Of a stretch of 64,000 bases of DNA, positions 1 through 64,000 are shown in pieces. The DNA is from a virus (lineage: Duplodnaviria > Caudoviricetes). The stretch's first letter is position 1. Every line of letters begins with the position of its first letter. The DNA lies in the IMG/VR virus record IMGVR_UViG_3300048909_000132, positions 831 through 64,830 of that record, one strand, 5' to 3'. The position numbers and the translations under genes were made by a program. The notes under the pieces are model-generated. The model was not told the DNA's origin, ran no database searches, and saw only the letters and a list, made by a program, of their open reading frames with translations.

Positions 1-2
1 GG

Positions 3-122
3 TTCCAGCCGTCGCGCAGCAAGTTCCCGATCAAGGCACGCGCTGCCGATGGCTCGATCAAGCTCTACACCCAGGATGTCGTGCGGCGCTTCCTGCTGAC
101 GCTTGCAGCGAAGGAGGGCTGA
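3..122 (+). CDS. 5'-truncated hypothetical protein
   Basis: Open frame from the window edge ending ...LAAKEG-TGA in the GGAGGGCTGA junction motif. Confidence 0.4.
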   Translation, partial: FQPSRSKFPIKARAADGSIKLYTQDVVRRFLLTLAAKEG

Positions 123-125
123 ACG

Positions 126-296
126 ATGCGCGCCAGTGCGGAGCGATTGGTGTTCTCTCCCATCATAGCGCACATTGAGGCAGCCGACGCCAACACCAAG
201 CAATGGGTGCGGCGGGATTTCACGTACATCTGCGATGTCGGGCAGGAGGTTGCTATCGAGCCGATGCCGCGCCGTCCTATCAAGCATATCGCGTGA
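126..296 (+). CDS. hypothetical protein (56 aa)
   Basis: ATG after GGAGG; stop overlaps next start (TGATG). Confidence 0.45.
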   Translation: MRASAERLVFSPIIAHIEAADANTKQWVRRDFTYICDVGQEVAIEPMPRRPIKHIA

Positions 297-448
297 TGAC
301 GGTCGCAGAACTGATCGAGGCACTGTCGCACCACCACCCCGACGCGCGGGTGGTGGTGATCGACAACAGCGACAGCGGCAACCCCGTGCCATTCCCGGTG
401 CTGTGCTTGACCGAGTACGAACCGGGCGAAATCACAGTCGAATACTGA
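296..448 (+). CDS. hypothetical phage protein (MTVAELIEAL...PD type)
   Basis: Common phage N-terminus; TGATG coupling on both sides. Confidence 0.55.
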   Translation: MTVAELIEALSHHHPDARVVVIDNSDSGNPVPFPVLCLTEYEPGEITVEY

Positions 449-459
449 TGGAGATCAAC

Positions 460-738
460 ATGACCAACTACTTCTGGCACGTCGACCAGCGGGTGCGGCT
501 GACCACCGACGTTGCGCCGTATCCGCTGGGGCTGTTGCCCAAGGGCGCATGCGGCCTCGTGGTCGAGGTCCGCGACAACGCCACCGTCGGCAACCCGATT
601 GCCCATGTGCTGATGGATGACCGCTTCGACTTCCTCGACGAGTGGGACAACATGCTGCAAGTGTTCCGCTATGCCGACGAGGCGTCGGAGGTGACGGAGC
701 AAAACTTTGAGGTGATCGAGCCTCACGGCTTCGTCTGA
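460..738 (+). CDS. hypothetical protein
   Basis: GGAG RBS before ATG 460; protein-like composition. Confidence 0.6.
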   Translation: MTNYFWHVDQRVRLTTDVAPYPLGLLPKGACGLVVEVRDNATVGNPIAHVLMDDRFDFLDEWDNMLQVFRYADEASEVTEQNFEVIEPHGFV

Positions 739-740
739 CC

Positions 741-770
741 TTGCAACGCGGCGCATTATGCGCCATATGA
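741..770 (+). promoter_or_regulatory. sigma70-like promoter with palindromic operator GGCGCA-N3-TGCGCC
   Basis: TTGCAA-N17-CATATG, palindrome at 750-764; near-identical copy at 3471-3499. Confidence 0.55.
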
Positions 771-821
771 TGCGACGCGGCGCAGGCATCGTGCCTTCGC
801 CATTCCAGAGGGATCGTCCCG

Positions 822-1088
822 ATGAAAACGACTATCCGCTTCGACATCCACGACATGACCTCGACGACGGGGCGTTGCCACATTGGCGAGCGCTCGACGT
901 TCGATGAGGCAGAGCATCTGGCGCGCTGGCACGCAGCGCGGCGCGGCATCCGCGTCGAGATCGGCAAGATCACCCAGACCGCCAAGCATCGGCACGAAGA
1001 GCAGATGGCGACTGTCACGCGTGATGCACTGGGGCGTCTGTGGACGGACCTGACGTGGCACGGCGCGCTGTTCGTAGGGGAGGGCTGA
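822..1088 (+). CDS. hypothetical protein
   Basis: ATG with GAGGG RBS, first gene after the promoter. Confidence 0.7.
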   Translation: MKTTIRFDIHDMTSTTGRCHIGERSTFDEAEHLARWHAARRGIRVEIGKITQTAKHRHEEQMATVTRDALGRLWTDLTWHGALFVGEG

Positions 1089-1090
1089 CC

Positions 1091-1504
1091 ATGGCTTGGA
1101 TCACTGACGCGGACGGCTGGCAGTCCCGCAAGCTGCGTGGCGGCGGCACCGACTACCGCATGCTGGCGTCTGACACCGGACGCCCGCAGTTCTCAGGCGC
1201 CGCCAAGCGGTTTGCATGGGTCTACGTGGCGGCTGATGGCACCGTGGTGTCGAAGTCAGCGGCGGGGTTCTCGCGCCGCCACGCCACCGTTGAGGACGCG
1301 AAGGCCGCAGTCGCCCCACGCGCGGCTACCAGCCTCGACACGCCATGGAACGATGACGCGGACGGCTGTGCGCCATCGATCCTTGCAGCTCTGGTCGAGG
1401 CCGAGGCGTTCATCGCGGGCTTTGAGGGCGACGACATGCAAGAGCCTTCAGTCGATCCGATGCTGGCGCGTATCCGCGCCGCAATCACCCTGGCGGGAGG
1501 CTGA
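1091..1504 (+). CDS. hypothetical phage protein
   Basis: RBS GGAGG; C-terminal LAALVEA...RIRAAITLAGG tail typical of small phage early proteins. Confidence 0.7.
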   Translation: MAWITDADGWQSRKLRGGGTDYRMLASDTGRPQFSGAAKRFAWVYVAADGTVVSKSAAGFSRRHATVEDAKAAVAPRAATSLDTPWNDDADGCAPSILAALVEAEAFIAGFEGDDMQEPSVDPMLARIRAAITLAGG

Positions 1505-1506
1505 AC

Positions 1507-1863
1507 ATGACCAAAGTCTACAATCCGCAGTGGGGGCACATGATGGATGTCGATGCCCCCCTGATGCGCCGCATGCGCGGACAGAACTTCGCGACAATGC
1601 ATACCGGAGGAGGTTGCATGGCGTGGCAGCGTCCGACCGACGATGAGGGGTACCTCCTGATCACGTACGTCGACGCCGTGCTGGGTTCGTGGTCCGACCG
1701 CAATGACCCTCAGTGGCTGGTCGGGCGATACAACGATGATGGCGATTTCATCTGCGTCAACAGCATGACGCTGACACAGGCACTGCGTCTGGCCGATGGG
1801 CTACGCGCGCCTGTGGCGAACGAGCAAACCAGCGTCTCGGCGCTGGATTACCGGGAGGGTTGA
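1507..1863 (+). CDS. hypothetical protein, paralog of the C-terminal half of 2842-3393
   Basis: Shared TGGGC..W..PTDD, W.VGR, DDG.FI and TL..AL.LA motifs. Confidence 0.75.
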   Translation: MTKVYNPQWGHMMDVDAPLMRRMRGQNFATMHTGGGCMAWQRPTDDEGYLLITYVDAVLGSWSDRNDPQWLVGRYNDDGDFICVNSMTLTQALRLADGLRAPVANEQTSVSALDYREG

Positions 1864-1866
1864 GCG

Positions 1867-2391
1867 ATGAGTGACGGCGCAATGATCGCCAGGGAGTTCC
1901 CCGACTTCGACCTGGGGACGCTGCCGATCATACCCGATGGCTTCGTCTGCACCGCTTGGCACAACGATACGTGCCCGACGTGGCACGAGGGTGAGAGCTT
2001 GCACGAGCCGAAACCGGGCGAACTCATGCTGGCGATCGACTACGCGGACAAGACGCTGCGGGAGTTCCCCGAGAGCAGTCACGACCGATTCAGCCTGCAT
2101 ATCTACGCGGACAACAGCCCGACGTTCCTCGTCCAGTCAGACGATTGGGCTGAGATCGAGACGGCGGTGACGTTCGCACGCTACGTGCGGTTGCTCGGGT
2201 TGGGTTTCCATCCCGATACGCGCGGTGACGACTACATCAACGGTGACGGCTCGCGCACGTTCAGCGACGACGAGGCGACTGCGTTCGACGCAACGGTAGA
2301 GGCGATGTTCGGACTGGGCGACTGCTACCAGTTCAGCCTCGACATCTGGCGCGCTCTGGGCCTGATCACCAAAGCCGAGGCAGGGCGATGA
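1867..2391 (+). CDS. hypothetical protein
   Basis: RBS; coupled to neighbours. Confidence 0.7.
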   Translation: MSDGAMIAREFPDFDLGTLPIIPDGFVCTAWHNDTCPTWHEGESLHEPKPGELMLAIDYADKTLREFPESSHDRFSLHIYADNSPTFLVQSDDWAEIETAVTFARYVRLLGLGFHPDTRGDDYINGDGSRTFSDDEATAFDATVEAMFGLGDCYQFSLDIWRALGLITKAEAGR

Positions 2392-2654
2392 CCGACCGAG
2401 TCTACGCGGTCGAACTGGCTGACGGGCAAGCGTTCGTCTTCAGCGCCAATCTGGTCGAGGCCTCCGCTGGCATCAGCGTGAACTTCCACGACGCTGACCG
2501 GGCGAGCGATTGGCAGATCACGCCCTATCAGACCGCGGACGCGCGCCACGACGCCTTCACTGCCGCCTGCATCCTGGCAGAGCATTACGCCACTGGCAGC
2601 GACGACTGCACGACGGTCGCGAGCGTGGAACCCATGCCGCAGGAGGAGGAATGA
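2388..2654 (+). CDS. hypothetical protein
   Basis: ATGA overlaps at both ends. Confidence 0.65.
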   Translation: MTDRVYAVELADGQAFVFSANLVEASAGISVNFHDADRASDWQITPYQTADARHDAFTAACILAEHYATGSDDCTTVASVEPMPQEEE

Positions 2655-2845
2655 CCAAGCGCCGCTCCACGATGAGCTACAGCCGCGCGCTGGAGTGGAT
2701 AGTGGACAACGATGACACTGGCTGGCTGGACGAAGACGGCTGCGGCATTCCCAGTGTCACCGCCTGCCTTGTGGCTGACATCTACGATCGCACAGAGGAC
2801 GAGGTGACGGCTGACCTACTCCGACTCGCGGCGCGGCAATCATGA
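2651..2845 (+). CDS. hypothetical protein
   Basis: GGAGGAGG RBS, ATGA overlaps. Confidence 0.65.
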   Translation: MTKRRSTMSYSRALEWIVDNDDTGWLDEDGCGIPSVTACLVADIYDRTEDEVTADLLRLAARQS

Positions 2846-3393
2846 CCGCGCACCGCTACCAGCCCCGCCTGCGGCCCGCTGGGCACGCCACGCTGCCGCC
2901 AGGGTGCCAGTGGAGCTACGTCGAGGCGCCCGCCATGCACGGCCTCTGCAACCGCCCTGACCTACCGCAATCGATCCACCCCTATGGCGTGATCGAAACC
3001 GACCGACCGTTGACCCCGCAGGAATGCGAACACTTCGACCTGACCCCGATTGGAGGCCTGACAATGGCGACCACCGTTGAAGCGATCATGAGAGCGCACG
3101 GCTACGATGACACCTCGACCGGAGGCGGATGCTACACATGGTGGCATCCGACCGACGACGCGAGCGTGCTGTGGATATGCACGGTCGAGAACTCCCTGGA
3201 CGGCGATCCCGACATCGCTGAGTGGTACGTCGGGCGGCACAGCCAGGACGATGGCGGGTTCATCCAGTGCAGCGACTTCCTGACCCTGGCAGACGCCCTG
3301 GCGCTTGCGCCGCGCATCCCGTCGCCCGTCCGACGCGTCGACTCTGGCGAGGTCCAGCTCACCCTGTCGCGCGCCGAACTTGAGAGGGGCTGA
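2842..3393 (+). CDS. DarA C-terminal-like domain fused to a paralog of 1507-1863
   Basis: Y..RLRPAG.ATLPPG...HPYGVIETDRPLT..E.E.FDL.PI resembles the DarA_C motif; internal GGAGG-N7-ATG at 3064. Confidence 0.6.
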   Translation: MTAHRYQPRLRPAGHATLPPGCQWSYVEAPAMHGLCNRPDLPQSIHPYGVIETDRPLTPQECEHFDLTPIGGLTMATTVEAIMRAHGYDDTSTGGGCYTWWHPTDDASVLWICTVENSLDGDPDIAEWYVGRHSQDDGGFIQCSDFLTLADALALAPRIPSPVRRVDSGEVQLTLSRAELERG

Positions 3394-3400
3394 CCCCCCT

Positions 3401-3456
3401 CTACGTGCGGCTATCACCCCTACGTGCGGCTATCACCCCTACGCGCGGCTATCAGG
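3401..3456. repeat. Tandem 19-bp repeat CTACG(T/C)GCGGCTATCACCC x3
   Basis: Units at 3401-3419, 3420-3438 and 3439-3454; the third unit plus GG recurs at 6128-6145. Confidence 0.9.
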
Positions 3457-3470
3457 AAAACGACCACCTC

Positions 3471-3499
3471 TTGCGTGCTGGCGCACTATGCGCCACATG
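3471..3499 (+). promoter_or_regulatory. sigma70-like promoter with operator GGCGCA-N3-TGCGCC
   Basis: TTGCGT-N17-CACATG, palindrome 3480-3494; twin of 741-770. Confidence 0.55.
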
Positions 3500-3510
3500 C
3501 GGAGGGTACG

Positions 3511-3744
3511 ATGGAGTGGGACATGACCCCCGAACGATTTCGACAGTCTCTCGAGCTACTTGAGTTCAGCCCGCGCGATTTCGCCGCCTGGGTGAACGCC
3601 AACGATCGCATGGTGCGGCGCTGGGCGTCTGGTGCGGCGACGATCCCCGACGACATGTCGCAGTGGCTGGAAGGCCTCGCCAGGTATCTGGAGGTGAACC
3701 CCCGACCGCGCATGCACAGCGCGCAGTGGGGGCGCACAGCATGA
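3511..3744 (+). CDS. XRE-type helix-turn-helix protein
   Basis: MTPERFRQSL...FAAWVNANDRMVRRWASG..IP pattern; GGAGGG RBS. Confidence 0.7.
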   Translation: MEWDMTPERFRQSLELLEFSPRDFAAWVNANDRMVRRWASGAATIPDDMSQWLEGLARYLEVNPRPRMHSAQWGRTA

Positions 3745-3941
3745 TGACGCCACAGCGTTTCAAGCAGTGCCTGGAGCAGATCGGCTGGACCCTGCGGGGT
3801 GTGGCCGATCGCCTGGGCCTACCGCCCACCCGCATCCGGCGCTGGGCTGACGGAGAATACGCGGTGCCCGCCGAGGTCGCACGCTGGCTCGACAAGCTGG
3901 CCAGCACGCACGAGCGCATGCCACCACCGGAGATCGAGTGA
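3741..3941 (+). CDS. XRE-type helix-turn-helix protein (paralog of the previous gene)
   Basis: MTPQRFKQCL...VADRLGLPPTRIRRWADG..VP. Confidence 0.7.
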   Translation: MMTPQRFKQCLEQIGWTLRGVADRLGLPPTRIRRWADGEYAVPAEVARWLDKLASTHERMPPPEIE

Positions 3942-4300
3942 TGAGCAAGACCATTCTCGGCTGCCTCGCGGCAGTGCTGCTCACGTCTGGCTGTGGCGGG
4001 AGCCAGCAACAGATTACAGCCCAGCAGCAGGAGCGGTGGGACCAAGAGAGGCTGCACAGGGAACAGATGGCACGGGAAGGTCAGCGGGACACCACGCAAG
4101 CGCCGCCCGAGGTGCAGGCACAGGAAGACTTTCTGCGCGCACGAAATGAGTACGCCCGAGACTACTGCGCCAATCAGGCAGCGATGGCGAACATGTCGCA
4201 ACGCGGCTTGCTCAACGCGGCCTTCGCTGGTGTGGGCATGCAGGCGTCGTGCATCGACTTCTACAACCGCACCGGTCATCTGCCAGGACAGGGCTTCTAA
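3941..4300 (+). CDS. putative lipoprotein
   Basis: Basic/hydrophobic signal ending LLTSGC (Cys18). Confidence 0.65.
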   Translation: MSKTILGCLAAVLLTSGCGGSQQQITAQQQERWDQERLHREQMAREGQRDTTQAPPEVQAQEDFLRARNEYARDYCANQAAMANMSQRGLLNAAFAGVGMQASCIDFYNRTGHLPGQGF

Positions 4301-4331
4301 GGGGCCACGCTCTGCGCAATTGGAGAGACAC

Positions 4332-4583
4332 ATGAGCGACAGGACAGAGTTGGACCTCCGCGCCGAGTTGGCGCGCATCGATCGCGATCGAGCCGAGACT
4401 CAAAAGCTGTTTGATGAAGGGCGGAAGCTGCGCGCCGAGGAAGGCAAGCTGTTGCGCGAGGGTGAAAAGTTCCGCGCCGAGGAACACAAGCTGTGGCGCG
4501 ACTGGCGCATGGCACCATGGGTTTTCGCAGTCGGCGTGATCGGCGCCATCATCGGCGGTCTGCTCGCGAGACACCTGCTATGA
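4332..4583 (+). CDS. coiled-coil protein with C-terminal transmembrane helix
   Basis: GGAGAG RBS; E/R/K-rich heptads then WVFAVGVIGAIIGGLLA. Confidence 0.65.
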   Translation: MSDRTELDLRAELARIDRDRAETQKLFDEGRKLRAEEGKLLREGEKFRAEEHKLWRDWRMAPWVFAVGVIGAIIGGLLARHLL

Positions 4584-5098
4584 GCCGGATTCCTCGCCGC
4601 CTGCGGCAACGACCGCGCGACAGTCATGGCCGCGTGATCCCCTACGTGGTCTTAATCCTGCCAGACGGCACGCCGGAGTTTCGCGCGCCCGACACGGAAC
4701 GGTGGAAGCTGTGTCTCAGGCAAGAGCGATGCTCACTGTGCGGCGTGCAGATGCGCGACGGCTATTGGTTCGTCGGCGGCCCGAGATGCGCCGATCATCG
4801 GCTGTTCATGGATCCGCCGATGCACCACGACTGCGCACGCTATGCGCTGCAGGTCTGCCCGTTCCTCGCAATGTCCAAGGCGCACTACAGCAGCCTTGTA
4901 CGCAGGCCTCCGCCGCCCGGTTTCGTCGAGGTGCCCGGTGCCAGCGATGAACGACCGGAGCGCTTCATGCTCGGCGAGGCCACTGTCTACAAGATGGTGC
5001 GCGTCGAAGGTGTGCCGTTCATCAAGGCCGGCATGTGGCGGACGCTGCACTGGTGGAAGGACGGCGTGGAGCTGGACGAGGTGAAGCGAGCCGCGTGA
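4580..5098 (+). CDS. Cys/His-rich conserved phage protein
   Basis: CSLCG, PPMHHDCARYALQVCPFL motif. Confidence 0.7.
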   Translation: MSRIPRRLRQRPRDSHGRVIPYVVLILPDGTPEFRAPDTERWKLCLRQERCSLCGVQMRDGYWFVGGPRCADHRLFMDPPMHHDCARYALQVCPFLAMSKAHYSSLVRRPPPPGFVEVPGASDERPERFMLGEATVYKMVRVEGVPFIKAGMWRTLHWWKDGVELDEVKRAA

Positions 5099-5113
5099 AG
5101 GAGATTGTAGGCA

Positions 5114-5305
5114 ATGCCGAGTGATCCAGGAACCACCGAGCCCAAGGTCACTCGATCACGCCCTAAGCACGAATGGGGTGAAGATGTGATGCGCGAAATG
5201 ACTGACTACGTACGTGGCATTTACGGTCGTCATCCCACGACAAAAGAGGCCCATCAAATGTATTACGCGTGGCAGGAAGAGGTGGAGCGAATCTATGGCG
5301 AGTGA
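5114..5305 (+). CDS. hypothetical protein
   Basis: ORF track 63 aa, same orientation as operon. Confidence 0.5.
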   Translation: MPSDPGTTEPKVTRSRPKHEWGEDVMREMTDYVRGIYGRHPTTKEAHQMYYAWQEEVERIYGE

Positions 5306-5482
5306 TTCCCCAACGACGCCGCCGATATGCACCTTCCCCAGATCTGCTGTCAGATCGAGCGGCGACCTGACCAAGCACAAGGAAACCCGTAGGCTCGCAG
5401 ACGCGATCGGCACAGACGGCCTCGTGGTGGCGCTGACCGGCGATTGTGCGGCGATGGCGCCGATGGATCGAAGGGATTGGCG

Positions 5483-6127
5483 ATGAGTGACGAGCGCGAG
5501 GATTGGGGACTCGCTGGTGATCACATGACCTACAGCGAGACGGCTGACGGCACGCTCACCCTGACGTTCAGCGACAAGGGCAACGGACGAACCTGTTCGG
5601 ACTGCCAACTGTGCTGCAAGCTGCTGCCGGTCCCGGTCCTCAACAAGCGTGCGAACCAAAAATGCCAGCACCAGCGGCACGGCAAGGGCTGCGCGATCTA
5701 CGCCGACCGTCCCTACGCATGTCGCACATGGTCGTGCCGCTGGCTGTCAGATCGAGCGGCCACCGAGGGCATGCCGCGCCCTGACCGCGCGCACTACGTG
5801 ATCGATATCGTGCCCGACCATGTCGAGCTGATCGCGGATGAAAAGACCCCCGACCACAAGCGCCGCGTCGACGTGATCACCGTGTGGTGCGATCCGGTTT
5901 TCCCCGACGCCTACCGGGACAAGCACCTACGTGCGTTTATGCTGAAGATGGCACAGGAGTATCGCCTCGCTACGATCGTGCGCTGGTCGTCCACCGACGC
6001 GATCACCGTGTTCCCGCCGCCGTTCGACAAGGATGGGCAGTGGCACGAGATCCGCGGCAACGCCGTGGAGCGTGGCCACGACGATCTGCTCGACCTGGCC
6101 AGCAGGACGACCATCGTGCGGTCCTGA
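5483..6127 (+). CDS. YkgJ-like CxxCxxCC cysteine-cluster protein
   Basis: CSDCQLCCK...CQH...CAIYADRPYACRTWSC. Confidence 0.75.
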   Translation: MSDEREDWGLAGDHMTYSETADGTLTLTFSDKGNGRTCSDCQLCCKLLPVPVLNKRANQKCQHQRHGKGCAIYADRPYACRTWSCRWLSDRAATEGMPRPDRAHYVIDIVPDHVELIADEKTPDHKRRVDVITVWCDPVFPDAYRDKHLRAFMLKMAQEYRLATIVRWSSTDAITVFPPPFDKDGQWHEIRGNAVERGHDDLLDLASRTTIVRS

Positions 6128-6145
6128 CTACGCGCGGCTATCAGG
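6128..6145. repeat. Distal copy of CTACGCGCGGCTATCAGG
   Basis: 18/18 identity to 3439-3456; lies at the convergence of + and - operons. Confidence 0.85.
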
Positions 6146-6338
6146 GTTCCAGTCGGATCAGATCATCCGGCCACAGGTCTTCCAGCACTCTGGTATCGCC
6201 GTTGGCTCGCGTCAGCTCCACGCGGAGGTAGCGTCGATCTTCCCCAGGCTCCACCCGCACGACGGTCCACAGCCTGTCATCCTCCAGGCGCACCATGTTG
6301 CGTGGCCGCAGATTGGTGATGCGGCGCAGTATCATCAT
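6141..6338 (-). CDS. hypothetical protein
   Basis: beta-rich 65-aa ORF at the end of the - strand operon. Confidence 0.5.
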   Translation of the reverse strand: MMILRRITNLRPRNMVRLEDDRLWTVVRVEPGEDRRYLRVELTRANGDTRVLEDLWPDDLIRLEP

Positions 6339-6534
6339 CGGTCGTCCTCCTACGTTTGCTGCGTTTGCGCGGCGGCGAGGGCTGCGCAAGCTTGGCGGCA
6401 GCGGCATACCAGCCCGACCGGAACGCGCGCTCGATCATTGCCTCGTGCCGTTGGGTCAGCAGGCCGAGGCGTTGCTGATAGTCATGCCACGCCGCATTGA
6501 CCTCGGCGGTGTAGCCCGGTTGCTGCTCATTCAT
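6277..6534 (-). CDS. hypothetical protein
   Basis: ATGA overlap with the QueD-like stop. Confidence 0.6.
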   Translation of the reverse strand: MNEQQPGYTAEVNAAWHDYQQRLGLLTQRHEAMIERAFRSGWYAAAAKLAQPSPPRKRSKRRRTTDDDTAPHHQSAATQHGAPGG

Positions 6535-6830
6535 GGGCGGGCCTCGACCAGATAACCGAGCGTCGGCCTGCGCACGACCACGCGCGTCAAATGCAGAGCG
6601 GTCTGGCCCAGGAACCAGTGAGCCAACGCCTCCATCGTTGAATCGCCAACGCTGGCCTCCAGCACAGTGTGATCGACCAGCGACGCTATGTCGCGCGCCC
6701 TTCTTTCAAACACCGGTAAATCCCAGTCCACGACCGACCAGCACTCGACCAGATAGGAGTGCCCGTGCATCCGTCCATCGGCATCGCGGTGCGCCGCCTC
6801 GACGTTCACCGTCACGGCACGCTCGATCAT
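6531..6830 (-). CDS. queD: minimal QueD-like T-fold protein (6-carboxytetrahydropterin synthase family)
   Basis: EAAH...HGHSY.VE, DH..L, TME.LA.W motifs; adjacent to QueE. Confidence 0.75.
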   Translation of the reverse strand: MIERAVTVNVEAAHRDADGRMHGHSYLVECWSVVDWDLPVFERRARDIASLVDHTVLEASVGDSTMEALAHWFLGQTALHLTRVVVRRPTLGYLVEARP

Positions 6831-7444
6831 GGAATGCCCCATGTCTTGTGCGCCTGGATCGCCAGCCGCCATTCGGGGTGCGCCAAGCAGTATGCTGCGG
6901 CTGCCCGCGTGTTGGCTTTGCGGCTTCGACTGTCCATCGGTGAGAGCCAGCGATAGATAGCTGCAAAGTCGGTGAACAGTTCCGGCTCTGCACCGCGCTG
7001 CGGGTAGACGAGCTTCAGTTCGTCGGCATCCTGCAGCACCAGGTCCGCGCCTGCCTTCGGGCTGACGCACAGCCAGTCGACGTCTGCGGGCAACGGCTGA
7101 GTGCCGTTCGTCTCCACCGCGATGAAGAACCACCTACGGTGCAGTTCCACGACGAGTTGCTTGTCGACCTGTAGCAGGGGTTCGCCGCCGGTCAGCACGG
7201 TCATTCTGTGGTGCTGCCCATCAGGCCATAGCCGCTCGATCGCATCGACGAGCGTGTTCGCATCGCGATACTTGCGACCGCCAACGAACTCGGTATCGCA
7301 GAACTTGCAGACTGCCGAGGCACGATCGGCCTCGCGGCCCGACCAGAGATTGCATCCGGCGAACCGCACGAACACCGCAGTGCGACCGATCTGCGCGCCC
7401 TCGCCCTGCGCCGTCAGGAATATCTCTTTGACCGCGTAGCTCAT
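6827..7444 (-). CDS. queE: 7-carboxy-7-deazaguanine synthase QueE (CX14CX2C radical SAM type)
   Basis: VKEIF.T.QGEG...G..AVFVRFAGCNLWSGRE.DRA.AVCKFCDT, LTGGEPLLQ, ETNGT, SPK, WRL..Q.HK. Confidence 0.95.
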   Translation of the reverse strand: MSYAVKEIFLTAQGEGAQIGRTAVFVRFAGCNLWSGREADRASAVCKFCDTEFVGGRKYRDANTLVDAIERLWPDGQHHRMTVLTGGEPLLQVDKQLVVELHRRWFFIAVETNGTQPLPADVDWLCVSPKAGADLVLQDADELKLVYPQRGAEPELFTDFAAIYRWLSPMDSRSRKANTRAAAAYCLAHPEWRLAIQAHKTWGIP

Positions 7445-8133
7445 GCTACCAGCTCAAGTTGCTCGGTGCCGCGAGGTACCCATCGCATGGGGCATTGCAT
7501 CGCATCCCAGCGTGCGGCCATGCCCCCTGGCGTATTCTGTGGCCGCTTGTGGTTCTGCGCGACGTCAGTGCTGTCGACCGAGGCGAATGGCCAGCGCAAC
7601 CCGGCGCACTGCATCCCGCGCAGCATGTGGATCTGTGGTGCCCTGCCGAACGTGGTGGAAAGCTGGTCCCACACCTCGTCCATCCGCCGCTCCCACAGCT
7701 CACTGAGGACGACCGCGTATTCGGCTGTCGAGCCAATGCACACACGGCTCCAGCCGTCGTCCACCAGTCGGCATAGCCGTCCGACAGGCTCGTCCATGTG
7801 CCACACGGGGCCCGCTTGGCGCTTGCCGTGCGGCCACTCGTTCAGCAATCCATCCTGCTCCTGGCTTGGCGCGTCGATGACATCCGGAGGTACGGCCCAG
7901 GTCGTCGGACAGTGCAGCCACCGATCGCACCACCGGTAGTACGCGGTCCACTTGGCCGCCGCTCCGCGCTTCCACACCGAGAAGGCACCGTTGTCGAGCA
8001 TGACGCTCTGCCCGATCAGGTGGCAGCGACGCACGTCGTCGCATCGTGGGTGCGAGACGCAGAAGGACCGACCGGCAAGCTCATAGAGCGCTTCGACCGG
8101 CGTGATCGGCGTGCCGTGGTAGTGCAAGGTCAC
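7441..8133 (-). CDS. TGT-fold (DpdA-like) base-exchange protein
   Basis: DNGAFS, PDVI, PVWH, IGS, HMLRG and SVDST match the order of TGT/DpdA catalytic motifs; next to queE/queD. Confidence 0.65.
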   Translation of the reverse strand: MTLHYHGTPITPVEALYELAGRSFCVSHPRCDDVRRCHLIGQSVMLDNGAFSVWKRGAAAKWTAYYRWCDRWLHCPTTWAVPPDVIDAPSQEQDGLLNEWPHGKRQAGPVWHMDEPVGRLCRLVDDGWSRVCIGSTAEYAVVLSELWERRMDEVWDQLSTTFGRAPQIHMLRGMQCAGLRWPFASVDSTDVAQNHKRPQNTPGGMAARWDAMQCPMRWVPRGTEQLELVA

Positions 8134-8570
8134 GGGTCGCTGGAGACAGCTGCAATTGCAGCTGTTCGAAGTTCGATCTCGCGTTGCTGACGAAGCTCAG
8201 TCCACCACCGCACACGGCGCTGGGTCGGATGCGTTGCAGCGAGGCGCTTACGAGATGGCGTCGTCAAGCCGAGTGCCTGGGACACCCGACGCAGTCGTGC
8301 CTCGAGCTGCGACGCCGCACAGTTCGCATGCTCGCCGGATCCGCGGAGATCCGCGCGCACGCACAGGCGGATGCATTCGCATATTCCAAGCCGCTGCAGT
8401 TCGCGTGACACCGGTCGGCCAAGCACACCCACGGCGACCAGGTCGTCGCCTTCGAACATGCCGAGAGCGACAATGCCGCCCTGCGCCGGGTCGTGATGGC
8501 GATGATGCAGCGCGATGAAGCGAGCTGCCTCTTTCAACGTCACCCAGCGTGTGGTGAACCTACGCGACAT
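8130..8570 (-). CDS. XF1762-family (GNAT-like) protein, apparently internally shortened
   Basis: TLKEAARFIALHHRHH.P, VGVLGRPVSR.L, RLC and HPT..R.RW motifs. Confidence 0.7.
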   Translation of the reverse strand: MSRRFTTRWVTLKEAARFIALHHRHHDPAQGGIVALGMFEGDDLVAVGVLGRPVSRELQRLGICECIRLCVRADLRGSGEHANCAASQLEARLRRVSQALGLTTPSRKRLAATHPTQRRVRWWTELRQQREIELRTAAIAAVSSDP

Positions 8571-10155
8571 CGAGGCTCATCCAAGCCCTGATGACTTCGG
8601 CGGCGACGACCGGCGAGATCGCGTTGCCGTAGGCGCGCAACTTGGCCACGTCGCCGGAATGCCGAGTAGCCAGCGGGAGAATTCCGGATTGAGTAGGCCT
8701 CCAGCGCCCGTCGCGGCACGGGATCCAGACAAGGCCGCTCCAGGGATCTGGTGGGCCACTTGGTTCTGGAGCTGCTCGCCCTTCGCGCCGCCTCCGCGTT
8801 CCGAGTATGCGCGGTGGTTCGGCGTTCGGTAGTCCCGTTCCGCCGGCGTCGCCCACCCGGTCAGGAGCTTCGTCTGCGAGTGCAGGTTGTCCGGTGTCTT
8901 GCCGCTGGCCACGCGCTTCGCTGAGAAGCCCGTGCTCTCCGCGTCCTCGGCTTCCGGTGTCGACCACCCCGCCAGGTGCGCCTGCTGCGCCAGTTCGTAG
9001 TGCCTCTTCGTCCCAGGCGAACCCCGCGAATCCGCCTCGATCGGTGTCGCCCAACCCGTCAGTTGCACGAAGTCCTGCAGGTCGTTGGCGTGGCCTCCCA
9101 CTGCCCGCGCCAGCACCTTGTCCGGATCCGTCGTCGCTCCTCCCGCCTTCTCCTTCGACGTCGGTGTCGGCCAGCCCGCCAGGAGCGATGCATCCGTCAG
9201 GCTCAGTCCTGGGTGCGCCCTGCTGTTCGGCAGGCTCCTCGAGCCGCTGCTGTTCGCATCGCCCTCGGTCGGCGTCGGCCACCCCGACAACGACGCGGTC
9301 AGCTCCAGCCTCCCCTTGTTCTTGTCGCCGCTCTCCATCCGCGTCACCTCCGACGCCGAGACGTTCGGACTCTCGTTCGCCCTCGGTGTCGGCCACCCCG
9401 ACAACTGCGCCACCTCCCCAAGGTAGAGTGGCACCGAGTTCTGGTTGGCATTGCGCTTCCGGAACGCAGCGCACTTTGCCATCGTGTCCTCGTCGCGAAC
9501 TCGGTCCACCGCTGTCGGTGTCGGCCACCCCGACAACTGGGCGATCGTCGCGACCGTCGCGCCGCGCGCCTGCCCCCGCCACGACGTTCCGGCTTCCGCG
9601 ACCTGGTCCGCTGTGCCCTGGTTCTGATCGCTCGCTCGCGGTGTCGGCCACCCGTCTGTCGGCCACCCACCAGAGCCGCTGTCGGATGTTCGGACCACCG
9701 ACGCCCGCAACCGGGATATCCACCGTCCCGACGGCGTAGCCATGTGCCTCCAGCGCAGCCGATACAACGTCGAGCCACGCCGTGCCGTCGCTGCTTGCAA
9801 CCTGCTCGCCAGCGAGCGCGACAGGGCGGCACTCGCTGATGAGCCACTCCCACGCAGGCCAGAGGTGTCGATCATCAGCAAACCCATCGCCGCGGCCTGC
9901 CTGGGAGAAAGGCTGGCACGGGCAACTGCCGGTCCAGATCGGTCGGTCGTCGGACCATCCGGCCCATCGGAGCGCGAGGCTCCAGAGGCCCAATCCGGCA
10001 AAGAAATGACACTGCGTGTATCCGGCGAGGTCGGCTGGTCGGACGTCGAGGATGTCCCGGTCGTCGACAACCCCGTCGCAAATAAGTCCTGCTGCAATGA
10101 GGTTGCGAAGCCACTGGGCACAGAAGCGATCTTTCTCGTTGTAGTAGGCACTCAT
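8560..10155 (-). CDS. C5 cytosine DNA methyltransferase, alpha chain (motifs I-VIII and X)
   Basis: FFAGLG, GSCPCQPFS, GEQV, RQRLW, C-terminal LRAYGNAI; low-complexity middle; no motif IX in this frame. Confidence 0.9.
   Translation of the reverse strand: MSAYYNEKDRFCAQWLRNLIAAGLICDGVVDDRDILDVRPADLAGYTQCHFFAGLGLWSLALRWAGWSDDRPIWTGSCPCQPFSQAGRGDGFADDRHLWPAWEWLISECRPVALAGEQVASSDGTAWLDVVSAALEAHGYAVGTVDIPVAGVGGPNIRQRLWWVADRRVADTASERSEPGHSGPGRGSRNVVAGAGARRDGRDDRPVVGVADTDSGGPSSRRGHDGKVRCVPEAQCQPELGATLPWGGGAVVGVADTEGERESERLGVGGDADGERRQEQGEAGADRVVVGVADADRGRCEQQRLEEPAEQQGAPRTEPDGCIAPGGLADTDVEGEGGRSDDGSGQGAGAGSGRPRQRPAGLRATDGLGDTDRGGFAGFAWDEEALRTGAAGAPGGVVDTGSRGRGEHGLLSEARGQRQDTGQPALADEAPDRVGDAGGTGLPNAEPPRILGTRRRREGRAAPEPSGPPDPWSGLVWIPCRDGRWRPTQSGILPLATRHSGDVAKLRAYGNAISPVVAAEVIRAWMSLDVA
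8577..10151 (-). CDS. overlapping-frame beta chain: GW[P/A/S]TP module array plus motif IX-like LNPEFSRWLLGIP
   Basis: 524-codon open frame nested in alpha; 8 periodic modules; true start uncertain. Confidence 0.7.
   Translation of the reverse strand: MPTTTRKIASVPSGFATSLQQDLFATGLSTTGTSSTSDQPTSPDTRSVISLPDWASGASRSDGPDGPTTDRSGPAVARASLSPRQAAAMGLLMIDTSGLRGSGSSASAALSRSLASRLQAATARRGSTLYRLRWRHMATPSGRWISRLRASVVRTSDSGSGGWPTDGWPTPRASDQNQGTADQVAEAGTSWRGQARGATVATIAQLSGWPTPTAVDRVRDEDTMAKCAAFRKRNANQNSVPLYLGEVAQLSGWPTPRANESPNVSASEVTRMESGDKNKGRLELTASLSGWPTPTEGDANSSGSRSLPNSRAHPGLSLTDASLLAGWPTPTSKEKAGGATTDPDKVLARAVGGHANDLQDFVQLTGWATPIEADSRGSPGTKRHYELAQQAHLAGWSTPEAEDAESTGFSAKRVASGKTPDNLHSQTKLLTGWATPAERDYRTPNHRAYSERGGGAKGEQLQNQVAHQIPGAALSGSRAATGAGGLLNPEFSRWLLGIPATWPSCAPTATRSRRSSPPKSSGLG
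8845..9666 (-). repeat. 8 dispersed ~14-bp cores (consensus GGGTGGCCGACACC on the - strand) with unique in-frame spacers
   Basis: Cores start at + coordinates 8845, 8956, 9043, 9163, 9271, 9385, 9517 and 9640; periods 111, 87, 120, 108, 114, 132 and 123 nt; partial ninth core near 9657-9666. Confidence 0.9.
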
Positions 10156-10979
10156 GCCGCCATCGCGTGGATGATCGCGGGACGAACCCACCGTCGCTGG
10201 AACGCACGCCACTCGGGACCAGGCGCATGCTTCATCTCCGCTGGCCGCTCCGGTCGCCACAGCATCGCCATCGGCGTGAGGCCAATCGACACCATCTGAT
10301 CGAGCCGCTTCTCCGCTGCGGCGAAACTGTCCTTCGGGTGTCCGATCAGCACGTAGACGCGCAGCCGGTGAGACTCGCGCGTGAACCCTGCTGCCAGCAT
10401 TCGCGTGGCCGCGCTGCGCAGCGTTTCGAACTCGTCGCCTGGGTCATAGGCCCAGAACATCGTCGGGCGTGGTTTGAGATCGGCCAGCAATCCGACCTGA
10501 TAATCCTCCAGCGACAAGGCCTCGAGGCCTCCGGTGAATTCCACACGCCGCGCCTGCTGGCGCAGCATGGCGAACACGGCCTCGACGTGCGGTCGCGGGC
10601 ATGCCAGCAGATTGTCGTCGAGGATGTTCCAACCGGGATGAATCGGCAGCACGTTCGCCGTCGGCCACTTGCGCCACACGCCGCAGAACCAGCAACGACG
10701 CGGGCAGCCGCGCGACGTGATCGTGTAGCCGGGTTTCACATATCGGCCAGGAACGAACTCAAGGCTGTCATCGCCATAGGCCACGCCACCGAGCTTGACC
10801 GGCGCCACCCAGCGCCACTCCTCGGCAAGCCGTTCAGCGACAGGCTTGTCCCAGGTGAACGACACCGAGATATGCACCTCGTCTGCCTCGGCAAACATCG
10901 AAGGCCCGCCGACGTAGGCGAGCGCATCGTCAGGCGTCGCCCTGGTGCGTCGAGGGAACACGCGGATGATGCGTGACAT
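10152..10979 (-). CDS. radical SAM protein with a degenerate cobalamin-binding-like N-terminus
   Basis: TSRGCPRRCWFC (CX3CX2C), ILDDNLL, GGLEA, YVLIG; N-terminal VHISVSFTW and LGG. Confidence 0.85.
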   Translation of the reverse strand: MSRIIRVFPRRTRATPDDALAYVGGPSMFAEADEVHISVSFTWDKPVAERLAEEWRWVAPVKLGGVAYGDDSLEFVPGRYVKPGYTITSRGCPRRCWFCGVWRKWPTANVLPIHPGWNILDDNLLACPRPHVEAVFAMLRQQARRVEFTGGLEALSLEDYQVGLLADLKPRPTMFWAYDPGDEFETLRSAATRMLAAGFTRESHRLRVYVLIGHPKDSFAAAEKRLDQMVSIGLTPMAMLWRPERPAEMKHAPGPEWRAFQRRWVRPAIIHAMAA

Positions 10980-11251
10980 CAGGGATCGTCCCGCCACATG
11001 ACTTCGACGATGCCCTCGACGCGCTCCGTCTCGACCTTATCACCGACGACTTTGAACCTGGGGATCTGCCTGCTGCCGGTGTGGCTGGTGCCATCCTGCA
11101 ACACGACGTAGCGCACCACGTAGCCCGCCTCGGTGTCGTACTCGACGACGAAACGCTGCGGCACGGCGTCGAGGAATATCCGCAGATCCACCGCGACGCG
11201 TGCATCGGTCACGCCGAGCTTCGCGTAGGTTGGCGGCGGCGGTCGGGTCAC
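10979..11251 (-). CDS. hypothetical protein
   Basis: GTG start overlapping the upstream stop; coupled to the radical SAM start. Confidence 0.55.
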   Translation of the reverse strand: MTRPPPPTYAKLGVTDARVAVDLRIFLDAVPQRFVVEYDTEAGYVVRYVVLQDGTSHTGSRQIPRFKVVGDKVETERVEGIVEVMWRDDP

Positions 11252-11703
11252 TTGCAGGGCACTTTCACCGACCGCGGATCGTCCCGCCGACCGGCTGTCG
11301 TGACGAGGCCGGTCCAGCCGCAGTTCGTGCAGGAGATCACATACTTGCCGATGCGCTTCGCCGGGTATGGCAGATCGACCTTGCAGGTTCGCGGCGCGCC
11401 GCGCGAGAAGTCGAGGTCGATGCCGTTCGGGAATTTGGGGTTCGGCGGCTGCGTCGGCTCGCGCATGCCGTCGATCCACTCGACCTGTAGTGCGAGTGCC
11501 GCCTTGCCCTTCACCGGCTCCAGTTCGACGCGCGCGATGGTGCCACGGCGGGAGCGACCGCCCTTGCCATCGGTGCCCATGATGGCAGCACCAGGCGCAT
11601 CCCTGGCGATGAGGCGCGCCTCCTCCTCCGGTCCCTGGAACAGGCAGAAGCTGGACACGTCATGCTCGGTGAACGCGATCACCCGCCAGTCGCCCTCGCT
11701 CAT
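11248..11703 (-). CDS. hypothetical protein with CxxC
   Basis: ATGA overlap; CTNCG motif. Confidence 0.6.
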   Translation of the reverse strand: MSEGDWRVIAFTEHDVSSFCLFQGPEEEARLIARDAPGAAIMGTDGKGGRSRRGTIARVELEPVKGKAALALQVEWIDGMREPTQPPNPKFPNGIDLDFSRGAPRTCKVDLPYPAKRIGKYVISCTNCGWTGLVTTAGRRDDPRSVKVPCK

Positions 11704-12563
11704 GCTCCCACTCCGTCGAGATGATTGGCGAGCCGCTGCATGCCGGTGCGCACCCGCTCGCCGGCGGCGGCGAGGCGCATGCGGCGATAGGCCGCGTAGC
11801 CGCTCACAGAGCCGCCCAGGCACACCCAGAGGACAGCCTCCCAGTGGAGCCGCCCGAGGGCCGCAGCCGCCTGACGGGCCACGCAGCAGGCCTCCAGGCT
11901 CACCGCGCTGATCGAGCGCAGGAACGGCGAGGTCTGCACCGCCATCCCGCCGGTCTGGCCAAGCGGCGGCGTCAGCGCCTCCAGGCTGGCGCGGAGCAGC
12001 TCCGCAGCCTCGACCTCCCGCCCGGTGATCGAACCCGCGCGCTCGAGCGCATCCAGCGGATCGGCCCGCACCGCCCTGCGGATGATCCGCTGCGGCTGCG
12101 CCGGGTCGCGCACCGTGGCGATCGACACGTCGGCCTCGCGGATCACCGTGCCGGTGGGGTCGATCACGGCCTCCAGGCGCAGGGTGGGCCCGACGTCGAC
12201 CCCGCCGTAGTGGTGGACGACCGGCTTCGGCCTGCGGCGCTCAGACCGGCGACCGGCAGCTATCGCCAGCGCCATCTCGGTCGGGGGCCTGCGCGCGGGC
12301 GCCTGGAGGCGCTCCTGGCGGGGTCTGGGCGCGCCCGCGTCTTTCGGCCAGGGATGGATCTCGACGCCGTGTGGCGCTTCCCCAGGCTGGAGGCGGCGGC
12401 AAATTATCCGCAACCGGGGTGATTGCACCTCGCCGGCGCGGCGCAGCCGGGTCACCTCGACCACCCGGTAGACCACCCGCCCCTTCGGGCTGCCGAGCAG
12501 CATGCCCACGGCGAGGCCTGCCGCCGACCGGCGCGAGCGCAGCGTGAGGATGCGCTCGCTCAT
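11700..12563 (-). CDS. hypothetical protein, possible late-gene regulator (DUF6456-like C-terminus)
   Basis: DPLDALERAGSIT..E.EAA..LR segment; function not established. Confidence 0.5.
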   Translation of the reverse strand: MSERILTLRSRRSAAGLAVGMLLGSPKGRVVYRVVEVTRLRRAGEVQSPRLRIICRRLQPGEAPHGVEIHPWPKDAGAPRPRQERLQAPARRPPTEMALAIAAGRRSERRRPKPVVHHYGGVDVGPTLRLEAVIDPTGTVIREADVSIATVRDPAQPQRIIRRAVRADPLDALERAGSITGREVEAAELLRASLEALTPPLGQTGGMAVQTSPFLRSISAVSLEACCVARQAAAALGRLHWEAVLWVCLGGSVSGYAAYRRMRLAAAGERVRTGMQRLANHLDGVGA

Positions 12564-13135
12564 CGGATCCCGAGCGCGATCCGCGCCAGATCGCGCTGCT
12601 CCGGACTGGCGGGCCACCGGGGGAACGTCTCGATGATGCCCCCTGACAGCATGTCCATGCCCTCGTTCATCCGGTAGGGCGTCAGACCGTCGGGCTTGCC
12701 GTTGTCCCGGCGCGTGATCTCGCGGGTGTCGGAGACGATCTGTCGCTCGCCCGCAGCGTCGCGATACATGATCACCACCATCACCACCTCGCGGCGGTCC
12801 TCGGCCTCGCTCGGTCGGATGGCGTTCGAACGAGCGCGGAACTCTGCCTCGGTTTCGCCAGGGGCTCGGTCGAGGTGCCGAATCCAGGCCTCGCTGATGA
12901 AGCTCAGAGCCTCTGCGTCGTACGCGATGCAGTAGGCGCGGACCATCGTGAGAATCCGAGCCTTCTCATCGTTGCCTTTCCACGGCGCAGCCATGACGTG
13001 CTGCGCGTCCTTGGCGTGCATGACGAACATGCGGCCCACGTCGCCCTGCTTGAGCAACATCCGCTCCGCGAACGCCATGTCGAAGCGAACCTGCTTCTCC
13101 CAGTCGCCGCGGGCTGAGTTCGGTTTGTGTGCCAT
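12560..13135 (-). CDS. hypothetical protein
   Basis: Coupled ORF, 191 aa. Confidence 0.7.
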   Translation of the reverse strand: MAHKPNSARGDWEKQVRFDMAFAERMLLKQGDVGRMFVMHAKDAQHVMAAPWKGNDEKARILTMVRAYCIAYDAEALSFISEAWIRHLDRAPGETEAEFRARSNAIRPSEAEDRREVVMVVIMYRDAAGERQIVSDTREITRRDNGKPDGLTPYRMNEGMDMLSGGIIETFPRWPASPEQRDLARIALGIR

Positions 13136-13371
13136 CAGTGACTCCGTTGACCCCTGAGTGGGTAGAGCTTGGCGTGGAACGCCAGGATCTCATCGCGGAT
13201 GCGAACCGTTGCCGCCGGGTTCGATGTGAGCAGCACCAGAAGGCTGCCAGCGCCAGAGAAGAACACGTTCCGCAACATCCCCTGCGCCAGATCGGTGCTG
13301 ATGCCGTGCGGCGCCAGCACGTTGGTGAAGTAGCTCTGCCACTCCTCCTCCAGCGTCCTGCCGATCTTCAT
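13135..13371 (-). CDS. hypothetical protein
   Basis: ATGA coupling. Confidence 0.6.
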   Translation of the reverse strand: MKIGRTLEEEWQSYFTNVLAPHGISTDLAQGMLRNVFFSGAGSLLVLLTSNPAATVRIRDEILAFHAKLYPLRGQRSH

Positions 13372-13712
13372 GGCCGGATCGCCTCGGTACCGACGCGCAC
13401 GCACTCGACGATCACCAGCGGTGGGTTGTGCAGTGCCAGGAATTCGTCACGCGCATCGCGATGGCGCACGAAGTCCAGCACCCGCCGATAGCCGAATTCC
13501 TGCTCGTCCCAGAACAGCAACGTGGCGAAGGTGGATGGCTCGCTCGTGCCTTGTTCCGCGATCCGGCACTCGCGCTCGAGGCGGTGCAGATATGCCAGGA
13601 GGTCACGCAACCAGGCGCGCCCCAACATCAGCACCGCAGGCGCCTCGCTCGCCGTGACGATCCCTACGAACTCAGCGAACCCTTCGGGGCGCGAGGACAG
13701 CTGCAAGCTCAT
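13368..13712 (-). CDS. hypothetical protein
   Basis: ATGA coupling. Confidence 0.6.
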   Translation of the reverse strand: MSLQLSSRPEGFAEFVGIVTASEAPAVLMLGRAWLRDLLAYLHRLERECRIAEQGTSEPSTFATLLFWDEQEFGYRRVLDFVRHRDARDEFLALHNPPLVIVECVRVGTEAIRP

Positions 13713-14224
13713 TTCAGCAATTCCGGCACGCGCTTCCGACCGTTCGGCAGCGGGTTGATCTGATCAAGCTGGGAGGGCGTCATGTACGCCGGTCGTGGCG
13801 CGGCGCGCGGTTGATCGTCGCGCGCCTCGCTGAACGGGCTGTGCATGTTCGCGATGATCTGCTGCACGCAGCCGCGCACGTAGGCGATCTCCTCCTCGCT
13901 CGGTGGCACGCGGGGCTCGACGAGCGGTGGTGCTTCCTTCGGCTTGGCGAGCAGCGGCGGCAGCGGTCGATGCTCGCGCCACCAGTCGGACAGCCAGCCC
14001 GCCAACTCGCCGTAGGTGGGGAAGCCTTTGACCGCCTTCGCCGCACAATGCTGGAGGCTGTCCTGGGTGAACGCGGCGTCGGGAAACCGATCGACGAGCA
14101 GCGGCACGTACGCCGCGAGCTTCATCTCGGACTCCTGGCGCGAGATGCTAACCGCCGAGAGCACGCCGAGAGATTGGCACCACTGTCGCACCACCGGAAT
14201 GTGCGTCTGCTTCTGGTTCGGCAT
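13709..14224 (-). CDS. putative helicase loader / replication accessory protein
   Basis: Directly downstream of the initiator-like gene; FPTYGEL motif; position-based call. Confidence 0.45.
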   Translation of the reverse strand: MPNQKQTHIPVVRQWCQSLGVLSAVSISRQESEMKLAAYVPLLVDRFPDAAFTQDSLQHCAAKAVKGFPTYGELAGWLSDWWREHRPLPPLLAKPKEAPPLVEPRVPPSEEEIAYVRGCVQQIIANMHSPFSEARDDQPRAAPRPAYMTPSQLDQINPLPNGRKRVPELLK

Positions 14225-14819
14225 CGGAGGCCTCCATGTCGGCCAGGATGCTGGCCGTGAATCCGTTCCTTGGTTCGCTTCCTCTCACCACACCACCATT
14301 CATGCGCCCCGCCCGCCGTTCCCCCTTTGGGGGATTAGGGGGGACTCTGGAGTCTGTTTCTCTGGAGTCTGTGGATGCAAAACTATGGTCTTGCTCGTGC
14401 AAAACCTTCCCGTCGTCTCGGGTTTGCTCGTGCAAATTTCTCGGATTTCGGCCTGTAGCCGTGTTTTTCCAGCTACGTTGTGCCGCGCGCACACGGTGTA
14501 GTGAAGTGACTCCTGATTGACTCATCCGTGGACTCCAAATGGCTTGTCTGTGGTCACGTTGCGCCACGCCATTGGCCTCCAACTCGGCTAGCCAGAGGTT
14601 GAAATCACGCCGTCTTGTGCCCCTCGGAGCGAGCAGGCTGAACAGTTCATCGTCGGTCGGCACGCGCCCCTTGATCGTCACTGTTCCGTACGGCTCGCCC
14701 TGCGCGGCGATGCAGAGCAGACCCATCCACAGCCCGCGCGCCGGGATCGAACACAGGTTGAGGGCCGTGTCGTTCGACCAATCCGCCCAGAACCACTTTG
14801 CCCACCGCAGCTTCGACAT
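14148..14819 (-). CDS. phage replication initiator / replisome organiser-like protein
   Basis: W.KWFWADW.ND.AL..CS..ARGLW..LLC N-terminus; internal direct repeats. Confidence 0.65.
   Translation of the reverse strand: MSKLRWAKWFWADWSNDTALNLCSIPARGLWMGLLCIAAQGEPYGTVTIKGRVPTDDELFSLLAPRGTRRRDFNLWLAELEANGVAQRDHRQAIWSPRMSQSGVTSLHRVRAAQRSWKNTATGRNPRNLHEQTRDDGKVLHEQDHSFASTDSRETDSRVPPNPPKGERRAGRMNGGVVRGSEPRNGFTASILADMEASDAEPEADAHSGGATVVPISRRALGG
14345..14436. repeat. candidate origin iterons inside the initiator gene
   Basis: CTCTGGAGTCTGT at 14345 and 14360; TTGCTCGTGCAAA at 14391 and 14424. Confidence 0.55.
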
Positions 14820-15340
14820 CAGATGTCTCGCCAGCCGGTCGGTCTATAGTCGGTAGAGTTGAGCCCCTTCGCTGAATTACAGACACCACAGAGCGGTTGC
14901 AGGTTGTCGATGGCATCCGACCCGCCAAAGAAAATCGGCTGGACGTGATCCTTGGTCAGCGGTTCATCGCCTGCGTCACACCTAAGGCAGCGGTATTCAC
15001 ATGCAGCCAGCAGCTGCTCCCACTGTTCTGGTGTGTGCGTCCCTCTTTGTCGCGCTTCGCGTAGCCGAGCAGTTCGCATGGAAGAGCTGTCGCCCATCGC
15101 AAGAAGAGGACGACCGTCGCGGAATAGTTCCAGCACGGCAGCCGCATGACGGCGCCACCGAGCGACCGACATACGGGCGATCCTGGCAACCGTCCGCTCT
15201 TCTTTGGGAAGCTCGCCATGCACTGCGCAGTGCATGAGCAGGCGAAAGAATATGCCATGCTGCAGGGTGCTCAGGTGCATCGTGTCGGCGAGATAATCGC
15301 CGAGGTTGAATCGCATCCAATGGTCCGTCGCGGACATCAA
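14819..15340 (-). CDS. DUF1376/YdaU domain fused to an HNH endonuclease
   Basis: WM...GDYLADTMHLST.QHG....LLM; C..C...LTKDHVQP...GG.D..DNLQPLC..CN..K. Confidence 0.85.
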   Translation of the reverse strand: MMSATDHWMRFNLGDYLADTMHLSTLQHGIFFRLLMHCAVHGELPKEERTVARIARMSVARWRRHAAAVLELFRDGRPLLAMGDSSSMRTARLREARQRGTHTPEQWEQLLAACEYRCLRCDAGDEPLTKDHVQPIFFGGSDAIDNLQPLCGVCNSAKGLNSTDYRPTGWRDI

Positions 15341-15657
15341 GCTGCGCCGGCGACCGGTTCACGCATCGCTCGCTCACGAAGATCGATCGGGCAATCAGCC
15401 GTGCGGTAGACGCGACCGGTCGAGCGGACGCGGATGACGTAGTGGCCGCGGGCTCTGCGCCTGGTGCCTCGGGCCACATCGATCATCTCTTGCTTGCCGA
15501 GCCAATTGATCGCGCCGGCGAGGCGGTAGGGATCGATCGGCTCTGGCAGCATCACGCAGATCTGGTGCAGCTGCGGCAGCTCGCGCTCCTCGCGTACGAC
15601 GAGCCACTCGTAGAACGCCATGGCGGCACGGTGCGTCCATGAGCGATCGCTGGTCAT
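15337..15657 (-). CDS. hypothetical protein, possibly winged helix; starts MTSDRSWTHRAAMA
   Basis: ATGA overlap with the upstream stop. Confidence 0.6.
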   Translation of the reverse strand: MTSDRSWTHRAAMAFYEWLVVREERELPQLHQICVMLPEPIDPYRLAGAINWLGKQEMIDVARGTRRRARGHYVIRVRSTGRVYRTADCPIDLRERAMREPVAGAA

Positions 15658-15917
15658 GATGCTCGCTCCGAAGATGCTGAGACTATTTGTTCCCACCGTC
15701 TGTCGTAGAGATGCATGAGCCAGACGCTTCGGTCGTCGCAAAGCGCAAACAACCGCGTCCCGCCATCATTGGCACAGGCGGCGATCTGAACGATCTGCAG
15801 TCCTGACGGCTGCCCAACGGGCAATGAAGGGCGCTGCTCTGGCGAGCCGTCCGAGATGCTCAAGCCACTCCTCAGAGCCATTGCGGCGCGATGGGTCCAT
15901 GAGCGGTCGGAGGTCAT
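15654..15917 (-). CDS. hypothetical protein; starts MTSDRSWTHRAAMA
   Basis: ATGA overlaps; IVQIAA..LFALCDD.SVW phage motif. Confidence 0.6.
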   Translation of the reverse strand: MTSDRSWTHRAAMALRSGLSISDGSPEQRPSLPVGQPSGLQIVQIAACANDGGTRLFALCDDRSVWLMHLYDRRWEQIVSASSERAS

Positions 15918-16684
15918 TGGGCTGTCGCCTCGTCGAACAAAGCGAACTGACGATCGAATACATCCGGCCTTGCATGGACGGTGCCGCTGAACACAGAGAT
16001 CACCAGCCAGGAATTGCGAAACCTATTAAGGTTTCCACAGAGCAACGGCGGCGCAGTTGAAAGGTTCAGGTTCTCGTCGAGCTGCACTGCCGCGTCATCA
16101 CCATTCTTGCGCATCCATTCGTAACAACCCCAGTCGCGCAGCATAAGATCATGGTGGTGCCCATCTTGATCCGTGAAGCGCAAACGCGGATGCCACTTGA
16201 ACCGAGCAGCCACGGGCAGCTCGCGCGCTTCGCCGAACATGTCTGGCGTCGGCGCCATCTCGGCAACCTCGCCTCTTTCTAGGTCGAGGTGTGGCAGATC
16301 CTCTGGCAACAGCACGCACAATGACAGCCGTCTGGCATTTGCTTCGTGCAGCGAGCGGACCGTCAGCGACTTGGCGATCTCGCGCTCAACAGCATGGCTG
16401 ACCTTCGTCTGAATAGGTCGAATGACACTATTGATCCATTGGTGTGCGCCAGGGCTGCGGTCGCCTTTTATTTTCCAGCTCTCGACGCGACTGTCCCTTG
16501 GGTTGCGCTCGACTGGTACCTGCGAGATGGACCAACGCGCTGGGCAGTTGTACCGGGCCATCGGGTAAATGCGGATCGGCTGTTGCAGTTCCAGGTCGTA
16601 CCCTGCTGTGCATACGAATTGACGCCCATCGCTGTTCGACTCTGGTACCGTCTTGCCCAACATTACGAATTGGTCGAGGGTCAT
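15914..16684 (-). CDS. conserved hypothetical protein, OB-fold-like family
   Basis: GKTVP..S..VCTAG...IRIYP, DSRVESW, DWGCYE and GNL....W.VISVF motifs. Confidence 0.7.
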   Translation of the reverse strand: MTLDQFVMLGKTVPESNSDGRQFVCTAGYDLELQQPIRIYPMARYNCPARWSISQVPVERNPRDSRVESWKIKGDRSPGAHQWINSVIRPIQTKVSHAVEREIAKSLTVRSLHEANARRLSLCVLLPEDLPHLDLERGEVAEMAPTPDMFGEARELPVAARFKWHPRLRFTDQDGHHHDLMLRDWGCYEWMRKNGDDAAVQLDENLNLSTAPPLLCGNLNRFRNSWLVISVFSGTVHARPDVFDRQFALFDEATAQ

Positions 16685-17439
16685 CCGTCGACCTCCGCAA
16701 GCTGATCGGCTAGCTCTGTCGCACTCCCCTTTCCTTCAGCTTCGGCGTTAACAATTTCAGCGATGATGTGCCCATGGCACTCTTCTGGATGACACCAACA
16801 ACCAAGCACTTTCCCGCGCAGCGTGGGGATGCGTGCCAGCAACCCGTCCTTATAAGGGAAATAGAACCTGCTGAACTTACCTACGACATCTTGACGTTCA
16901 CCATCATCGGGCATCTCAAATGGATTGCCCCACTCTGTCCTGCGGTCGATACGGACAAAGCGATCATTGGCTTGCGCCCACATCAGCAATGCGACATCGG
17001 TCCCATCATGCATGTTGGCAACGACGCATCTGCCTGCCTCGGCATCTGCTATTCGTTCCGCTTCATCCGGCGATACCGGGCCCGGCGTTGGCGAGTCGTC
17101 ATCGTCCTCCTCGTCCGCTTGATTGACAGCCGCAGCCTTGAGCGCGCCGATCTGTCCTGCTTCCGCAATGTCGTTCAATGTTGAACGACCTTCCTTAACC
17201 GCAACGAAGAGTCGCAGGTAGTAATACGCAGTAGTTTTCGGAATGCCGGTCTCCTGTTCGACCCAGCGATCCCACCCGCCGCGAGGGATGTCGTCCCGCG
17301 CCTTCGCCTCGGATAGCAACCGACCGGCATCGACGGCACGTTCAGCGGTTAACTTGCTAGACCGGGCGACGTCCTCGTGCGCTGCGCGAATGTCGGCCGC
17401 GAGAACGGCAAGGCTATTGCTCTTGCGTCTGTTGCTCAT
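16681..17439 (-). CDS. DUF3102-like N-terminus fused to DUF4326
   Basis: AVDAGRLL.EAK...GGWDRWV; IDRRTEWGNPF...LRGKVLGCWCHPEECHGHII. Confidence 0.8.
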   Translation of the reverse strand: MSNRRKSNSLAVLAADIRAAHEDVARSSKLTAERAVDAGRLLSEAKARDDIPRGGWDRWVEQETGIPKTTAYYYLRLFVAVKEGRSTLNDIAEAGQIGALKAAAVNQADEEDDDDSPTPGPVSPDEAERIADAEAGRCVVANMHDGTDVALLMWAQANDRFVRIDRRTEWGNPFEMPDDGERQDVVGKFSRFYFPYKDGLLARIPTLRGKVLGCWCHPEECHGHIIAEIVNAEAEGKGSATELADQLAEVDG

Positions 17440-17651
17440 GCCGCCTCCTGATTTCTCATCAGCCCCGCATGGAAGCTGCATAAATTCCGATCCGGTTTGG
17501 CGCGCTTCAGCAGGATGCCTGCCTCGCGCACTGTCGTGCGGCCGATGATCACCACGGTCGCCGGCGCACCGCAGCGGCAGCGCCTGGTTGCGAACTGCGT
17601 GGCGAGTTGCGTCTGATAGGATTTCAGCTCGGATTGTTGCGCGGAGGTCAT
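17436..17651 (-). CDS. small zinc-finger-like protein
   Basis: CRCG...LCSFH; ATGA overlaps. Confidence 0.55.
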   Translation of the reverse strand: MTSAQQSELKSYQTQLATQFATRRCRCGAPATVVIIGRTTVREAGILLKRAKPDRNLCSFHAGLMRNQEAA

Positions 17652-18079
17652 CGCATCACCTCGTGCGGGCGCATCAGTCCCCAGTCGGTGGCGGTCTGAT
17701 CAACTTGCCAGATGGTCCAGCAAATCTTGAACGGCACCTGGGCTTTCTCCAGCCCCAGCATGAACTCGATCTGGTCGTCACTCGGGTGTTCGGCTTCGTA
17801 CACGTTGCGCTTCAGCTCGATGGCGAAGCCGCGACTACGGTGCCAGAAAAGATAATCGCAAATCCCGGCCTTGACGCCGCGTGCCTTTCGCTTCTGCGCC
17901 TGGAGGAAACCTATCGGCCTGCCGTTGCGTCCGATCGTGGGGTCAAGCGTGTGCGCGTGGTCGACCGCGGTCCACTGAACTGTGGGCAGCAGAAGCCGCC
18001 CGAGCATGTTCGTGCAGTCGATCTGCAATTCATGCTCACTCGGCTCTGGCGCCTCTAATTGGAATGCTGTGCGGCCCAC
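17648..18079 (-). CDS. VRR-NUC (PD-D/ExK) nuclease
   Basis: GVKAGICDYLF...FAIELK...Q..F. Confidence 0.8.
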   Translation of the reverse strand: MGRTAFQLEAPEPSEHELQIDCTNMLGRLLLPTVQWTAVDHAHTLDPTIGRNGRPIGFLQAQKRKARGVKAGICDYLFWHRSRGFAIELKRNVYEAEHPSDDQIEFMLGLEKAQVPFKICWTIWQVDQTATDWGLMRPHEVMR

Positions 18080-18091
18080 TGCGTGGGCCGA

Positions 18092-18709
18092 TCACTGCAC
18101 CGTTGCTTCGGCTCCGCTGCTCTTCGGCGGTCGGCCACGCCTGCGCGGTGCTGTGTGACCGTTGGCGGTGCCATTGGCCTTCGCACCATTCGGCTTCATC
18201 TCCCTGGCGATCGCCTTCTGACCGTTCAGCCAGACCTTGTGTCCTCGGACCCAGGACTTATCCCAGGCGACATACTCGGCAGATCCGGCCTCGTGCGGGT
18301 TTGTCTCGCGCTCGTGGCCAGCCTCGCCTGCCTTGTAGCCGTTGCTGCCAGCTTCCCACTCGCGTTGCTCTTCAGCCGCTTTGGCATCGACGGTCGCTGC
18401 CTCGGGCTTGCCCCACATGTTGAGCTGTGTGCCGATCGGAAGCTTGAGCCACCCGGCGTAGATCTGGAGGTGCTTGATCTGTAGCTCGGCCTCGTCGGTG
18501 TCGAGGTCAGCGAGCTTCTCCAGCATCTTCAGCGCGTCGAGATCGATGCCGTCACCCTTCGCGGCCTTCTTCGCCCTGGCGAGCGCGGTGCCGGTCGAGG
18601 CGTGTTCGTCCTTGAGGTCGCGGATCGTGCGGTAATGCCGCAGGAACACGTCGGGCGGCACGCTGTGTGAGGAAGCCTCGGCTAGTGACGCACCCGCTGC
18701 TTTCGCCAT
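18092..18709 (-). CDS. GapR/DUF2312-like domain fused to a ribosome-modulation-factor-like domain
   Basis: AK..GIDL.ALK...L..LD..E....L..Y...L; GY.AG..G....NP......AW...W..G. Confidence 0.6.
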   Translation of the reverse strand: MAKAAGASLAEASSHSVPPDVFLRHYRTIRDLKDEHASTGTALARAKKAAKGDGIDLDALKMLEKLADLDTDEAELQIKHLQIYAGWLKLPIGTQLNMWGKPEAATVDAKAAEEQREWEAGSNGYKAGEAGHERETNPHEAGSAEYVAWDKSWVRGHKVWLNGQKAIAREMKPNGAKANGTANGHTAPRRRGRPPKSSGAEATVQ

Positions 18710-18729
18710 GGTCTGTGTCCTCCCCTGGT

Positions 18730-18975
18730 TCAGGCAGCCGCGCGCGTCGTCCTGCTGCTTCGTCCTGTGGATTGTGGCGGAGGCCAGATGTCTGGCCGCA
18801 GTTCGTGACGCGGGATGCCCAGCTTTTCCTCGATCGCGATTGCGCTGTTGATCGAAACCTTGCGCCCGCCCGAGCGCCAGAAATTCACCGCTCGGACGCT
18901 GAACCCGAGGCCGCTGAGATCGGCGGGGGTCAGTCGATGTCGGGCGAGGACGGCGTCGAGGTCAATGTGCGCCAT
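18730..18975 (-). CDS. Cro/YdaS-like HTH regulator
   Basis: SVRAVNFW...A.AIEE..GIPRHELRPDIW; divergent from the repressor. Confidence 0.8.
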   Translation of the reverse strand: MAHIDLDAVLARHRLTPADLSGLGFSVRAVNFWRSGGRKVSINSAIAIEEKLGIPRHELRPDIWPPPQSTGRSSRTTRAAA

Positions 18976-18979
18976 CAGC

Positions 18980-19064
18980 CGACTGTGGAACGGCACGTCC
19001 CGTCCGTCAACTTCTCGTACGTTTGATCACGAACAAGGGGTTGTCGATTGGAACGTCGTGTTCT
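18980..19064. promoter_or_regulatory. divergent cro/cI promoters with two operators
   Basis: - strand TTGACG-N17-CACAGT; + strand TTGTCG-N17-TATGCC; GGAAC-N5-GTCCC (18987-19001) and GGAAC-N5-GTTCT (19050-19064) sit in the spacers. Confidence 0.6.
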
Positions 19065-19721
19065 ATGCCAGTGCCTATGAGAAACGTCGTCGCACCCGAG
19101 TCAGAGGCCTTCGGTGCCCGTCTGGAGGCAGCACGGCGCTACCATGGACGCCGCACCGGGCGACCGCGGCTCCAGGCCAAGTCCTTCGCTGACGAACTCG
19201 GTGTGACCGGTGAGCGATATCGGCGCTGGGAGCGCGGCGAGATGGAGCCGCCGCTGTTCGCGCTGAAGGCGATCCGGCGCGTGACCGGGCTGTCGCTCGA
19301 CTGGCTGGTGTGCGATCTCGCACCCGGCGATGTCATCATTCCGGATCTCGCCGTAGCAACGCCAGGGGACCGCTTGCGCTGGGCGCGCGAGATTACGTGC
19401 CCTTCTTCGACCGAGGCCGCACGCGTGATGTCGGTACCCATCGATCTATGGGTAGCTTACGAAAGTGGGCGAAGCGAAATTCCTCTGTCGGTGGCACAGG
19501 AATTTGCTCATCGGTTCTCGGTGTCGCTGGACTATCTGTACGAAGGGAAGCTGGAGGGTGTAGCGCCGCGAATGCGCGATGCCCTCTTGGAACGGCGCCC
19601 CCAACTACTGGCGCTAACCCGACCTCCTCACATCGCAAATGGGCATGAACCCGGTGCGGGCACGGCCACGGTTCGCGGCAGTACAAATCATGAAGAGGAC
19701 TTTCCGAACGGGCAGCAGTGA
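19065..19721 (+). CDS. CI-like repressor with two XRE HTH domains
   Basis: FGARL..AR...FADELGV....Y.RWERG..EP; GDRLRWAR...W..YESGR.EIP; no peptidase domain; alternative start at 19077. Confidence 0.8.
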   Translation: MPVPMRNVVAPESEAFGARLEAARRYHGRRTGRPRLQAKSFADELGVTGERYRRWERGEMEPPLFALKAIRRVTGLSLDWLVCDLAPGDVIIPDLAVATPGDRLRWAREITCPSSTEAARVMSVPIDLWVAYESGRSEIPLSVAQEFAHRFSVSLDYLYEGKLEGVAPRMRDALLERRPQLLALTRPPHIANGHEPGAGTATVRGSTNHEEDFPNGQQ

Positions 19722-19987
19722 AGAGCAGCTTCACGCCGCTCCCGTTGTGATGCCTTGGCTTATCCAGCCCGACAGTAAGCCGGGTAATCCCTGCCGATTC
19801 GGCGCGAAGACGCACTTCTATCGTCACGACGTTCACCCTCCCTTTAGGACAGACGTCGGTGTCCCGGCTAAGGGGGCCGAACCGTCTTGCGTTGCAGTTG
19901 AAACAGTATCGTAACCCACGGTTGTGTGAAGTGCTGGTTTTCTGCAAAACCGCAGTACTTCGTTACACCGCTGGTTGCCGCCAGAAT

Positions 19988-20002
19988 GGAACAAAAGGTT
20001 CC
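19988..20002. promoter_or_regulatory. perfect palindromic operator GGAAC-N5-GTTCC
   Basis: GGAACAAAAGGTTCC. Confidence 0.65.
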
Positions 20003-20071
20003 GCTCATCGGCTCACACGCCACTTAAGGTATACCAAAAATTCTCACCGAACGGTGATCGGCGTGCGCGGC

Positions 20072-20100
20072 TTGACAGAAACGGAACGCTAAGTTCCAAA
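20072..20100 (+). promoter_or_regulatory. early promoter with operator
   Basis: TTGACA at 20072; GGAACGCTAAGTTCC at 20083-20097. Confidence 0.65.
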
Positions 20101-20136
20101 TGCGCGCTCCTCCGAACAACGGAAGGAAGATCCATC

Positions 20137-20316
20137 GTGCATGGGAAGCTGGTCGCATGGCTCAAGCCCCACGAGGGCGGGATCGAGGCGCTGTTCGTCG
20201 CTGATGGTACCGAGCGAGAACCTGCCAGCCGCCGGTTTGCCGATACTGAAGAAGCGCGGTTCTGGATCTTGGCCGAGGCCGCAGCGATCGGTGCTGATGT
20301 CGTCTGGGCGAAGTAA
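20137..20316 (+). CDS. hypothetical protein
   Basis: GGAAGGAAG RBS, GTG start, TAATG coupling. Confidence 0.55.
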   Translation: MHGKLVAWLKPHEGGIEALFVADGTEREPASRRFADTEEARFWILAEAAAIGADVVWAK

Positions 20317-21272
20317 TGAGCGACGCGGTAATCCCTGCCCCGCTGCGCATCGACCAACCGGGCATCTATACGATGCCGGAACTGGACTATCACGCTGATC
20401 CTGTCGCTGCGGCGCCGAGCCTGTCGCGCTCGATCGCCCAGGTCATCATCGAAGCATCACCGGCACACGCCTACGCGCAGCACCCTCGCCTGGGTGGCAA
20501 GGCGCCGACCGGGCCAGCCAGCGGTGATGACGACATGGATGTCGGCACCGCAGCGCATGCGCTGTTCCTTGAGGGCCAGAACAAGATCGAGCGCGTGCCG
20601 TTCACCGCCTATCGGTCGAATGAGGCGAAGGCCGCGCGCGACGCCATCCTGGCCGCCGGCAGGATCCCGCTCAAGCCGCCGCAGTACGATGCCGCGATGC
20701 GCGTCGTCGAGGCGCTGGAGAATTTCCGCAACCGCACAGGGCTGTTCACGAAGGGCAAGCCCGAGCAGACGCTGATCTGGAACGAGGGCGACCACTGGGG
20801 ACGCTGCCGCGTCGACTGGCTGCCGGATGATCCGGCGGCTCCCCTGCTCGACCTGAAGACGACCGGCGGGCTGGCGACGCCCAGTGCCTGGGGACGAACC
20901 TGTTGGCAATTCGGCGCCGACCTCCAGGCCTCCATGTATCCGCGCGCCTGCGAGTTCGTCCGCGGCGAGTCGCCAGGGGGCATGCTGTTCGTGGTCGTCG
21001 AAAACAGCCCGCCCTACGCCATCAGGGTGTTCGCCCTGGATCCCGTCGCGGTCGAGGTCGGCCACGCGAAGGCCGCAGCCGCGCGAGCCGTGTGGGTGCA
21101 GTGCCTCGCGGCCAAGCGGTGGCCGAGCTATCCGCTCGAGCCAGAGTGGATCCTGCCGCCGCCCTGGATCGTGCGGCAGTGGGAGGAGACGCGGATCGGC
21201 GGCATCGGTCGCGCCGTCGAGGACACCGGGTTCATCCTGAGAATGATCGAACAGGGCAACTGGGGAGGCTGA
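20316..21272 (+). CDS. RecE/exonuclease VIII-like PD-(D/E)XK nuclease (DUF3799)
   Basis: YH.D..LSRS...SPAH, GTAAH, RCRVDWL, DLKTT, FVVVE..PPY. Confidence 0.85.
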   Translation: MSDAVIPAPLRIDQPGIYTMPELDYHADPVAAAPSLSRSIAQVIIEASPAHAYAQHPRLGGKAPTGPASGDDDMDVGTAAHALFLEGQNKIERVPFTAYRSNEAKAARDAILAAGRIPLKPPQYDAAMRVVEALENFRNRTGLFTKGKPEQTLIWNEGDHWGRCRVDWLPDDPAAPLLDLKTTGGLATPSAWGRTCWQFGADLQASMYPRACEFVRGESPGGMLFVVVENSPPYAIRVFALDPVAVEVGHAKAAAARAVWVQCLAAKRWPSYPLEPEWILPPPWIVRQWEETRIGGIGRAVEDTGFILRMIEQGNWGG

Positions 21273-21274
21273 CA

Positions 21275-21571
21275 ATGCGCGAGAACTCGCTCGATATGCC
21301 TCTGTCGGAACTCGGCCTTAGCACACGCGCCATGGGTGCCCTTCGCTACGATTTCGCGACGGTGCGCGAACTGATCGCTTGCAGCGCGGACGAGTTGGGA
21401 CGCATCCCGAATCTCGGGAAGGTAACCCTTGCGGAGGTCAGGATCGCACTCGCCCGCCACGGTCGGTCGCTACGCGAGGATAAACGACCGTCTATCGACG
21501 AAAGACTGGCGGCGATCGATGCGAAGCTCGAGGACATTCTTATCAAGCTCGATGCTCTGGGGAGGGGCTGA
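21275..21571 (+). CDS. RNA polymerase alpha C-terminal-domain-like protein
   Basis: LSELGLSTRA..AL...TV.EL......L..IPNLGK.TL.EV...L. Confidence 0.8.
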   Translation: MRENSLDMPLSELGLSTRAMGALRYDFATVRELIACSADELGRIPNLGKVTLAEVRIALARHGRSLREDKRPSIDERLAAIDAKLEDILIKLDALGRG

Positions 21572-21574
21572 CAA

Positions 21575-21709
21575 ATGACCCTGCATCAACGACGTGTTCT
21601 GATCCGCCTTCGGCGTCACGCAGGCACCGACCTCGCGGTGACCTTGATGGTACTGCTCGCCCTGGTCGTGATCTATCTCGTTGCCGCTGCAATGCGCACA
21701 CATGCCTGA
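21575..21709 (+). CDS. small membrane protein
   Basis: Single hydrophobic helix; RBS in the junction motif. Confidence 0.5.
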   Translation: MTLHQRRVLIRLRRHAGTDLAVTLMVLLALVVIYLVAAAMRTHA

Positions 21710-22892
21710 CGGCACGCCGCATCAGGATTACGTCTATCGTCCAGCGGTGCGCGGCAAGTCGGCGCCGCTGATCATGATCTCGGGACCACCAGGCACCGGC
21801 AAAACCTACTCGGCATTGCGGCTGGCGCGCGGCTTGGCCGGTCCCGGCGGCAAGATCTGTCTGGCCGACACCGACAATGGACGGGCCGAGTTCTACGCTG
21901 ACGAATTCACGTTCCAACATTTGAATCTGCACGAGCCGTTCCGGCCAGCGGTCTTCGAAGAGGCCGCGCGCCAAGCGCAGAAGCAAGGTGCAGCTGTCCT
22001 CGTGATTGATAATTTCATGCACGAACACAACGGGCCTGGAGGCGTCCTCGATTATCACGAGGAGGTACTTGAGAAGCTGACCAGGGGCGACATCAGCAAG
22101 CGCGAAAGCCTGAACATGATCGCCTGGGCCAAGGTGAAGCCCGAACACAAGCACATGCGCGAACGGCTCTACCAGTTGAACGTGCCGGTGATCCTCTGCT
22201 GCGGCGCCGAGAAGAAGATCGCGATGGTGCTGCAGACCGAAGGCCGCAACAAAGGGAAGACCGTCCCGGTCGACCAGGGCTACATGCCGATCTGCGGGAG
22301 CGACATCCCGTGGGCAATGACGATCTCGCTGATGCTGGAAGACGTCGCCCGCCCTGGCGTGCCGCGACCGATCAAAGCTCTGCTGCCGGCGCTGAAGCCG
22401 ATCATCCACCTCGATCGCCCGCTCGACGAGGCGACCGGCGCTGCCATCGCGGCCTGGGCCCGAGGAGAAAAAACGCCCGCCCCCAACACAGAGGCGGGCG
22501 CAGTCGCGGGGAAGGATAACATGGCGACCATACAGCAACCGCCGCCCGATGATCAGCGACATGATGACGCGCCGCCGCCGGGTGATCCTCGCGATGAACC
22601 CCCGCCGCCCGATCCGCCGCCGCCAGACGATGAGCGCCCGCCACCAGCCACGACCAGTCGGAAGGTCGATGAAGCAGCGATCAAGGACGGTGCCCAGAAG
22701 CTGGCCGACAAGTTTCTCGGCGCGGAGGACCGTAAAGCGTACCTCGCCCTGGTCGATGACAAGGAAAACCGCAAACAGATCGAATGGCTGAGACGCAACC
22801 GCCGAGAACTGTTCAACACTGTGATTGACCGGGCCATGAAGGCCACTTGGCAGCGCACAGATCCGCAGAAGAAACAGGGAGATCTGGTGTGA
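21702..22892 (+). CDS. Sak4-like AAA ATPase (ssDNA annealing recombinase)
   Basis: GPPGTGKTYSAL, DTDNG, LVID...HE..G.GG; Pro/Asp-rich tail; next to the RecE-like gene. Confidence 0.8.
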   Translation: MPDGTPHQDYVYRPAVRGKSAPLIMISGPPGTGKTYSALRLARGLAGPGGKICLADTDNGRAEFYADEFTFQHLNLHEPFRPAVFEEAARQAQKQGAAVLVIDNFMHEHNGPGGVLDYHEEVLEKLTRGDISKRESLNMIAWAKVKPEHKHMRERLYQLNVPVILCCGAEKKIAMVLQTEGRNKGKTVPVDQGYMPICGSDIPWAMTISLMLEDVARPGVPRPIKALLPALKPIIHLDRPLDEATGAAIAAWARGEKTPAPNTEAGAVAGKDNMATIQQPPPDDQRHDDAPPPGDPRDEPPPPDPPPPDDERPPPATTSRKVDEAAIKDGAQKLADKFLGAEDRKAYLALVDDKENRKQIEWLRRNRRELFNTVIDRAMKATWQRTDPQKKQGDLV

Positions 22893-23068
22893 GCGACGAA
22901 GAGCATCCGATGAGCCACGACGACATCGCGCGCGAGGTCATCGGCAAGTGGATCGGCCAGTACGGCGACCTGTTCAGTCCTGGCGCGCGAGCCTCGGCGT
23001 TGCTGACCGTCTCGCGCATCGCCGCCGACATGGCCGAGGAGGAGATCGCAAAGCTCCCCGATCTGTAA
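22889..23068 (+). CDS. hypothetical protein
   Basis: GTGA overlap. Confidence 0.5.
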   Translation: MSDEEHPMSHDDIAREVIGKWIGQYGDLFSPGARASALLTVSRIAADMAEEEIAKLPDL

Positions 23069-23082
23069 AAGGAGATTCCTGT

Positions 23083-23277
23083 ATGCCCCGCCCGCGTGAC
23101 ACTGAGCTGTATGACATCCAGCGCATCATGGCGATCCTGGCCGCGATGCCACCGTCGCAGCGCCGCCGCGTGCTGCAATACATCACCGACCGCGCCGAGC
23201 TGCTCCCGTCTTTCCTCCCGACGAGGCCTGCCGCACCGGAAGAGGCTGATCTTTTGCGGGAACGGGAAACCGCGTGA
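23083..23277 (+). CDS. hypothetical protein
   Basis: AAGGAG RBS. Confidence 0.6.
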   Translation: MPRPRDTELYDIQRIMAILAAMPPSQRRRVLQYITDRAELLPSFLPTRPAAPEEADLLRERETA

Positions 23278-23579
23278 TGGCTGACAAACAAGCGATCTGC
23301 GTCATGCTGCAGATCGAACATGAGGATCGCCGCCTCACGCCCGAGCGGATCGAAGAGGCGATGAAAACCGCCGATGGGGTCAGTGCATTGCGGCGCGTCG
23401 TCCTGCAGCATCTCCCGCGCGACGTGACGCGGCTGATCGCGGTCTTCCCGGTCGAACAGGCCAGATTGCTGATGATGCTGCACGAGGCAGTGGGCGAGGA
23501 CATCGCCGCGCATCTGGGGGTGCCCGCTGACGAAGTCGCGCCCATGCGCCCTCCCCCCGGCTACAAGCCGCCGCCGTGA
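23277..23579 (+). CDS. hypothetical protein
   Basis: TGATG coupling. Confidence 0.6.
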   Translation: MADKQAICVMLQIEHEDRRLTPERIEEAMKTADGVSALRRVVLQHLPRDVTRLIAVFPVEQARLLMMLHEAVGEDIAAHLGVPADEVAPMRPPPGYKPPP

Positions 23580-23800
23580 CCGAGGACGAGGAGTACGCCG
23601 CCGGGATCGCGCTGACCGAGGAGATCATCCGGCTGGTCGGGCCGGTCGTGAACGGCAAGCCGACCGGGGTGGTGATCGAGGCGTTCGCCGCGGCGATGAT
23701 CGGACTGCTCACCGCCAGTGAAGCCCCCGCCAGTGAGCAGCGGCTGACGCTGTGCGACTACGCCCAGCGCATCCTCGATTGGATGGAAACGATCGAATGA
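23576..23800 (+). CDS. hypothetical protein
   Basis: GTGA overlap. Confidence 0.6.
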   Translation: MTEDEEYAAGIALTEEIIRLVGPVVNGKPTGVVIEAFAAAMIGLLTASEAPASEQRLTLCDYAQRILDWMETIE

Positions 23801-23981
23801 TGGCGCGAGCCATCCACGAATCGGCCTGCGTCCTGTCAGATGGGCATGGTGCCCATCGGGACGCGGCGTCGACCCAGGCAACACTGAACCCGCGTGCCTG
23901 GGGGCGGTCGGCAGGTTCCTCCAAACCGTGGTTTCCAATGGGGGGCCTGCCGACCGAACGGGGGGAGAAGAAGGAGCTTAC

Positions 23982-24374
23982 ATGTCGCGTTGGACCCACG
24001 CCGTGTGCGATCCCTGCTGGCAAGCGAGCGAGCCGCCAGGTCAAAGCCCAGTGCGGCTGCGCGAACCACGCATCGACTATTGCGGCTGGTGTGCGCAGAG
24101 GACCGAGAGCGGCATCTACCGGCGGGCCGATCCGGCCTTGGTGCCGTTTCCTGACCGCCCTGCCGACGCGCGCTGCTACGTCGCCCAGTTCCGGCGGTTC
24201 ACGCTGCCTGGGACCGACTACGTCGACACCGGGCGGCGCCGGATCTGGCTTGACCGCATGTCGGATGCCGACGCGATCTTCGTCGCCGGCGAGTTCCGCC
24301 GCATGGAGGCAGCGGCAGCGATGCGAGCGATGAGGGCGCGCGGTACCCCAGCCCGCCGCCTGCGGCTGTCATGA
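23982..24374 (+). CDS. hypothetical protein with two CxxC motifs
   Basis: AAGGAG RBS; CDPC...CGWC. Confidence 0.55.
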   Translation: MSRWTHAVCDPCWQASEPPGQSPVRLREPRIDYCGWCAQRTESGIYRRADPALVPFPDRPADARCYVAQFRRFTLPGTDYVDTGRRRIWLDRMSDADAIFVAGEFRRMEAAAAMRAMRARGTPARRLRLS

Positions 24375-24383
24375 TGAGGTGCT

Positions 24384-24563
24384 ATGGAGGCATCATCGAC
24401 ACCTGACGACACCGCTCTCGTGGCCGAACTGCGCGCCCAGGTCCGCAACCTTGAGCACGAGAAAGCCGATCTCAGTCGGCAAGTCGCGGAATTGCGCGAG
24501 GCGGTTGCTGCGCTATTGAGGGCAGCCGCCCCCGACTTCGCCTCACAGATGAGACACGGCTGA
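24384..24563 (+). CDS. small coiled-coil protein
   Basis: GAGGT RBS; leucine heptads; not in the ORF track. Confidence 0.5.
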   Translation: MEASSTPDDTALVAELRAQVRNLEHEKADLSRQVAELREAVAALLRAAAPDFASQMRHG

Positions 24564-24723
24564 AAAGCTGCCTCACAAATTAGACCATTACGGACGAGCC
24601 AAGATAAGCCGCTGATTTCGTTTGGCTCGCAAGAAGATTGCGAAATGTCGATCTTACACTTTCGAGTTAACCGAGCGGGCTACTCTGTAAAGCCCGGTCG
24701 TCGTTATTACGAAAGGACATGAT

Positions 24724-25374
24724 ATGCGGAACATCCTGCTTGCTGCCTTGGCGATCTCCGCTCTGGCCGTGCTGCCAGCACGCGCTGGCCAGATCAGCCA
24801 GTTCGCGCAGAACGGCCTGAGCAACACGCTGATCGCCACCAACCCCACGGCGACCACCACGCACCTCGCCGCCAACGCCTCGATCAACCTCGCCGCGCTA
24901 CTGGACAACCCGCCGTCGCCATCCGCGTTCTTCCAGCTCACCGCCGACAGCGACGGCGCGGCGGTCGTGTTCGCTGGGATCATCGTGCAGCACTTCAGCG
25001 GCACGTTCTGCCTGTCCACCCTGGCCGGGTGCGGCGGCGTCGATCTGCTGTCCGGTGTGTTCACCGATGCCGCGCTCGGCAAGAGCGGCGGGCCCGGTCT
25101 GGTGATCAACGTCAACAACCCACCGGATTCGCTGGTGCTGACCTCCGACGTGATCGACCCGGCGAAGCTGATCGCGCCCAACACGTTCGATCTCAGCTTG
25201 AGCAACATCGGCGGCGGTGGCCTCACCGCAGCCAACGGCACCATCTCCGCGTTCACCGCGAGTTATACCGGCACCGTGTCGGCTGCCGACGTGGCAGAGC
25301 CGACCAGCCTGAGTGTGCTCGGGGCTGGACTGCTGGGACTGGGCTTCATGGCCAATCGTCGTCGGAAGGCCTAG
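24724..25374 (+). CDS. PEP-CTERM sorting-domain protein (AEP variant) with signal peptide
   Basis: N-terminal signal peptide (ARA-G); C-terminal VAEPTSLSVLGAGLLGLGFMANRRRKA; AAGGA RBS. Confidence 0.85.
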   Translation: MRNILLAALAISALAVLPARAGQISQFAQNGLSNTLIATNPTATTTHLAANASINLAALLDNPPSPSAFFQLTADSDGAAVVFAGIIVQHFSGTFCLSTLAGCGGVDLLSGVFTDAALGKSGGPGLVINVNNPPDSLVLTSDVIDPAKLIAPNTFDLSLSNIGGGGLTAANGTISAFTASYTGTVSAADVAEPTSLSVLGAGLLGLGFMANRRRKA

Positions 25375-25397
25375 CATTTCGTCTGTCTGAGGTTTCA

Positions 25398-25435
25398 AGG
25401 CCCGGTCCCTGCACATGCACACCGGGCCTCTTTTT
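25398..25435 (+). terminator. intrinsic terminator
   Basis: AGGCCCGGT/ACCGGGCCT stem followed by CTTTTT. Confidence 0.8.
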
Positions 25436-25590
25436 GGGGCGGCATCCGGAGATAGGCGAGCGCGGCAATGTTGCGCCGCCGCCACAGTCTCGGGCTGATG
25501 TCGCGGCGGCGTGGCCACGCCTTGTTGCCACACGGTTCCCACATGATGCAGCGTGGCAACGTGTAGGAACAGGACGTGGGAACAGAACCA

Positions 25591-25983
25591 ATGGCACATG
25601 AGTGGAAGATCCGGAGCATGGATGAGGCCGACAGCCAGGAGGCTGTCAAGGCCGCTCAACGAGGCAATGTCAACGTGGCCGTGTGGCTCGGTCGAGCGAT
25701 CCGCGCATATGTGGCCACGGAACGTGGGAACTCTGTTCCCGCGCACGATATGACCGGGCCACAGCCCGAAACCGACCAAGACAGGCTGATCGCTATGGCC
25801 GCTCTGGATGGCAAGCCGCAGTGGTTCAGTCGTCGTGTCTATCGCCTGCTTGGCGAGACGATCGGGGCAGTGCCGCCGAAGCCGCCGAAGAGACTGTCGG
25901 AGAGGCGAACCGAAATTGCCCAATTGGCTGCGCCTCAACCGGTCGAGCCCAGCGATCTCAATGAGATGGACACGGCAGCATGA
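25591..25983 (+). CDS. ribbon-helix-helix-like DNA-binding protein
   Basis: WKIRSMD...AV.AA......VAVWL.RAI N-terminus. Confidence 0.5.
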   Translation: MAHEWKIRSMDEADSQEAVKAAQRGNVNVAVWLGRAIRAYVATERGNSVPAHDMTGPQPETDQDRLIAMAALDGKPQWFSRRVYRLLGETIGAVPPKPPKRLSERRTEIAQLAAPQPVEPSDLNEMDTAA

Positions 25984-26243
25984 GCATCGTCTGGCAGCAG
26001 GAATTCACCGTGCCGCCGGATGACAGCGGGGGTGTCTGCGGCGTCAAGTTTGAGGACAGCGGGCACGCCGCGATCATGTACCACTCGACGGAAGACCTAC
26101 GGGACGAGGCTCAACCGACGCCCTATGACCCGGCCTTCTTTGTCAGGCTGCACAGTTGGGAGGAGGAGGAGCCGCTCAACCACACGCTGTTCCGCAGCCT
26201 GATGGGCAAGCGGGTGCGCGTGACGATCGAGATGCTGGAGTAG
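25980..26243 (+). CDS. hypothetical protein
   Basis: ATGA overlap. Confidence 0.6.
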   Translation: MSIVWQQEFTVPPDDSGGVCGVKFEDSGHAAIMYHSTEDLRDEAQPTPYDPAFFVRLHSWEEEEPLNHTLFRSLMGKRVRVTIEMLE

Positions 26244-26278
26244 GGCTCGTCCCGCCAACAGAGAATTCCATCTCGCCA

Positions 26279-26442
26279 AATCGGCTGCATATACGTCACA
26301 GTGGTGGGTGCAGCCCGATTCGCGGGCGCAGGAGTGCCGTAACCCTATGACCTAAAAAGCCGAAAGCCGCCCCCGAAGGGACGGCCTTGCTAGCTGGTTT
26401 GTTCGGTGATCTGACAGTCCCGAACATCCAACAAGCAAGGCC
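26279..26442 (+). promoter_or_regulatory. structured leader upstream of the rep-like gene
   Basis: Stems AATCGGCTGCA/TGCAGCCCGATT, GGCCTTGCT/AGCAAGGCC, TGTTCGG/CCGAACA and a competing GCCG/CGGC hairpin. Confidence 0.5.
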
Positions 26443-26513
26443 AAAAATCAAGCCTCACTTTGGCTGCTGGAGAACTGTGTCCTGACGGCTGGCTTCGGCA
26501 TCGGAGGAAACCG

Positions 26514-27104
26514 ATGAAAAAGCCACGCATTCACCGCCGACCAAGCTCCAGCCGTTGCAAACCGTTCCACCGCGGCTCGCAGTTCGGGCCAGGGCGACGC
26601 CGTCCCATGGATCGCAACCTCAAATCGCGGTGGCGGTACATCGTCCACGTCCACGTCAGAGCGGGCAGGATCGGTCCCAAGGGCGCCTGGGCGCTGGAGG
26701 TGCTACCGGACTATCTGGCCAGCGATGGGCGCTGTGACCCGTCCCACGCCCGTCTGGCGGCTGATGCTGGCATCGGGGAGCGAACGGTCGAGCGGGCGCT
26801 GGCGGATGCTCGAGCGCTCGGCCTGCTGGATTGGGATCGCCGGATCGTCCGGAACGGGTGGCGGGCAGAGCAGACGTCAAACGCCTACGTGCTGATCGTG
26901 CCGGGAGAGGACGGAGGGCCACCGCCGACGCCACCCGCACCCCCTCCTATCAAGAGCTTATATCTTCAATCTTCTATCACCGCCGCCGTGACGGTCGCAG
27001 CGCTGCCGGTGACGGACCCTGTCGCGCGGGCGGCTCGAGTCGCGGCGAAGATTGCCGAGGAAAAGGCGCTGCGGCGGGCGCGCATGGGAGCGACTCGAGT
27101 CTGA
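26514..27104 (+). CDS. plasmid-type HTH replication protein (RepA/HTH_36-like)
   Basis: GGAGG RBS; DG.CDPSH..LA..AG..ERTV.RAL....LGLL.W.RR....W...QTSNAY. Confidence 0.7.
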   Translation: MKKPRIHRRPSSSRCKPFHRGSQFGPGRRRPMDRNLKSRWRYIVHVHVRAGRIGPKGAWALEVLPDYLASDGRCDPSHARLAADAGIGERTVERALADARALGLLDWDRRIVRNGWRAEQTSNAYVLIVPGEDGGPPPTPPAPPPIKSLYLQSSITAAVTVAALPVTDPVARAARVAAKIAEEKALRRARMGATRV

Positions 27105-27224
27105 TTCTCCCGTTCTCCGTTCGTTTCACGGGAAACGCGTGGCAGCGCTGCTGTCGTTTGTTGTGGGGAGAGGCATACCGGAGGTTGTGGCGAAATCCCG
27201 TGCTGCACAAAATTCTGGGTTGTG

Positions 27225-27253
27225 TGGAAAGGAACGTGCCGTGCCTCTATAGT
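27225..27253 (+). promoter_or_regulatory. promoter with degenerate repressor operator
   Basis: TGGAAA-N17-TATAGT; GGAAC-GTGCC-GTGCC at 27231-27245. Confidence 0.45.
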
Positions 27254-27277
27254 TTCGGCGCGGGGAGGGGGTTCTGG

Positions 27278-27370
27278 ATGAGCGTCTGGTATTGCTCGGC
27301 CTGCAACATCGCCTGGGCGTCGGTGCCCTACTGTCCGCGCTGCGGTCGCTGCGGGATCCGCCAGCCATGA
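27278..27370 (+). CDS. 30-aa zinc-ribbon peptide
   Basis: GGAGG RBS; CSAC...CPRCG. Confidence 0.5.
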   Translation: MSVWYCSACNIAWASVPYCPRCGRCGIRQP

Positions 27371-27525
27371 GCGACACCGAGCCTCGCGAACGCCCGCCGC
27401 GTGCCGAGCCGGATTGCGATCCCGCCTTTGTCGCGCTCAACCGCGAGATGGAGGCCAAGTTCCTGCGTGGCGAGATCACCTTCAGCTCGTTCGACTGGCA
27501 CTTACGAAGCATCTGCGGGGTGTAA
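27367..27525 (+). CDS. hypothetical protein
   Basis: ATGA overlap. Confidence 0.5.
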   Translation: MSDTEPRERPPRAEPDCDPAFVALNREMEAKFLRGEITFSSFDWHLRSICGV

Positions 27526-27529
27526 TGCG

Positions 27530-27700
27530 ATGAACGACCGCGAGATGGCTCTGCACGAGGCTGGCAACGCCGCTGCGGACTGCGTGCAGCGCCTGGAGCG
27601 CGTCAAAGGGTGGTTGGACGACCTGACGCCCGAGGAGGCCCAGGCGTGGTTCAAGGCGCGTCAGGCGTGCGACTTCCTCTATGTGGCGGTCAACAAGTGA
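27530..27700 (+). CDS. hypothetical protein
   Basis: Operon position. Confidence 0.55.
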   Translation: MNDREMALHEAGNAAADCVQRLERVKGWLDDLTPEEAQAWFKARQACDFLYVAVNK

Positions 27701-28128
27701 CCATCCTCAACCGCCACACCGAGGTGCCGATCGAGCGCACGGCGGGCCAGATCCAGGCGCGGCTGGTGCGCGCCAGGGCGCAGGCGGTGATGATGGAATA
27801 CGAAGCCGGGGTGCTGACGCATCTGGCGTTCCGGATCGAGACGCCGCACGGCCTGATCGCCTATCGGCTGCCAGCGAACATCGACGGCGTGCATGCCATG
27901 CTGACGCGGGACACCAAGCTGTCGCGGGCGCAGCGCTCGCGGGAGGCGGCGGCACGGGTGGCGTGGCGCGTGCTGCGGTCGTGGATCGAGGCGCAGCTCG
28001 CCGTGATCGATGCAGGGCAGGCGACGCTGCCCCAGGTGTTCCTGCCCTATGCCCAGTTGCCGAGCGGCGAGACGCTGTACGAGCGGTTCGCGGAAAAGGG
28101 ATTGCCGATGCTGACCCACGATGCCTGA
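27697..28128 (+). CDS. conserved phage protein
   Basis: A.RVAWR.LR.WIEAQLA......QVFLPY.....GETLYE motif. Confidence 0.75.
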   Translation: MTILNRHTEVPIERTAGQIQARLVRARAQAVMMEYEAGVLTHLAFRIETPHGLIAYRLPANIDGVHAMLTRDTKLSRAQRSREAAARVAWRVLRSWIEAQLAVIDAGQATLPQVFLPYAQLPSGETLYERFAEKGLPMLTHDA

Positions 28129-28282
28129 CGGAATGGGACCGGCGGGGCTGCCGGAATTTGCGTCGTCGCCGGCGCCAAGCCTGGAGCGACGCTGGGTGCG
28201 GATCTGCGCCGCTTGGTATGTGTGCGGCCTCGCGACCGGGCTCGTTGCCGCGGCTTGGCTGATCAGGTGGGGGATCTGGTGA
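28121..28282 (+). CDS. small membrane protein
   Basis: Hydrophobic C-terminal half; couples to both neighbours. Confidence 0.4.
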   Translation: MPDGMGPAGLPEFASSPAPSLERRWVRICAAWYVCGLATGLVAAAWLIRWGIW

Positions 28283-28599
28283 GCGCGAGGGTCTGGGTTG
28301 CGCAATGCCTGTGTCCGGATCGGCATTGCATCCTGGCGGCGACCGGCGTGGCCGACAGCGCGGAGGCAGCCAGCGCAGATATCGCGTGGCCTTTGCGGGA
28401 GGCGGTCGAGAAGGCGTTGCAGGCTGCCCTGCTGAACCCGTGGTGCGGGCTCTGCCACGCGCCGCCGCACGAGTGGCGCTACGAGGTCGGGCGCACGCGG
28501 TTCAGCACGCTGGAGGAGGCGGCGCCCCTGTTGCAGCGGCTTGAGGCCGAGCAGGCGGCTACCAGGGCGGCGTTCGGTGATCTGCCGAGGAGCGATTGA
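28279..28599 (+). CDS. hypothetical protein with Cys motifs
   Basis: QCLCP.RHCI, NPWCGLC. Confidence 0.6.
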   Translation: MSARVWVAQCLCPDRHCILAATGVADSAEAASADIAWPLREAVEKALQAALLNPWCGLCHAPPHEWRYEVGRTRFSTLEEAAPLLQRLEAEQAATRAAFGDLPRSD

Positions 28600-28863
28600 T
28601 TGGACGACGCACCTGGCTTCTGGATGCACGAGACTTCGGGGGTGCTGCGGCCTGCGGTCGAGGCCTACCTGCATGGCGCGGAGATGACGCCCAGGCAGAT
28701 CGCGGCCATGCGCGCGTATCTGCGGCAATGGATCAACGCACCCGGCTGGAGGGGGCCGATGATCGACCCACTGCGGACGCGCGTCGAGGAGATCGTCACC
28801 CGGCGAGACATTCACGACTGGTTGGAACTGGCGTTCGAAACCAGCGGCATCGATCCGCTATGA
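28600..28863 (+). CDS. hypothetical protein ending SGIDPL
   Basis: FWMHETSGVLRPAVEAYL motif; TTG start. Confidence 0.65.
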   Translation: MDDAPGFWMHETSGVLRPAVEAYLHGAEMTPRQIAAMRAYLRQWINAPGWRGPMIDPLRTRVEEIVTRRDIHDWLELAFETSGIDPL

Positions 28864-29104
28864 GAGACACCATCTCGATTTCAGCGATTACAGCCGCAGC
28901 CTTAAGCACGATCGGGATTGGCGACTTCTACACGGTCAACACGCCGGAACGCATGGCGTGGGCCGTGCTGATCTTGCGGGAGTTGCCGGATCGCCCCGAG
29001 TGGTTTGCCGCCGGTCAATGGGCAACGATTCAGCACATCGAGAGGCAGCTTGCCGCCTCCGCTCGGCTGACTGCCGAGGCGCTCGCCAGCGGCATCGATC
29101 CGCT
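28841..29104. repeat. 19-bp direct repeat CCAGCGGCATCGATCCGCT
   Basis: Copies at 28841-28859 and 29086-29104 flank gene 28860-29108. Confidence 0.85.
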
Positions 29105-29108
29105 GTGA
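28860..29108 (+). CDS. hypothetical protein ending SGIDPL
   Basis: ATGA overlap; more AT-rich codons than neighbours. Confidence 0.55.
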   Translation: MRDTISISAITAAALSTIGIGDFYTVNTPERMAWAVLILRELPDRPEWFAAGQWATIQHIERQLAASARLTAEALASGIDPL

Positions 29109-29311
29109 AGATCGAGTTCGTCACCACCGAGCAGGCCGAGGAGGCCGACGTGATGGTGTGCATGCCGTGGACGAACCCGCCTATCTTGCCAGATAACCTG
29201 CGGGCCAAGTGCGGGGTGTGCGGCCATATCGTCCAGCATCGTCCGACTGCGCCCAGGAGGCCGATGAAGGTGTGCGTGGACTGCGCGCCATCGGTCATTC
29301 GGAAACAATGA
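29105..29311 (+). CDS. zinc-finger protein
   Basis: CGVCG...CVDC. Confidence 0.6.
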   Translation: MKIEFVTTEQAEEADVMVCMPWTNPPILPDNLRAKCGVCGHIVQHRPTAPRRPMKVCVDCAPSVIRKQ

Positions 29312-29613
29312 GCGAGACGGTGCAATTCTGCCCGAGGTGCGGGGCCAGGACGTGGCACGTCGGCGGTGTGTGCGAATGGTCTGACGGGCATCGCTGGCGC
29401 AAGGACGACCGCGTGATGATCGCCATCGGCGCTGACCGCACGCCTGGAGTGGTGATCTTCGCGTCGGGCAACGGCAAGTCGCTGATGCTCCAGTTTGAGG
29501 CGATCCTGCACGGTCACGTCGGGATGATGCCGGTGCTGCAGGATGACGACGGCAGCTTCTGCTCCATCGTCACCGGAGAGGTCGTCGAGCTGACGGAAGG
29601 GGAGGGGAGGTGA
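29308..29613 (+). CDS. hypothetical protein
   Basis: CPRCG N-terminus; ATGA overlap. Confidence 0.6.
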   Translation: MSETVQFCPRCGARTWHVGGVCEWSDGHRWRKDDRVMIAIGADRTPGVVIFASGNGKSLMLQFEAILHGHVGMMPVLQDDDGSFCSIVTGEVVELTEGEGR

Positions 29614-29891
29614 TCGAGCCAACCCTGGCCGACATCGGTCGCAAGGTCATCTACCGCGACCTGGGCCTGCGGAAGATCGAGGAGGGCACCATCTCGTCGA
29701 TCAGTGCCGCCTACGTGTTCGTCCGCTACGGCAGCGGCAGCACGGCAGCGGCAACGCGGCGGCAGGATCTGGAGTGGTCGCACCGCTTGCCGAGCGAGAC
29801 AGCGATCAGCACCACCATCAGCCGCGGCAGAGTGATCGCGATCGACTTCTGCGAGCCGCCTCGATCGCCCCTGGATGAGCCATGCGACTGA
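29610..29891 (+). CDS. conserved phage protein
   Basis: DIGRKVIY...EEG.ISS....VFVRY motif. Confidence 0.6.
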   Translation: MIEPTLADIGRKVIYRDLGLRKIEEGTISSISAAYVFVRYGSGSTAAATRRQDLEWSHRLPSETAISTTISRGRVIAIDFCEPPRSPLDEPCD

Positions 29892-30382
29892 TCCACTTCA
29901 GCAACGCCCCGGTGCAGCTCGACACGCTGATCGCGCGCGGCCAGGACGAGAACGGCAGCTTCAAGCCAACGGGCCTGTGGGTGTCCGACGAGGACGACTT
30001 CGGCTGGCGCGAGTGGTGCATCGCTGAGAATTTCCATCTCGATCTGCTGACCCACGTCCACGAAGTCACGCTGTCCAACACTGCCGAGATCAAGTTCCTT
30101 CGCACGCCCGAGGAGATCATTGCGTTCGGGCACGAGTTCGCCATGACAGATGGTCCAGGCGCCCGGTTGAACGCGTTGGGCACGATCTACGCGATCAACT
30201 GGGTTCGCGTGATCCAACGCTGGGGCGGCATCGTGATCACGCCATACCAATGGTCGATCCGCCTCAATCAGGAGAACATGTGGTACTACGGGTGGGATTG
30301 CGCGTCGGGCTGCATCTGGGAGCCGACCGCGATCGGCTCGATCATCCTGCGTGAGGTGGTCGAGCCGCCAGTCGCGACGTAG
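29882..30382 (+). CDS. conserved phage protein, possible ADP-ribosyltransferase-like fold
   Basis: H..KP.GLWVS..W.EWC..INW..V..GGI..W.YGWDC.SGCIW. Confidence 0.6.
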   Translation: MRLIHFSNAPVQLDTLIARGQDENGSFKPTGLWVSDEDDFGWREWCIAENFHLDLLTHVHEVTLSNTAEIKFLRTPEEIIAFGHEFAMTDGPGARLNALGTIYAINWVRVIQRWGGIVITPYQWSIRLNQENMWYYGWDCASGCIWEPTAIGSIILREVVEPPVAT

Positions 30383-30400
30383 GCGCGGACCCGCGACACT

Positions 30401-30628
30401 CTACACGGTCTTCGGCGCATGGTCAGTGCAGTAATCGCGCGTGACCGCCTTTGTCTTGAGAGATCCGGCGGCGCGCACGGCGCTGACGACGAAGACGTTC
30501 GCCGCCTCGCCGCACTGGCAGCACCGATGGCGTCCGTGGAAGTCGGCGAGCGCGGCAGCGTGCTTCGCCTCGGCTGCGGCCCTGCGTGCGTCGCGGCGCG
30601 CCCAGTTCACGCGATACGGTCGCGTCAC
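30401..30628 (-). CDS. hypothetical zinc-finger protein
   Basis: CCQCG...YC..H; GTGA overlap. Confidence 0.5.
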   Translation of the reverse strand: MTRPYRVNWARRDARRAAAEAKHAAALADFHGRHRCCQCGEAANVFVVSAVRAAGSLKTKAVTRDYCTDHAPKTV

Positions 30629-30969
30629 AGGTCCGTTCGCTCGAATCGGGTGTTGCCGGTCACCGGATCTTTCCAGACCGGGCGCAGCATCCCGCAGCAC
30701 ACCGAGCCAAGGATCCTCGACAGCGGATCGAGGCGGGACATCAGCTCCAGATCCATGCCGTAGATCAGGCGCCTGATGTAGTCCCGCACCTCGGGGATCT
30801 CCCACAGCTCGCGCGGATCAGCGTCGAACCCGTCGAGCGCGAGGTGAATATCGCCGGTCGTGCCGGTGCGCACCGTGGTGTTGAGGTGCTGCAGGACGCT
30901 CGCCAGCGTGCTGTCCGACAGGTCATCCTTCCCGCCGACCACGCAGAACACTGCATCGAAGTCGCGCAT
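30625..30969 (-). CDS. hypothetical protein (DUF1817/CRR6-like motif)
   Basis: DGFDADPRELWEIPEVR. Confidence 0.55.
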   Translation of the reverse strand: MRDFDAVFCVVGGKDDLSDSTLASVLQHLNTTVRTGTTGDIHLALDGFDADPRELWEIPEVRDYIRRLIYGMDLELMSRLDPLSRILGSVCCGMLRPVWKDPVTGNTRFERTDL

Positions 30970-31259
30970 CAGGCCCGCCCTCCGCGCGTTGCCAGATCGG
31001 GGATGCCAGCCCTGGACCGCACCATCTGGATGGTCGTGATTTCCCGCCGGAACGCTGGCTCGAGCATGGCAAGGTCAGCCGGGGTCACCGCTCGCCACAG
31101 CCTCCGGTCGTCGAGCATGTAGAGCGCGCCGCAGTTCAAGCAGATGGAGACGTCGCCCTGCGCCGGGACGGCGTTCTCACCCAGCGCCGACGCGGCGTCC
31201 ATGACGTAGCCGCACCGGCTGCACATCCACGGCTTGAAGAACGTGGTGGCATCAGGCAT
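30969..31259 (-). CDS. zinc-ribbon protein
   Basis: CSRCG...CLNCG. Confidence 0.6.
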   Translation of the reverse strand: MPDATTFFKPWMCSRCGYVMDAASALGENAVPAQGDVSICLNCGALYMLDDRRLWRAVTPADLAMLEPAFRREITTIQMVRSRAGIPDLATRGGRA

Positions 31260-31392
31260 CCGTCAAAATGTAGATCCCCGCGCGCCGCCAGCACAATCCG
31301 TTCCCACCAGGGCAGCAGTCGCCCGCGCTTGGTGTTCGTCTGGACCAAGCGCGGTGCCGCCCTCCGACCTCACCCCGCCGGGATCTCGGTCG

Positions 31393-31767
31393 TCAGCTCT
31401 CCACCGCCTCGACCACGCAGAAGCGGTCGCCGTCGTCGCACGCGGGGCCAGCACCAGCCTTGAAGCGGATGATCCTCTCCGCGACCGGGTGAAGCACCCA
31501 CTGGTCGATCACGCGCAACCCGTCGTCGAGCTGCTCCAGCAGGATCGCGATATGCGAGGAGCCATCGGTCTTGTTGTCGTAGCGTCCCTCGCTGTTGAAC
31601 GTCGCAATCACGGTCCCTGGCGGCAGATCGGCACCGCGCGCCCTGATGCCCTGGCGCAATTTGGATGAGTGCGGCACGCCAGGATCGACCAGCTGCACGA
31701 GTGCCATGCATTGACCAGATCCGACGACCTTGCCGAGATAGCGATGAGTGTCTGTGGCGATGAACAT
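31393..31767 (-). CDS. putative endolysin, Tae2/BPSL0067-family Cys-His amidase
   Basis: VGSGQCMALVQ, GT.IATF...GRY, SHIAI, DQW; GGAGGG RBS; end of the tail operon. Confidence 0.75.
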   Translation of the reverse strand: MFIATDTHRYLGKVVGSGQCMALVQLVDPGVPHSSKLRQGIRARGADLPPGTVIATFNSEGRYDNKTDGSSHIAILLEQLDDGLRVIDQWVLHPVAERIIRFKAGAGPACDDGDRFCVVEAVES

Positions 31768-32044
31768 GATCCCTCCGCGTCAACAACCATTGCCGCCTTG
31801 CCACCGGTATCCGCGGCGGCGATGCCCAGGCGAATGCCAATACATCCTCCGTCAGGACGAGTGCCTGCACGACCGAGGCAGTCCCGAGCAGCGTTCCCGC
31901 GCGATCAACGAGGAGCCGTGGGAGCCGCTGCCAGGGATGGTCAAGCGCCGCTGTGAGTCGTGTGACTACTGGTATGCCTCGCCCGCCGACCAGCGCACCG
32001 CGATCTGTCCTGAGTGCGTGTTCCTGCAGCGGCGCCAGTCATAG
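31766..32044 (+). CDS. possible Cys-rich protein antisense to the late operon
   Basis: CESC...CPEC; orientation odd. Confidence 0.3.
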   Translation: MIPPRQQPLPPCHRYPRRRCPGECQYILRQDECLHDRGSPEQRSRAINEEPWEPLPGMVKRRCESCDYWYASPADQRTAICPECVFLQRRQS

Positions 32045-32081
32045 CCTGTGGGCTGACGACTTCGTGCATGCACCTCGCGAT

Positions 32082-33146
32082 CTAAAGCTCCGCTGACGCG
32101 GTGTAGGTGCCGAACAACGTGAAGGGATTGGCCGCCACCCCGAAGACGGCGAGCGCCAGATCGCGGCTGTTCAACGCCGTCAGTGTGGGGCCGCTGAGAT
32201 TGGTGATGGTGGTCACGTTGAGCGTCAGCGTCGGGTTGGCGCGCATCTTCTGTGGCAGGCTGATAGTGAACACCATCGGATTGCTTCCGCCGTTCCAGCC
32301 CTGGTAGTTGAAATTGCCCGAGCTGTAATACCGATCGCACATGGCCTGCTCGTCGTGCCTGATCTCAAATTGCGACGCGACGTCACCGGTTTCGAACTGC
32401 GGTTTCAGCACCGTGCCAGCGTTGAACTCCACGGTGTGGGAGACGCCAGGGGCAAGGCCGGTCACGGTCAGCGGGCTGGCGGCATAGGCACCACTGTCGA
32501 CCCGCGCTACGGAGGTGCCTTGCCATCCCAGCGTGTAGGTGCCGCCCTCGATCTGCGACGCATCGATAACCTGCTGCAGCGTGCCCGCACTGATGGTGAT
32601 CGTGTTGAACGGCGACGCGGTGATGCTGTAGGTGCAGCCGCCCGCGCCCGCCTTCCAGCGGTCGTGCATGTAGAGGCCTGCGGCGGTGGCGGCACCGGCA
32701 TAGTTCCGCTGGTTGACCTGGAACCCGGCGTTGATGAGGCGGTTGCGATGTCCTGCCAGGGGCCCGAGGTTCATCGTCGCCGCGGTGATGTCGTAGTTCG
32801 CGATCAGCCGTCCGGTTGCCGGATCGCGGTAGACCATGCGTTCCGCCGGGATCTCCGGATAGAGATACACCGGCAAGGTCGCGAAATTCACACGCGCGTT
32901 GCTGTTGTTTGAAGTCCAGATCACCTGGTCGCGCGTCAGCCTGCCAGCGGTGTAGGTGCCATAGCCCCATTCCTGCTGGGTGGTGTCGTCAGCGAAGTAG
33001 TAGACCTGGGCGGGTGCGACCCACAGCCCAGATGCGACGCCATACGACCACGGCAGCCGCCGTGGCGCCGCAGTTCCGAGCGTGAAGCTGCCGACCCCAG
33101 GCGCGGGCACAAGCTCGAGGATGAGGTTGCCGACCTTCTCGACCAT
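32082..33146 (-). CDS. tail fibre / receptor-binding protein
   Basis: RNRLINAGFQVNQR..DRW..QFETG..A..FE...CDRYY fibre domain. Confidence 0.75.
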   Translation of the reverse strand: MVEKVGNLILELVPAPGVGSFTLGTAAPRRLPWSYGVASGLWVAPAQVYYFADDTTQQEWGYGTYTAGRLTRDQVIWTSNNSNARVNFATLPVYLYPEIPAERMVYRDPATGRLIANYDITAATMNLGPLAGHRNRLINAGFQVNQRNYAGAATAAGLYMHDRWKAGAGGCTYSITASPFNTITISAGTLQQVIDASQIEGGTYTLGWQGTSVARVDSGAYAASPLTVTGLAPGVSHTVEFNAGTVLKPQFETGDVASQFEIRHDEQAMCDRYYSSGNFNYQGWNGGSNPMVFTISLPQKMRANPTLTLNVTTITNLSGPTLTALNSRDLALAVFGVAANPFTLFGTYTASAEL

Positions 33147-33150
33147 AACG

Positions 33151-33927
33151 CTAAACCCTTTCGGTGAGCTGCCCCGCCCATGATCTCCGGTCTGCCGTTC
33201 CGAGTGGGTACCGCACGTCGGCGGTCTGCTTCAGGCGTCCGAAGGTTGCCTCGGTGCTCATGTCGACCGAACCGTTGTCGGGCACCACGAGGATGTTGGC
33301 GCCAGGTGCTGCCACGCGCATCAAAGCATCGAGCGATGGCCAAAGTTCGGAACTGGTGCGCACGCCCTGCATGTCGAGATCCCAGCGACGGCGCTGGAAC
33401 CGATAGACCGGGTATTCCTGCCCGCCATGCGACACCATTTCGTCGGTCGTCACGTCGCGGCCATAGCTGGTGTTCAACGACAGCGTCGAGAGCGGACTCC
33501 ATGCCGGACCAGCGAACGCCAGGGGGACGTTGACGAACCCATCGGGATTGCCAGCATCGCTGATGCTGACCGTGGCATAGTCACCGACGACGCCGCCGGT
33601 ATCGACGACGACCTGGCGGCTGCCGTTCACCGGTCCACCGACCTGAACCGTCCAGACCAGCGTTGATGGGTTTGTATAGACTGAGAACACCAGCACCGCA
33701 GCCGAGGTCAGGTTGGAGCGGAACAGGCCGAGCAGTCGGAATGTCTGCCGCGTCAGAGCCGGGGTGATGGTCAGCAGGATCCCGGTCAAGATCGTGGTCT
33801 GCCAGCCATCCGCAGCCGCGCCGGAATCGCCCTGTAGGTTCGTCACCGGAAAATTCGTCGCGGCGTTGTTCGACGTCACCGTGCCGCTCTTCACGAAGTT
33901 GGTGTAGCCGATCAGCGCGTTGTTCAT
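33151..33927 (-). CDS. tail tip protein (distal-tail-like)
   Basis: Position between hub and fibre; beta-rich. Confidence 0.55.
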   Translation of the reverse strand: MNNALIGYTNFVKSGTVTSNNAATNFPVTNLQGDSGAAADGWQTTILTGILLTITPALTRQTFRLLGLFRSNLTSAAVLVFSVYTNPSTLVWTVQVGGPVNGSRQVVVDTGGVVGDYATVSISDAGNPDGFVNVPLAFAGPAWSPLSTLSLNTSYGRDVTTDEMVSHGGQEYPVYRFQRRRWDLDMQGVRTSSELWPSLDALMRVAAPGANILVVPDNGSVDMSTEATFGRLKQTADVRYPLGTADRRSWAGQLTERV

Positions 33928-36900
33928 ACCAAGATCCTCAACGTGATCGAGGAGTCCTCGGAGCGGTAGCTGTAGCCGACGATCTGACCCAGCGTCGTGC
34001 CGGCGAGGTCACCGATCTCGGTGGTGATCGACACCACGTCGCCATACTCCAGCGTCACGCCGACGATGAACGGCACCTCGATGCCATAGAGCCGCCGCCG
34101 CACACCCCACAGCGCGATGTACTGGTTGGCGACAAACTGCGCTTCATCGAGCGCGCCATAGCCGGTGACGTGGTCGACGATGGACCCGGTGATGACGGGT
34201 GGATCGTTCGGTCGTGAAATTGCCGAGAACAGGGTTGGCGAGTTCGCCTGCACGACGCTGTTGGGCGTGGCGAGGTATTGCACCCTGCCAGCAGTCGCAA
34301 GCGGAGACAGGCCTGTGGTCTGCACGGTGTAGTTGTCATCATATCCGACGCGCATGCGGTATGGCGGCGGGGAGACGCCTGCTGGCAGTGCGATCGGAGT
34401 GATCGAGATGATGTTGCGGTCATCAAGCGCGGCCTTGATCGTTGGCGATCCTGGCAGCGCGGCTATGACGAACGCACGCAGTAAGCCGTCGCGGCAGGCG
34501 ACGAGCTTCATGCAGGCTGGCGCCAGGATCCGCGTCAGCAGATCCACTCCGGTGGGATTGTCCTGCGGCCCGAGGAACACTGCGCAGCCGTGGTTGAACG
34601 GCGGGGTGGAACCGATCGCGGCCAGTTGCCCGCCGCTCGACGCGACGAGGTTCGTCGGAACGCCAGCGAGTGAGGTCAGGACGTAGTAGGCGACAGCCAG
34701 TGCGGTCGACGATGCCTGCAAGGGGGCGCCATTGACGTCGCATGTGATCTGGAATGTTGGCGTGGATCCGAGCTGCAGGCAGCCACGCGCAAGACAGGTG
34801 CGATACTGACCGGCGGGTGTCGAGCCGACATAGAGATCGGGTACGTCGCCCGCATTCGGCCAGCCTGCATTGCCGCCTTCCCACAGTTGGATCTTCGCAA
34901 CCGGCCCGTCATTCACTTGGTAGATCAGCGCTGGAGGATCGACGAGGACCGGCGTGATGTTGTTGACCGGCCCATCAAAGACCGTCCCCACCTTCGTCGA
35001 ACCGCCGATCACCAAGGGCTTCAGCGTGCCCGTCAGCGTCGATGTCCCGTCGTACTGACCGTTGCCGCCATAGGTGGAGCGGAGCAGGGGACGCTCGAGC
35101 CAGTAGCTGGCGTCGCGCAGCGGGATGGTGACCTCGGTGTCGTCGGCGGTGAGCGTCCCCGCGACACCGTTGAACGCGGGCACCAGGCTCGCGTAGGGCG
35201 GGTCGATCAGCATGTTGCGCGCGGTGTAGAGATAGTCGCCTGCACGCGGCGCGGCTGCGACCGCCCCCGGCGGGATGAACGAGGTCACCGCCCCGGTGTC
35301 GACCTCCATCTGCCACGCCGCCGTGTAGAGGACGTCGCCGGCGACCTGGGGGGTGACGCGGAAGACGATGCTTGCCGTGGTCGTGCCGACCGCGAGCATC
35401 GCGCTGGTGGTGACGCGCTGCCACTGGTCGACGAGCGCGAGGTTGACGTGACCGACAACCAAGCCGCTCACGGCTGCCCCTTCGATCTGTAGGCTGATCG
35501 CGGTCTTCGCCGCCAGGAACGACGGCAGCCAGATCCACGCCGAGGCACGAATCGGGGTGGCGGGCGACGGCATGGCGGTGACGCCGATCGTGCCGTAATT
35601 GGTGTCCGTCGCCGTCACTGTCCGCGTGTGCTTCCACACCGGCACGCCAGCATAGATCGCTGGCACGTCGGTCGAGGCCGCGACCGTGACGTTGCCGGTG
35701 CCTGGGGTCTGCGTTGAGCGGACGTAGTTGGTCGCGTCAGGCTCGTTCAGCAGAACAGGCGTTCCGGTCACGCTGTAGGTTGCGGGCCTGCCAGCCGCGG
35801 CTGCGGTCGTCGGGATGAACGCGCTCGCGACCGCGCCGCCTTCGCACTGCGGCGCCATGAGACGGCATGTGACGTTGAGCGCGACACCGTTGCCGTAGGT
35901 CAACAGCAGATAGGGCTGCACATAGCGAGTGGTCGCCTGGGCGGTGACGAACGGCGCGATGCGTCGGGAACGGCTGATCGTGTTGACCGACAGCGCGGAC
36001 GGGGTTTCGCCGCCGAACCGCACGACCGTGCCGCTGCTGTCGAACTCGCGAGTGCCCAACTGGAAGGTTACGCCAGCCTGAGATCCGGCGGTGAACTGCG
36101 CGTAGACGCTCGGACACCACGCCTGACCGGCGTTGGCATCAATGGCGTTGCCCGGTGCGAATGCCAGGGTCGTCTGCGTGCTGCCGGTCGTGCCGAACAC
36201 CCGCAGATCGATGTACTTGCGTCCGGTCACCGCATCGGTGCCGACCGCCACGACCTGTTGTGAAAGACCGGCGCCAAGCGCGAGGCCCCACCCATTCGGC
36301 AGCGTGCCCGGTGTGCCCGCCACGGCACCGGTCATGTCGGAGCAGGCGAGATAGTTCACCGCGCCGTCACCGTGCGACACCTCGCCCGCCGAGGTCGGGA
36401 TGAACGGCGTCGCCACCGCGCCAAGCTCGACCTGGGGAGCGGCGACGTCGATGGTGAAGTCGATCGCGGCGCCGATCGCCCAATAGAACACGACGCCTGC
36501 ATTGCCTGTGGTGAACGGCGCTGCACCCGATGCTGGCATGCTCTGGGTGCGCGAGAACCGCGTCAGCGTCGTGGTGATCGACGCCATGAAGTTGGGCTGC
36601 GTGGTACCGACCCCCGCGCCTGCGGCATCGGAGGCCGCGAGCCAGTGGACGATCGACGCGACGCCAGTGAAGTTGCCCGAGGCCCGCGCGACGTATACCG
36701 ACTGTGCAATCGCTTGGTTGACGGGCATGCCGGAAACGCCGCCGGTCGTGCTGAAGAGGAGCGAGCCGCTGCCTGCGGTGGTGGTGCCATGATAGCGCAG
36801 CCGCATCACGGTCGCGGTGCCGCCGGCGAGCGTGGTCCGGTAGAATGACAGATCGATCGCGAGGCCAGTTGCCGCTGCGGACCAGCCAGGTGGCATCACA

Positions 36901-37484
36901 CCGCCCGACCCGATCGTGCCAGCCACTGCACCGGTCCCGGTCGAATTGCGCACCGAATTCGTCGCGGCCTGATCAAGCGTGATGGCTCCGGTGTAGTCCT
37001 GGCGAACAGCATTCGGAGTCGCGAGCTGTAGCGTGTTGGTCTGGTCGAGAGCAGTGGCCGGGGTGCTGCGCGCGGTGCCAAAGCCGACGAAGTTCTCCAG
37101 TAGCTTCACGCCGTAGAGGACATGCGTGTCGCGACCATCGGCCACCCAGCCTCCGTTGATGATCGGATCATACTTGCCGTCGTTGTTGGCGAGTTTGATG
37201 GCGCCCCACGAGGCACCGACAGCCGATGCCGATGGATCCAGATTGACCATCGCGTCGATCGCGAAGGCCTCCTGAACGCGGGGCGGGTAGGGCACTGGTC
37301 CGAACGGGTCGGAGGGACGCGAGCAGTAGCCCGCGTCCGACGCCAGGATGGTGTTGTCGGTGTAGGTGGTTTCGAGCATCGACAGCGCGCCGTGCGGGCG
37401 CGTGGCGTGGCCCACGTCGAGGGTAAGCCCGCCATCGCTCGGCTTACGAATGGCCTGCTCGATGGCGAAGAAGTAGCTCGTCAC
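33924..37484 (-). CDS. tail hub/host-specificity protein with three inserted carbohydrate-binding-like modules
   Basis: Follows tape measure; three TN..R/N...Q.E.G..AT/S.FIP repeats. Confidence 0.7.
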   Translation of the reverse strand: MTSYFFAIEQAIRKPSDGGLTLDVGHATRPHGALSMLETTYTDNTILASDAGYCSRPSDPFGPVPYPPRVQEAFAIDAMVNLDPSASAVGASWGAIKLANNDGKYDPIINGGWVADGRDTHVLYGVKLLENFVGFGTARSTPATALDQTNTLQLATPNAVRQDYTGAITLDQAATNSVRNSTGTGAVAGTIGSGGVMPPGWSAAATGLAIDLSFYRTTLAGGTATVMRLRYHGTTTAGSGSLLFSTTGGVSGMPVNQAIAQSVYVARASGNFTGVASIVHWLAASDAAGAGVGTTQPNFMASITTTLTRFSRTQSMPASGAAPFTTGNAGVVFYWAIGAAIDFTIDVAAPQVELGAVATPFIPTSAGEVSHGDGAVNYLACSDMTGAVAGTPGTLPNGWGLALGAGLSQQVVAVGTDAVTGRKYIDLRVFGTTGSTQTTLAFAPGNAIDANAGQAWCPSVYAQFTAGSQAGVTFQLGTREFDSSGTVVRFGGETPSALSVNTISRSRRIAPFVTAQATTRYVQPYLLLTYGNGVALNVTCRLMAPQCEGGAVASAFIPTTAAAAGRPATYSVTGTPVLLNEPDATNYVRSTQTPGTGNVTVAASTDVPAIYAGVPVWKHTRTVTATDTNYGTIGVTAMPSPATPIRASAWIWLPSFLAAKTAISLQIEGAAVSGLVVGHVNLALVDQWQRVTTSAMLAVGTTTASIVFRVTPQVAGDVLYTAAWQMEVDTGAVTSFIPPGAVAAAPRAGDYLYTARNMLIDPPYASLVPAFNGVAGTLTADDTEVTIPLRDASYWLERPLLRSTYGGNGQYDGTSTLTGTLKPLVIGGSTKVGTVFDGPVNNITPVLVDPPALIYQVNDGPVAKIQLWEGGNAGWPNAGDVPDLYVGSTPAGQYRTCLARGCLQLGSTPTFQITCDVNGAPLQASSTALAVAYYVLTSLAGVPTNLVASSGGQLAAIGSTPPFNHGCAVFLGPQDNPTGVDLLTRILAPACMKLVACRDGLLRAFVIAALPGSPTIKAALDDRNIISITPIALPAGVSPPPYRMRVGYDDNYTVQTTGLSPLATAGRVQYLATPNSVVQANSPTLFSAISRPNDPPVITGSIVDHVTGYGALDEAQFVANQYIALWGVRRRLYGIEVPFIVGVTLEYGDVVSITTEIGDLAGTTLGQIVGYSYRSEDSSITLRILV

Positions 37485-40400
37485 GATACCCTCGCCGGCG
37501 CCGATGTTCCTTGTGCCAACTGCACGCGGAGCTGCTTCACCTCGTCCTGCAAATCTTGCAGCTGTTCGACCAAGATCGCCGTCTGCGTGCGCGTTTCGGT
37601 CTGCAGCACCGAGGCAGTCAGGAGATCCGGCGATTGCGCACCGACCGTCGCGAGCGCGGTGATCACCTTGCCGAAGGCCTGCACGTAGTCGATGCCGCTG
37701 CCGTAGACATTGTGCGCTGCGCTCAGATAGGCGTCGCTGTATTGCTGCAAGGTCTGCACGGCCCCGTAGTTGCCGCTCGCGGCGAGGTTCGCCTGGGTGT
37801 CGAACTGCCGCTGCGCCAGGGCAAGCTGGGCCTGCGGCGATAGCGGCGACTTGTCCGATGTCTGTAGGCTGATGGCGTACTGGTTGAGCGAGGCGATCGA
37901 GGCGGATGCCTGGCTCTTCAGCGCGTCGTCCTGCTGCTTCTGTAGCGCGAGCCTTTCCTCGCCCTGTGCTTTCTGCAGCGCGGTGAGTTTGTTCGCGTAA
38001 TCCTGCGTCAGGGCGTAGGCGGCACCGTAGGTCGCGGTGAGGTTCATATAGAGGCTGGTCCGCTCTTCCCTCTGCTGTTCATCGAGCGCATCGAGAGCCG
38101 CCTTTTTCTGATCAGCCACGCTGCCGCTGACCTGGGCCGCGGCGTTCTCGTAGCGGGTTGCGAAGCTCGCATCCTGTTGCTGGCTGGCGGCAGCCTGCTG
38201 CATCTGCCGGTCGTGCAACGTCTGCTCGAGGACCAGTCGCTCCTCGCCTTGGGTCTTCACCAGCGCATTCAGCTTGTCGGCGTATTCCTGCGTCGCAGCG
38301 TAGGCATTGCCATAGGTCGCGGTGAGGCTGAGGTACAGGTTCTGCCGTTCCTGCGAGGCCTGAACGTCGAACGAAGATAGAGCCGCCGACGGGGCAAGGC
38401 TCGGGTTGAGCGCCGCTTGCGCATTCCCGAACCGCAGGGCGATGGTTTGGTCCTGCTGATCGCTGGCAACCTTAAGCTGCAGGTTCGCCCTGGCGATCTG
38501 CTGGTTGAGCAGCGCCATCTCGTCATTTTGCGAGCTGAGAAGAGCGAGCCACTTTGCCAGGTTGTTGGGGTCGGCGGTCCCGAACAGATCACCATAGGTC
38601 TGCTGCTCGCTTTGAATGTACTGGTTGCGCTCGATCGCTTGCTGGGCATTCAACGCGCCAACCTGTGCGGCCTGCATCCGCGTTGGATCGCCGGTCAGCG
38701 CAGCCGCAGCCGTCGCGGCGCGGGCCTGCAAGGTCAACAGTTGCTCGTTGCTCGCCTCGATCAGTTGGACTTGCTGCTTGTTGAACTGGACCTGAATCGC
38801 GAGGCGTTCCTCGGCGGTCGCCTTGTCGTTGTCCGCCATCCGCTGCGCGTAGTCAGCCGTCGTCGCGTAGGCGTCGCCCCAGATGCCGGTGAGCGTGTCG
38901 GAAAGCTGTTGGCGTGTCTGCTTCGCATTGGAGTCGAACGCCACCAACTGTGCGTTCATCGCGTCCTGCGGACTGCCGGTAACCGTGGCTTGTGCGGTGA
39001 GGAAACGGCTCTGCACACTCGCTGCCGATGCGTCGAGCGCGTCCTGCGCGGCCTTGTTGTTCTTGTCGTAGGCGCGTTGCTGTGCGGCCAGGAGTTCGTC
39101 GGTGCCGAAACCGATCTGGCGCGACACGGCCAGCGCATCGCTGTATTGCGCGTAGACCTGGCTCTGGGCGGTCGCCAGCGAACCGGGGTTGCCCGCCGTC
39201 AGCGTGGGGAAGGTTGCGGTGATGAATGTGGCGGCTTTCTGCAACGCAGGCTGCACGTCGGTGTTCGCTGCATTGGCCAGGGCGCGCAGCGCGATGCCCA
39301 TGGTATCGGACTCGGCCTTGGTGCCCTTGAGCGCAGTCTCGAAATCCGCCAGCGATGTCGTGACGCCTTGCAGCTCCTCGGGCGATTGGAACAAGCGGTT
39401 TTGGATGAACTGCTGGGTGAGCGGGTCGTTAGATTGGAAGCGCAGGCTCGGGAAGGCAGCGCCGAGGGAGCTATACTTGGATGGATCTTGGAATCCGCCC
39501 GGTGTGTTCTGGCCGATTTGCAGATACGGCGCGCCAGTGTTCGCGCCCTCCAGGCTCGTGACTCTCAGGCCGCGCGCTTGCAGTATCTGGTTGATGGAAG
39601 CGGCGTCACTGATGGCACCGGAGCGCTCGCCGGATGTGTCGACCAGTTGGGATGCTGTGCCACCGACCGACAGCAACCCGTCTGGCCCGACAGTGATCAT
39701 GGTGCTCGAAAACGGGCTTGGCGCTTTCGGCCCGATCAGTCCCCCGCCCGCACCACCGAGAGTGCCACCGAGCAGACCACCGATAAGTGCTCCTCCTGGC
39801 CCTCCGACAACGAACCCGATGCCAGCACCAGCAACCGCACCGAGGGCAGCGCCGATTTGGGGGGCTGGCCCGACCTTCCCGAGCGCTCGTTGCTCAAAGC
39901 CGCCGACAGTCGAGCCGATGCCATAGCCACCAATGACGCCACCAGCGATGCTGGTCAGGCCACCTACGGTGATCGGAACCGCACCGCCCGCCGCAGAGTA
40001 CGCGGCCTCTGTTGCAGGACCGTAGACGCCCGTCCCCAGGCCAGCCAATGCAGTATCAGTGGCGCTTGCCGACACCGAGCCGATGACCGGAGTGGACAGG
40101 AAGTTCGCAACCGTGCCGCCCGAGCCGAAGAAGCCTCCGGTGTCGAACAGGCCGACATTGCCCTCGCCGCCACTGAACAGCCCCTTGAGGCCGAGTGAAT
40201 TCACAAGCGAACCGCCAGACAGCGTGTTCGCACCACTGCCAAGCTGGAACAGGCTCGAAAGGTTGGAAAGGAAACCGGGCGAACTGCCTGCTGTGCCGCC
40301 GCCGCCCTGGCCAGCACCCATCGCATAGAGGCCCGCCAACCCGCCAATCGTGCCACCACCGAAGACGCCGCCGATGCCTGGACCGGCACCGACCTCTTGT

Positions 40401-43400
40401 GTGCCGATCAGAGAGCTGATGCCACCGACGCCGCCTGCCGCGCCGCCAACGAGCTGAAGGCCTTGCTGACCGCCGCCGAGATCGACCAGCCTCAGTGCGC
40501 TGCCGACGAGGCCACTGGCGCTACTGGTGCTGCTGCCGCCACCCAACAGCCCAAACACCGAACTGAGGGTCGGGTTGTTCTGGCCAAATAGCGAATTCAT
40601 GATCGGGTTGAGGATCGCCAGATGGGCGAACATCTGCAGCACTTGCGTCAACACGCCATGGAGCACGTTGCCCCACTTCACCGCGGCACCCTCACCTTGC
40701 ACGAACGCCTGCGTCACCGCGTTGCCGATGGCATCGAACGCCGAGCTGAACTGCTGCGACAGGTAGCTCAGTGTCTGCTGCCTGTTGGCAAGCACCTGGG
40801 TGAGCTGTGCCAGCGCATCCTTCTGCGCGATCAGTCCCTGCTTTTCACTCTCCGTCAGGCCGACATTGTTCTTCCGGATCTCGTACTCGTCCTTCATGTG
40901 CTGGATCATCAGCGCACGCGCGTCGCTGTTATCGAGCAGCGAGGTGGTTTCGGCCTGCACGACCTTGATGTCCTGGGCGAGGTCGTTCGACTCCTGAACT
41001 GCCTTCGTCTCTGCCTGCGCGCGTGCATACGCCAGTTGCTCTTGCGTCAGTTGCTTCACGGCGGCGGCGAACTTCTCTGTCCCAGGCTTCAGGTTGTCCG
41101 AGATCGCCTGTTCCTGCGCCTTCATCTGCGCGGTGATGAGCAGCACTGCCTCGCCGCCCTCGCCGTAGGCCTTGGTCAGTTTGTTCTGTGCATCGATCTG
41201 GGCGCCGAGCTTGTCCTGCTGCTTGTCCAGTTCGGCGCGATGCACCTCGTGCGTCTTGTTCAGCCGGGTGATCTCGGCCTCGGCGCCTTTGATCGCGTTC
41301 GCATACTTGTCGACGACCGCTGCATTCTCCTCAGTGCGCGGCCCGAGTTCTTTCAATTTGTCTCTGAACTCGCCGATCTTCTCGTTGAGTTGCGCAACCT
41401 CCGCTGGTTTGTATTTGTCGGCCAATGACGCCGCCGAGGTCGCCAACTGCTTGTCAGCAGTGGCCGCATCGAGCGAGATCCTCTGCGCCAGTGCATGAGC
41501 TTGTGCGTCCGGTGACGCACCCGCTTCACCGAGCTTATCGACGGCCTGCTTGTCCTTGATGGCTTGGACGTTCGCGCGGTTCGCCGCGGTGTTGTTGAGG
41601 ATCGCCGTCGTCTCGGCGTTGATAAGCTCGATCTGGTCGTCGATGTTGCGCGAGTCTTCAGCCGCCTTGACCGCGCCAACTGACCGCGCGTTGTCCACGT
41701 TCGCCACCGTCATGCGGATGACAGCGGCGGTGAACCTGTCAGTGCCAGGGATCTCTTGGGACAACGCGGCCTCGTAGGCCTTCGCATATGCCGTGGCCTG
41801 GATGACGGCATCATTGCCGTCAGCATAAGCCGCGGCGATGTCGCGCTGCCCCTGCGCTTGCGCTTCAGTCGCTTCGACCGATTTGTCAGTCGCCGTCTTG
41901 AAATAGTTGTTGGCGGCTATCTGCGCGTCGTCCAGTGCCTTCTGTGAAATCTGTAGCGACAGCGACAGTTCATCGAACCGCTTGGCATTCTCCACGGTCC
42001 TTGGGCCGAGCGTATCGAGCGCTGTCGTCAGGCCTGTAACGGCGTCGCTGGCATCCTGCAGCTTGCCGAACGGACTCGCCTTGACGAGGTTGACCGCCTT
42101 GTCCATCGCCGCGTTGAACGTATCGACGGCTTTCGCTGCATCCAGCGCGAGGTTCTTCATCGCGTCAGTCAGACCTGGCAGTCGGGTGTCAGGCTGTTGC
42201 GCGCTCGCTGCGGTGGGGATGTTCGCGACCCTCGCCGCGACGCTGGGCAACTGTCCAACGGTGCTGTCGAACGGTTCCGCGATACCAATATCGACTGCCG
42301 CCGGGGATGGACCTTGCGGCGTGGCTGCCTGCGCGTCCTTCGCAGCCTGCCGCGTCTCTTGGATCTTCCTGATCAGGGTATTGAAGTGGTCGATCACGTC
42401 GGCCACGGTCTGATTGATCACGTCTCCCCAGCTACTGCCGCTGGTTTTCGACGAGGTGAAGAGGTTGGCAGTATCGCGCAATGCCTGTTGCAGATGCGTC
42501 AGTGAATCACTGGCGTGATCGTTCTGGTCCTTAAGCACCTTGATGACGGCATTGTAGGCGCCCGCGGCGTCGCCTGAGTTCGCCATGCGCTCGATCAGTC
42601 GCGCGAGTTCCGCGGTCATTCCGGGGAAGTGTTTTTTGGCAAGGTCGTCAGCGACCTTGGCGGGATCCTCCATGGCGTCGGCCAGAACCTTCGCCGCATC
42701 GGGCACCTTGACGCCCCAGGTGACCGCCAGATCACCCGACAGCCGGATCAGATCCTCCAGTTCTCGCTGTGTGCCCTCAAACCTGGGTGCGCCAGCGATC
42801 GTCGCTCCTGCGGTTCGCGCTTCCGACACGCTTAGACCACTGCTGGACGCGACATTCCTCGACGCTTGGTTAACCACGTTCGCCAGACCGAGGTAGTCGT
42901 CACGCGTCGCGCGCAGCGTGTTCTGCAGCCCCAGGAGCTGCCGTTGGCTGGACTCGGCTGAATAGCCCATCAGCACGACAGCCCCGACAACTGCGGTGAC
43001 GCCAGTGACCACCAGGCCGGTCGTGCTGATGAGTGCAGCGAACGCCGCCTTGACCGCTTGGCCGACAACACCGAAGCCGGTGCCGGTCGCCAGCGCCACG
43101 TCAACGAGCTGATGACCTTGCTCGACGAGGGCGGTCATGAACGGGATGCCGCTTTCGAGCGATGAGAAGAATTGCACGGTCTGCACGCCAAGCTGGCGGG
43201 TGGCGAACGCGGCCTGACCATGCCCAGCGGCGTAGGCGGCGACTGTTCGCCCCGCATTGGCCATGGTGGCGTTGGCTTTATCGAGGAAGACGTTGAACTG
43301 CTCTTGCGAAATGCGGTTCGCGTTGAGGTCGGCAGTCATCTTGTTGAGCTGCGCCTCGTACTCCTTCGATACCCGAAACACGCTGTCGTAAGAGGCCCGG

Positions 43401-44242
43401 TTCGCCTCGTTCTTGGCCGTGAGGTTGGCGATCGAGTCGCCCAGGATCTTCCACGCATCTGCTTGCTTTTGCGCCGCCGCTGCCGCCGCCTCCTGCTGGG
43501 CTGCGAGCGCTTTGGCGGTGCCCGTGGTCTGGCCGTACTTGGCGTTGAGTTCATCGAGTGCCTTGGCCTGCGCCAGTGGCCCTTTGATCGCGCCGAGTTC
43601 GAATGCCCGCGTGAGCAAGGCAAGCTCGCCCTCGTAGGCCTTCGACGCGGCGAATGTGCTGTCGAACCTGGCGCGCAGCGAGTCGAGCGACTGGCCGTAG
43701 ACGGCAGCCTCTGCCGATCCTTTGACGAAGGCAGCCGAGGTCGCCGCTGCCGACGTCGCCAGCCCGGTGAGCAGCTCGTCGCCGGATTCAAGACCGGCCT
43801 GCCACAGCTTCTGCGCCTGGGCGGCACCTTCCTGCGCTTCGCGCGTCGCGATCAGGCTTGCCTTCAGGCGGTCGACGTTGTCAGCGAGCCTCTGCAGCAC
43901 CCTCGCGGTCTGGTCCTGATCGGCACCGCCGTCAGCCATCGCCTTGTTCGCCAGGGCGGTGACGCGGGTCAGCTCCTCCTGCGCAGACTTCAGCCGGTAG
44001 GCCGCAGCGGTGACGTCGTCGTTCCGGCGCGCCACGCGGTCCCACGCGGCAGAGGCGGCGGTGACCTTGGTGGCAGCACCCTCGGCAGCGACACCGGCTC
44101 CAGTGACCGCCGCAGCGGCGCCCGCAGCCGATTTGGTGACGCCGTCGAGAGTGTCCTTGAGCTTGTCGAGCTTCGGGGTGGCCTGATCGTCGGTGTTGAG
44201 GCCGAGCGTATAGTTTTCGCGGGTTTGATCGGTGCCTGACAT
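37481..44242 (-). CDS. tape measure protein (2253 aa)
   Basis: Ala/Gln-rich helical; lambda-type LGVQTVQFFSSL.SG segment; Gly-rich membrane-like region. Confidence 0.9.
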   Translation of the reverse strand: MSGTDQTRENYTLGLNTDDQATPKLDKLKDTLDGVTKSAAGAAAAVTGAGVAAEGAATKVTAASAAWDRVARRNDDVTAAAYRLKSAQEELTRVTALANKAMADGGADQDQTARVLQRLADNVDRLKASLIATREAQEGAAQAQKLWQAGLESGDELLTGLATSAAATSAAFVKGSAEAAVYGQSLDSLRARFDSTFAASKAYEGELALLTRAFELGAIKGPLAQAKALDELNAKYGQTTGTAKALAAQQEAAAAAAQKQADAWKILGDSIANLTAKNEANRASYDSVFRVSKEYEAQLNKMTADLNANRISQEQFNVFLDKANATMANAGRTVAAYAAGHGQAAFATRQLGVQTVQFFSSLESGIPFMTALVEQGHQLVDVALATGTGFGVVGQAVKAAFAALISTTGLVVTGVTAVVGAVVLMGYSAESSQRQLLGLQNTLRATRDDYLGLANVVNQASRNVASSSGLSVSEARTAGATIAGAPRFEGTQRELEDLIRLSGDLAVTWGVKVPDAAKVLADAMEDPAKVADDLAKKHFPGMTAELARLIERMANSGDAAGAYNAVIKVLKDQNDHASDSLTHLQQALRDTANLFTSSKTSGSSWGDVINQTVADVIDHFNTLIRKIQETRQAAKDAQAATPQGPSPAAVDIGIAEPFDSTVGQLPSVAARVANIPTAASAQQPDTRLPGLTDAMKNLALDAAKAVDTFNAAMDKAVNLVKASPFGKLQDASDAVTGLTTALDTLGPRTVENAKRFDELSLSLQISQKALDDAQIAANNYFKTATDKSVEATEAQAQGQRDIAAAYADGNDAVIQATAYAKAYEAALSQEIPGTDRFTAAVIRMTVANVDNARSVGAVKAAEDSRNIDDQIELINAETTAILNNTAANRANVQAIKDKQAVDKLGEAGASPDAQAHALAQRISLDAATADKQLATSAASLADKYKPAEVAQLNEKIGEFRDKLKELGPRTEENAAVVDKYANAIKGAEAEITRLNKTHEVHRAELDKQQDKLGAQIDAQNKLTKAYGEGGEAVLLITAQMKAQEQAISDNLKPGTEKFAAAVKQLTQEQLAYARAQAETKAVQESNDLAQDIKVVQAETTSLLDNSDARALMIQHMKDEYEIRKNNVGLTESEKQGLIAQKDALAQLTQVLANRQQTLSYLSQQFSSAFDAIGNAVTQAFVQGEGAAVKWGNVLHGVLTQVLQMFAHLAILNPIMNSLFGQNNPTLSSVFGLLGGGSSTSSASGLVGSALRLVDLGGGQQGLQLVGGAAGGVGGISSLIGTQEVGAGPGIGGVFGGGTIGGLAGLYAMGAGQGGGGTAGSSPGFLSNLSSLFQLGSGANTLSGGSLVNSLGLKGLFSGGEGNVGLFDTGGFFGSGGTVANFLSTPVIGSVSASATDTALAGLGTGVYGPATEAAYSAAGGAVPITVGGLTSIAGGVIGGYGIGSTVGGFEQRALGKVGPAPQIGAALGAVAGAGIGFVVGGPGGALIGGLLGGTLGGAGGGLIGPKAPSPFSSTMITVGPDGLLSVGGTASQLVDTSGERSGAISDAASINQILQARGLRVTSLEGANTGAPYLQIGQNTPGGFQDPSKYSSLGAAFPSLRFQSNDPLTQQFIQNRLFQSPEELQGVTTSLADFETALKGTKAESDTMGIALRALANAANTDVQPALQKAATFITATFPTLTAGNPGSLATAQSQVYAQYSDALAVSRQIGFGTDELLAAQQRAYDKNNKAAQDALDASAASVQSRFLTAQATVTGSPQDAMNAQLVAFDSNAKQTRQQLSDTLTGIWGDAYATTADYAQRMADNDKATAEERLAIQVQFNKQQVQLIEASNEQLLTLQARAATAAAALTGDPTRMQAAQVGALNAQQAIERNQYIQSEQQTYGDLFGTADPNNLAKWLALLSSQNDEMALLNQQIARANLQLKVASDQQDQTIALRFGNAQAALNPSLAPSAALSSFDVQASQERQNLYLSLTATYGNAYAATQEYADKLNALVKTQGEERLVLEQTLHDRQMQQAAASQQQDASFATRYENAAAQVSGSVADQKKAALDALDEQQREERTSLYMNLTATYGAAYALTQDYANKLTALQKAQGEERLALQKQQDDALKSQASASIASLNQYAISLQTSDKSPLSPQAQLALAQRQFDTQANLAASGNYGAVQTLQQYSDAYLSAAHNVYGSGIDYVQAFGKVITALATVGAQSPDLLTASVLQTETRTQTAILVEQLQDLQDEVKQLRVQLAQGTSAPARVS

Positions 44243-44243
44243 C

Positions 44244-44918
44244 TCAGCGCTCGGTCAGCCTGAGAGCCGGGTAGGTGATCGTCTCGCCGCGGTGCGGGCC
44301 GCGCTTCAGGACGTAGGGAACCTGCCACCCGCGTGCGAAGCCGCCGCCAGGGAGGACGACGAACAGCCGCTCGATGAGCGCGCCAGGGAACTGCTTCTGC
44401 GCCCACTGCCGCGTGCGCTCGGTGACGACGAGTTCGGGCCGCACGTATGAAGACAGCCGTCCGCTCCGACCAAGCCGCCCCTGTTCTTCCAAGCGACGGA
44501 AGTAGGGGGCGAAGTTGGTCAGGATGACGGCCGAGTTGTGGGGGATTTGCTGCGTGAAGTCGGTGTACGGCACGCCGTCGACCAACAGGAACCACGCATC
44601 CGCGAACGCGCCGGTCTGGCGCGGCGATATGGCCTTCGCGTAGGCGAGCATCGCGCGTGCAACGCCATCGAGCAGCTGGAACTGGATGGTGATGACAGAG
44701 CCACGAAACGTGACGGTGCTCAGTTCCTTCGTCTCTTTGCCGTCGACGAACTGCCGATACACCGGCAACTGACCGCCGTGCGCCATCTCCTCAAGGCGTT
44801 CCTTCAGGTGCTTGGCCACGCGCCTGCTCGCATCGGGTGACTGGACCTGACGGTCCAGCATCCGACGCGTGATTTTGAGGAGGTTTGCACCAGCGTTTGC
44901 CGCGGTGAGCGATGGCAT
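44244..44918 (-). CDS. tail completion protein (HK97 gp10-like motifs)
   Basis: SPRQTGAFADAW, N.APY..RLE.G. Confidence 0.5.
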   Translation of the reverse strand: MPSLTAANAGANLLKITRRMLDRQVQSPDASRRVAKHLKERLEEMAHGGQLPVYRQFVDGKETKELSTVTFRGSVITIQFQLLDGVARAMLAYAKAISPRQTGAFADAWFLLVDGVPYTDFTQQIPHNSAVILTNFAPYFRRLEEQGRLGRSGRLSSYVRPELVVTERTRQWAQKQFPGALIERLFVVLPGGGFARGWQVPYVLKRGPHRGETITYPALRLTER

Positions 44919-45319
44919 CAGCGCGGCCTCCGTGATGGCGTCGGTGGATCCGGCGGGTGTCTCTCGATCCACCAGTCGCGATATTCGCCGTCCATCGCCT
45001 GCATCACGCGATCGAGCATTTCGAACTCGGGGCGTGACAGGTGATGGAACCGGGCCCACTCGCGCACCACCATCCAAGGGATGTCTCCTGGCACCGCTGG
45101 TCCCATCCCGCCGCCATGCTGCGGACGATCGGGATGAAGCCGGTGCCAGGCCCGCCAGATCCACAGGAATTGGGGTTCGATGAACGGGGCGGGGGGCATG
45201 TCCGCTTCGGACATGTCGGGTCGCTGCCCTGCATCGAGTTGTGCCTGACGACGCTTCATCAGGCGTGCGCGGAGCGAGCCGTAGTTCAGCTCGAGCCGGA
45301 GTCCAACGGTGAGTTTTTT
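44918..45319 (-). CDS. tail assembly chaperone, frameshifted C-terminal extension (gpGT-like)
   Basis: -1 frame open from the slippery site; W.AW..L...RP..G....IPW..V.EWA motif. Confidence 0.75.
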   Translation of the reverse strand, partial: KKLTVGLRLELNYGSLRARLMKRRQAQLDAGQRPDMSEADMPPAPFIEPQFLWIWRAWHRLHPDRPQHGGGMGPAVPGDIPWMVVREWARFHHLSRPEFEMLDRVMQAMDGEYRDWWIERHPPDPPTPSRRPR

Positions 45320-45723
45320 GCCGCTGCCTCGACCTGGGCGACAGAGCGCGCGGAGACGCGGCCCGCAGCCTCCCAGCACAGCCTGGACAGCCTGCCGTAG
45401 TCGGGCTGGTAGAGCAGCTTGTGGAACTGCTCGAGCGTCACAGGCTCGTTGGTATCCTCGTCGTTGAGGTTGCGCACGCCGATGATGAGGAAGTCCTCCA
45501 TCAGCGATGCATTGATCCGCCGCTGCTCCGCGTTCGGGATCCGCTTTTCATCCCCGGCATAGGGTTCTGCTGCGGCGCTGGTGCGTGCGGCGCGTGCGTC
45601 GTGAAAGCCGTCGGTGAAGCCCCTCACTTGGATCTCAAGATCCCCGAAGGCCTCGTTCACGCGCACCCAGATGCCGTCATTGATCGCTCGGACATCCGAG
45701 CGGAACTCTTTCAAGTTTGCCAT
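45286..45723 (-). CDS. tail assembly chaperone (gpG-like)
   Basis: Follows the tail tubes; G.WV, LI.G..NL; ends AAKN-slippery. Confidence 0.8.
   Translation of the reverse strand: MANLKEFRSDVRAINDGIWVRVNEAFGDLEIQVRGFTDGFHDARAARTSAAAEPYAGDEKRIPNAEQRRINASLMEDFLIIGVRNLNDEDTNEPVTLEQFHKLLYQPDYGRLSRLCWEAAGRVSARSVAQVEAAAKNSPLDSGSS
45313..45319 (-). other. -1 programmed frameshift heptamer A AAA AAC
   Basis: GCA AAA AAC at the 3' end of gpG joins to the 44918 frame. Confidence 0.75.
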
Positions 45724-45862
45724 TGTGCTTCCTGACCGGTTGGAAGGTTGTGGCGCGTGGCCGAAGCCCGGTCGGCAACAGCCACGCGCCGACCGGCGGG
45801 GAGGAAACGTCCCGCCTGCCATCAGCGCCCGGTGGGACGCCGATCTCGCGATGAACTGCTGC

Positions 45863-47077
45863 TCAGTTCGGTGTGGGGTTGCGGTCGATCTGGAATGTGC
45901 CGCCGGCGACGGGATCGGGGTTCACCTCAAAGGTGACGTCGACGAACAGCGCTGTGCCTGGACCGGTGGCGTTGATCTTGCAGAACAACACGACCTGTTG
46001 GAACGACAGCACGTAGGAGTTCTTGGCCGCATCTTGCAGATAGATCTGCATGTCGGCGGAAAACTCCGTCTGGAAGCGGTCGTAGATGATGAAGTCCTTG
46101 CAATACATCCTGAAGGCGCCGGACGCCGTGAATGTGCCGCCGAGCATGCCGTCAGCACCGGCAGTGCCACCGAGGCTGAACTCAGGCGCAGCGCCAGTGT
46201 TCTCCAGCGTCAGTGAAAGCTGATCGAGCAGGCCGACGATGGCGCCAGCGTTGTAGAGGATCTTCACGAAGCCTGAGACTGGATCGATCACCGGGCCTGA
46301 TGGCGCGGGCAGGGCGGCGCCGGTCGATGCTTCGACTGTCGCTGAGATCTCCGACTGTGCGACGACATCGATCGCGCCAGTGAAGAAGTTGCCGACACTG
46401 GTCCCGAGCGTGATGCGCGTCACGTAGGTGCCGCCGTAGCGCAGGAACTTGTTGGAGGAAAACTTCTGCTGGACGTACAGGCTTTTGAATGTCGTGCCGT
46501 TGTTGAGCGTCGAACCGGTGATCAGGACATTGGCTCCGCTCGACGTCTCGGTCGCGGCGCCCACTGCATTGCCGTTGACGGTGATGTGGCTGTTGTCGGC
46601 CTTCGCCGTCACCCGCCACCAGTTATTGTATTGCACAATCGTCGTGAAACCGGACACGCGTATGTACTGCCCGACGTTGATGCTGGTGAACTTGGTCGCC
46701 AGGGTGGACGACAGCGTCTGGTTGGTAGTGCCAGTCGACGTCATCGTGATGTCGGCGCCGATGGAGGCGATGGCGAATGGCGGGGTCCAGTCGTTCTGCA
46801 TCAGCGACGCGAAGAAGTCGTCATAGCTCCCGTAGCTCAGAGCGTAGTTGATCGTGCCGCCTGCGACTTGCTGCGTCGTGAGCGCCTGCGAGACTTCCCG
46901 CGAGACGTTGATCTCGCTAGGACGCTGCCTCGTCTTGGTGAGCGCGAGCGTGTCCGACATGTACCGGATCGCCTGGAACTGCACCAAAGGCCGCGCGCCC
47001 CACGTAACCTCGACGCCATATGAGAGCTGCGTTTGGTTGGCTTCGACGCCAGCCTGATAACCTAAAGTCGCGGGCAT
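45863..47077 (-). CDS. major tail tube protein paralog 2
   Basis: E.TWG, RPSEI..RE, GGTINYALSY, SG....Y; paralog of 47102-48304. Confidence 0.8.
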   Translation of the reverse strand: MPATLGYQAGVEANQTQLSYGVEVTWGARPLVQFQAIRYMSDTLALTKTRQRPSEINVSREVSQALTTQQVAGGTINYALSYGSYDDFFASLMQNDWTPPFAIASIGADITMTSTGTTNQTLSSTLATKFTSINVGQYIRVSGFTTIVQYNNWWRVTAKADNSHITVNGNAVGAATETSSGANVLITGSTLNNGTTFKSLYVQQKFSSNKFLRYGGTYVTRITLGTSVGNFFTGAIDVVAQSEISATVEASTGAALPAPSGPVIDPVSGFVKILYNAGAIVGLLDQLSLTLENTGAAPEFSLGGTAGADGMLGGTFTASGAFRMYCKDFIIYDRFQTEFSADMQIYLQDAAKNSYVLSFQQVVLFCKINATGPGTALFVDVTFEVNPDPVAGGTFQIDRNPTPN

Positions 47078-47101
47078 GGCCGCATCTCCCTCGCTGGCGG
47101 A

Positions 47102-48304
47102 TTAGGTGTTGGGCAGGCGGTCGATGATGACGGTGCCGCCGGTCGGTGCCGGGTTGGCTTCAAACGTCACCTCGGCGTAGACCGGCTGTCCTGGGCCAGG
47201 GGCGTTCATTTTCACCATCATGAACGCGTTCGGGAACGTAATGGCGTAGGAATTGCCAGTGTTGCCCTGGATGATGAAAGTGAGCACACCGAGCGTCTCG
47301 GTGGTGAACAGATTGTAGTTTGTGAAATCGTTGAAGTACATGCGGAACGTGCCGCTCGCGCTGAACGTGCCGCTAAGGATGCCGACAGAAAGCTGATTGC
47401 CGAGGCCATACTCTGGCGCTGCCCCGGTGTTCTCCAGCGTGACTGCCATCTGGTCGAGCGTGCCGACCATCGGCGCCCCGTTCCAAAATGCGCCGACGAA
47501 CCCGGTGACCGGGTCCATGACGGTATTCGTTGGCGCGGCGATGATGGCGCCGGTCGAGGAGTCGGTGGTGTTGTTGTCCTCGTCCTTCGCCACGATATCG
47601 ATCGCACCGGTAAAGAAGTTGCCGACCGATCCGGAGAGCGTCATGCGCGCCACGTAGGCGCCGGGATAGACGAGGAACATGGACGGCGACATCGACTGCT
47701 GCAGGAACAGCGATTTGAACGTGGTGCCATTGGTGATCGTCGAACCGCGGACGTGAGCTGCGGTGCCAGCGGGCGTCTCGGTGACGACCGACGTCCGGTT
47801 GGTGCCCTCGAGCGTCAGGTGCGAATCGTCGGTGTGGATCTTGACGTACCACCAGCCGTTGTTGAGCGGGTTGGTGAAGCCATAGAGCTTGATCCAGCAC
47901 CCTTGTGCGAGGTTTGCGAACTTGGTGGACAGCGTTGACGACAGCACGACGACGCCGCCTGTGTTGGTCAGCGTGATGTCGCCGGCGATGCCGTTGATGG
48001 TCTGGAAGGCCTGCCAGTCCTTTTGCAGCACCACACTGATGAAATCGTCATAGGTGCTGTAGCTCATCGCGTAGTTGATCGTGCCGCCCGCAGTCTGCTG
48101 CGTCGTGACCGCTTGGCTCGCCTCACGCGTGATGTTGATTTCGCTCGGTCGCTGGCGGGTTTTCGTTTCCGCCAACGTGTCGCTCATGTAGCGGATCGCT
48201 TTGAAGGCGACGGCGGGCGCGACACCCCACGTTGCTTCGACGGCGTACGAGATCCTGGTCTGGTTGGCTTCGATGCCAGCCTGATAAGCGGCAGTCGCGG
48301 GCAT
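47102..48304 (-). CDS. major tail tube protein paralog 1
   Basis: Same motifs; GGAGA RBS. Confidence 0.8.
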   Translation of the reverse strand: MPATAAYQAGIEANQTRISYAVEATWGVAPAVAFKAIRYMSDTLAETKTRQRPSEINITREASQAVTTQQTAGGTINYAMSYSTYDDFISVVLQKDWQAFQTINGIAGDITLTNTGGVVVLSSTLSTKFANLAQGCWIKLYGFTNPLNNGWWYVKIHTDDSHLTLEGTNRTSVVTETPAGTAAHVRGSTITNGTTFKSLFLQQSMSPSMFLVYPGAYVARMTLSGSVGNFFTGAIDIVAKDEDNNTTDSSTGAIIAAPTNTVMDPVTGFVGAFWNGAPMVGTLDQMAVTLENTGAAPEYGLGNQLSVGILSGTFSASGTFRMYFNDFTNYNLFTTETLGVLTFIIQGNTGNSYAITFPNAFMMVKMNAPGPGQPVYAEVTFEANPAPTGGTVIIDRLPNT

Positions 48305-48356
48305 GATGTTCTCCTGTGGTTAGACGTTCGCGCGCGGCGACCGCTTGCAGGCCGCG

Positions 48357-48986
48357 TCAGGTCGCGCGGCGCGGGGACGCCGCAGCTCGGGTGGCTGGAG
48401 TCTGTGTCGGGGAGCGCCTGGTGCTGCCGGTGATGGTCGCGCCGCTCGCCTGGGTGAGCAGGCAGGTTGCCGAGATGTCGGTGCCGGAAGCGGGCGCTCC
48501 CGCGTAGCCGATCGTGGCCGCAGGCCCGGTCGCAGCGGTCGCAACTATGAAGCCAGCGCCAGCGGTGCAGCGCGCATCGGCGCCGAGCGCGGCATCGATC
48601 AGGGACGCGGCCTCCGGAATGCCCGCCACCCCGGTAAAGTCCAGAGGACCAACCTCGGTCGCGACGCCGTCGATGGTGATCGAGAACCCGCCGTCTGTGA
48701 TGGCATCCAGCGCCGCTGTCAGCGCGACCGGATCGACGATGGTGCCGCCGGTCAGGATCGCCGCGGTCGATGTCGGCGGCGTTTCTGACGCGCCGATGCC
48801 ACCTGACGGCAGGACGTGCTTCGCGACGATGGACTCGTAGACCCAGAAGCCGTAGCGGGTGCCGTCCTGGCTGAGTTCGATGCACCGGAGCTTGGCGTCG
48901 GTTTCGTTGGTTCCGACGATCTCGCCCGTCTCGGTATAGGTGCCACTATTGGCAGGCGTCTCCGCAAGAATATGGAACTCTTCCAT
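48357..48986 (-). CDS. structural protein with a sheath-like (DUF3383-type) beta domain
   Basis: AITDGGFSITIDG...LDFTGVA...AA..I.AAL...TG.A.TI.YA...GTDIS. Confidence 0.55.
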   Translation of the reverse strand: MEEFHILAETPANSGTYTETGEIVGTNETDAKLRCIELSQDGTRYGFWVYESIVAKHVLPSGGIGASETPPTSTAAILTGGTIVDPVALTAALDAITDGGFSITIDGVATEVGPLDFTGVAGIPEAASLIDAALGADARCTAGAGFIVATAATGPAATIGYAGAPASGTDISATCLLTQASGATITGSTRRSPTQTPATRAAASPRRAT

Positions 48987-49020
48987 TTCCAGTGTCCTTC
49001 TTCAGGTAAAGCGGGGGATT

Positions 49021-49461
49021 TCAGTAGGGCGCGGGGTTGACCAGTCGATCTTGGAACTTGTAACGAACGATCAGCGGCAGCCGCCGATACATCCCGTCAT
49101 CCATCGTCCATTGCAGCGGGTCCGATGACTGGTTCTCGCTGTAGGTCAGGCCTTCCGGTGTCATGCCGGGTCTGAGGCCGCGAAATGCGACTTCGAACGC
49201 ATCCATGTAATCGAGCCATTTGCGCATGCCCGAGCCGATGGGGATCATCAGAAAGATGAAGATCTGGCCATGCTCTTCCCAGGTGTCGCCGCCGAGCTGT
49301 ATCGGGCCAGAAGTGTCGGAGGACACCTCAATCTGGACCCATGGCGCGGGTGGTGACGGTCGCGGTCCCGCGTCCTCGTTGGGCATCTCGAAAGGAATGC
49401 CCAATTGATCCGCGACCGCCTGAATGCGGGGGATCGCGTCGTCCCATACCTGGCCCTTCAT
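49021..49461 (-). CDS. tail terminator-like protein
   Basis: F..PN.......PW.....G....G.I.I.L..P.G.G pattern; synteny. Confidence 0.6.
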   Translation of the reverse strand: MKGQVWDDAIPRIQAVADQLGIPFEMPNEDAGPRPSPPAPWVQIEVSSDTSGPIQLGGDTWEEHGQIFIFLMIPIGSGMRKWLDYMDAFEVAFRGLRPGMTPEGLTYSENQSSDPLQWTMDDGMYRRLPLIVRYKFQDRLVNPAPY

Positions 49462-49463
49462 AG

Positions 49464-49805
49464 TTAGCCGCCGAGGGTCTTCAGGAAGTACACCATGCCA
49501 TCAGCGAGCCGATGACTTTCGGCGCGGCCTTCCACCGTGCGCGTGCTGCCATCCGCATAGACAATCTGGTCGCCATGGCGCGGCGGCTTCGGCCACTTCA
49601 CTGCGTCCATCTCGCGGTCAGTGAGCCTGACCAGATCGGCGTTCTGCTGGACCGAGCCGACCAGCACCGACGCAGCACCGGTATCCACGACGGCGCTGCA
49701 TTGCACGCTGAACGTGACCCTCCGCGTGCCGGTGAAGCGTTGGACAGTGACGATCTCTGCCTGCGGTTCGATTATTCGCAGGAAGTCGTCGACGCTCTGC
49801 CTCAT
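49464..49805 (-). CDS. head closure / head-tail adaptor
   Basis: Synteny, 113 aa. Confidence 0.5.
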   Translation of the reverse strand: MRQSVDDFLRIIEPQAEIVTVQRFTGTRRVTFSVQCSAVVDTGAASVLVGSVQQNADLVRLTDREMDAVKWPKPPRHGDQIVYADGSTRTVEGRAESHRLADGMVYFLKTLGG

Positions 49806-50245
49806 TTTGGAATGACCAGCCCGGTCAGCACCGTGTTGACGTAGGTTCCGGCCACGATCAGCACGAGCCGCAACCGGTCGCCCAGGACGTTGCAGAGCAG
49901 ACCATCGGTTGCCGGATCGCCTGCGCTGTCGATGCCGCCGACGCCAGGGGCGACAAAACCTGTCGTGCCACCGAACATCTCAAACAGCACGGCGCGTGTT
50001 GCTGTGGTGAACGTCACCTGGGCGATGTCGTAGGCGGGCCCGTCGATCCCCATTGCAGACTGCAAGAGCGCGGTCACCGAGGTGCCACCGGAACCCCAGG
50101 CGAAGCGCAGATCGACAGCAACGGAGGCCATGCCAGCCAGACCGTCGGTCCACTCGCCTGTCATCGTGCCGGGTGCGGTGATCTGGAAAGATCCGTTGTC
50201 CGTCCCGTCCGGTTGGAGGACGTAGACGACTGGTGCTTGCAGCAT
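49802..50245 (-). CDS. hypothetical structural protein
   Basis: beta-rich, ATGA overlap. Confidence 0.6.
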   Translation of the reverse strand: MLQAPVVYVLQPDGTDNGSFQITAPGTMTGEWTDGLAGMASVAVDLRFAWGSGGTSVTALLQSAMGIDGPAYDIAQVTFTTATRAVLFEMFGGTTGFVAPGVGGIDSAGDPATDGLLCNVLGDRLRLVLIVAGTYVNTVLTGLVIPK

Positions 50246-50255
50246 CGTGGGCCTC

Positions 50256-50444
50256 TCAGTGCAGGGGACGCAGGATCGATGCGCAGCACTCGACAACCAT
50301 TCTCGTCTCTGTCCGCAGCCGGTAGGTCGGGCCGAAGCATTCGGAGCAATCAGCCTCCTGGCAGATCACCACCGCGAGTTCCGGCTCGCAGCTCTCGCAT
50401 GTGATGAGGACCGTCTCCCCGTCGCGGAGCGACTTCAGGGTCAT
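50256..50444 (-). CDS. small Cys-rich protein
   Basis: CESC..C..CSEC..CC; ATGA overlap. Confidence 0.45.
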   Translation of the reverse strand: MTLKSLRDGETVLITCESCEPELAVVICQEADCSECFGPTYRLRTETRMVVECCASILRPLH

Positions 50445-51109
50445 ATCCGTTGCTCCCGGTATGGCTCGAGGCGCGCGGCCGCGGCGGGCACGATCGCCGC
50501 ATTCTCGCCGGCGGCGGGGTCGAAGTAGGTCGTCGACATCACGTTCACGACCGTCTCGGTCCTGATCGTCTGATCGCGCGAGCCAGTCGTGGCCTTGCGG
50601 TGCCCAAGCTGGATGAGGACCGCAGCCTCGAGGTCGGGCGGCAGATCCTGGCCCAGCGTGTAGCCGCCCGTGTACTGCACGATGATCGTGTTGGGGTACG
50701 GGTAGCCCATGTACCAGTAGACGTCGGGGTTCCCCCCGAACCATGGCACCCAGCAGTCATCGACCTGGGAGTACCGCCGCAGCAGACCGGCCTCGCCGTC
50801 GAGCTGCCACTGATCCGGCGTCAGCACCTCGTTGTTCCACGTCACCGAGATCACCTCGCTGACCGGGTAGAGCGCCAGCACGACATCGGTGCGAAAGCCG
50901 ACCTCGTTGCCAGTGAACGTCTGTTGCAGCGTCTCGTTGACCAGTCGCCGCCCGCAGAAGCGCTCGACGGATGCCGACTCCTCGCGGATCCAGCGCTTGA
51001 GGCGCGCGTCATATGACGAGCCGGTGATGCCGAGTTCCTCTTTCGCGGTCGCCAGCGTCGTGAGATCGCGGCTCGAGGCCTTGGTGACGACGGTGGTGAT
51101 CGACCGCAT
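50441..51109 (-). CDS. head-tail connector (gp6-like)
   Basis: LTTLATAKEELGI..D..L..I...S..VE.FCGR, Y.GGY..P.DLE.AVL. Confidence 0.8.
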   Translation of the reverse strand: MRSITTVVTKASSRDLTTLATAKEELGITGSSYDARLKRWIREESASVERFCGRRLVNETLQQTFTGNEVGFRTDVVLALYPVSEVISVTWNNEVLTPDQWQLDGEAGLLRRYSQVDDCWVPWFGGNPDVYWYMGYPYPNTIIVQYTGGYTLGQDLPPDLEAAVLIQLGHRKATTGSRDQTIRTETVVNVMSTTYFDPAAGENAAIVPAAAARLEPYREQRI

Positions 51110-51111
51110 GG

Positions 51112-51768
51112 TCAGAAACGCCGCTGGAAGGCGAATGAGGCGATGCCGTCGCGGCCCAGGCGGCTCTCTTCCTCGTTGTGTTCAAGCAACTCCCAGCCGA
51201 GGTCGCGCATCACCGCGAGGAAGCCGAAGCTGGTGAAGTACCAGCAATGCTCGTCGGGCCTGAAGTGCTTCGACGCCAGCACCTCGCACGGCCCGCTGTA
51301 GACCGGCATGGAGACGAACACGCGGGCCTGCACGCGCGCCAGGAGGCGGTCGAAGGCAGGAATGTGCTCAAGCACGTCCCAGAGCGTCACGGCCTCTACA
51401 GGCTCGCGGTAGGGGTCGCAGAAGAGGCCTTTCTCGCGCAGCCAATGCACGCCGACCGGGTTCACGTCGTAGCCACGGGTGCCTGGGCGGGCATCCACGA
51501 ACTGGCCACAGCCGATGCCGACGTCGACCACGGGCCGGTCCCAGTATCGGTCGACCAGATCGACGCGGCACTGTGTCAGGCGCCGCCCAAGGTCGGTGTC
51601 GCGATAGCCAAGGTAGCGGGCGAAGTAGCGCACGTCGTACGGCGCCAGCGGATCCTTGACCTCGTAGAAGCCGACGCCCAGGTCGGGGAGCCAGGTCAGC
51701 CGGTTGGCGGCGAGGCGGTCGAAGAGCGGGGCCGGGGGAGCCTTACTGTCCTCATCCAGCGCGACCAT
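51112..51768 (-). CDS. class I SAM-dependent methyltransferase
   Basis: VVDVGIGCG, GYDVNP, VTLWDVLEHI, EH.WYF; start uncertain. Confidence 0.8.
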   Translation of the reverse strand: MVALDEDSKAPPAPLFDRLAANRLTWLPDLGVGFYEVKDPLAPYDVRYFARYLGYRDTDLGRRLTQCRVDLVDRYWDRPVVDVGIGCGQFVDARPGTRGYDVNPVGVHWLREKGLFCDPYREPVEAVTLWDVLEHIPAFDRLLARVQARVFVSMPVYSGPCEVLASKHFRPDEHCWYFTSFGFLAVMRDLGWELLEHNEEESRLGRDGIASFAFQRRF

Positions 51769-52625
51769 TGCTGTCCACAGTCTGGTATGCGCTTGTCGCA
51801 TCGATGTCGCATGTCCGTGCATAAGCAGAACCTTTCCGGCGTGGCGAAGCCGATGCGCTTGATGTCCATGCGAGGGTCGAACAACCGCTCGGGAGCGTTC
51901 ATTCCACCATTGCCCCCAAGCACGACGAATGTGCGGGTCTGCAGCGCGACAGCGGCTGGCACGATCCAACCGACCGGCCCGACGACGACAGCTGCATCAC
52001 GCACGCTCGCGAGCAGTTGCCGCACCGACAGCTCGCCGCGGGTCAGCGCGAGGTTGTGCGGCGGCAGCGTGCCGCCATCGACCCATTCATAGTTGTGCTT
52101 GATGTCGCAGATGACGACGACGGCGTAGCCACGGCGCTTCAGGTCGGCGGCGATCTCGTGGATGTATTCGGGATACGGGTTCCTGGCCTCGTTGTCCCAT
52201 TCCACCCGCCGCATCACCGGGCGAACGATCGCCAGCGGCGCGTCGCCTGTGTCGAATGGGCACTTGCCCATGTCTGGTAGATCCCACACTGGAGGCGGTG
52301 CCTTTATCGGCGGGAGCTTCCTCTCCATGATCGCCGCGACGTTGCTCGTAACCAGTTCCTGCGCGCCATAGCCCAGCGCCACCGTTTGAGCGTTCTCTGG
52401 AGGCCTATGCCATTGCGTGTTCTGCTGGCGAGCGAGGTTCCGCATCTGGGTCCGAAGCTGGCGCGCACCGCGCACCAGGCGCACCGGAACGTCGGTGTAG
52501 AGTTCGGGCCAGGGTGTCTCGAGATAGACCTCGCGCTGTGCTGCCTGGGCCGCGATGAATGGCCTGACGTAGATACTATCTCCGAGTCCCCACGGGCCTC
52601 TTAGAAACAGGCTTCGGGGCATCAT
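51696..52625 (-). CDS. GT-B glycosyltransferase (GT9/heptosyltransferase-like)
   Basis: GLGDSIYVRPFI; A.VVVGPVGW..PAA.AL.T..FV..GG. Confidence 0.7.
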   Translation of the reverse strand: MMPRSLFLRGPWGLGDSIYVRPFIAAQAAQREVYLETPWPELYTDVPVRLVRGARQLRTQMRNLARQQNTQWHRPPENAQTVALGYGAQELVTSNVAAIMERKLPPIKAPPPVWDLPDMGKCPFDTGDAPLAIVRPVMRRVEWDNEARNPYPEYIHEIAADLKRRGYAVVVICDIKHNYEWVDGGTLPPHNLALTRGELSVRQLLASVRDAAVVVGPVGWIVPAAVALQTRTFVVLGGNGGMNAPERLFDPRMDIKRIGFATPERFCLCTDMRHRCDKRIPDCGQQWSRWMRTVRLPRPRSSTASPPTG

Positions 52626-52812
52626 GCGGCTTCGCCTTCTCGGGTTGATCCGCCACAACCTTGATCTGCTCGTTCTCGTCCAGCACCGGCACAGCCAGAC
52701 CGGCGAGTTCAAGCTCGTTCGCCCGCAGGCTGTGAGCGTGAAATCGCCGGCCAGGATGCACCACGCCCTCATGCTCCCAGTTGATCCAGGGCTTGAGGGC
52801 TTCCATCAGCAT
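52576..52812 (-). CDS. small protein after the capsid gene
   Basis: Coupled to the MCP stop; K/P-rich tail. Confidence 0.6.
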   Translation of the reverse strand: MLMEALKPWINWEHEGVVHPGRRFHAHSLRANELELAGLAVPVLDENEQIKVVADQPEKAKPHDAPKPVSKRPVGTRR

Positions 52813-52814
52813 GG

Positions 52815-54017
52815 TTACGGCACAGTCCCGTAGATGAACGCGGCGGGACGGTACACAGCGAGTGCCAAGCGCTCTTCACCGCGGATCGTGATCATGTTCA
52901 TCACGAAGTCCTTGTCGTTTTCCGTCGAGATCAGGATCTCGATCGACATCCGATCGAAGATCTGCGCACCCAATTGGAACGCGCCGGTCAGGAAATGACC
53001 GACCTGCATGGCCTGCGTGTCGACCACCGGCAAGTTCCAGAGGCGCTTGCCCAACACGCCGGTCGGATCACCAACGATGTACCTGCCTTGGGTGTCTTTC
53101 GTGAGTTCGATCTTGCCCCAGTCGGTCGGGTGCAGCACGTAGCCCGAGGCCGGATAGAGCGCGAGCGTGGCCTGCAACGACGCCAGCCGCAGCGTATCGA
53201 TCGCGGTCGGCAGGGTAGGCGCGAAGGCCGCGGAGTAGGCGGTCGCCTGGGGAATGATGCCCAACAGGTGCTGCCCGGTGCCGTCGCCGTAGAGCAGCTC
53301 GCCCTCCTCGACGAACTGAAGGCCGTACGTCAGGCGACCGTCGATGATGCTCCGCAGTTGCGGCGCGTCATCCATGATCTGGCGGCTGGCCTTCATGAAG
53401 TGCGCGATGGTGCGAACCGGCACGCTCTTCAGGTCGAACGTGATGTTGCTCTGCGGCTTGAGCTGCCCTTCCGACACGACCGCAGCCGCAGTCTGGTTCG
53501 GATCGTCGGTTTCAACCGCGTACTCTATCGCGTTCGACGACGTGGTGCCGGGAGTGATGAGGTTCCGCACCACCATCTGGCGCATTGGCGGCGTCACCAT
53601 GCCGACGCGGTCAGCGACGACGAGGGAGGTGCTGGGCGAGCGGCCCGCGCCCACCGTTGGATTGCCGCTGGTGATGTCCTTCAGCTCGATGCTCAAGCGC
53701 GCTTGGCCGTTCTTCCTCGACATCAGCTCTTTGACATCAGCGTTCTCGACCACGAGGTCACCGAGCGACTTCTGCTCCTCCGGATTGCCTGGACCGGTGC
53801 GGACCATCTTCTGCTCGACCGCGGTCAGGCGTTCGCTGATCGTGTTCATATCGGTCAGCGCCTTGTCGGCCTTGTCCTTGGTTTCCTGCGTGATGGTGCC
53901 GAGATTCTTCATCTCGGTCTGCGCCTTCTCGGAAAACGTCTTCACTTCGTCCGTCGCTTTCTTGAGGTCGATGGCAAGGTTCTTGAGTTCGACCTCGGGA
54001 TTGGGGTCTGTAGCCAT
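52815..54017 (-). CDS. major capsid protein, HK97 fold
   Basis: Coiled-coil delta domain; VRNLI.PG.T.S, EG..KP.S...F, IAH....S.Q...D, EERLAL.VYRP.AF. Confidence 0.95.
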   Translation of the reverse strand: MATDPNPEVELKNLAIDLKKATDEVKTFSEKAQTEMKNLGTITQETKDKADKALTDMNTISERLTAVEQKMVRTGPGNPEEQKSLGDLVVENADVKELMSRKNGQARLSIELKDITSGNPTVGAGRSPSTSLVVADRVGMVTPPMRQMVVRNLITPGTTSSNAIEYAVETDDPNQTAAAVVSEGQLKPQSNITFDLKSVPVRTIAHFMKASRQIMDDAPQLRSIIDGRLTYGLQFVEEGELLYGDGTGQHLLGIIPQATAYSAAFAPTLPTAIDTLRLASLQATLALYPASGYVLHPTDWGKIELTKDTQGRYIVGDPTGVLGKRLWNLPVVDTQAMQVGHFLTGAFQLGAQIFDRMSIEILISTENDKDFVMNMITIRGEERLALAVYRPAAFIYGTVP

Positions 54018-54023
54018 GGTGTC

Positions 54024-54923
54024 CTACCTTTTGTTGATGAGGGAGAGGTCAGACACGAGCGTCGACAGCTGCTTGAGCGCCTCCGTGCGTGCCTCACTTG
54101 CCGCCAGTTGCTCGGCCTCATCCCGAGGCGCTTTGAACCCAAGCTCGGCGATGGCTCGGGCTTGCGAATGCGAAAGGTGGAATTCTTCCCGAAGCCACGT
54201 TTCGAATTCGCGTATCGTCGTGATGGGCTTTGACATCATCAGGCCCGCCGGCGCGTCCTGGCCGGTCAGCGCGCGATGCGCATCGGTGAGGTGACCCCAC
54301 ATTTGCGAGCGTTGATCAACGGTCGGGCTGTTGGAACCGCCCAGCGACGTCTGATGCAGCTTCATGCAGGCCGCGACCGCGTCTGCCGCTGTCTGCGCGT
54401 CGACATTCCGCATGATCGAGTTCAGGTGCGTGACCTGGGCGAGGCTGTTCGCGGGATCTCGCACGAGATCGACCGCGTAGAGGTTCAGCTTGTTGATGAG
54501 ACGCTTCGGTTCGCCCTCTTTCTTCGACCGCGTGTCGCCACCTGGCGGCACCCTGAACGCGATGGACAGGCCAGTGATCGCCTTGTCCTTCATCAACCCG
54601 ATGATGCGCTTGCTGTGGTCGGTATCGAGCGCGGAGATCTTGCCTTTTACGTGCAGGCCTTTGCTGTCCTCTGCCATCGAGTGCCACACGCCGATCGGCA
54701 GCGGGTCACCGAACAGATCGAAGCCCGAGTGCTCCGCGAACATCGCAGGCATCGTGCCTGCTGCTGCATGCGATGCGAGCGTGTCGGTAAATGCACCAGG
54801 CGCGATGACGTTTTCATAGAAGTCGGTGTTGTTGAACACAGCGCCATAGCCTTCGAAGGCTCCAGGCATGCCATCGCCAACGAACGCCAACTCCAGCGGA
54901 GCTGCGAACCGGTCGTACAACAT
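54024..54923 (-). CDS. HK97-family prohead protease
   Basis: FEGYGAVF...D...I.PGAF, PIG.W...ED.KGL.V.G, GLSI.F, DLV..PAN. Confidence 0.9.
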   Translation of the reverse strand: MLYDRFAAPLELAFVGDGMPGAFEGYGAVFNNTDFYENVIAPGAFTDTLASHAAAGTMPAMFAEHSGFDLFGDPLPIGVWHSMAEDSKGLHVKGKISALDTDHSKRIIGLMKDKAITGLSIAFRVPPGGDTRSKKEGEPKRLINKLNLYAVDLVRDPANSLAQVTHLNSIMRNVDAQTAADAVAACMKLHQTSLGGSNSPTVDQRSQMWGHLTDAHRALTGQDAPAGLMMSKPITTIREFETWLREEFHLSHSQARAIAELGFKAPRDEAEQLAASEARTEALKQLSTLVSDLSLINKR

Positions 54924-54935
54924 GGTCGATGTCTC

Positions 54936-56243
54936 CTAGCTGGCCGACTGCTGTGTCGGATCGTTCGGTGCCTGGGTCGGCGTATTAGCCGGTGGCGTGG
55001 CTGTCGGCTGGAACGACGGGTCGAGCGGCTTGAGGATGCGGAACTGCGCCTCTTTGCCGAGCAGTTGGATCGGGATCAGGTTGCTCTGGACGGTAAGATC
55101 ATCACCGCCATCGAGCGGTGCGACGTTGTCGAGCGCTCGGAGTTCGTTCCGCGTGCGCAGACCATGATCGGCCAGGGCGGTCATCAGCGCTGCGCGACCA
55201 GCGGAATCGGCGCGCAGCAGTGCATCAACATTGAACTCCGCGTAGTAGACGCTCTTCTCGCCTGGGTTGAGCAACGACATCCGGATCGACTGCTCGATCG
55301 ATTTCAGTAGTGGTCGCAGCGTGTAGGTCAAAAACCACAGGTTCATCTGCTCCAGCCCGGTCCCCCAGGCTGTGCTTTTTTCCATGTGCCCGATCATCAC
55401 CGGCTGCACGCCGAACCATCGGCAGATCTCTTCGACGCTGAACGCGCGTGTGGCGAGGAGCTGTGCATCCTCCGGCTTGATGCTGATCGCATCGGCTTTC
55501 ATTCCGCCCTCGAGGAGCGCCCAACCACCGCTGTTGATGGCTCCGACCAGCTTGTCCCGCGTCTCCTCTTCGAACCGTTTGCGCTGCGCCTCGGGCAGGA
55601 ACTTGTCGATGCTGAAGACCATGCTCGGCTTCATGCCGTTTCGGAAGAAACTAGCCGCCGACTTGTCGGCTGCCAGCGATATGCCCAGCGTCTCCCGCGC
55701 CTGGCCGACGATCGAAAGCCCGTGCATGCCGTCAAGGGTGAACCCCTTGATATGCATCACCTGTTCTTCCTGCAGCTCTCTGACGATCCCCATCCACGAG
55801 TAGAAATATGTGATCGAGCCGTCCGAGTTCTTCCGTGCGGTCAGCCGATCGGGCACCATCGGCGCCAGGGCGACGATGCGATTGCCGATGCGCTGGATCT
55901 CGATGTAGGCGTTGCCCCACAGCAAAATGCAGGCGACCACAGCTTCCCAAAAGGTCACCGCAGTCATGTCCATGTTCGGCTGGTCGTGCAGCAGGACGTA
56001 CAGCGGATGGTCGCGTGCGAGCGTGCCGCGGCCATCTTTGTCGGACTTGTAAAACTGGCACGGCAGCGTCGCGATGGTCTGCGAGATCAGGCGAGCGCAG
56101 GCGTAGACCGTGCCGATCGACAGCGAGGTGCGCGGGGAGACGACCTCGCCCGAATACGTCGGTCCTCCTCCCATCCATGAGATCAAGCGGGTGTCGGTCA
56201 GACCAAGGTTGCGCGCGATGGTCGAGACTGCGTTGCGGATCAT
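54936..56243 (-). CDS. portal protein, HK97 family
   Basis: VYAC...I...IA.LP, PN..M....F, W.GN, G.S.V, F.NG..P, EI.RWFGV.P..IG. Confidence 0.95.
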   Translation of the reverse strand: MIRNAVSTIARNLGLTDTRLISWMGGGPTYSGEVVSPRTSLSIGTVYACARLISQTIATLPCQFYKSDKDGRGTLARDHPLYVLLHDQPNMDMTAVTFWEAVVACILLWGNAYIEIQRIGNRIVALAPMVPDRLTARKNSDGSITYFYSWMGIVRELQEEQVMHIKGFTLDGMHGLSIVGQARETLGISLAADKSAASFFRNGMKPSMVFSIDKFLPEAQRKRFEEETRDKLVGAINSGGWALLEGGMKADAISIKPEDAQLLATRAFSVEEICRWFGVQPVMIGHMEKSTAWGTGLEQMNLWFLTYTLRPLLKSIEQSIRMSLLNPGEKSVYYAEFNVDALLRADSAGRAALMTALADHGLRTRNELRALDNVAPLDGGDDLTVQSNLIPIQLLGKEAQFRILKPLDPSFQPTATPPANTPTQAPNDPTQQSAS

Positions 56244-56307
56244 GCCCAATGTCAGCGCCTCCCGACCCGTGTATTGGCCCGCGCCGGGTCAGGCCCCCCG
56301 TCAGACG

Positions 56308-56532
56308 TCAGTCGGCAGGCGCTGCCCTGGTCGCCTGCTCGGGTTCCGGTGCGGTGCTGGTCTGAGCGCGCATCGAGTCCTGAACCTGACGATGGATGCT
56401 CACCATCAGCGGGTTCACTTCGTTCCACGGTTGCTTGCCGATGTAGTCCAGCACAGCGCCCCATTGTCCGATCGACAGCGTCACCATGGCGGGCAAATGC
56501 GTGGGATCCTGCTGTTGCAGTGTCGCGCTCAT
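56308..56532 (-). CDS. small helical protein, fibre-chaperone-like
   Basis: TLSI.QW.AVL..IGKQPW.EV..L...I..Q pattern commonly follows fibre genes. Confidence 0.55.
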   Translation of the reverse strand: MSATLQQQDPTHLPAMVTLSIGQWGAVLDYIGKQPWNEVNPLMVSIHRQVQDSMRAQTSTAPEPEQATRAAPAD

Positions 56533-56555
56533 GTCTCGCACCTTCTTAGTTTCGA

Positions 56556-58547
56556 TCAGGCAGTTGTGGTGTCGGTGGCGAACCCGGCGGCGACCAGAAC
56601 GGCGATGACGCTGGCGAGCGCGGTGTTGCCGCCCTTGGCGCCAGTCAAAGCGGGCTGCGACGTGGGCGCGACATGGCCGAACACGCCGAGGCCGGTCGAG
56701 ATCCGCGCCGAGCCGGTGACCTGTAGCTTGTCGACGCCGTTGTCGGTGGTGCTGGCAAGCAGCAGGTTGCCCGAGCCAGCGAACCGCGCCACTTCGGCGG
56801 TCGTGGTCGTCGTGTTGGGCGTGGTGCGGAACGCGATCCCGGTGCCCTGTGCGGTGTCGGTCCAAACCTCCATAGTGGTGATCTGCACCGACCCACGCGG
56901 CGCGGCGGAAAACCCGGTGGTGCCGTAGCCGCCGCCACTCAGGGAACTAAGTGCGGAGCCAACGGCGCTGGCGGATGGCGCGGCCCGTGTGCCTCCTGTT
57001 CGATAGCCGATCCACTGCGGCGCGCTGGCAGTGCCGAAACCCATCAGCACGGAACTCGGCGCGGCGTTATCCGCCACACTGATCGTCAAACCTGGCGTCT
57101 GCGGTATGGCTGGCAGATTGCCACTGCCGGTGTCGATCAGCAGATTGCCGCTGCAAGTGACTTGCGGATAGAATTGCACCGACGTGTTGTTGAGCTGTGC
57201 CCAGGTGGTGAGCAAATTACCGCTGGCGTCCCACGTCCCCAGATACATGCCGGGTGCATTGCCAGCACCGGCACCGGAGGCCAGCCCGAAATAGTTGGTG
57301 TTGCCGCCGCTGCTGTTCTGGAACCATAGCGCGGCGGTGTAGGGCAACAGACCGTTATATGAAATGATGGATCGGACGTTTGTACTCGCGGTCGCCGTGC
57401 CGACACGCGCGGAGCCGTTGACGTCGAGCCTGTAGCCGGTGTTGCCCGCGATGCCGATCTGGAGGTTCCCGTTGATGAACCGCGCCCACTCGGCCACGGT
57501 GGCAGAGCCGGCAGGCGTCCCCAAGATGAGAATGTTGGTCCCGTGTGCCGTGTCGGACCAGGTTTCCGCCGTGGTGTAGTTGATCTCGGCAGCGGCAGCC
57601 GCTGCGGTCGTCCCGTTGCCCCAGCCACGTACCGCGAGCAGCTTGCGGCCTGCTGCCGTCACGCTTGGCGCTGCGCGGGTGCCTCCGAAGTTCATTCCAT
57701 CGATCGCGCTGTTCGCGGTGCCGAATGAAATGACGACCGACCTGACCGTCCCGGCATCAGGCCCAGTGACCACCAGCGATGATCCCGTCGGGAACGCGGC
57801 GGTAAAGGCGCCACCCGCGCCAGTGTCGGATATCAGCGCAGGATTGACACCGTCCGACTGCACGAACCGGCCAATGCCGGTCACGTTCAGCTTGTATCCG
57901 GCATCGGCCAGCGTGCCGCCGAGCAACAGGTTGCCGCTGCTCGCCAGCCGCATCACTTCCGTCTGGGCCGTCGCGCCAGAGGCGGTCACAAACCAACTGA
58001 ACCGCGTCGGGTTGCTGGTCAGTGACCAGGCTGCGTCTGTGGCGAGAACGAATGACGCGCGCGAGCCACCGGAATAGGCGGTGCCATCGTGCCCCTGGTA
58101 GTTGATCGACCCGAGACTGGCGCCGCTCGATAGCGCTGTCGGGGTCGCCGCGGTGCCACCGGCTTTGCGGAATGTGATCTGTCCGTTGCCGCCGAAACTA
58201 TCGATCGCGATGCGCGGGAAACCGGCATCAGCGCCAGTGATCTGTAGCGCCGTGTTCGTGAGCAGCGGTGGCGCGGCTGCCGGATTGGCAGTGAGTGTCA
58301 CCAGTCCTGTGATCGTGCCGCCGATCAGCGGCAGCACAGCGGTCCACGAGCGATACTGGCGACCGTAGGTGCCGCCATCATTCGGCGCGTCGGTCAGCCC
58401 GCCTTGCCAGTTGGCGATGACATCGATCGCCGCCGGCGGATCAGGTGTCGGGAGCGGCACGTCGATCGTGTAGCCATCAGTCGCGACGCTGACGACGGCG
58501 ATCGGCTGCGTCGGTGCGACATCAACCGCGACGACATGACCGCTCAT
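56556..58547 (-). CDS. fibre/spike protein (663 aa)
   Basis: Three repeats of F...G.GT.AAP.A..G..L....G; E..R....GNL.IG; YKL.V.G motifs. Confidence 0.75.
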   Translation of the reverse strand: MSGHVVAVDVAPTQPIAVVSVATDGYTIDVPLPTPDPPAAIDVIANWQGGLTDAPNDGGTYGRQYRSWTAVLPLIGGTITGLVTLTANPAAAPPLLTNTALQITGADAGFPRIAIDSFGGNGQITFRKAGGTAATPTALSSGASLGSINYQGHDGTAYSGGSRASFVLATDAAWSLTSNPTRFSWFVTASGATAQTEVMRLASSGNLLLGGTLADAGYKLNVTGIGRFVQSDGVNPALISDTGAGGAFTAAFPTGSSLVVTGPDAGTVRSVVISFGTANSAIDGMNFGGTRAAPSVTAAGRKLLAVRGWGNGTTAAAAAAEINYTTAETWSDTAHGTNILILGTPAGSATVAEWARFINGNLQIGIAGNTGYRLDVNGSARVGTATASTNVRSIISYNGLLPYTAALWFQNSSGGNTNYFGLASGAGAGNAPGMYLGTWDASGNLLTTWAQLNNTSVQFYPQVTCSGNLLIDTGSGNLPAIPQTPGLTISVADNAAPSSVLMGFGTASAPQWIGYRTGGTRAAPSASAVGSALSSLSGGGYGTTGFSAAPRGSVQITTMEVWTDTAQGTGIAFRTTPNTTTTTAEVARFAGSGNLLLASTTDNGVDKLQVTGSARISTGLGVFGHVAPTSQPALTGAKGGNTALASVIAVLVAAGFATDTTTA

Positions 58548-58951
58548 GGCACTGGTCGCCCTGGAATCACCGGTTGCTGTGGTGGAGCGGCAGCCGCTGT
58601 CGCCATCATCGAAGCCGAGTCGGTCACGTCAATCGTCACGGTCACCGGTCCCACCAGCACCGTCGCGACGTCCGAGTTCGTGTAAGTCAGCTGGAGATCC
58701 CAGGTGCCGCCAGTCTTCGGCAGCAATGCGCTGTTGGTCGCAGGCAGCGACACCACGGCGATGTTCGGTGTGGTGATCGTCACCACCATCGACGTGATCA
58801 AGGTGCCGCCAGGTGCGGAGCGGATCTCGGCTTTGCCGGTGACACCGGTCAAATCGGCGGGGACCGTCTTGCCGCTGTCCTGCCACATGGTGAGCTGCCA
58901 CCGGTAGCTGTCGCCCCGGTAGATATCGAGCGGTAGCGAACCGGGTGTCAT
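58544..58951 (-). CDS. BppU-N-like Ig-fold adaptor
   Basis: L.IYRGDS, DLTG....AEIR, WDLQ, G.V.V..DVT. Confidence 0.6.
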   Translation of the reverse strand: MTPGSLPLDIYRGDSYRWQLTMWQDSGKTVPADLTGVTGKAEIRSAPGGTLITSMVVTITTPNIAVVSLPATNSALLPKTGGTWDLQLTYTNSDVATVLVGPVTVTIDVTDSASMMATAAAAPPQQPVIPGRPVP

Positions 58952-58964
58952 GCCGCCCTCACTT

Positions 58965-60707
58965 TCAGGCCAGGATGGGACGTCCGAGGAAGCCCTCCCA
59001 ACCGGCGGTTTCGTCGTCGAGCATCCAGCACCCGATCGCCATGATGAGAGCCGCCATGCCGTCGATGCGCCCGGTCGACTTCTTCTTTGTCGGCATCTGG
59101 TTTTGGTTCTTGTCCGTTTCGACATGCATGTTGGACGCCATCCATGCCAGGACTTCGTTGTCGCCATGGTCGAGCTTCTCGCTCAACAGCCACGCTTCCA
59201 GTTCTTTTGTCGGGGCGTTGTAGGAGCGAAATCCCTGGATGAACTTGAGCATTGGCAACCCTTCGCCTTCCAGCGCGACCGTGAGCTGAATGGCGTTCCA
59301 GGGGTCGAAGGCGATGCTGCGCGGCTCGCAGATCCGGCAATCTTCCAAGACGGCAGCCTGCACCTCGCCATGGTCAATGACATTGCCCTCGGTCACCTCG
59401 ATCAAACCGTTGTCGATCCATCGTCGGTACTGCACCTGGTCGCGATCGGACTTGGCCGCGACGGTGTCGGACGGCATCCAAAAGCGCGGCACCACCTTCC
59501 AGCGCTTCTCGCCCTCGATCGGCGGGAACAACTTGACCCATGCGGACAGATCGACGCTCGTCGACAGATCCAGACCGCCATAGAAGGGGCGGCCCATCAG
59601 CTCGGCTGGATCGAACACACCCAGGCTGTTCTTGCGCCACACGTCCATGTCGATCGCGCGATGCGTGTCGGAGGTACGCATGTTCAATCGCAGGCGCTTG
59701 AATGCGATGAGCGCCGGCGGGCTACGCGCGGCCTTCAGAGCCTGCCGCCGCAAGTCGTCCATCTTCACCGACACGCCGAGATTTGGATTCGCTTTGATCC
59801 AGCACTTCGGATCGTCCCAACGGTCGCCCTGGTCGAGCGTTGCGATGAACGCGAAGTAGCTGTCGTCCTTGACGACGCCCTCGACCACCTGTGTCGCGTA
59901 GGCATGTTCCGCGGCGTAGACGCTCTCGGGGTTGTCGTCCCCGGCTGTCGTTATGATCCACAACAGCGGCTGGCGCCTCGCGCCCACGGCGGTGTCCAGC
60001 ACGTCCAGCACGGCCCGCGACTTGTGACGGTGCAGCTCGTCGATCACCACCAGATGCGGGTTCAGCCCGTCCAGCGTGCGCTCGTCCGATGACAACGGCA
60101 CGAAGCTCGAGAGCGTGGCATCGACCGCGAGGACTCTGGTGAGAACCTTCACCTTCCGCAGCAGTTGCGGAGAGCGCTGCACCATCCTCCTGGCCTCGTC
60201 GAAGACCAACCTCGCTTGGTCTTTCTTGGTGGCGGCGGAATAAACCTCGGCCCCCGGCTCATCGTCGGCAACGAGGCCTTTGAGCGCGACCGCCGCGGCG
60301 TCGGTGCTCTTGCCGTTCTTGCGCGCCACCTCCTCGTAGACGGTCCTGAACCGTCGTTCGCCGGTCTTGAGGAACCAGCCATAGACACTGCCGCGAATGA
60401 ACTTCTGCCACGGCTCGAGACGAACCGGCTTGCCAGCCCACTCACCTTTCGAGTGGACGAGGAAGCGGTTGAATTCGATGCCGTGGATCGCGGTGCCAGG
60501 TCGCCACTCCAGGCCGCGCTTCGGTCCCTCTACGAGATCCCTGAAGTGACGTTCGCAGGCGAGCCGCACCAAGCGGCCAGCAACGATCTTCCCCTTGATG
60601 ACGTCCCAGGCGTACGCGCTGACCGGATCGACGTCAGTGGACGGCTTTCGATCTGGGAGTACGAGCAAGGTAGTCGTCGATGCTCTCTTCGCCGGTCGCC
60701 GGGGCAT
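58965..60707 (-). CDS. terL: terminase large subunit
   Basis: KGEWAG.P..LEPWQ.FI, RKNGKST, DELH, TTAG, GLDLS...DL, IDG..ALIMA. Confidence 0.95.
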   Translation of the reverse strand: MPRRPAKRASTTTLLVLPDRKPSTDVDPVSAYAWDVIKGKIVAGRLVRLACERHFRDLVEGPKRGLEWRPGTAIHGIEFNRFLVHSKGEWAGKPVRLEPWQKFIRGSVYGWFLKTGERRFRTVYEEVARKNGKSTDAAAVALKGLVADDEPGAEVYSAATKKDQARLVFDEARRMVQRSPQLLRKVKVLTRVLAVDATLSSFVPLSSDERTLDGLNPHLVVIDELHRHKSRAVLDVLDTAVGARRQPLLWIITTAGDDNPESVYAAEHAYATQVVEGVVKDDSYFAFIATLDQGDRWDDPKCWIKANPNLGVSVKMDDLRRQALKAARSPPALIAFKRLRLNMRTSDTHRAIDMDVWRKNSLGVFDPAELMGRPFYGGLDLSTSVDLSAWVKLFPPIEGEKRWKVVPRFWMPSDTVAAKSDRDQVQYRRWIDNGLIEVTEGNVIDHGEVQAAVLEDCRICEPRSIAFDPWNAIQLTVALEGEGLPMLKFIQGFRSYNAPTKELEAWLLSEKLDHGDNEVLAWMASNMHVETDKNQNQMPTKKKSTGRIDGMAALIMAIGCWMLDDETAGWEGFLGRPILA

Positions 60708-61173
60708 GCGTTGATCCGTTCAGCTCCCCGCCACCCAGAGTGAGGCCGATCCGGGGACGCGCAGTAGGCGAGAAGCCAAGCTTCTCCGCAGCCTTCGACA
60801 GGATCTCGGCTTGCCGGTTGATGATCGGGATGTAGGGCGACTGTTGCTGGTGTCCGTTCGGCGTCGTCACCAAGAGAGCTGTGGCGCCCTCGGCACTATC
60901 GAGCAGCTCCTGGGCCGCGACCGCCCTGCGGTAATAGCAATACGCGACCGCCCAGACCTCGAGGATCGACGCATCGATCGCCTTCAGCATGCCTGGGGGC
61001 GAATTCGCCACGGCATAGTTCCAGGCAGCGCGCTGCTCGGCGGTGAGGTGGGCTGGTGCGGAGTCGGACTCTACCGACAGGTCGCCCTCGGGGACCGGCT
61101 CATGTTCGTTGATCGGTTGGTCCGAGTGGTGTAGCCGTTTCAGGACCGTGGGCTTGGGTTTACGCCCTCTCAT
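60634..61173 (-). CDS. terS: terminase small subunit (P27 family)
   Basis: MRGRKPKPT, AP.HL, NG..Q.SP, LGFSP.AR. Confidence 0.9.
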   Translation of the reverse strand: MRGRKPKPTVLKRLHHSDQPINEHEPVPEGDLSVESDSAPAHLTAEQRAAWNYAVANSPPGMLKAIDASILEVWAVAYCYYRRAVAAQELLDSAEGATALLVTTPNGHQQQSPYIPIINRQAEILSKAAEKLGFSPTARPRIGLTLGGGELNGSTHAPATGEESIDDYLARTPRSKAVH

Positions 61174-61239
61174 CGGGGAGTTCCTGTCGCTCTCGGTGAC
61201 GGGCAGTGGGTGTTCTTGGCCGGGTGCCCGCTGCTCGTT

Positions 61240-61449
61240 TTACCGCAGCGGCAGCACCCGCACGTAGCCCACGCCATCGAGCAGCACGATCAGCACGCAC
61301 AGCAGGCAGATCAGCACGACGATCACGCGGACAATCTTTCGCATCGGCTCGGGCACGCCGAGCTGATCGATCGCCCACAGGATCACCGCGCCGACCAGCA
61401 CGATGCACAGGATGTAGATCAGCACGTAGAGCAGTCCGATCATCGCCAC
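61240..61449 (-). CDS. small two-transmembrane protein
   Basis: Two long hydrophobic helices joined by QLGVPEPMRK. Confidence 0.75.
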   Translation of the reverse strand: MAMIGLLYVLIYILCIVLVGAVILWAIDQLGVPEPMRKIVRVIVVLICLLCVLIVLLDGVGYVRVLPLR

Positions 61450-61471
61450 GCCCTCGCTTCAATCGGCGTTC

Positions 61472-62101
61472 TCACCACGATGCATACCGCATCGCCGCAG
61501 CCTTCATGACGTAGCCAGCGCGCTGTTCCGCTGCGGGCAGCGGCGGCTGTTTCCAGGCGACAACCAGGCCTCCGACCTGAACACCGAGGATCGGTGGCAC
61601 CGGCACCCAGCAGGACCGCAGGTAGCCCTTGGCTGCCAATGCGCGGGAGTCCTCGTTCACCGCCGCGGTCGTATTGACGCAGACCACTTCGTTACTCAGG
61701 AACTTCACCAGCCAGGGCATCGACGATTCGGGCACCAGCGCCTGCTGCGGGCCAGTGGATGGCACCCAGCGATTGCCATCTTCGTCGATCCCGACCACGT
61801 CGGTCAGCACGTTGTCGGACACGTTCAGCGCGACCAGCATCACCAAGTCAGAACGGGTGTCGCGCAACAGCCGGGGCGCATCGGCAATGAAGGCCTTGTC
61901 GTCGAGCCGCGCCACCTCGCCGGCTCTGACCAGCACCGCATCCGCGATCACGGCCCGCTGGTCGTAGGCGATGTAGAGCAGCCCGCAGACGATCACCAAG
62001 ACAACGACCGCTATCGCCTTCCACGGCGAGGTCATGAACGCCAGCACGCGATCGAGGACGCCCAGAACGGACTGGCCAGCCTGCGGCTTGTTGTCGCTCA
62101 T
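61472..62101 (-). CDS. putative T4 gpT-like holin (single TM plus periplasmic GAF-like domain)
   Basis: GVLDR before one TM; YLRSC...GGLVVAW...KAAA ending; 209 aa; resemblance recalled from memory of T4 T. Confidence 0.55.
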   Translation of the reverse strand: MSDNKPQAGQSVLGVLDRVLAFMTSPWKAIAVVVLVIVCGLLYIAYDQRAVIADAVLVRAGEVARLDDKAFIADAPRLLRDTRSDLVMLVALNVSDNVLTDVVGIDEDGNRWVPSTGPQQALVPESSMPWLVKFLSNEVVCVNTTAAVNEDSRALAAKGYLRSCWVPVPPILGVQVGGLVVAWKQPPLPAAEQRAGYVMKAAAMRYASW

Positions 62102-62110
62102 TGGGTGTGG

Positions 62111-62398
62111 TCAGCGCCAAGCGCTGCCTTTCTCGCGGTGCTTTATCGCATCGCAGTCGGTGCAGAGGAGCTGCAGGTTGCTCGGGTGATCGGGACCACC
62201 CTCGGCTCGCGGGATGACGTGGTCGACGAGCCAGCTTTCCGGTCGCGAGCACCTGGCGCAGATCCCGCCATCGCGATCACGCACGAATGCGCGCAGCTTT
62301 TTCCAGGCCTGCGTGCCGTAATACGCGTGATCTGGTCTGACGAATTTCGGTGTCGGGCGCCATCCCACCGGACGGAATGTCGGTGGCATTGTGGGCAT
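62111..62398 (-). CDS. HNH endonuclease (HK97 gp74-like packaging nuclease)
   Basis: Y.T.AWKKLR...RD...C..C...VDHVIP...GG.D...NLQLLC..C...K. Confidence 0.85.
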   Translation of the reverse strand: MPTMPPTFRPVGWRPTPKFVRPDHAYYGTQAWKKLRAFVRDRDGGICARCSRPESWLVDHVIPRAEGGPDHPSNLQLLCTDCDAIKHREKGSAWR

Positions 62399-62454
62399 AT
62401 CTAACGCCTGATCGGAGCCGGGGTAGCAGCGGATTGCCGCAGCTTGGCAATAAA

Positions 62455-62481
62455 TGGCTCTATCGCCTTCCCGTTTGTCAA
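62455..62481 (-). promoter_or_regulatory. candidate late promoter
   Basis: TTGACA on the - strand (62481-62476) in the gap upstream of the HNH/holin/terminase genes; -10 weak. Confidence 0.4.
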
Positions 62482-62491
62482 GGGGTTACCG

Positions 62492-62893
62492 CTATTTGGT
62501 GTGGATCGAGGGCAACGGACTACCACCGAATGGGGTGTGGTCGAACTCGATCCCATGGTTGCGGAGCAGCGCTTTGACCTGTTCCATCCAGTCCATTGTC
62601 TGGGAGCCGAAGTCGCTCAACTGGCAGATGGTATGCACCGCGCCCTCGACCCTGGCCTCGGTCACCGCCTTGCCGTCCTCGGCGGATTTCGCTCGGAAGC
62701 GCCAGCCCAGCGGCGTGTCGGGGTCGTAGCGGATCGCGGACCAGGGCGCGTGCAGCGCGTAGCAGAACGCGGCCTCGCCTGGACTGACGATCATCACCGC
62801 GCCGCAGAACCCATAGCGCGCGAACACCCGCTTGACGTCGTCCAGCGCTCGCTGGAGCCGCTCGTCCTCGATCGGTCTGTCGTTCATCGTCAT
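62492..62893 (-). CDS. hypothetical protein
   Basis: AGGGAG RBS. Confidence 0.65.
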   Translation of the reverse strand: MTMNDRPIEDERLQRALDDVKRVFARYGFCGAVMIVSPGEAAFCYALHAPWSAIRYDPDTPLGWRFRAKSAEDGKAVTEARVEGAVHTICQLSDFGSQTMDWMEQVKALLRNHGIEFDHTPFGGSPLPSIHTK

Positions 62894-62955
62894 GGGCTGC
62901 TCCCTCCTTCGATATCGCCGCGAAGCCAAGGCCGCGGCTTGTCCTTGCGGGGCAT

Positions 62956-63336
62956 TTACGCTCGGCGTTGCTCATCACGCCGGGGCTTGCCATGGCAGCG
63001 CTCGCGCGGGCCGGCGCAGTCCCAGCAGGGCGACCGGCCTGCGTTGACCTCGCCCATCACCACGCTGCCGCCCAGCAGGCAGCCGGCGGGCACGTAGCCC
63101 TGCCAGATCGCCGTACCAAGCGAGGTATCATCCAGGTCCGCGTGCTCCTGCTGGAAGTAGTGCGGCTTCACCATGTCGGCCTCCTGGCGGGGCTCGCGGC
63201 CCGGGTTCGTCTCCATGAAGTACCGCTCGTCCCTGAGATCTGACCACTGCTGATAGTTCATCAGGACAGCCGGGTGCAGCGTGGAAAACGCGCTCACCAC
63301 TTCCTCGGCAATTTTGGTGGTTGGGTTTTCTTTCAT
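62956..63336 (-). CDS. hypothetical protein
   Basis: ATGA overlap; C-terminal CWDC..R..C. Confidence 0.6.
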   Translation of the reverse strand: MKENPTTKIAEEVVSAFSTLHPAVLMNYQQWSDLRDERYFMETNPGREPRQEADMVKPHYFQQEHADLDDTSLGTAIWQGYVPAGCLLGGSVVMGEVNAGRSPCWDCAGPRERCHGKPRRDEQRRA

Positions 63337-63548
63337 ACCGCTTTCAACCTCCCAAGCCAGCGACGCACGATAGCGTCCGCATTCTGATCACATGTGTGTC
63401 CCATGAAGCCACCGTGCCCACCGTGATCGCACCTCTCTGTTGGGGGCAGCAGTTCGCACGGATGCCGAATTGGCTCTGCCGTGGGCTGGGGAGTTTCGAG
63501 AGCCGCCTGGCGCTCCTCCTCGGTCATGGTCGAGCCTCCATCCCTCAC
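63333..63548 (-). CDS. hypothetical protein
   Basis: Overlaps both neighbours; alternative start at 63527. Confidence 0.5.
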   Translation of the reverse strand: MRDGGSTMTEEERQAALETPQPTAEPIRHPCELLPPTERCDHGGHGGFMGHTCDQNADAIVRRWLGRLKAV

Positions 63549-63913
63549 CCTCCTGGCGGCTGCGGCACAACGAGATCATCATCGTTGATGTTCTCCATCA
63601 TCCATTTCATCAGCGCCTCGATCTCTTGCGGATCAGACGTTTGCTGTTCCGCAATCGCCCTGCGTTTTTGCTCTGGCGTCATCGTTCGGGCGATCACCAT
63701 CTGCTCTGCCATCCGTCGACCCTCGGCATCGATACCGCCGACGAGCCTTTGACGCATTTCGTCCCGCAGCTCGGGCCGCACGAAGTCGAGGATGAACTGA
63801 CAGGTCGCGCAGCGCCACCGCGGACCCGGCGGCATGCCGAAGGCGAAGATATGAAACCCGCAATCGACGCAGTCGAACTCGGCCACCCCGTCAGCGCCAG
63901 GTTTGTCAGACAT
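63545..63913 (-). CDS. zinc-ribbon protein
   Basis: CVDCG...CATC; GAGGGGG RBS. Confidence 0.6.
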   Translation of the reverse strand: MSDKPGADGVAEFDCVDCGFHIFAFGMPPGPRWRCATCQFILDFVRPELRDEMRQRLVGGIDAEGRRMAEQMVIARTMTPEQKRRAIAEQQTSDPQEIEALMKWMMENINDDDLVVPQPPGG

Positions 63914-64000
63914 CGCGACCCCCCTCGATCAAACTGAATCGCTTATACCCCCCCCTGTCCAACCCCCCTGGCGTCAATTTCCCCGTCGCACATGTGCCCA

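Follow-up and report, generated by a model that had tools for sequence, protein, structure and literature searches.

Two genes lie on the same 1.6 kb of the stretch of viral DNA analysed here (the window, i.e., the whole 64,000 nucleotides), one read in frame A and the other in the +1 frame, B, and between them they probably encode one C5 cytosine methyltransferase. Both frames are open and under purifying selection. We infer that both chains are translated and bind each other, the two products joining in one enzyme whose target sequence would be set by B. The layout is not peculiar to the window, which holds one of its largest versions; thousands of phages retain it, and across a very large family of phages and prophages it is the rule.

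The catalytic chain and its nested frame

Both frames run along the minus strand, and B (8577–10151) lies wholly within A (8560–10155), with its stop 17 nt ahead of that of A; the dual-coding DNA amounts to about 1.57 kb (Table 1). The preliminary description of this DNA had claimed two fully overlapping ORFs with about 1.5 kb of dual coding, five named motifs in A (FAGLG, PCQPFS, EQV, RQR and LRAYGNAI), and a frame B that is open for 524 codons and carries a motif IX-like end near motif X. The ORFs and their translations bear this out: all five motifs are present in A, and LLNPEFSRWLLGIPATW is found in frame B at 8646–8696, directly upstream of the motif X of A, and B continues for 22 more codons past LLNPEFSRWLLGIPATW. 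The longest ORF for A spans 8560–10260, and the ATG at 10155 (MSAYYNE...) is most likely the true start.

Table 1. Coordinates of the two genes, their parts and their neighbours in the window.
Feature	Position	Strand	Remarks
Gene A (alpha), catalytic chain of C5 cytosine methyltransferase	8560–10155	-	ATG 10155, TAG 8560, 531 aa
A residues 1–170, folded Rossmann-type core	9646–10155	-	pLDDT about 90
A motif I, FAGLG	9988–10002	-	
A motif IV, PCQPFS, with catalytic Cys	9904–9921	-	
A motif VI, EQV	9799–9807	-	
A motif VIII, RQR	9676–9684	-	
A residues 173–459, unconserved linker	8779–9639	-	pLDDT below 50, without secondary structure
A residues 472–513, conserved hairpin (W..C.DG.WRP...PLA), then motif X	8617–8742	-	
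A motif X, LRAYGNAI	8617–8640	-	
Gene B (beta), nested ORF, +1 of A	8577–10151	-	524 codons, stop TGA 8577
B residues 77–160, conserved N-terminal segment (ASLSPRQA...GSTLYRLRW...RASVVRTS)	9672–9923	-	
B residues 168–486, eight GW(P/A/S)TP-headed modules	8694–9650	-	29–54 aa each; from the module list
B residues 487–502, LNPEFSRWLLGIPATW, motif IX-like	8646–8693	-	same bases code the pre-motif-X hairpin of A
Start junction ATGAGTG	10149–10155	-	ATG of A overlaps TGA of upstream gene
Alternative B start, ATG at B residue 89	9885–9887	-	would give 436 aa
Upstream gene, 281 aa, weak radical-SAM-like match	10152–10997	-	PF04055, E 8.7e-4, below cut-off
Downstream gene, 146 aa, weak Mom-family match	8130–8570	-	PF25680, E 1.2e-3, below cut-off

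Chain A has the motifs (I, IV, VI, VIII and X) and the large-domain fold by which a C5 methyltransferase is recognised. It scores 33.2 bits against Pfam PF00145 (cut-off 22) and matches phrog_363 (8.8e-64), and the profile of its family aligns with residues 71–174 of M.HhaI (E 9e-16). In the AF2 model, residues 1–170 and 470–531 fold like M.HhaI and M.HaeIII, both of which were matched using Foldseek (E 2e-7 to 5e-6; 2e-7 for 1dct and 2e-6 for the M.HhaI entries, with 168 columns at 3.2 Å). Among 59 homologues the invariant columns are P79, C80, Q81, P82, E117, Q118, R158 and R160 in the core, and W472, W477, C480, D482, P487, L495, G510 and N511 near the C-terminus, where the model has strands at 477–479 and 485–487 and helices at 502–530 (pLDDT 81–88). 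A BLASTP comparison of the first 55 residues with the enzyme of mycobacteriophage Papez, bearing on an apparent order of motifs II and III before I, gave no signal.

The linker of A occupies the position at which single-chain enzymes carry the recognition domain and motif IX. Neither of these was found between motifs VIII and X of chain A, by conservation or by AF2. The amino-acid diversity of the linker is 0.67–0.85, and it is kept open, not kept in sequence (0 of 1000 shuffles; see below). A motif IX-like pattern occurs in frame A in one of 66 bacterial loci and is otherwise confined to frame B. As modelled, A is a C5 methyltransferase core without the small domain.

Purifying selection on both frames

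Each of the 83 phage loci selected via B, and each of the 66 scorable bacterial loci selected via A alone, has both frames open, and in both sets the third frame is always closed; in the bacterial loci the median length is 311 codons for the +1 frame and 38 for the +2 frame. The preliminary description had asked whether B might fail to be conserved in homologues, and these 83 and 66 loci speak against it. Since every relative has these two frames intact, a frameshifted pseudogene or a sequencing error is ruled out. The pair reaches low GC, with 47% in Paenibacillus phage Shelly and 47–49% in the Vequintaviruses.

The lengths of the frames were compared with 1000 synonymous-codon shuffles each of A and of B. 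An open +1 frame of 524 codons was never reached on shuffling A (mean 264), and the A frame never stayed open on shuffling B (mean 138). The +1 frame exceeds the A shuffles in eight of eight loci, i.e., the window and seven homologous phage loci (P ≤ 0.012), and the A frame inside B likewise exceeds the B shuffles (P ≤ 0.001). The +2 frame is mostly as expected (P 0.14–1.0 in the seven phage loci); in the window it is open for 175 codons (P 0.018).

The diversity at each codon position, computed over 76 loci, distinguishes where each protein is constrained. At the N-terminus and at motif X selection acts on A alone, and through the middle of the gene on B alone. Two zones, one from motif IV to motif VIII and the other at the IX-like segment, are constrained in both frames. 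Where the modules of B coincide with the linker of A, nucleotide diversity peaks at position 1 of the A codon, which is position 3 of the B codon. The third-position diversity of A falls from 0.5–0.67 to 0.14–0.43 over B residues 77–160, with minima of 0.14 and 0.08 in the two dual-constraint zones, and at the IX-like segment third-position diversity is low in both frames. The locus is a clean natural case of two proteins evolving on one DNA, with zones of single and double constraint adjoining.

The nested chain and the proposed enzyme

Frame B matches phrog_1008 (1e-27) and phrog_31772 (4e-31) and has more than 3500 database homologues; its profiles match 21,670 protein clusters (50% identity, E ≤ 1e-3), and these roughly 21,700 clusters are without a Pfam family. 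Long overlaps between genes of the same strand are considered rare in bacteria and phages and are barred by annotation pipelines. The expectation that gene callers would report one frame was borne out, with only A listed for epsilon15 and Haboob and only B for Burkholderia phages, whose records label it a “putative metabolic enzyme”; both ORFs appear in only a few records (K1H and Paenibacillus phages). With this layout as the rule in so large a Pfam-less family, half of a putative enzyme is missing from many records of phages and prophages, or is labelled “hypothetical” or “metabolic enzyme”.

Pfam searches with B, with its C-terminus and with its homologues gave zero family matches, PF00145 included, and among solved structures the B profile found no methyltransferase and nothing relevant. 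Modelled alone, B is mostly disordered (mean pLDDT 44), and AF2 is confident only at the IX helix and at the N-terminal segment, where a helix (105–124) and a hairpin (130–152) are predicted with pLDDT 68–80. This segment shares its DNA with motifs IV to VIII of A, the dual-constraint zone described above, and L110, L114, G126, S127 and W134 are invariant in it. The eight modules are mutually unlike (0.08–0.22 of the self score), yet other B proteins have counterparts of each in different places along the chain, and module 8 comes last in 48 of 50 cases; the modules were compared by direct scoring against those of the window, single-linkage clustering having merged almost all of them into one cluster. 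With these candidate modules, B is most likely the DNA-recognition part of the enzyme.

PF00145 misses B, and motif IX is therefore assigned from the consensus pattern, its position and a single weak hhalign match. The pattern, LNPxFSRWLxGxPxxW, agrees with motif IX in consensus and position, and L487, P489, W494, L495, G497, P499 and W502 are nearly invariant. In hhalign, LNPEFSRWLLGIPATW of B was paired with AEFYEWLMGLPRGW of the single-chain Papez enzyme (E 7.7e-4, probability 25%), in which AEFYEWLMGLPRGW immediately precedes motif X, both motifs lying in one frame without a +1 ORF. A profile of the motif IX region found nothing among solved methyltransferases, the alignment including three wrong-frame rows. 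The profile alignment of the C-terminus of B to motif IX, which had been proposed as a check, gave the Papez match on one side and on the other no PF00145 and no solved methyltransferase.

The GTG of B at 10151, its first possible start, comes immediately after the stop (TGA) of the upstream gene, whose frame it shares. The Shine–Dalgarno sequences are weak at both starts (-2.1 kcal/mol for A and -4.8 kcal/mol for the GTG of B), and the best anti-SD pairing among the candidates is that of the ATG at B residue 89 (-6.5 kcal/mol). An ATG about 92 codons ahead of GSTLY is present in 48 of 73 relatives, and in this window the codon is ACG. Judged from the junction sequence, the upstream gene is probably translationally coupled to A and B. 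Downstream, the next gene begins with an ATG inside the end of A, the two genes sharing 11 nt.

In the proposed enzyme, A would supply the large catalytic domain, which would bind AdoMet and contain the PCQ motif with its catalytic Cys, motifs VI and VIII and the helix of motif X, its two halves being tied by the disordered linker of about 290 residues, presumably a by-product of reading the DNA of B in another frame. B would supply what A is without: its N-terminal segment may dock on A, the eight GWPTP-headed modules may read the DNA, and the end of the chain would contribute motif IX. Translation of both chains would probably begin with ribosomes that have just completed the upstream gene at ATGAGTG, or B may start at the internal ATG instead. 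If B sets the target, predicting the methylation specificity of such phages, and hence the restriction systems that they evade, requires the nested frame, and the module array would offer a natural means of altering specificity. A further and more speculative suggestion, which we regard as possible and somewhat doubtful, is that B is a modular subunit of multiple specificity, in which each GWPTP-headed module recognises DNA independently and serves the single catalytic core, so that this phage would methylate up to eight different sequences; recombination at the 20–24-nt anchor that codes for GWPTP would pass modules from phage to phage, and through dual coding the array would be tied to the catalytic gene. 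If true, this would be a new and widespread way for phages to escape from many restriction systems at once.

That B is a real, translated protein with another task, such as regulation of A, anti-restriction or some other role in DNA binding, and that it shares no more than the DNA with A, is unlikely, even if the failure of B to match any methyltransferase profile or solved structure and its mostly disordered model would fit such a role. Phage MM1, moreover, has an unrelated +1 ORF nested within a methyltransferase gene that is complete in itself, and therefore nesting alone is no proof of a subunit. However, A is here without motif IX and without a folded small domain, the IX-like motif of B is placed exactly as in the single-chain relatives, just ahead of motif X, and B accompanies A in every sampled locus. 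Far less probable is a single polypeptide made by two programmed frameshifts, from A into B after motif VIII and back into A after motif IX. The order of the parts would then be that of a single chain (I–VIII from A, the modules and IX from B, X from A), and two database proteins (P0056 and P0123) do pass from the B into the A frame near their end. Such a product would need neither the 290-codon middle of A nor the roughly 100 codons of B ahead of the modules to be open, whereas both stretches stay open in all loci, beyond all shuffles, and the N-terminal segment of B has its own constraint. The motif IX of B and the pre-X hairpin of A are, moreover, coded by the same bases, and from W502 of B to G510 of A there are six codons as against 17 residues in Papez, so that one shift cannot deliver both. 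In programmed frameshifting the zero frame would close shortly behind the shift site, with the alternative frame open just from that site onwards; here both frames are open from end to end.

The least credible reading, with a very low probability, is that A is the sole gene, the +1 frame being open as a consequence of composition, codon usage or a constraint on the DNA or RNA. Long spurious ORFs are common at the 67% GC of the window, whose +2 frame is also rather long (see above). Yet the +1 frame is open at 47–49% GC too, the variability in the middle of the gene is greatest at the third position of B, where the amino acids of A are unconserved, and the amino-acid motifs of B persist from Paenibacillus phages to proteobacterial phages.

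Comparison with known systems

Overlapping C5 methyltransferase ORFs were described in 2017 in the S. thermophilus 5093-group phages, in S. pneumoniae MM1 and in Tn5252, with the term “total overlap”, and were given no function (PMC5601072). They resemble A/B in that the C5 methyltransferase gene of a phage encloses a +1 ORF. In MM1, motifs IX and X of ORF13 lie in one frame, the product being a complete single chain, and the nested ORF14 (141 aa) has no detectable similarity to B; the streptococcal overlaps were accordingly not placed in the A/B family. True members are ORF28 of phage K1H, a “putative Mte8-like protein” inside ORF29, and gp56 of Paenibacillus phage Shelly, the “g55 internal gene”; our literature search found no paper that explains these nested ORFs as a subunit.

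M.AquI (CYCGRG) is a C5 methyltransferase of two subunits (PMC3404938). Its second chain bears the variable region and motif IX, as is proposed for B. There, motif X is also on the second chain and the enzyme is simply divided along its length, whereas here motif X is on the catalytic chain and the genes overlap almost completely.

The multispecific C5 methyltransferases of the Bacillus phages SPR, phi3T and rho11s, from the work of the Trautner laboratory, reportedly carry short, dissimilar recognition modules in tandem between motifs VIII and IX, and their module content is said to differ among related phages. The array of B is likewise made of tandem, dissimilar modules, eight in this case and candidates for recognition; the Bacillus phage enzymes differ in being single chains without the GWPTP anchor.

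The closest design is that of M.EcoHK31I from E. coli HK31 (YGGCCR), an alpha/beta C5 methyltransferase (Lee, Kam and Shaw 1995, as cited in PMC2836561 and PMC3404938). As summarised in these two papers, it requires the beta chain, which is coded in another frame within the alpha gene, and its alpha chain retains the target-recognition domain (PMC2836561, PMC3404938). Both systems have the second chain encoded wholly within the first gene, in a different frame of the same strand, and the nested chain has motif IX (here IX-like) and the outer chain motifs I–VIII and X. In M.EcoHK31I the alpha chain holds the recognition domain and beta gives motif IX only, whereas in the present locus a disordered linker takes the place of that domain in alpha, and it is the nested chain that bears the candidate recognition modules; with its N-terminal segment and eight modules, the nested chain is nearly the size of alpha (524 vs. 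531 codons). The preliminary description had seen in the locus a much larger version of the M.EcoHK31I design, and this stands as regards an IX-like chain nested in the catalytic gene over about 1.57 kb; the division of labour departs from it, alpha being without a recognition domain and the modules lying on the nested chain.

Two open reading frames in one methyltransferase gene

The 64,830-base virus record is rated complete, and the window covers almost all of it. Within reading frame A, all the C5 cytosine methyltransferase motifs listed in the preliminary description (FAGLG, PCQPFS, EQV, RQR and LRAYGNAI) were found, and motif IX is missing, as described there. The match to Pfam PF00145 is confined to motifs IV–VIII, and that to phrog_363 to the two ends of A. 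The nested frame, B, reads ...GSTLYRLRW...RASVVRTS, followed by eight units headed by GW(P/A/S)TP and then by the IX-like LLNPEFSRWLLGIPATW; it matched no family in the Pfam search and two PHROG families labelled DNA methyltransferase.

At 67% GC, a long second frame means little on its own, and it is four lines of results that show the double open frame to be real and not due to chance. The nested pair is open in phages epsilon15, Haboob and Burkholderia phage vB_E264, and in every one of the 83 loci retrieved with B from IMG/VR and phages, whose third frame is at most 45 codons long. Bacterial genomes were searched with the N-terminal domain of A only, which made the selection of loci independent of B, and the +1 frame was open for at least 200 codons in 66 of 66 scorable loci (median 311, against a median of 38 for the +2 frame), with hosts among the Alpha-, Beta-, Gamma- and Deltaproteobacteria, Acidobacteria and others. 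The pair also occurs in phage K1H and at low GC, in Paenibacillus phage Shelly (47%) and the Vequintaviruses (47–49%). In none of eight loci was the open +1 frame recovered by synonymous-codon shuffles that keep the A protein (P 0 to 0.012), and A did not stay open under shuffles that keep the B protein (P ≤ 0.001). Lengths of the +2 frame were mostly as expected, the exception being the window (P 0.018). The two fully overlapping frames noticed at the outset are thus confirmed, though as a family trait and not as a peculiarity of this virus, whose version is nevertheless among the largest.

Features of the methyltransferase gene and its surroundings (window coordinates)
Feature	Position	Strand	Remarks
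ORF A	10260 to 8560	minus	longest form of A
A, likely start ATG 10155	10155 to 8560	minus	MSAYYNE..., 531 aa
ORF B	10151 to 8577	minus	524 codons, +1 relative to A
Motif II/III-like stretches	10006-10155	minus	A residues 1-56
GWPTP-anchor repeat, identical copies	9384-9407, 9516-9539		24 bases
GWPTP-anchor repeat, weaker copies	8844, 8955, 9042, 9162, 9270
QueD-like gene	6531-7133	minus	PF01242, weak
Radical-SAM gene	6827-7444	minus	PF04055 above Pfam cut-off; preliminary reading QueE
230-aa gene	7441-8133	minus	no Pfam match
146-aa gene	8130-8570	minus	weak Mom-family match
Upstream 281-aa gene	10152-10997	minus	weak radical-SAM match

Selection, structure and the case for two chains

Nucleotide diversity per codon position was followed across 76 aligned loci. 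At the N-terminus of A and at motif X it peaks at A's third position (0.45–0.67), a sign that only A is under selection, of the ordinary kind. Between PCQ and motif VIII this value falls, to 0.14 at WLDLVQADLE, whose bases read GSTLYKLTWK in the B frame, and both frames are constrained. In the middle of the gene the amino acids of A are unconserved (diversity 0.67–0.85) and variation is greatest at the first codon position of A, the third of B; here selection acts on B alone, and B is open in all sampled loci. Over the IX-like motif of B the double constraint returns, with A's third position down to 0.08 over EPGTFPLAHG.

A predicted model of A, built with 59 homologues, has a confident fold at residues 1–170 (pLDDT about 90), no structure at 173–459 (pLDDT below 50), and then a hairpin (477–487) and the motif X helices. 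The model matched M.HaeIII and M.HhaI, and the A profile aligned to M.HhaI residues 71–174 (E 9e-16), so that A is a large domain lacking a small one. B modelled alone folds poorly (mean pLDDT 44), with confidence limited to a helix (105–124), a hairpin (130–152) and the IX-like motif's helix, which is compatible with a chain that folds on a partner but is no proof of one. In A and its proteobacterial-phage relatives, motif II-like (YYNE.D..A.WLRN) and motif III-like (VDDRDI.DV) stretches precede the FxGxG motif I, which lies only ~23 residues from PCQ, while in the enzymes of Shelly and mycobacteriophage Papez the motifs run I, II, III, IV as usual. The arrangement in A suggests that the first beta-alpha units are locally permuted.

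Alternatively, the two frames could be joined into one product by frameshifting. A frameshift product, however, needs neither the 290-codon middle of A nor the ~100 codons of B before the modules to be open, and both are open everywhere; the same bases carry the IX-like motif of B and the conserved pre-X hairpin of A; and B's W502 and A's G510 are just six codons apart, against 17 residues between the equivalent points of the single-chain Papez enzyme. That enzyme holds an IX-like motif (AEFYEWLMGLPRGW) and motif X in one frame, and hhalign pairs the IX-like segment with that of B (E 7.7e-4, probability only 25%). Frameshifting is therefore unlikely beside two separate chains. Two database proteins, P0056 and P0123, begin in the B frame and finish in the A frame (...GRLRAYGNAI...), and are either assembly errors or natural frameshift variants in which the N-terminus of B is fused to motif X.

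Candidate starts of the two chains lie in ATGAGTG (10149–10155, minus strand), where A's ATG and the upstream gene's TGA share bases and B's GTG comes directly after that TGA. Since neither candidate in the window is preceded by a good Shine-Dalgarno match, initiation at both may rely on ribosomes terminating at this TGA. The B frame of 48 of 73 relatives carries an ATG ~92 codons before GSTLY, mostly with an SD-like stretch ahead; the window has ACG there and its next ATG at 9887. The upstream gene and B share a frame, with the single TGA between them, and in two database proteins, P0041 (798 aa) and P0105 (634 aa), a PD-(D/E)XK/DUF2800 protein is joined to a B-like part, so that B may at times be fused to an upstream gene.

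Modules of the nested chain and neighbouring genes

The eight GWPTP modules are 29–54 aa long and mutually unlike (0.08–0.22 of self score), and counterparts of each occur at other positions in other B proteins, module 8 being the last in 48 of 50 cases. Among 168 B proteins with delimitable modules (from 194 distinct ones), the usual number is 3–4; two, including the window's, have eight and two more exceed this. In multispecific Bacillus phage enzymes each module has its own target, and by analogy each B module may read its own. The DNA encoding the anchor forms a dispersed direct repeat, which would make module exchange by recombination possible, and the identical copies could serve as points of module gain, loss or swap. 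The gene belongs to a tightly packed minus-strand operon, whose downstream content (6531–8570) places it inside a larger DNA-modification cassette.

Annotation and comparison with known systems

The B family comprises 21,670 clusters at E ≤ 1e-3, and in the ESM Atlas the clusters closest to B in language-model features all carry the name "hypothetical protein" (80–93% viral). The expectation that gene callers report one frame holds for Burkholderia phage vB_E264 (1495–2679) and relatives, whose records annotate only B ("putative metabolic enzyme") and omit A, so that these phages seem to lack a cytosine methyltransferase on paper. A few GenBank records do annotate the nested ORF, among them those of K1H ("Mte8-like") and Shelly ("g55 internal gene"), and the papers on these phages leave it unexplained. 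No publication describing the family or its division of function was found in an incomplete coverage of the literature, which leaves such absence unproven.

McDonnell et al. (2017) noted that two C5 methyltransferase ORFs show "total overlap" in the 5093-group phages of S. thermophilus, in MM1 and in Tn5252 (PMC5601072). Unlike A, the outer gene of S. pneumoniae phage MM1 (ORF13, 7480–8637) encodes a complete single-chain enzyme, and its nested ORF14 (141 aa, +1, over motifs IV–VIII) has no detectable relation to B; nested +1 ORFs over these motifs may have arisen more than once. The tested precedent is M.EcoHK31I, which requires two chains, the motif IX-bearing beta chain being read from a different frame inside the gene for alpha (PMC2836561, PMC3404938). 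The results support the preliminary description's reading of a two-frame methyltransferase as a larger version of the M.EcoHK31I design; but whereas alpha of M.EcoHK31I keeps the recognition domain (PMC2836561, PMC3404938), the recognition part is here predicted to lie, together with the IX-like motif, on the nested chain B.

Follow-up and report, generated by a model that had tools for sequence, protein, structure and literature searches.

What is encoded in the middle of a phage methyltransferase gene where eight short, similar cores separate long stretches of unrelated sequence, and why should two reading frames stay open across it? The gene is on the minus strand of the window – the whole stretch of viral DNA analysed, 64,000 nucleotides in length – and has DNA-modification genes as its neighbours, the virus record being complete at 64.8 kb. 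Its longer frame, alpha, encodes the catalytic chain of a C5 cytosine methyltransferase, matching PF00145 over residues 74-167 (33.4 bits vs a cut-off of 22) and phrog_363 over its full length (E 9e-64), with more than 7400 homologues; the match to TIGR00675 (27 bits) is below the cut-off of 100.65. Motifs I, IV, VI, VIII and X are all found in this single chain, the variable region and motif IX are missing from it, and a motif-IX-like segment is located in the +1 frame (Table 1).

The array consists of eight GW(P/A/S)TP cores and a five-codon stub (8845-9668, minus strand). A search for GGGTGGCCGACACC with up to two mismatches reproduced, on the minus strand, the eight cores of a preliminary description of this DNA (starts at 8845, 8956, 9043, 9163, 9271, 9385, 9517 and 9640) together with the in-frame spacings given there (111, 87, 120, 108, 114, 132 and 123 nt, each divisible by 3); a ninth minus-strand copy is at 9655, and only four other matches of equal quality occur on either strand of the remaining 63 kb. 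Translation also bore out the proposed unit pattern: in the beta frame each unit opens with GW(P/A/S)TP, has an acidic residue two to four positions on, continues through 20-35 unique residues and ends with L..A.L(S/A/T) before the next G-W. The alpha frame of the same DNA is low-complexity text rich in G, R, A, D and E, and both frames are open along the whole array, again as described. The array had been placed correctly as well, since it lies between alpha-frame motif VIII (RQRLWWVA) and the beta-frame segment LLNPEFSRWLLGIPATW, matching the variable region of C5 methyltransferases. Tandem Repeats Finder detects no DNA-level tandem array here, so only the short cores repeat. The stub, GWPTD, overlaps the WVAD end of motif VIII; other family members lack it, and their first WPTP directly overlaps WVAD.

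Table 1. Features of the alpha and beta genes in the window. L and P numbers denote other genes of the family, with module scores in brackets.
Feature	Positions	Strand	Basis or remarks
Alpha gene (531 codons), C5 cytosine methyltransferase catalytic chain	8560-10155	minus	PF00145, phrog_363
Alpha motif I (FxGxG)	9988-10005	minus	motif reading
Alpha motif IV (PCQ)	9904-9924	minus	motif reading
Alpha motif VI	9799-9810	minus	motif reading
Alpha motif VIII (QxRxR)	9661-9684	minus	motif reading
Array as read in the alpha frame, low-complexity linker of 304 residues (G, R, A, D, E)	8749-9660	minus	composition
Alpha motif X (GN.I/V)	8611-8631	minus	motif reading
Beta gene, 436 codons and stop, inside alpha in its +1 frame	8577-9887	minus	open frame, constraint
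Beta N-terminal region, 73 residues, helix and beta-hairpin	9669-9887	minus	AlphaFold2
Stub GWPTD, 5 codons	9654-9668	minus	in-frame 15-nt duplicate of first core
Module 1, 41 residues	9531-9653	minus	L168 module 1 of 4 (0.88; 85% DNA identity); P0225 module 3 of 5
Module 2, 44 residues	9399-9530	minus	P0205 module 1 of 4 (0.83)
Module 3, 38 residues	9285-9398	minus	beta-frame unit; clear counterpart not found in sample
Module 4, 36 residues	9177-9284	minus	L169 module 1 of 2 (0.82; 87% DNA identity); L173 module 3 of 5
Module 5, 40 residues	9057-9176	minus	P0207 module 1 of 6 (0.75); L185 module 2 of 4 (0.69)
Module 6, 29 residues, shortest	8970-9056	minus	weak counterparts (<=0.48)
Module 7, 37 residues	8859-8969	minus	L168 module 3 of 4 (0.89); L085 module 3 of 4 (0.84)
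Module 8 and lead-in to motif IX, 54 residues	8697-8858	minus	last modules of L168, L169 and L085 (0.70-0.89)
Motif-IX-like segment of beta	8646-8696	minus	dual-coded with conserved part of alpha

The preliminary description had put the array inside one methyltransferase chain, and in this it was mistaken: the array belongs to a separate nested polypeptide, beta, in an arrangement of the M.EcoHK31I type. In about 160 homologous loci (51-70% GC) almost the entire gene can be read through in the +1 frame, which is not so for the third frame. Beyond codon 40, stops in beta number 1.3 vs 4.3 in synonymous shuffles of alpha, and in the third frame 13.5 vs 12.4. From alpha codon 75 on, third-position diversity of alpha drops to about 0.3, from about 0.55 before it, showing added constraint there. 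Beta likely starts at the ATG at 9887; a TTG is close by at 9881, and a TTG start is conserved in 79% of the loci, with AAGGAG upstream. Beta matches phrog_31772 (E 1e-31) and phrog_1008 (E 3e-26), its profile matched 22,818 cluster representatives, and the nested ORF is annotated in GenBank for phages K1G and K1ind3. A sequencing or assembly frameshift was considered as the source of the layout and rejected, because the two frames hold in about 160 independent loci.

The two frames could also be joined in translation, with ribosomes shifting +1 at the WVAD/GWPT junction and then -1 past motif IX to give a single fused polypeptide in which the array is the recognition domain. An alpha-beta-alpha reading does yield the canonical order of motifs I-VIII, variable region, IX and X. 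However, beta constraint and openness begin about 90 codons before the junction, with a conserved start and a ribosome-binding-like sequence, and alpha is kept clear of stops across the array, something for which a ribosome that shifts frame has no need. M.EcoHK31I, moreover, is described as functioning as two separately expressed polypeptides (PMC2836561), and we find frameshift fusion scarcely credible. Fusion of beta to the catalytic chain was seen in none of the best 150 of the 22,818 beta-profile matches.

Beta itself has no recognizable domain. Pfam and NCBIfam searches with beta found no family, PDB sequence searches with beta and with the beta profile gave nothing meaningful, and an ESM Atlas search with beta returned only viral 'hypothetical protein' clusters. 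AlphaFold2 is confident only for the N-terminal region of beta (pLDDT 77-92), which by analogy is the probable docking part for alpha. For the window's beta, pLDDT is 51.8 overall and mostly below 50 over the modules, and for a two-module beta (87 sequences) it is 64.0 overall and 47-67 over the modules; neither has a confident module fold, only the helix-hairpin being folded, and a VIA-align search with the AlphaFold2 beta model gave nothing above Z 3.4. The motif-IX-like segment is nearly invariant across beta alignments, and alpha first positions – the third positions of beta – vary most within it (0.30 vs 0.17 and 0.16). A Pfam search of the segment gave no significant match, and its assignment to motif IX follows from two grounds only, pattern and conservation. 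Just before it is another conserved segment, PARLTASGEMLTG in most family members.

Constraint in the beta frame, on which the preliminary description had made its proposal depend, is present in the modules: synonymous and non-synonymous differences in beta number 1953:361, and 64% of differences are at beta third positions. Read in the alpha frame the same modules give 149:2101, and the linker is not conserved as protein. Alpha nevertheless has no stops in the array region, vs 5.3 expected from shuffling synonymous beta codons, and none of 200 such shuffles reached zero. The modules are thus protein-coding and under purifying selection in beta alone, and alpha across the array is selected only to remain stop-free, not as protein. 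Whatever the modules do, this is a clean case of overlapping genes in which one frame is selected as protein and the other only for openness across 300 codons.

The array had also been called hypervariable, and among 113 related loci its variability is strong: two loci have no module, 12 have one, 33 two, 36 three, 23 four, two five and four six. The eight modules and stub of the window compare with a median of three in these loci and are at the high end of the range, which agrees with the earlier impression of unusually many modules; they are not unique, however, as database proteins carry up to 8-10. The window's modules are mutually unrelated (scores of at most 0.22), but six of the eight have counterparts elsewhere, in other array positions and combinations (Table 1). 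Module types are found in both orders, e.g. (0,1) and (1,0), and neither viral nor metagenome contigs yielded a relative sharing the window's order of eight modules. Judging from the sequences compared, the modules are drawn from a large pool of types that other phage genes also contain, in varied number, order and combination.

The way in which they recur bears on how arrays are assembled. Relative to L168, module 1 is 85% identical at the DNA level and the stretch running from module 7 to the end is 83% identical, and the catalytic half cannot be aligned; DNA homology blocks between genes start and end at the conserved cores. Similar module pairs within one gene number 0 of 376, vs 2.6% of random between-gene pairs. 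Modular exchange between genes is supported by these alignments, because unrelated modules recur elsewhere as core-bounded DNA blocks and without redundancy. Of the earlier proposal that modules are recombined through their cores, the exchange of whole modules in blocks bounded by cores thus stands, but the cores as a dedicated recombination signal do not: 199 DNA versions are present among 307 cores family-wide, synonymous positions vary freely, and conservation of the core DNA does not go beyond what the WPTP peptide demands. Recent tandem duplication or slippage was likewise rejected as the origin of the array, since the modules are mutually unrelated and Tandem Repeats Finder was negative.

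We propose that the array forms the variable central part of beta, the small subunit of a phage C5 methyltransferase made of two chains, with exchangeable recognition modules, a reading that we hold to be evenly balanced between right and wrong. Alpha has motifs I-VIII, the unconstrained 304-residue linker and motif X; beta, from near 9887, has the conserved N-terminal helix-hairpin, the eight WPTP modules and the conserved motif-IX-like end. The N-terminus of beta would dock on alpha, and beta would contribute the recognition (small) domain. Ordinary C5 methyltransferase recognition domains have a P-T-L-(T/S)-A turn, which the WPTP..D motif resembles, and each module may be a compact target-recognition unit around that motif. 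Modules would be gained, lost or swapped by between-phage recombination at the short conserved flanks (..LAG-WPTP..), with selection afterwards favouring arrays without redundant modules. The modules probably recognize DNA, and if they are recognition units, then several different sequences would be methylated, shielding the phage from many host restriction systems. That one module confers one methylation specificity is plausible, if slightly short of an even call. More tentative, and somewhat doubtful, is the fullest form of the proposal, that beta subunits are combinatorial libraries of mini recognition domains, which phages trade to track host restriction, with one motif per WPTP module; the single dual-coded 1.6-kb gene of the window would then give up to eight targets, exceeding any multispecific methyltransferase known to us.

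Several observations weigh against exchangeable recognition modules. At 29-44 residues the modules are short for a full recognition domain, which counts against multispecificity, and the Pfam and PDB negatives for beta weigh in the same direction. The lack of a confident AlphaFold2 module fold may count against modules as independent units, and PARLTASGEMLTG, before motif IX, could be the true common recognition core. Most members have 2-4 modules, so multispecificity would be the norm in a very large family, which we count against it; to our knowledge this has never been reported for so large a family.

The modules might instead form one composite DNA-binding repeat arm in beta, serving a single long or degenerate target, or non-specific affinity or processivity, with module number tuning binding. 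Their common flanks (a WPTP..D start and an L..A.LAG end) are like those of structural repeats, the only characterized enzyme of the same layout, M.EcoHK31I, has one target, and the conserved pre-motif-IX segment is present irrespective of module content. Against such an arm, module interiors are unrelated in sequence and differ in length (29-44 residues here), module order and combination are free, genes with one module exist and are intact, and similar pairs are absent within genes, although structural repeats usually grow by duplication. We regard a composite arm as unlikely, though a serious competitor.

Recognition might also be confined to one or a few active modules, the remainder being a silent reserve or pseudo-domains. 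Pseudo-domains were reportedly described by Lange et al. in 1991 in some multispecific methyltransferases of Bacillus phages, and in the window module 6 is the shortest, and modules 3 and 6 are without clear relatives in the sample, so that constraint on these two is not measurable. But module types with relatives are under strong purifying selection, and the beta frame is intact over all eight, with alpha stop-free there too, so we judge silent modules to be improbable. Still less probable, in our estimate, is a role outside target choice, e.g. binding host restriction or defence proteins or neighbouring phage DNA-modification enzymes. Beta has no recognizable domain, and the gene is part of a cluster that also includes radical SAM, QueD-like and weak Mom-like genes, as such a role would suggest; the modules, however, take the place of the variable recognition region, with the docking part on one side and motif IX on the other, and the same arrays are found in many unrelated neighbourhoods, e.g. 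lambdoid recombination or NinB contexts.

If exchangeable recognition modules are the correct reading and one module does correspond to one target, these genes would amount to a natural system for plugging in methylation specificities and a widespread phage counter-defence overlooked by annotation, because beta is usually uncalled, or called in place of alpha. The textbook description of M.EcoHK31I-type enzymes, with the recognition domain in alpha, would then be corrected, and short portable recognition units would be available for engineered methyltransferases. Module shuffling appears to be new to the literature, the two-frame layout being already known; a literature search on Mte8 and overlapping-frame phage methyltransferases found nothing useful.

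The closest known system is M.EcoHK31I of E. coli HK31 (Lee, Kam and Shaw 1995), a heterodimeric C5 methyltransferase with the target YGGCCR, in which, according to published accounts, beta is encoded within another frame of alpha, both chains are required for activity, motifs I-VIII and X are in alpha and motif IX is in beta, and the predicted recognition domain is assigned to alpha, not beta (PMC2836561; PMC3404938). Deletion of the beta N-terminus is described there as weakening association with alpha (PMC2836561). By this description the two systems are alike, as the window's beta is wholly inside the alpha gene in another, conserved frame, its alpha has motifs I-VIII plus motif X, and its beta has the motif-IX-like segment. 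They differ in that M.EcoHK31I has one known target and, in those accounts, no described module array, and in that it belongs to a restriction-modification pair, whereas the window's gene belongs to a phage and has DNA-modification genes around it. The recognition domain of M.EcoHK31I is put in alpha, but the corresponding part of the window's alpha shows no constraint and selection acts on the beta frame; by analogy, the single target and this assignment would weigh against exchangeable modules in beta. M.AquI (CYCGRG) is also a two-subunit C5 methyltransferase, naturally split in the variable region, with the distal variable region and motifs IX and X reported in its second chain (PMC3404938). 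Both it and the window's proposed enzyme are two polypeptides divided at the variable region, but the M.AquI split is sequential, with no full nested overlap and no repeat array.

In their units, the nearest counterparts are the multispecific C5 methyltransferases of Bacillus phages and M.BssHII, reportedly described by Behrens in 1987 and by Trautner and Schumann in 1996. M.SPRI, M.Phi3TI, M.Rho11sI, M.H2I and M.BssHII are single chains with 2-4 tandem recognition units of about 40-50 residues; the Bacillus phage units differ from one another and combine differently in related phages, presumably evading several restriction systems. Like SPR-type enzymes, the window has tandem differing units (eight, of 29-54 residues) between motifs VIII and IX. 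Unlike the window's enzyme, those of Bacillus phages are single polypeptides that lack a nested frame and a WPTP core, and their multispecific function is proven, whereas that of the window's array is predicted. A tblastn search of 50,697 phage records with a family beta as query matched 218, and Bacillus is outside the ten commonest of the 21 organism names among them. Recognition domains are shuffled in type I HsdS specificity subunits through recombination at repeats that are conserved. These subunits are of another class of enzyme, have two domains each and often recombine by site-specific inversion within one genome, whereas module exchange in the window's family is seen only between genomes; in both, variable units are bordered by conserved sequence across which recombination would generate new combinations.

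We show that the methyltransferase locus consists of two overlapping genes – the catalytic C5-methyltransferase chain (alpha) and a second protein (beta) nested in its +1 frame – and that beta contains a modular array that is under selection and exchangeable between genes. Alpha is open at 8560-10155 (531 codons) and beta at 8577-10151, both spanning the whole region. Alpha matches PF00145 (C5 methyltransferase; 33.4 bits, cut-off 22) and, across its full length, phrog_363, contains motifs I, IV, VI, VIII and X, and has more than 7400 homologues, mostly of about 300 residues and called in the alpha frame. Beta is matched by phrog_31772 and phrog_1008, two further PHROG families that carry the label DNA methyltransferase, and no entry matched it in Pfam, NCBIfam or the PDB. 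The source of the window is a complete virus record of 64.8 kb, and the tightly packed minus-strand genes around the methyltransferase (6534-10997) look like a phage DNA-modification island.

Features of the methyltransferase region, and counterparts of the beta modules in homologous loci (L) and in database proteins matched by the beta profile (P)
Feature	Coordinates	Strand	Comment
Weak radical SAM match	10155-10997	minus	weak match
Beta N-terminal region	9669-9887	minus	conserved, 73 residues
Beta modules	8697-9668	minus	variable middle part
Stub	9654-9668	minus	15 nt, in-frame duplicate of first core
Beta end containing LLNPEFSRWLLGIPATW	8646-8696	minus	conserved
Weak Mom-like match	8133-8570	minus	19 bits, below cut-off
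Protein without family assignment	7444-8133	minus	230 residues
QueE-type radical SAM	6830-7444	minus	31.9 bits
PTPS/QueD-like protein	6534-6830	minus	21.6 bits, just under cut-off of 22.4
Module 1			L168 (1 of 4), P0225 (3 of 5)
Module 2			P0205 (1 of 4)
Module 4			L169 (1 of 2), L173 (3 of 5)
Module 5			P0207 (1 of 6), L185 (2 of 4)
Module 7			L168, L085 (3 of 4)
Module 8			last module of L168, L169, L085

The core GGGTGGCCGACACC (14 nt, at most two mismatches) is present on the minus strand at 8845, 8956, 9043, 9163, 9271, 9385, 9517 and 9640, with spacings of 111, 87, 120, 108, 114, 132 and 123 nt and a ninth copy at 9655; elsewhere in the 64-kb window there are only four such matches on both strands. 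Tandem Repeats Finder detected no DNA tandem array here, and repetition is therefore confined to the cores. Each beta unit reads GW(P/A/S)TP and an acidic residue, followed by a stretch unique to it and by L..A.L-x-G, and the same DNA read in alpha gives G/R/A/D/E-rich text. Both the eight-core array and the two open frames of the preliminary description, with GW(P/A/S)TP in beta and low complexity in alpha, are thus borne out. The stub preceding module 1 is consistent with a recombination scar.

Both frames are real throughout the family. Among approximately 160 homologous loci, drawn from viral contigs as well as bacterial genomes (51-70% GC), the +1 frame is open over almost the entire gene in essentially all – 265 of 304 codons in a Morganella locus – and the third frame for just 40-100 codons. 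After codon 40, beta has 1.3 stops versus 4.3 when alpha synonymous codons are shuffled, whereas the third frame is at expectation (13.5 versus 12.4). Alpha third-position diversity falls from 0.45-0.65 in codons 1-75 to 0.26-0.37 in codons 75-150, and the motif-IX-like segment varies most at alpha first positions, which are beta third positions. A TTG with AAGGAG a short way upstream is kept in 79% of loci; the start candidates in the window are ATG 9887 and TTG 9881. The Phe of an invariant alpha G-F-x-D (window 9879-9887) is the rare TTT in about 87% of loci (e.g. L005, L008, L013), GC-rich genomes included, which yields the conserved TTG in beta, and the AAGGAG is spelled by alpha K-G codons. 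A ribosome-binding site and an initiation codon for beta thus appear to be encoded in the synonymous codon usage of alpha.

The beta profile matched 22,818 cluster representatives in a library of 1.8 billion proteins, and the best 150 include no fusion with a catalytic chain. Gene callers often pick beta instead of alpha, and many such calls (P0121-P0270) are extended N-terminally by about 55 residues beyond the conserved TTG, so thousands of public 'hypothetical' proteins are beta chains with doubtful starts. A single chain produced by two ribosomal frameshifts is exceedingly improbable, being contradicted by beta constraint that begins 90 codons upstream, by the conserved beta start signal, and by the stop-free alpha linker.

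Within module types common to several genes, 64% of nucleotide differences fall at beta third positions, and codons with a single change give synonymous to non-synonymous ratios of 1953:361 for the beta frame and 149:2101 for alpha. Beta is therefore the frame in which the array codes for protein under purifying selection – the beta-frame constraint for which the preliminary description had proposed a check – and in alpha the array shows no protein-level constraint. That the modules are partly silent or pseudo is improbable. Alpha is nevertheless kept open across the array, with no stops in 360 codons of the window versus 5.3 on shuffling beta synonymous codons (none of 200 shuffles reached zero). 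Family-wide, where zero alpha stops arise partly by construction, the genes being defined by an open alpha frame, that frame is continuous to motif X in 144 of 155 loci. At 8695-8748, alpha DPW..W..C.DG..R (invariant W, C, D and R) overlaps the beta segment before motif IX, with its nearly invariant G..G..A....GG.LNP; variation is about equal at the three codon positions (0.24, 0.20, 0.33), and a stretch of about 50 nt or more appears truly dual-constrained.

The array varies among homologues in module number and order. Over 113 loci, 0 modules were found in two, 1 in 12, 2 in 33, 3 in 36, 4 in 23, 5 in two and 6 in four. The window has eight plus the stub, and the best 150 profile matches, which are biased toward long arrays, reach eight by a strict pattern and about ten by a relaxed one (P0121, P0172, P0186); the number earlier called unusual is high, though not unique. 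The eight modules are mutually unrelated outside the core (normalised score at most 0.22), and six have clear counterparts at other positions in other genes; common types occur in both orders. The closest array relative (L168:1888-3231, whose alpha frame stays open well ahead of the usual start) shares modules 1, 7 and 8, with a DNA identity of 85% in module 1 and of 83% in the stretch running from module 7 to the end, and the DNA of the catalytic halves is barely alignable; identity with L169 is 87% over module 4. Similar modules (score at least 0.3; single-linkage clustering) make up none of 376 within-gene pairs versus 2.6% of between-gene pairs taken at random, chance alone predicting about ten, although pairs are not phylogenetically independent.

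All homology blocks begin 3-12 nt ahead of a core, and internal ones stop shortly past the next. The proposal that DNA cores may allow recombination is supported insofar as blocks are bounded by cores, but the cores are not themselves selected as recombination sites: synonymous sites differ freely family-wide (199 versions among 307 cores), so core identity stems from the peptide and codon bias. No close relative with identical array order was found among viral and metagenome contigs, and we therefore infer module gain and loss from distant mosaics, not near-identical genomes.

The N-terminal helix-hairpin is the only part of beta that AlphaFold2 predicts confidently, which together with deletion data for M.EcoHK31I (PMC2836561) suggests that beta may dock on alpha through this element. 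Docked beta would then provide the recognition half of the enzyme, and each module would recognise DNA as a small unit of its own, which would make the enzyme multispecific. We regard the two-chain modular-cassette description as very probable, and this multispecific step as possible but somewhat short of probable. It is favoured by intact one-module genes, free module order and combination, non-redundant arrays, module size near that of Bacillus phage units, the resemblance of WPTP..D to the P-T-L-(T/S)-A turn carried by ordinary recognition domains, and a phage DNA-modification cluster (QueE-type radical SAM, a PTPS/QueD-like gene that narrowly misses the cut-off, a weak Mom-like match). Three points count against it: AlphaFold2 gives the modules no confident fold; a common recognition core could reside in the conserved segment that precedes motif IX; and M.EcoHK31I, which alone has been characterised among enzymes with this layout, has a single target. 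It is rather unlikely that the modules form a composite repeat domain that sets one target or general affinity, and very unlikely that they have another function, such as binding other proteins. The observation of the eight-core array is confirmed, and its interpretation as recombinable recognition cassettes has partial support.

The two-frame layout is already known, both from M.EcoHK31I, in which beta is encoded within another frame of alpha, motifs I-VIII and X lie in alpha and motif IX in beta, and both chains are required for activity (PMC2836561; PMC3404938), and from phages K1G and K1ind3, for which GenBank annotates the nested ORF. In layout, the window gene agrees with M.EcoHK31I; what appears to be new is that the nested subunit carries a shuffled array of WPTP modules without redundancy. 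Its modules are similar in size to the units of 40-50 residues that Bacillus phage multispecific enzymes reportedly carry, as described by Trautner in 1996.
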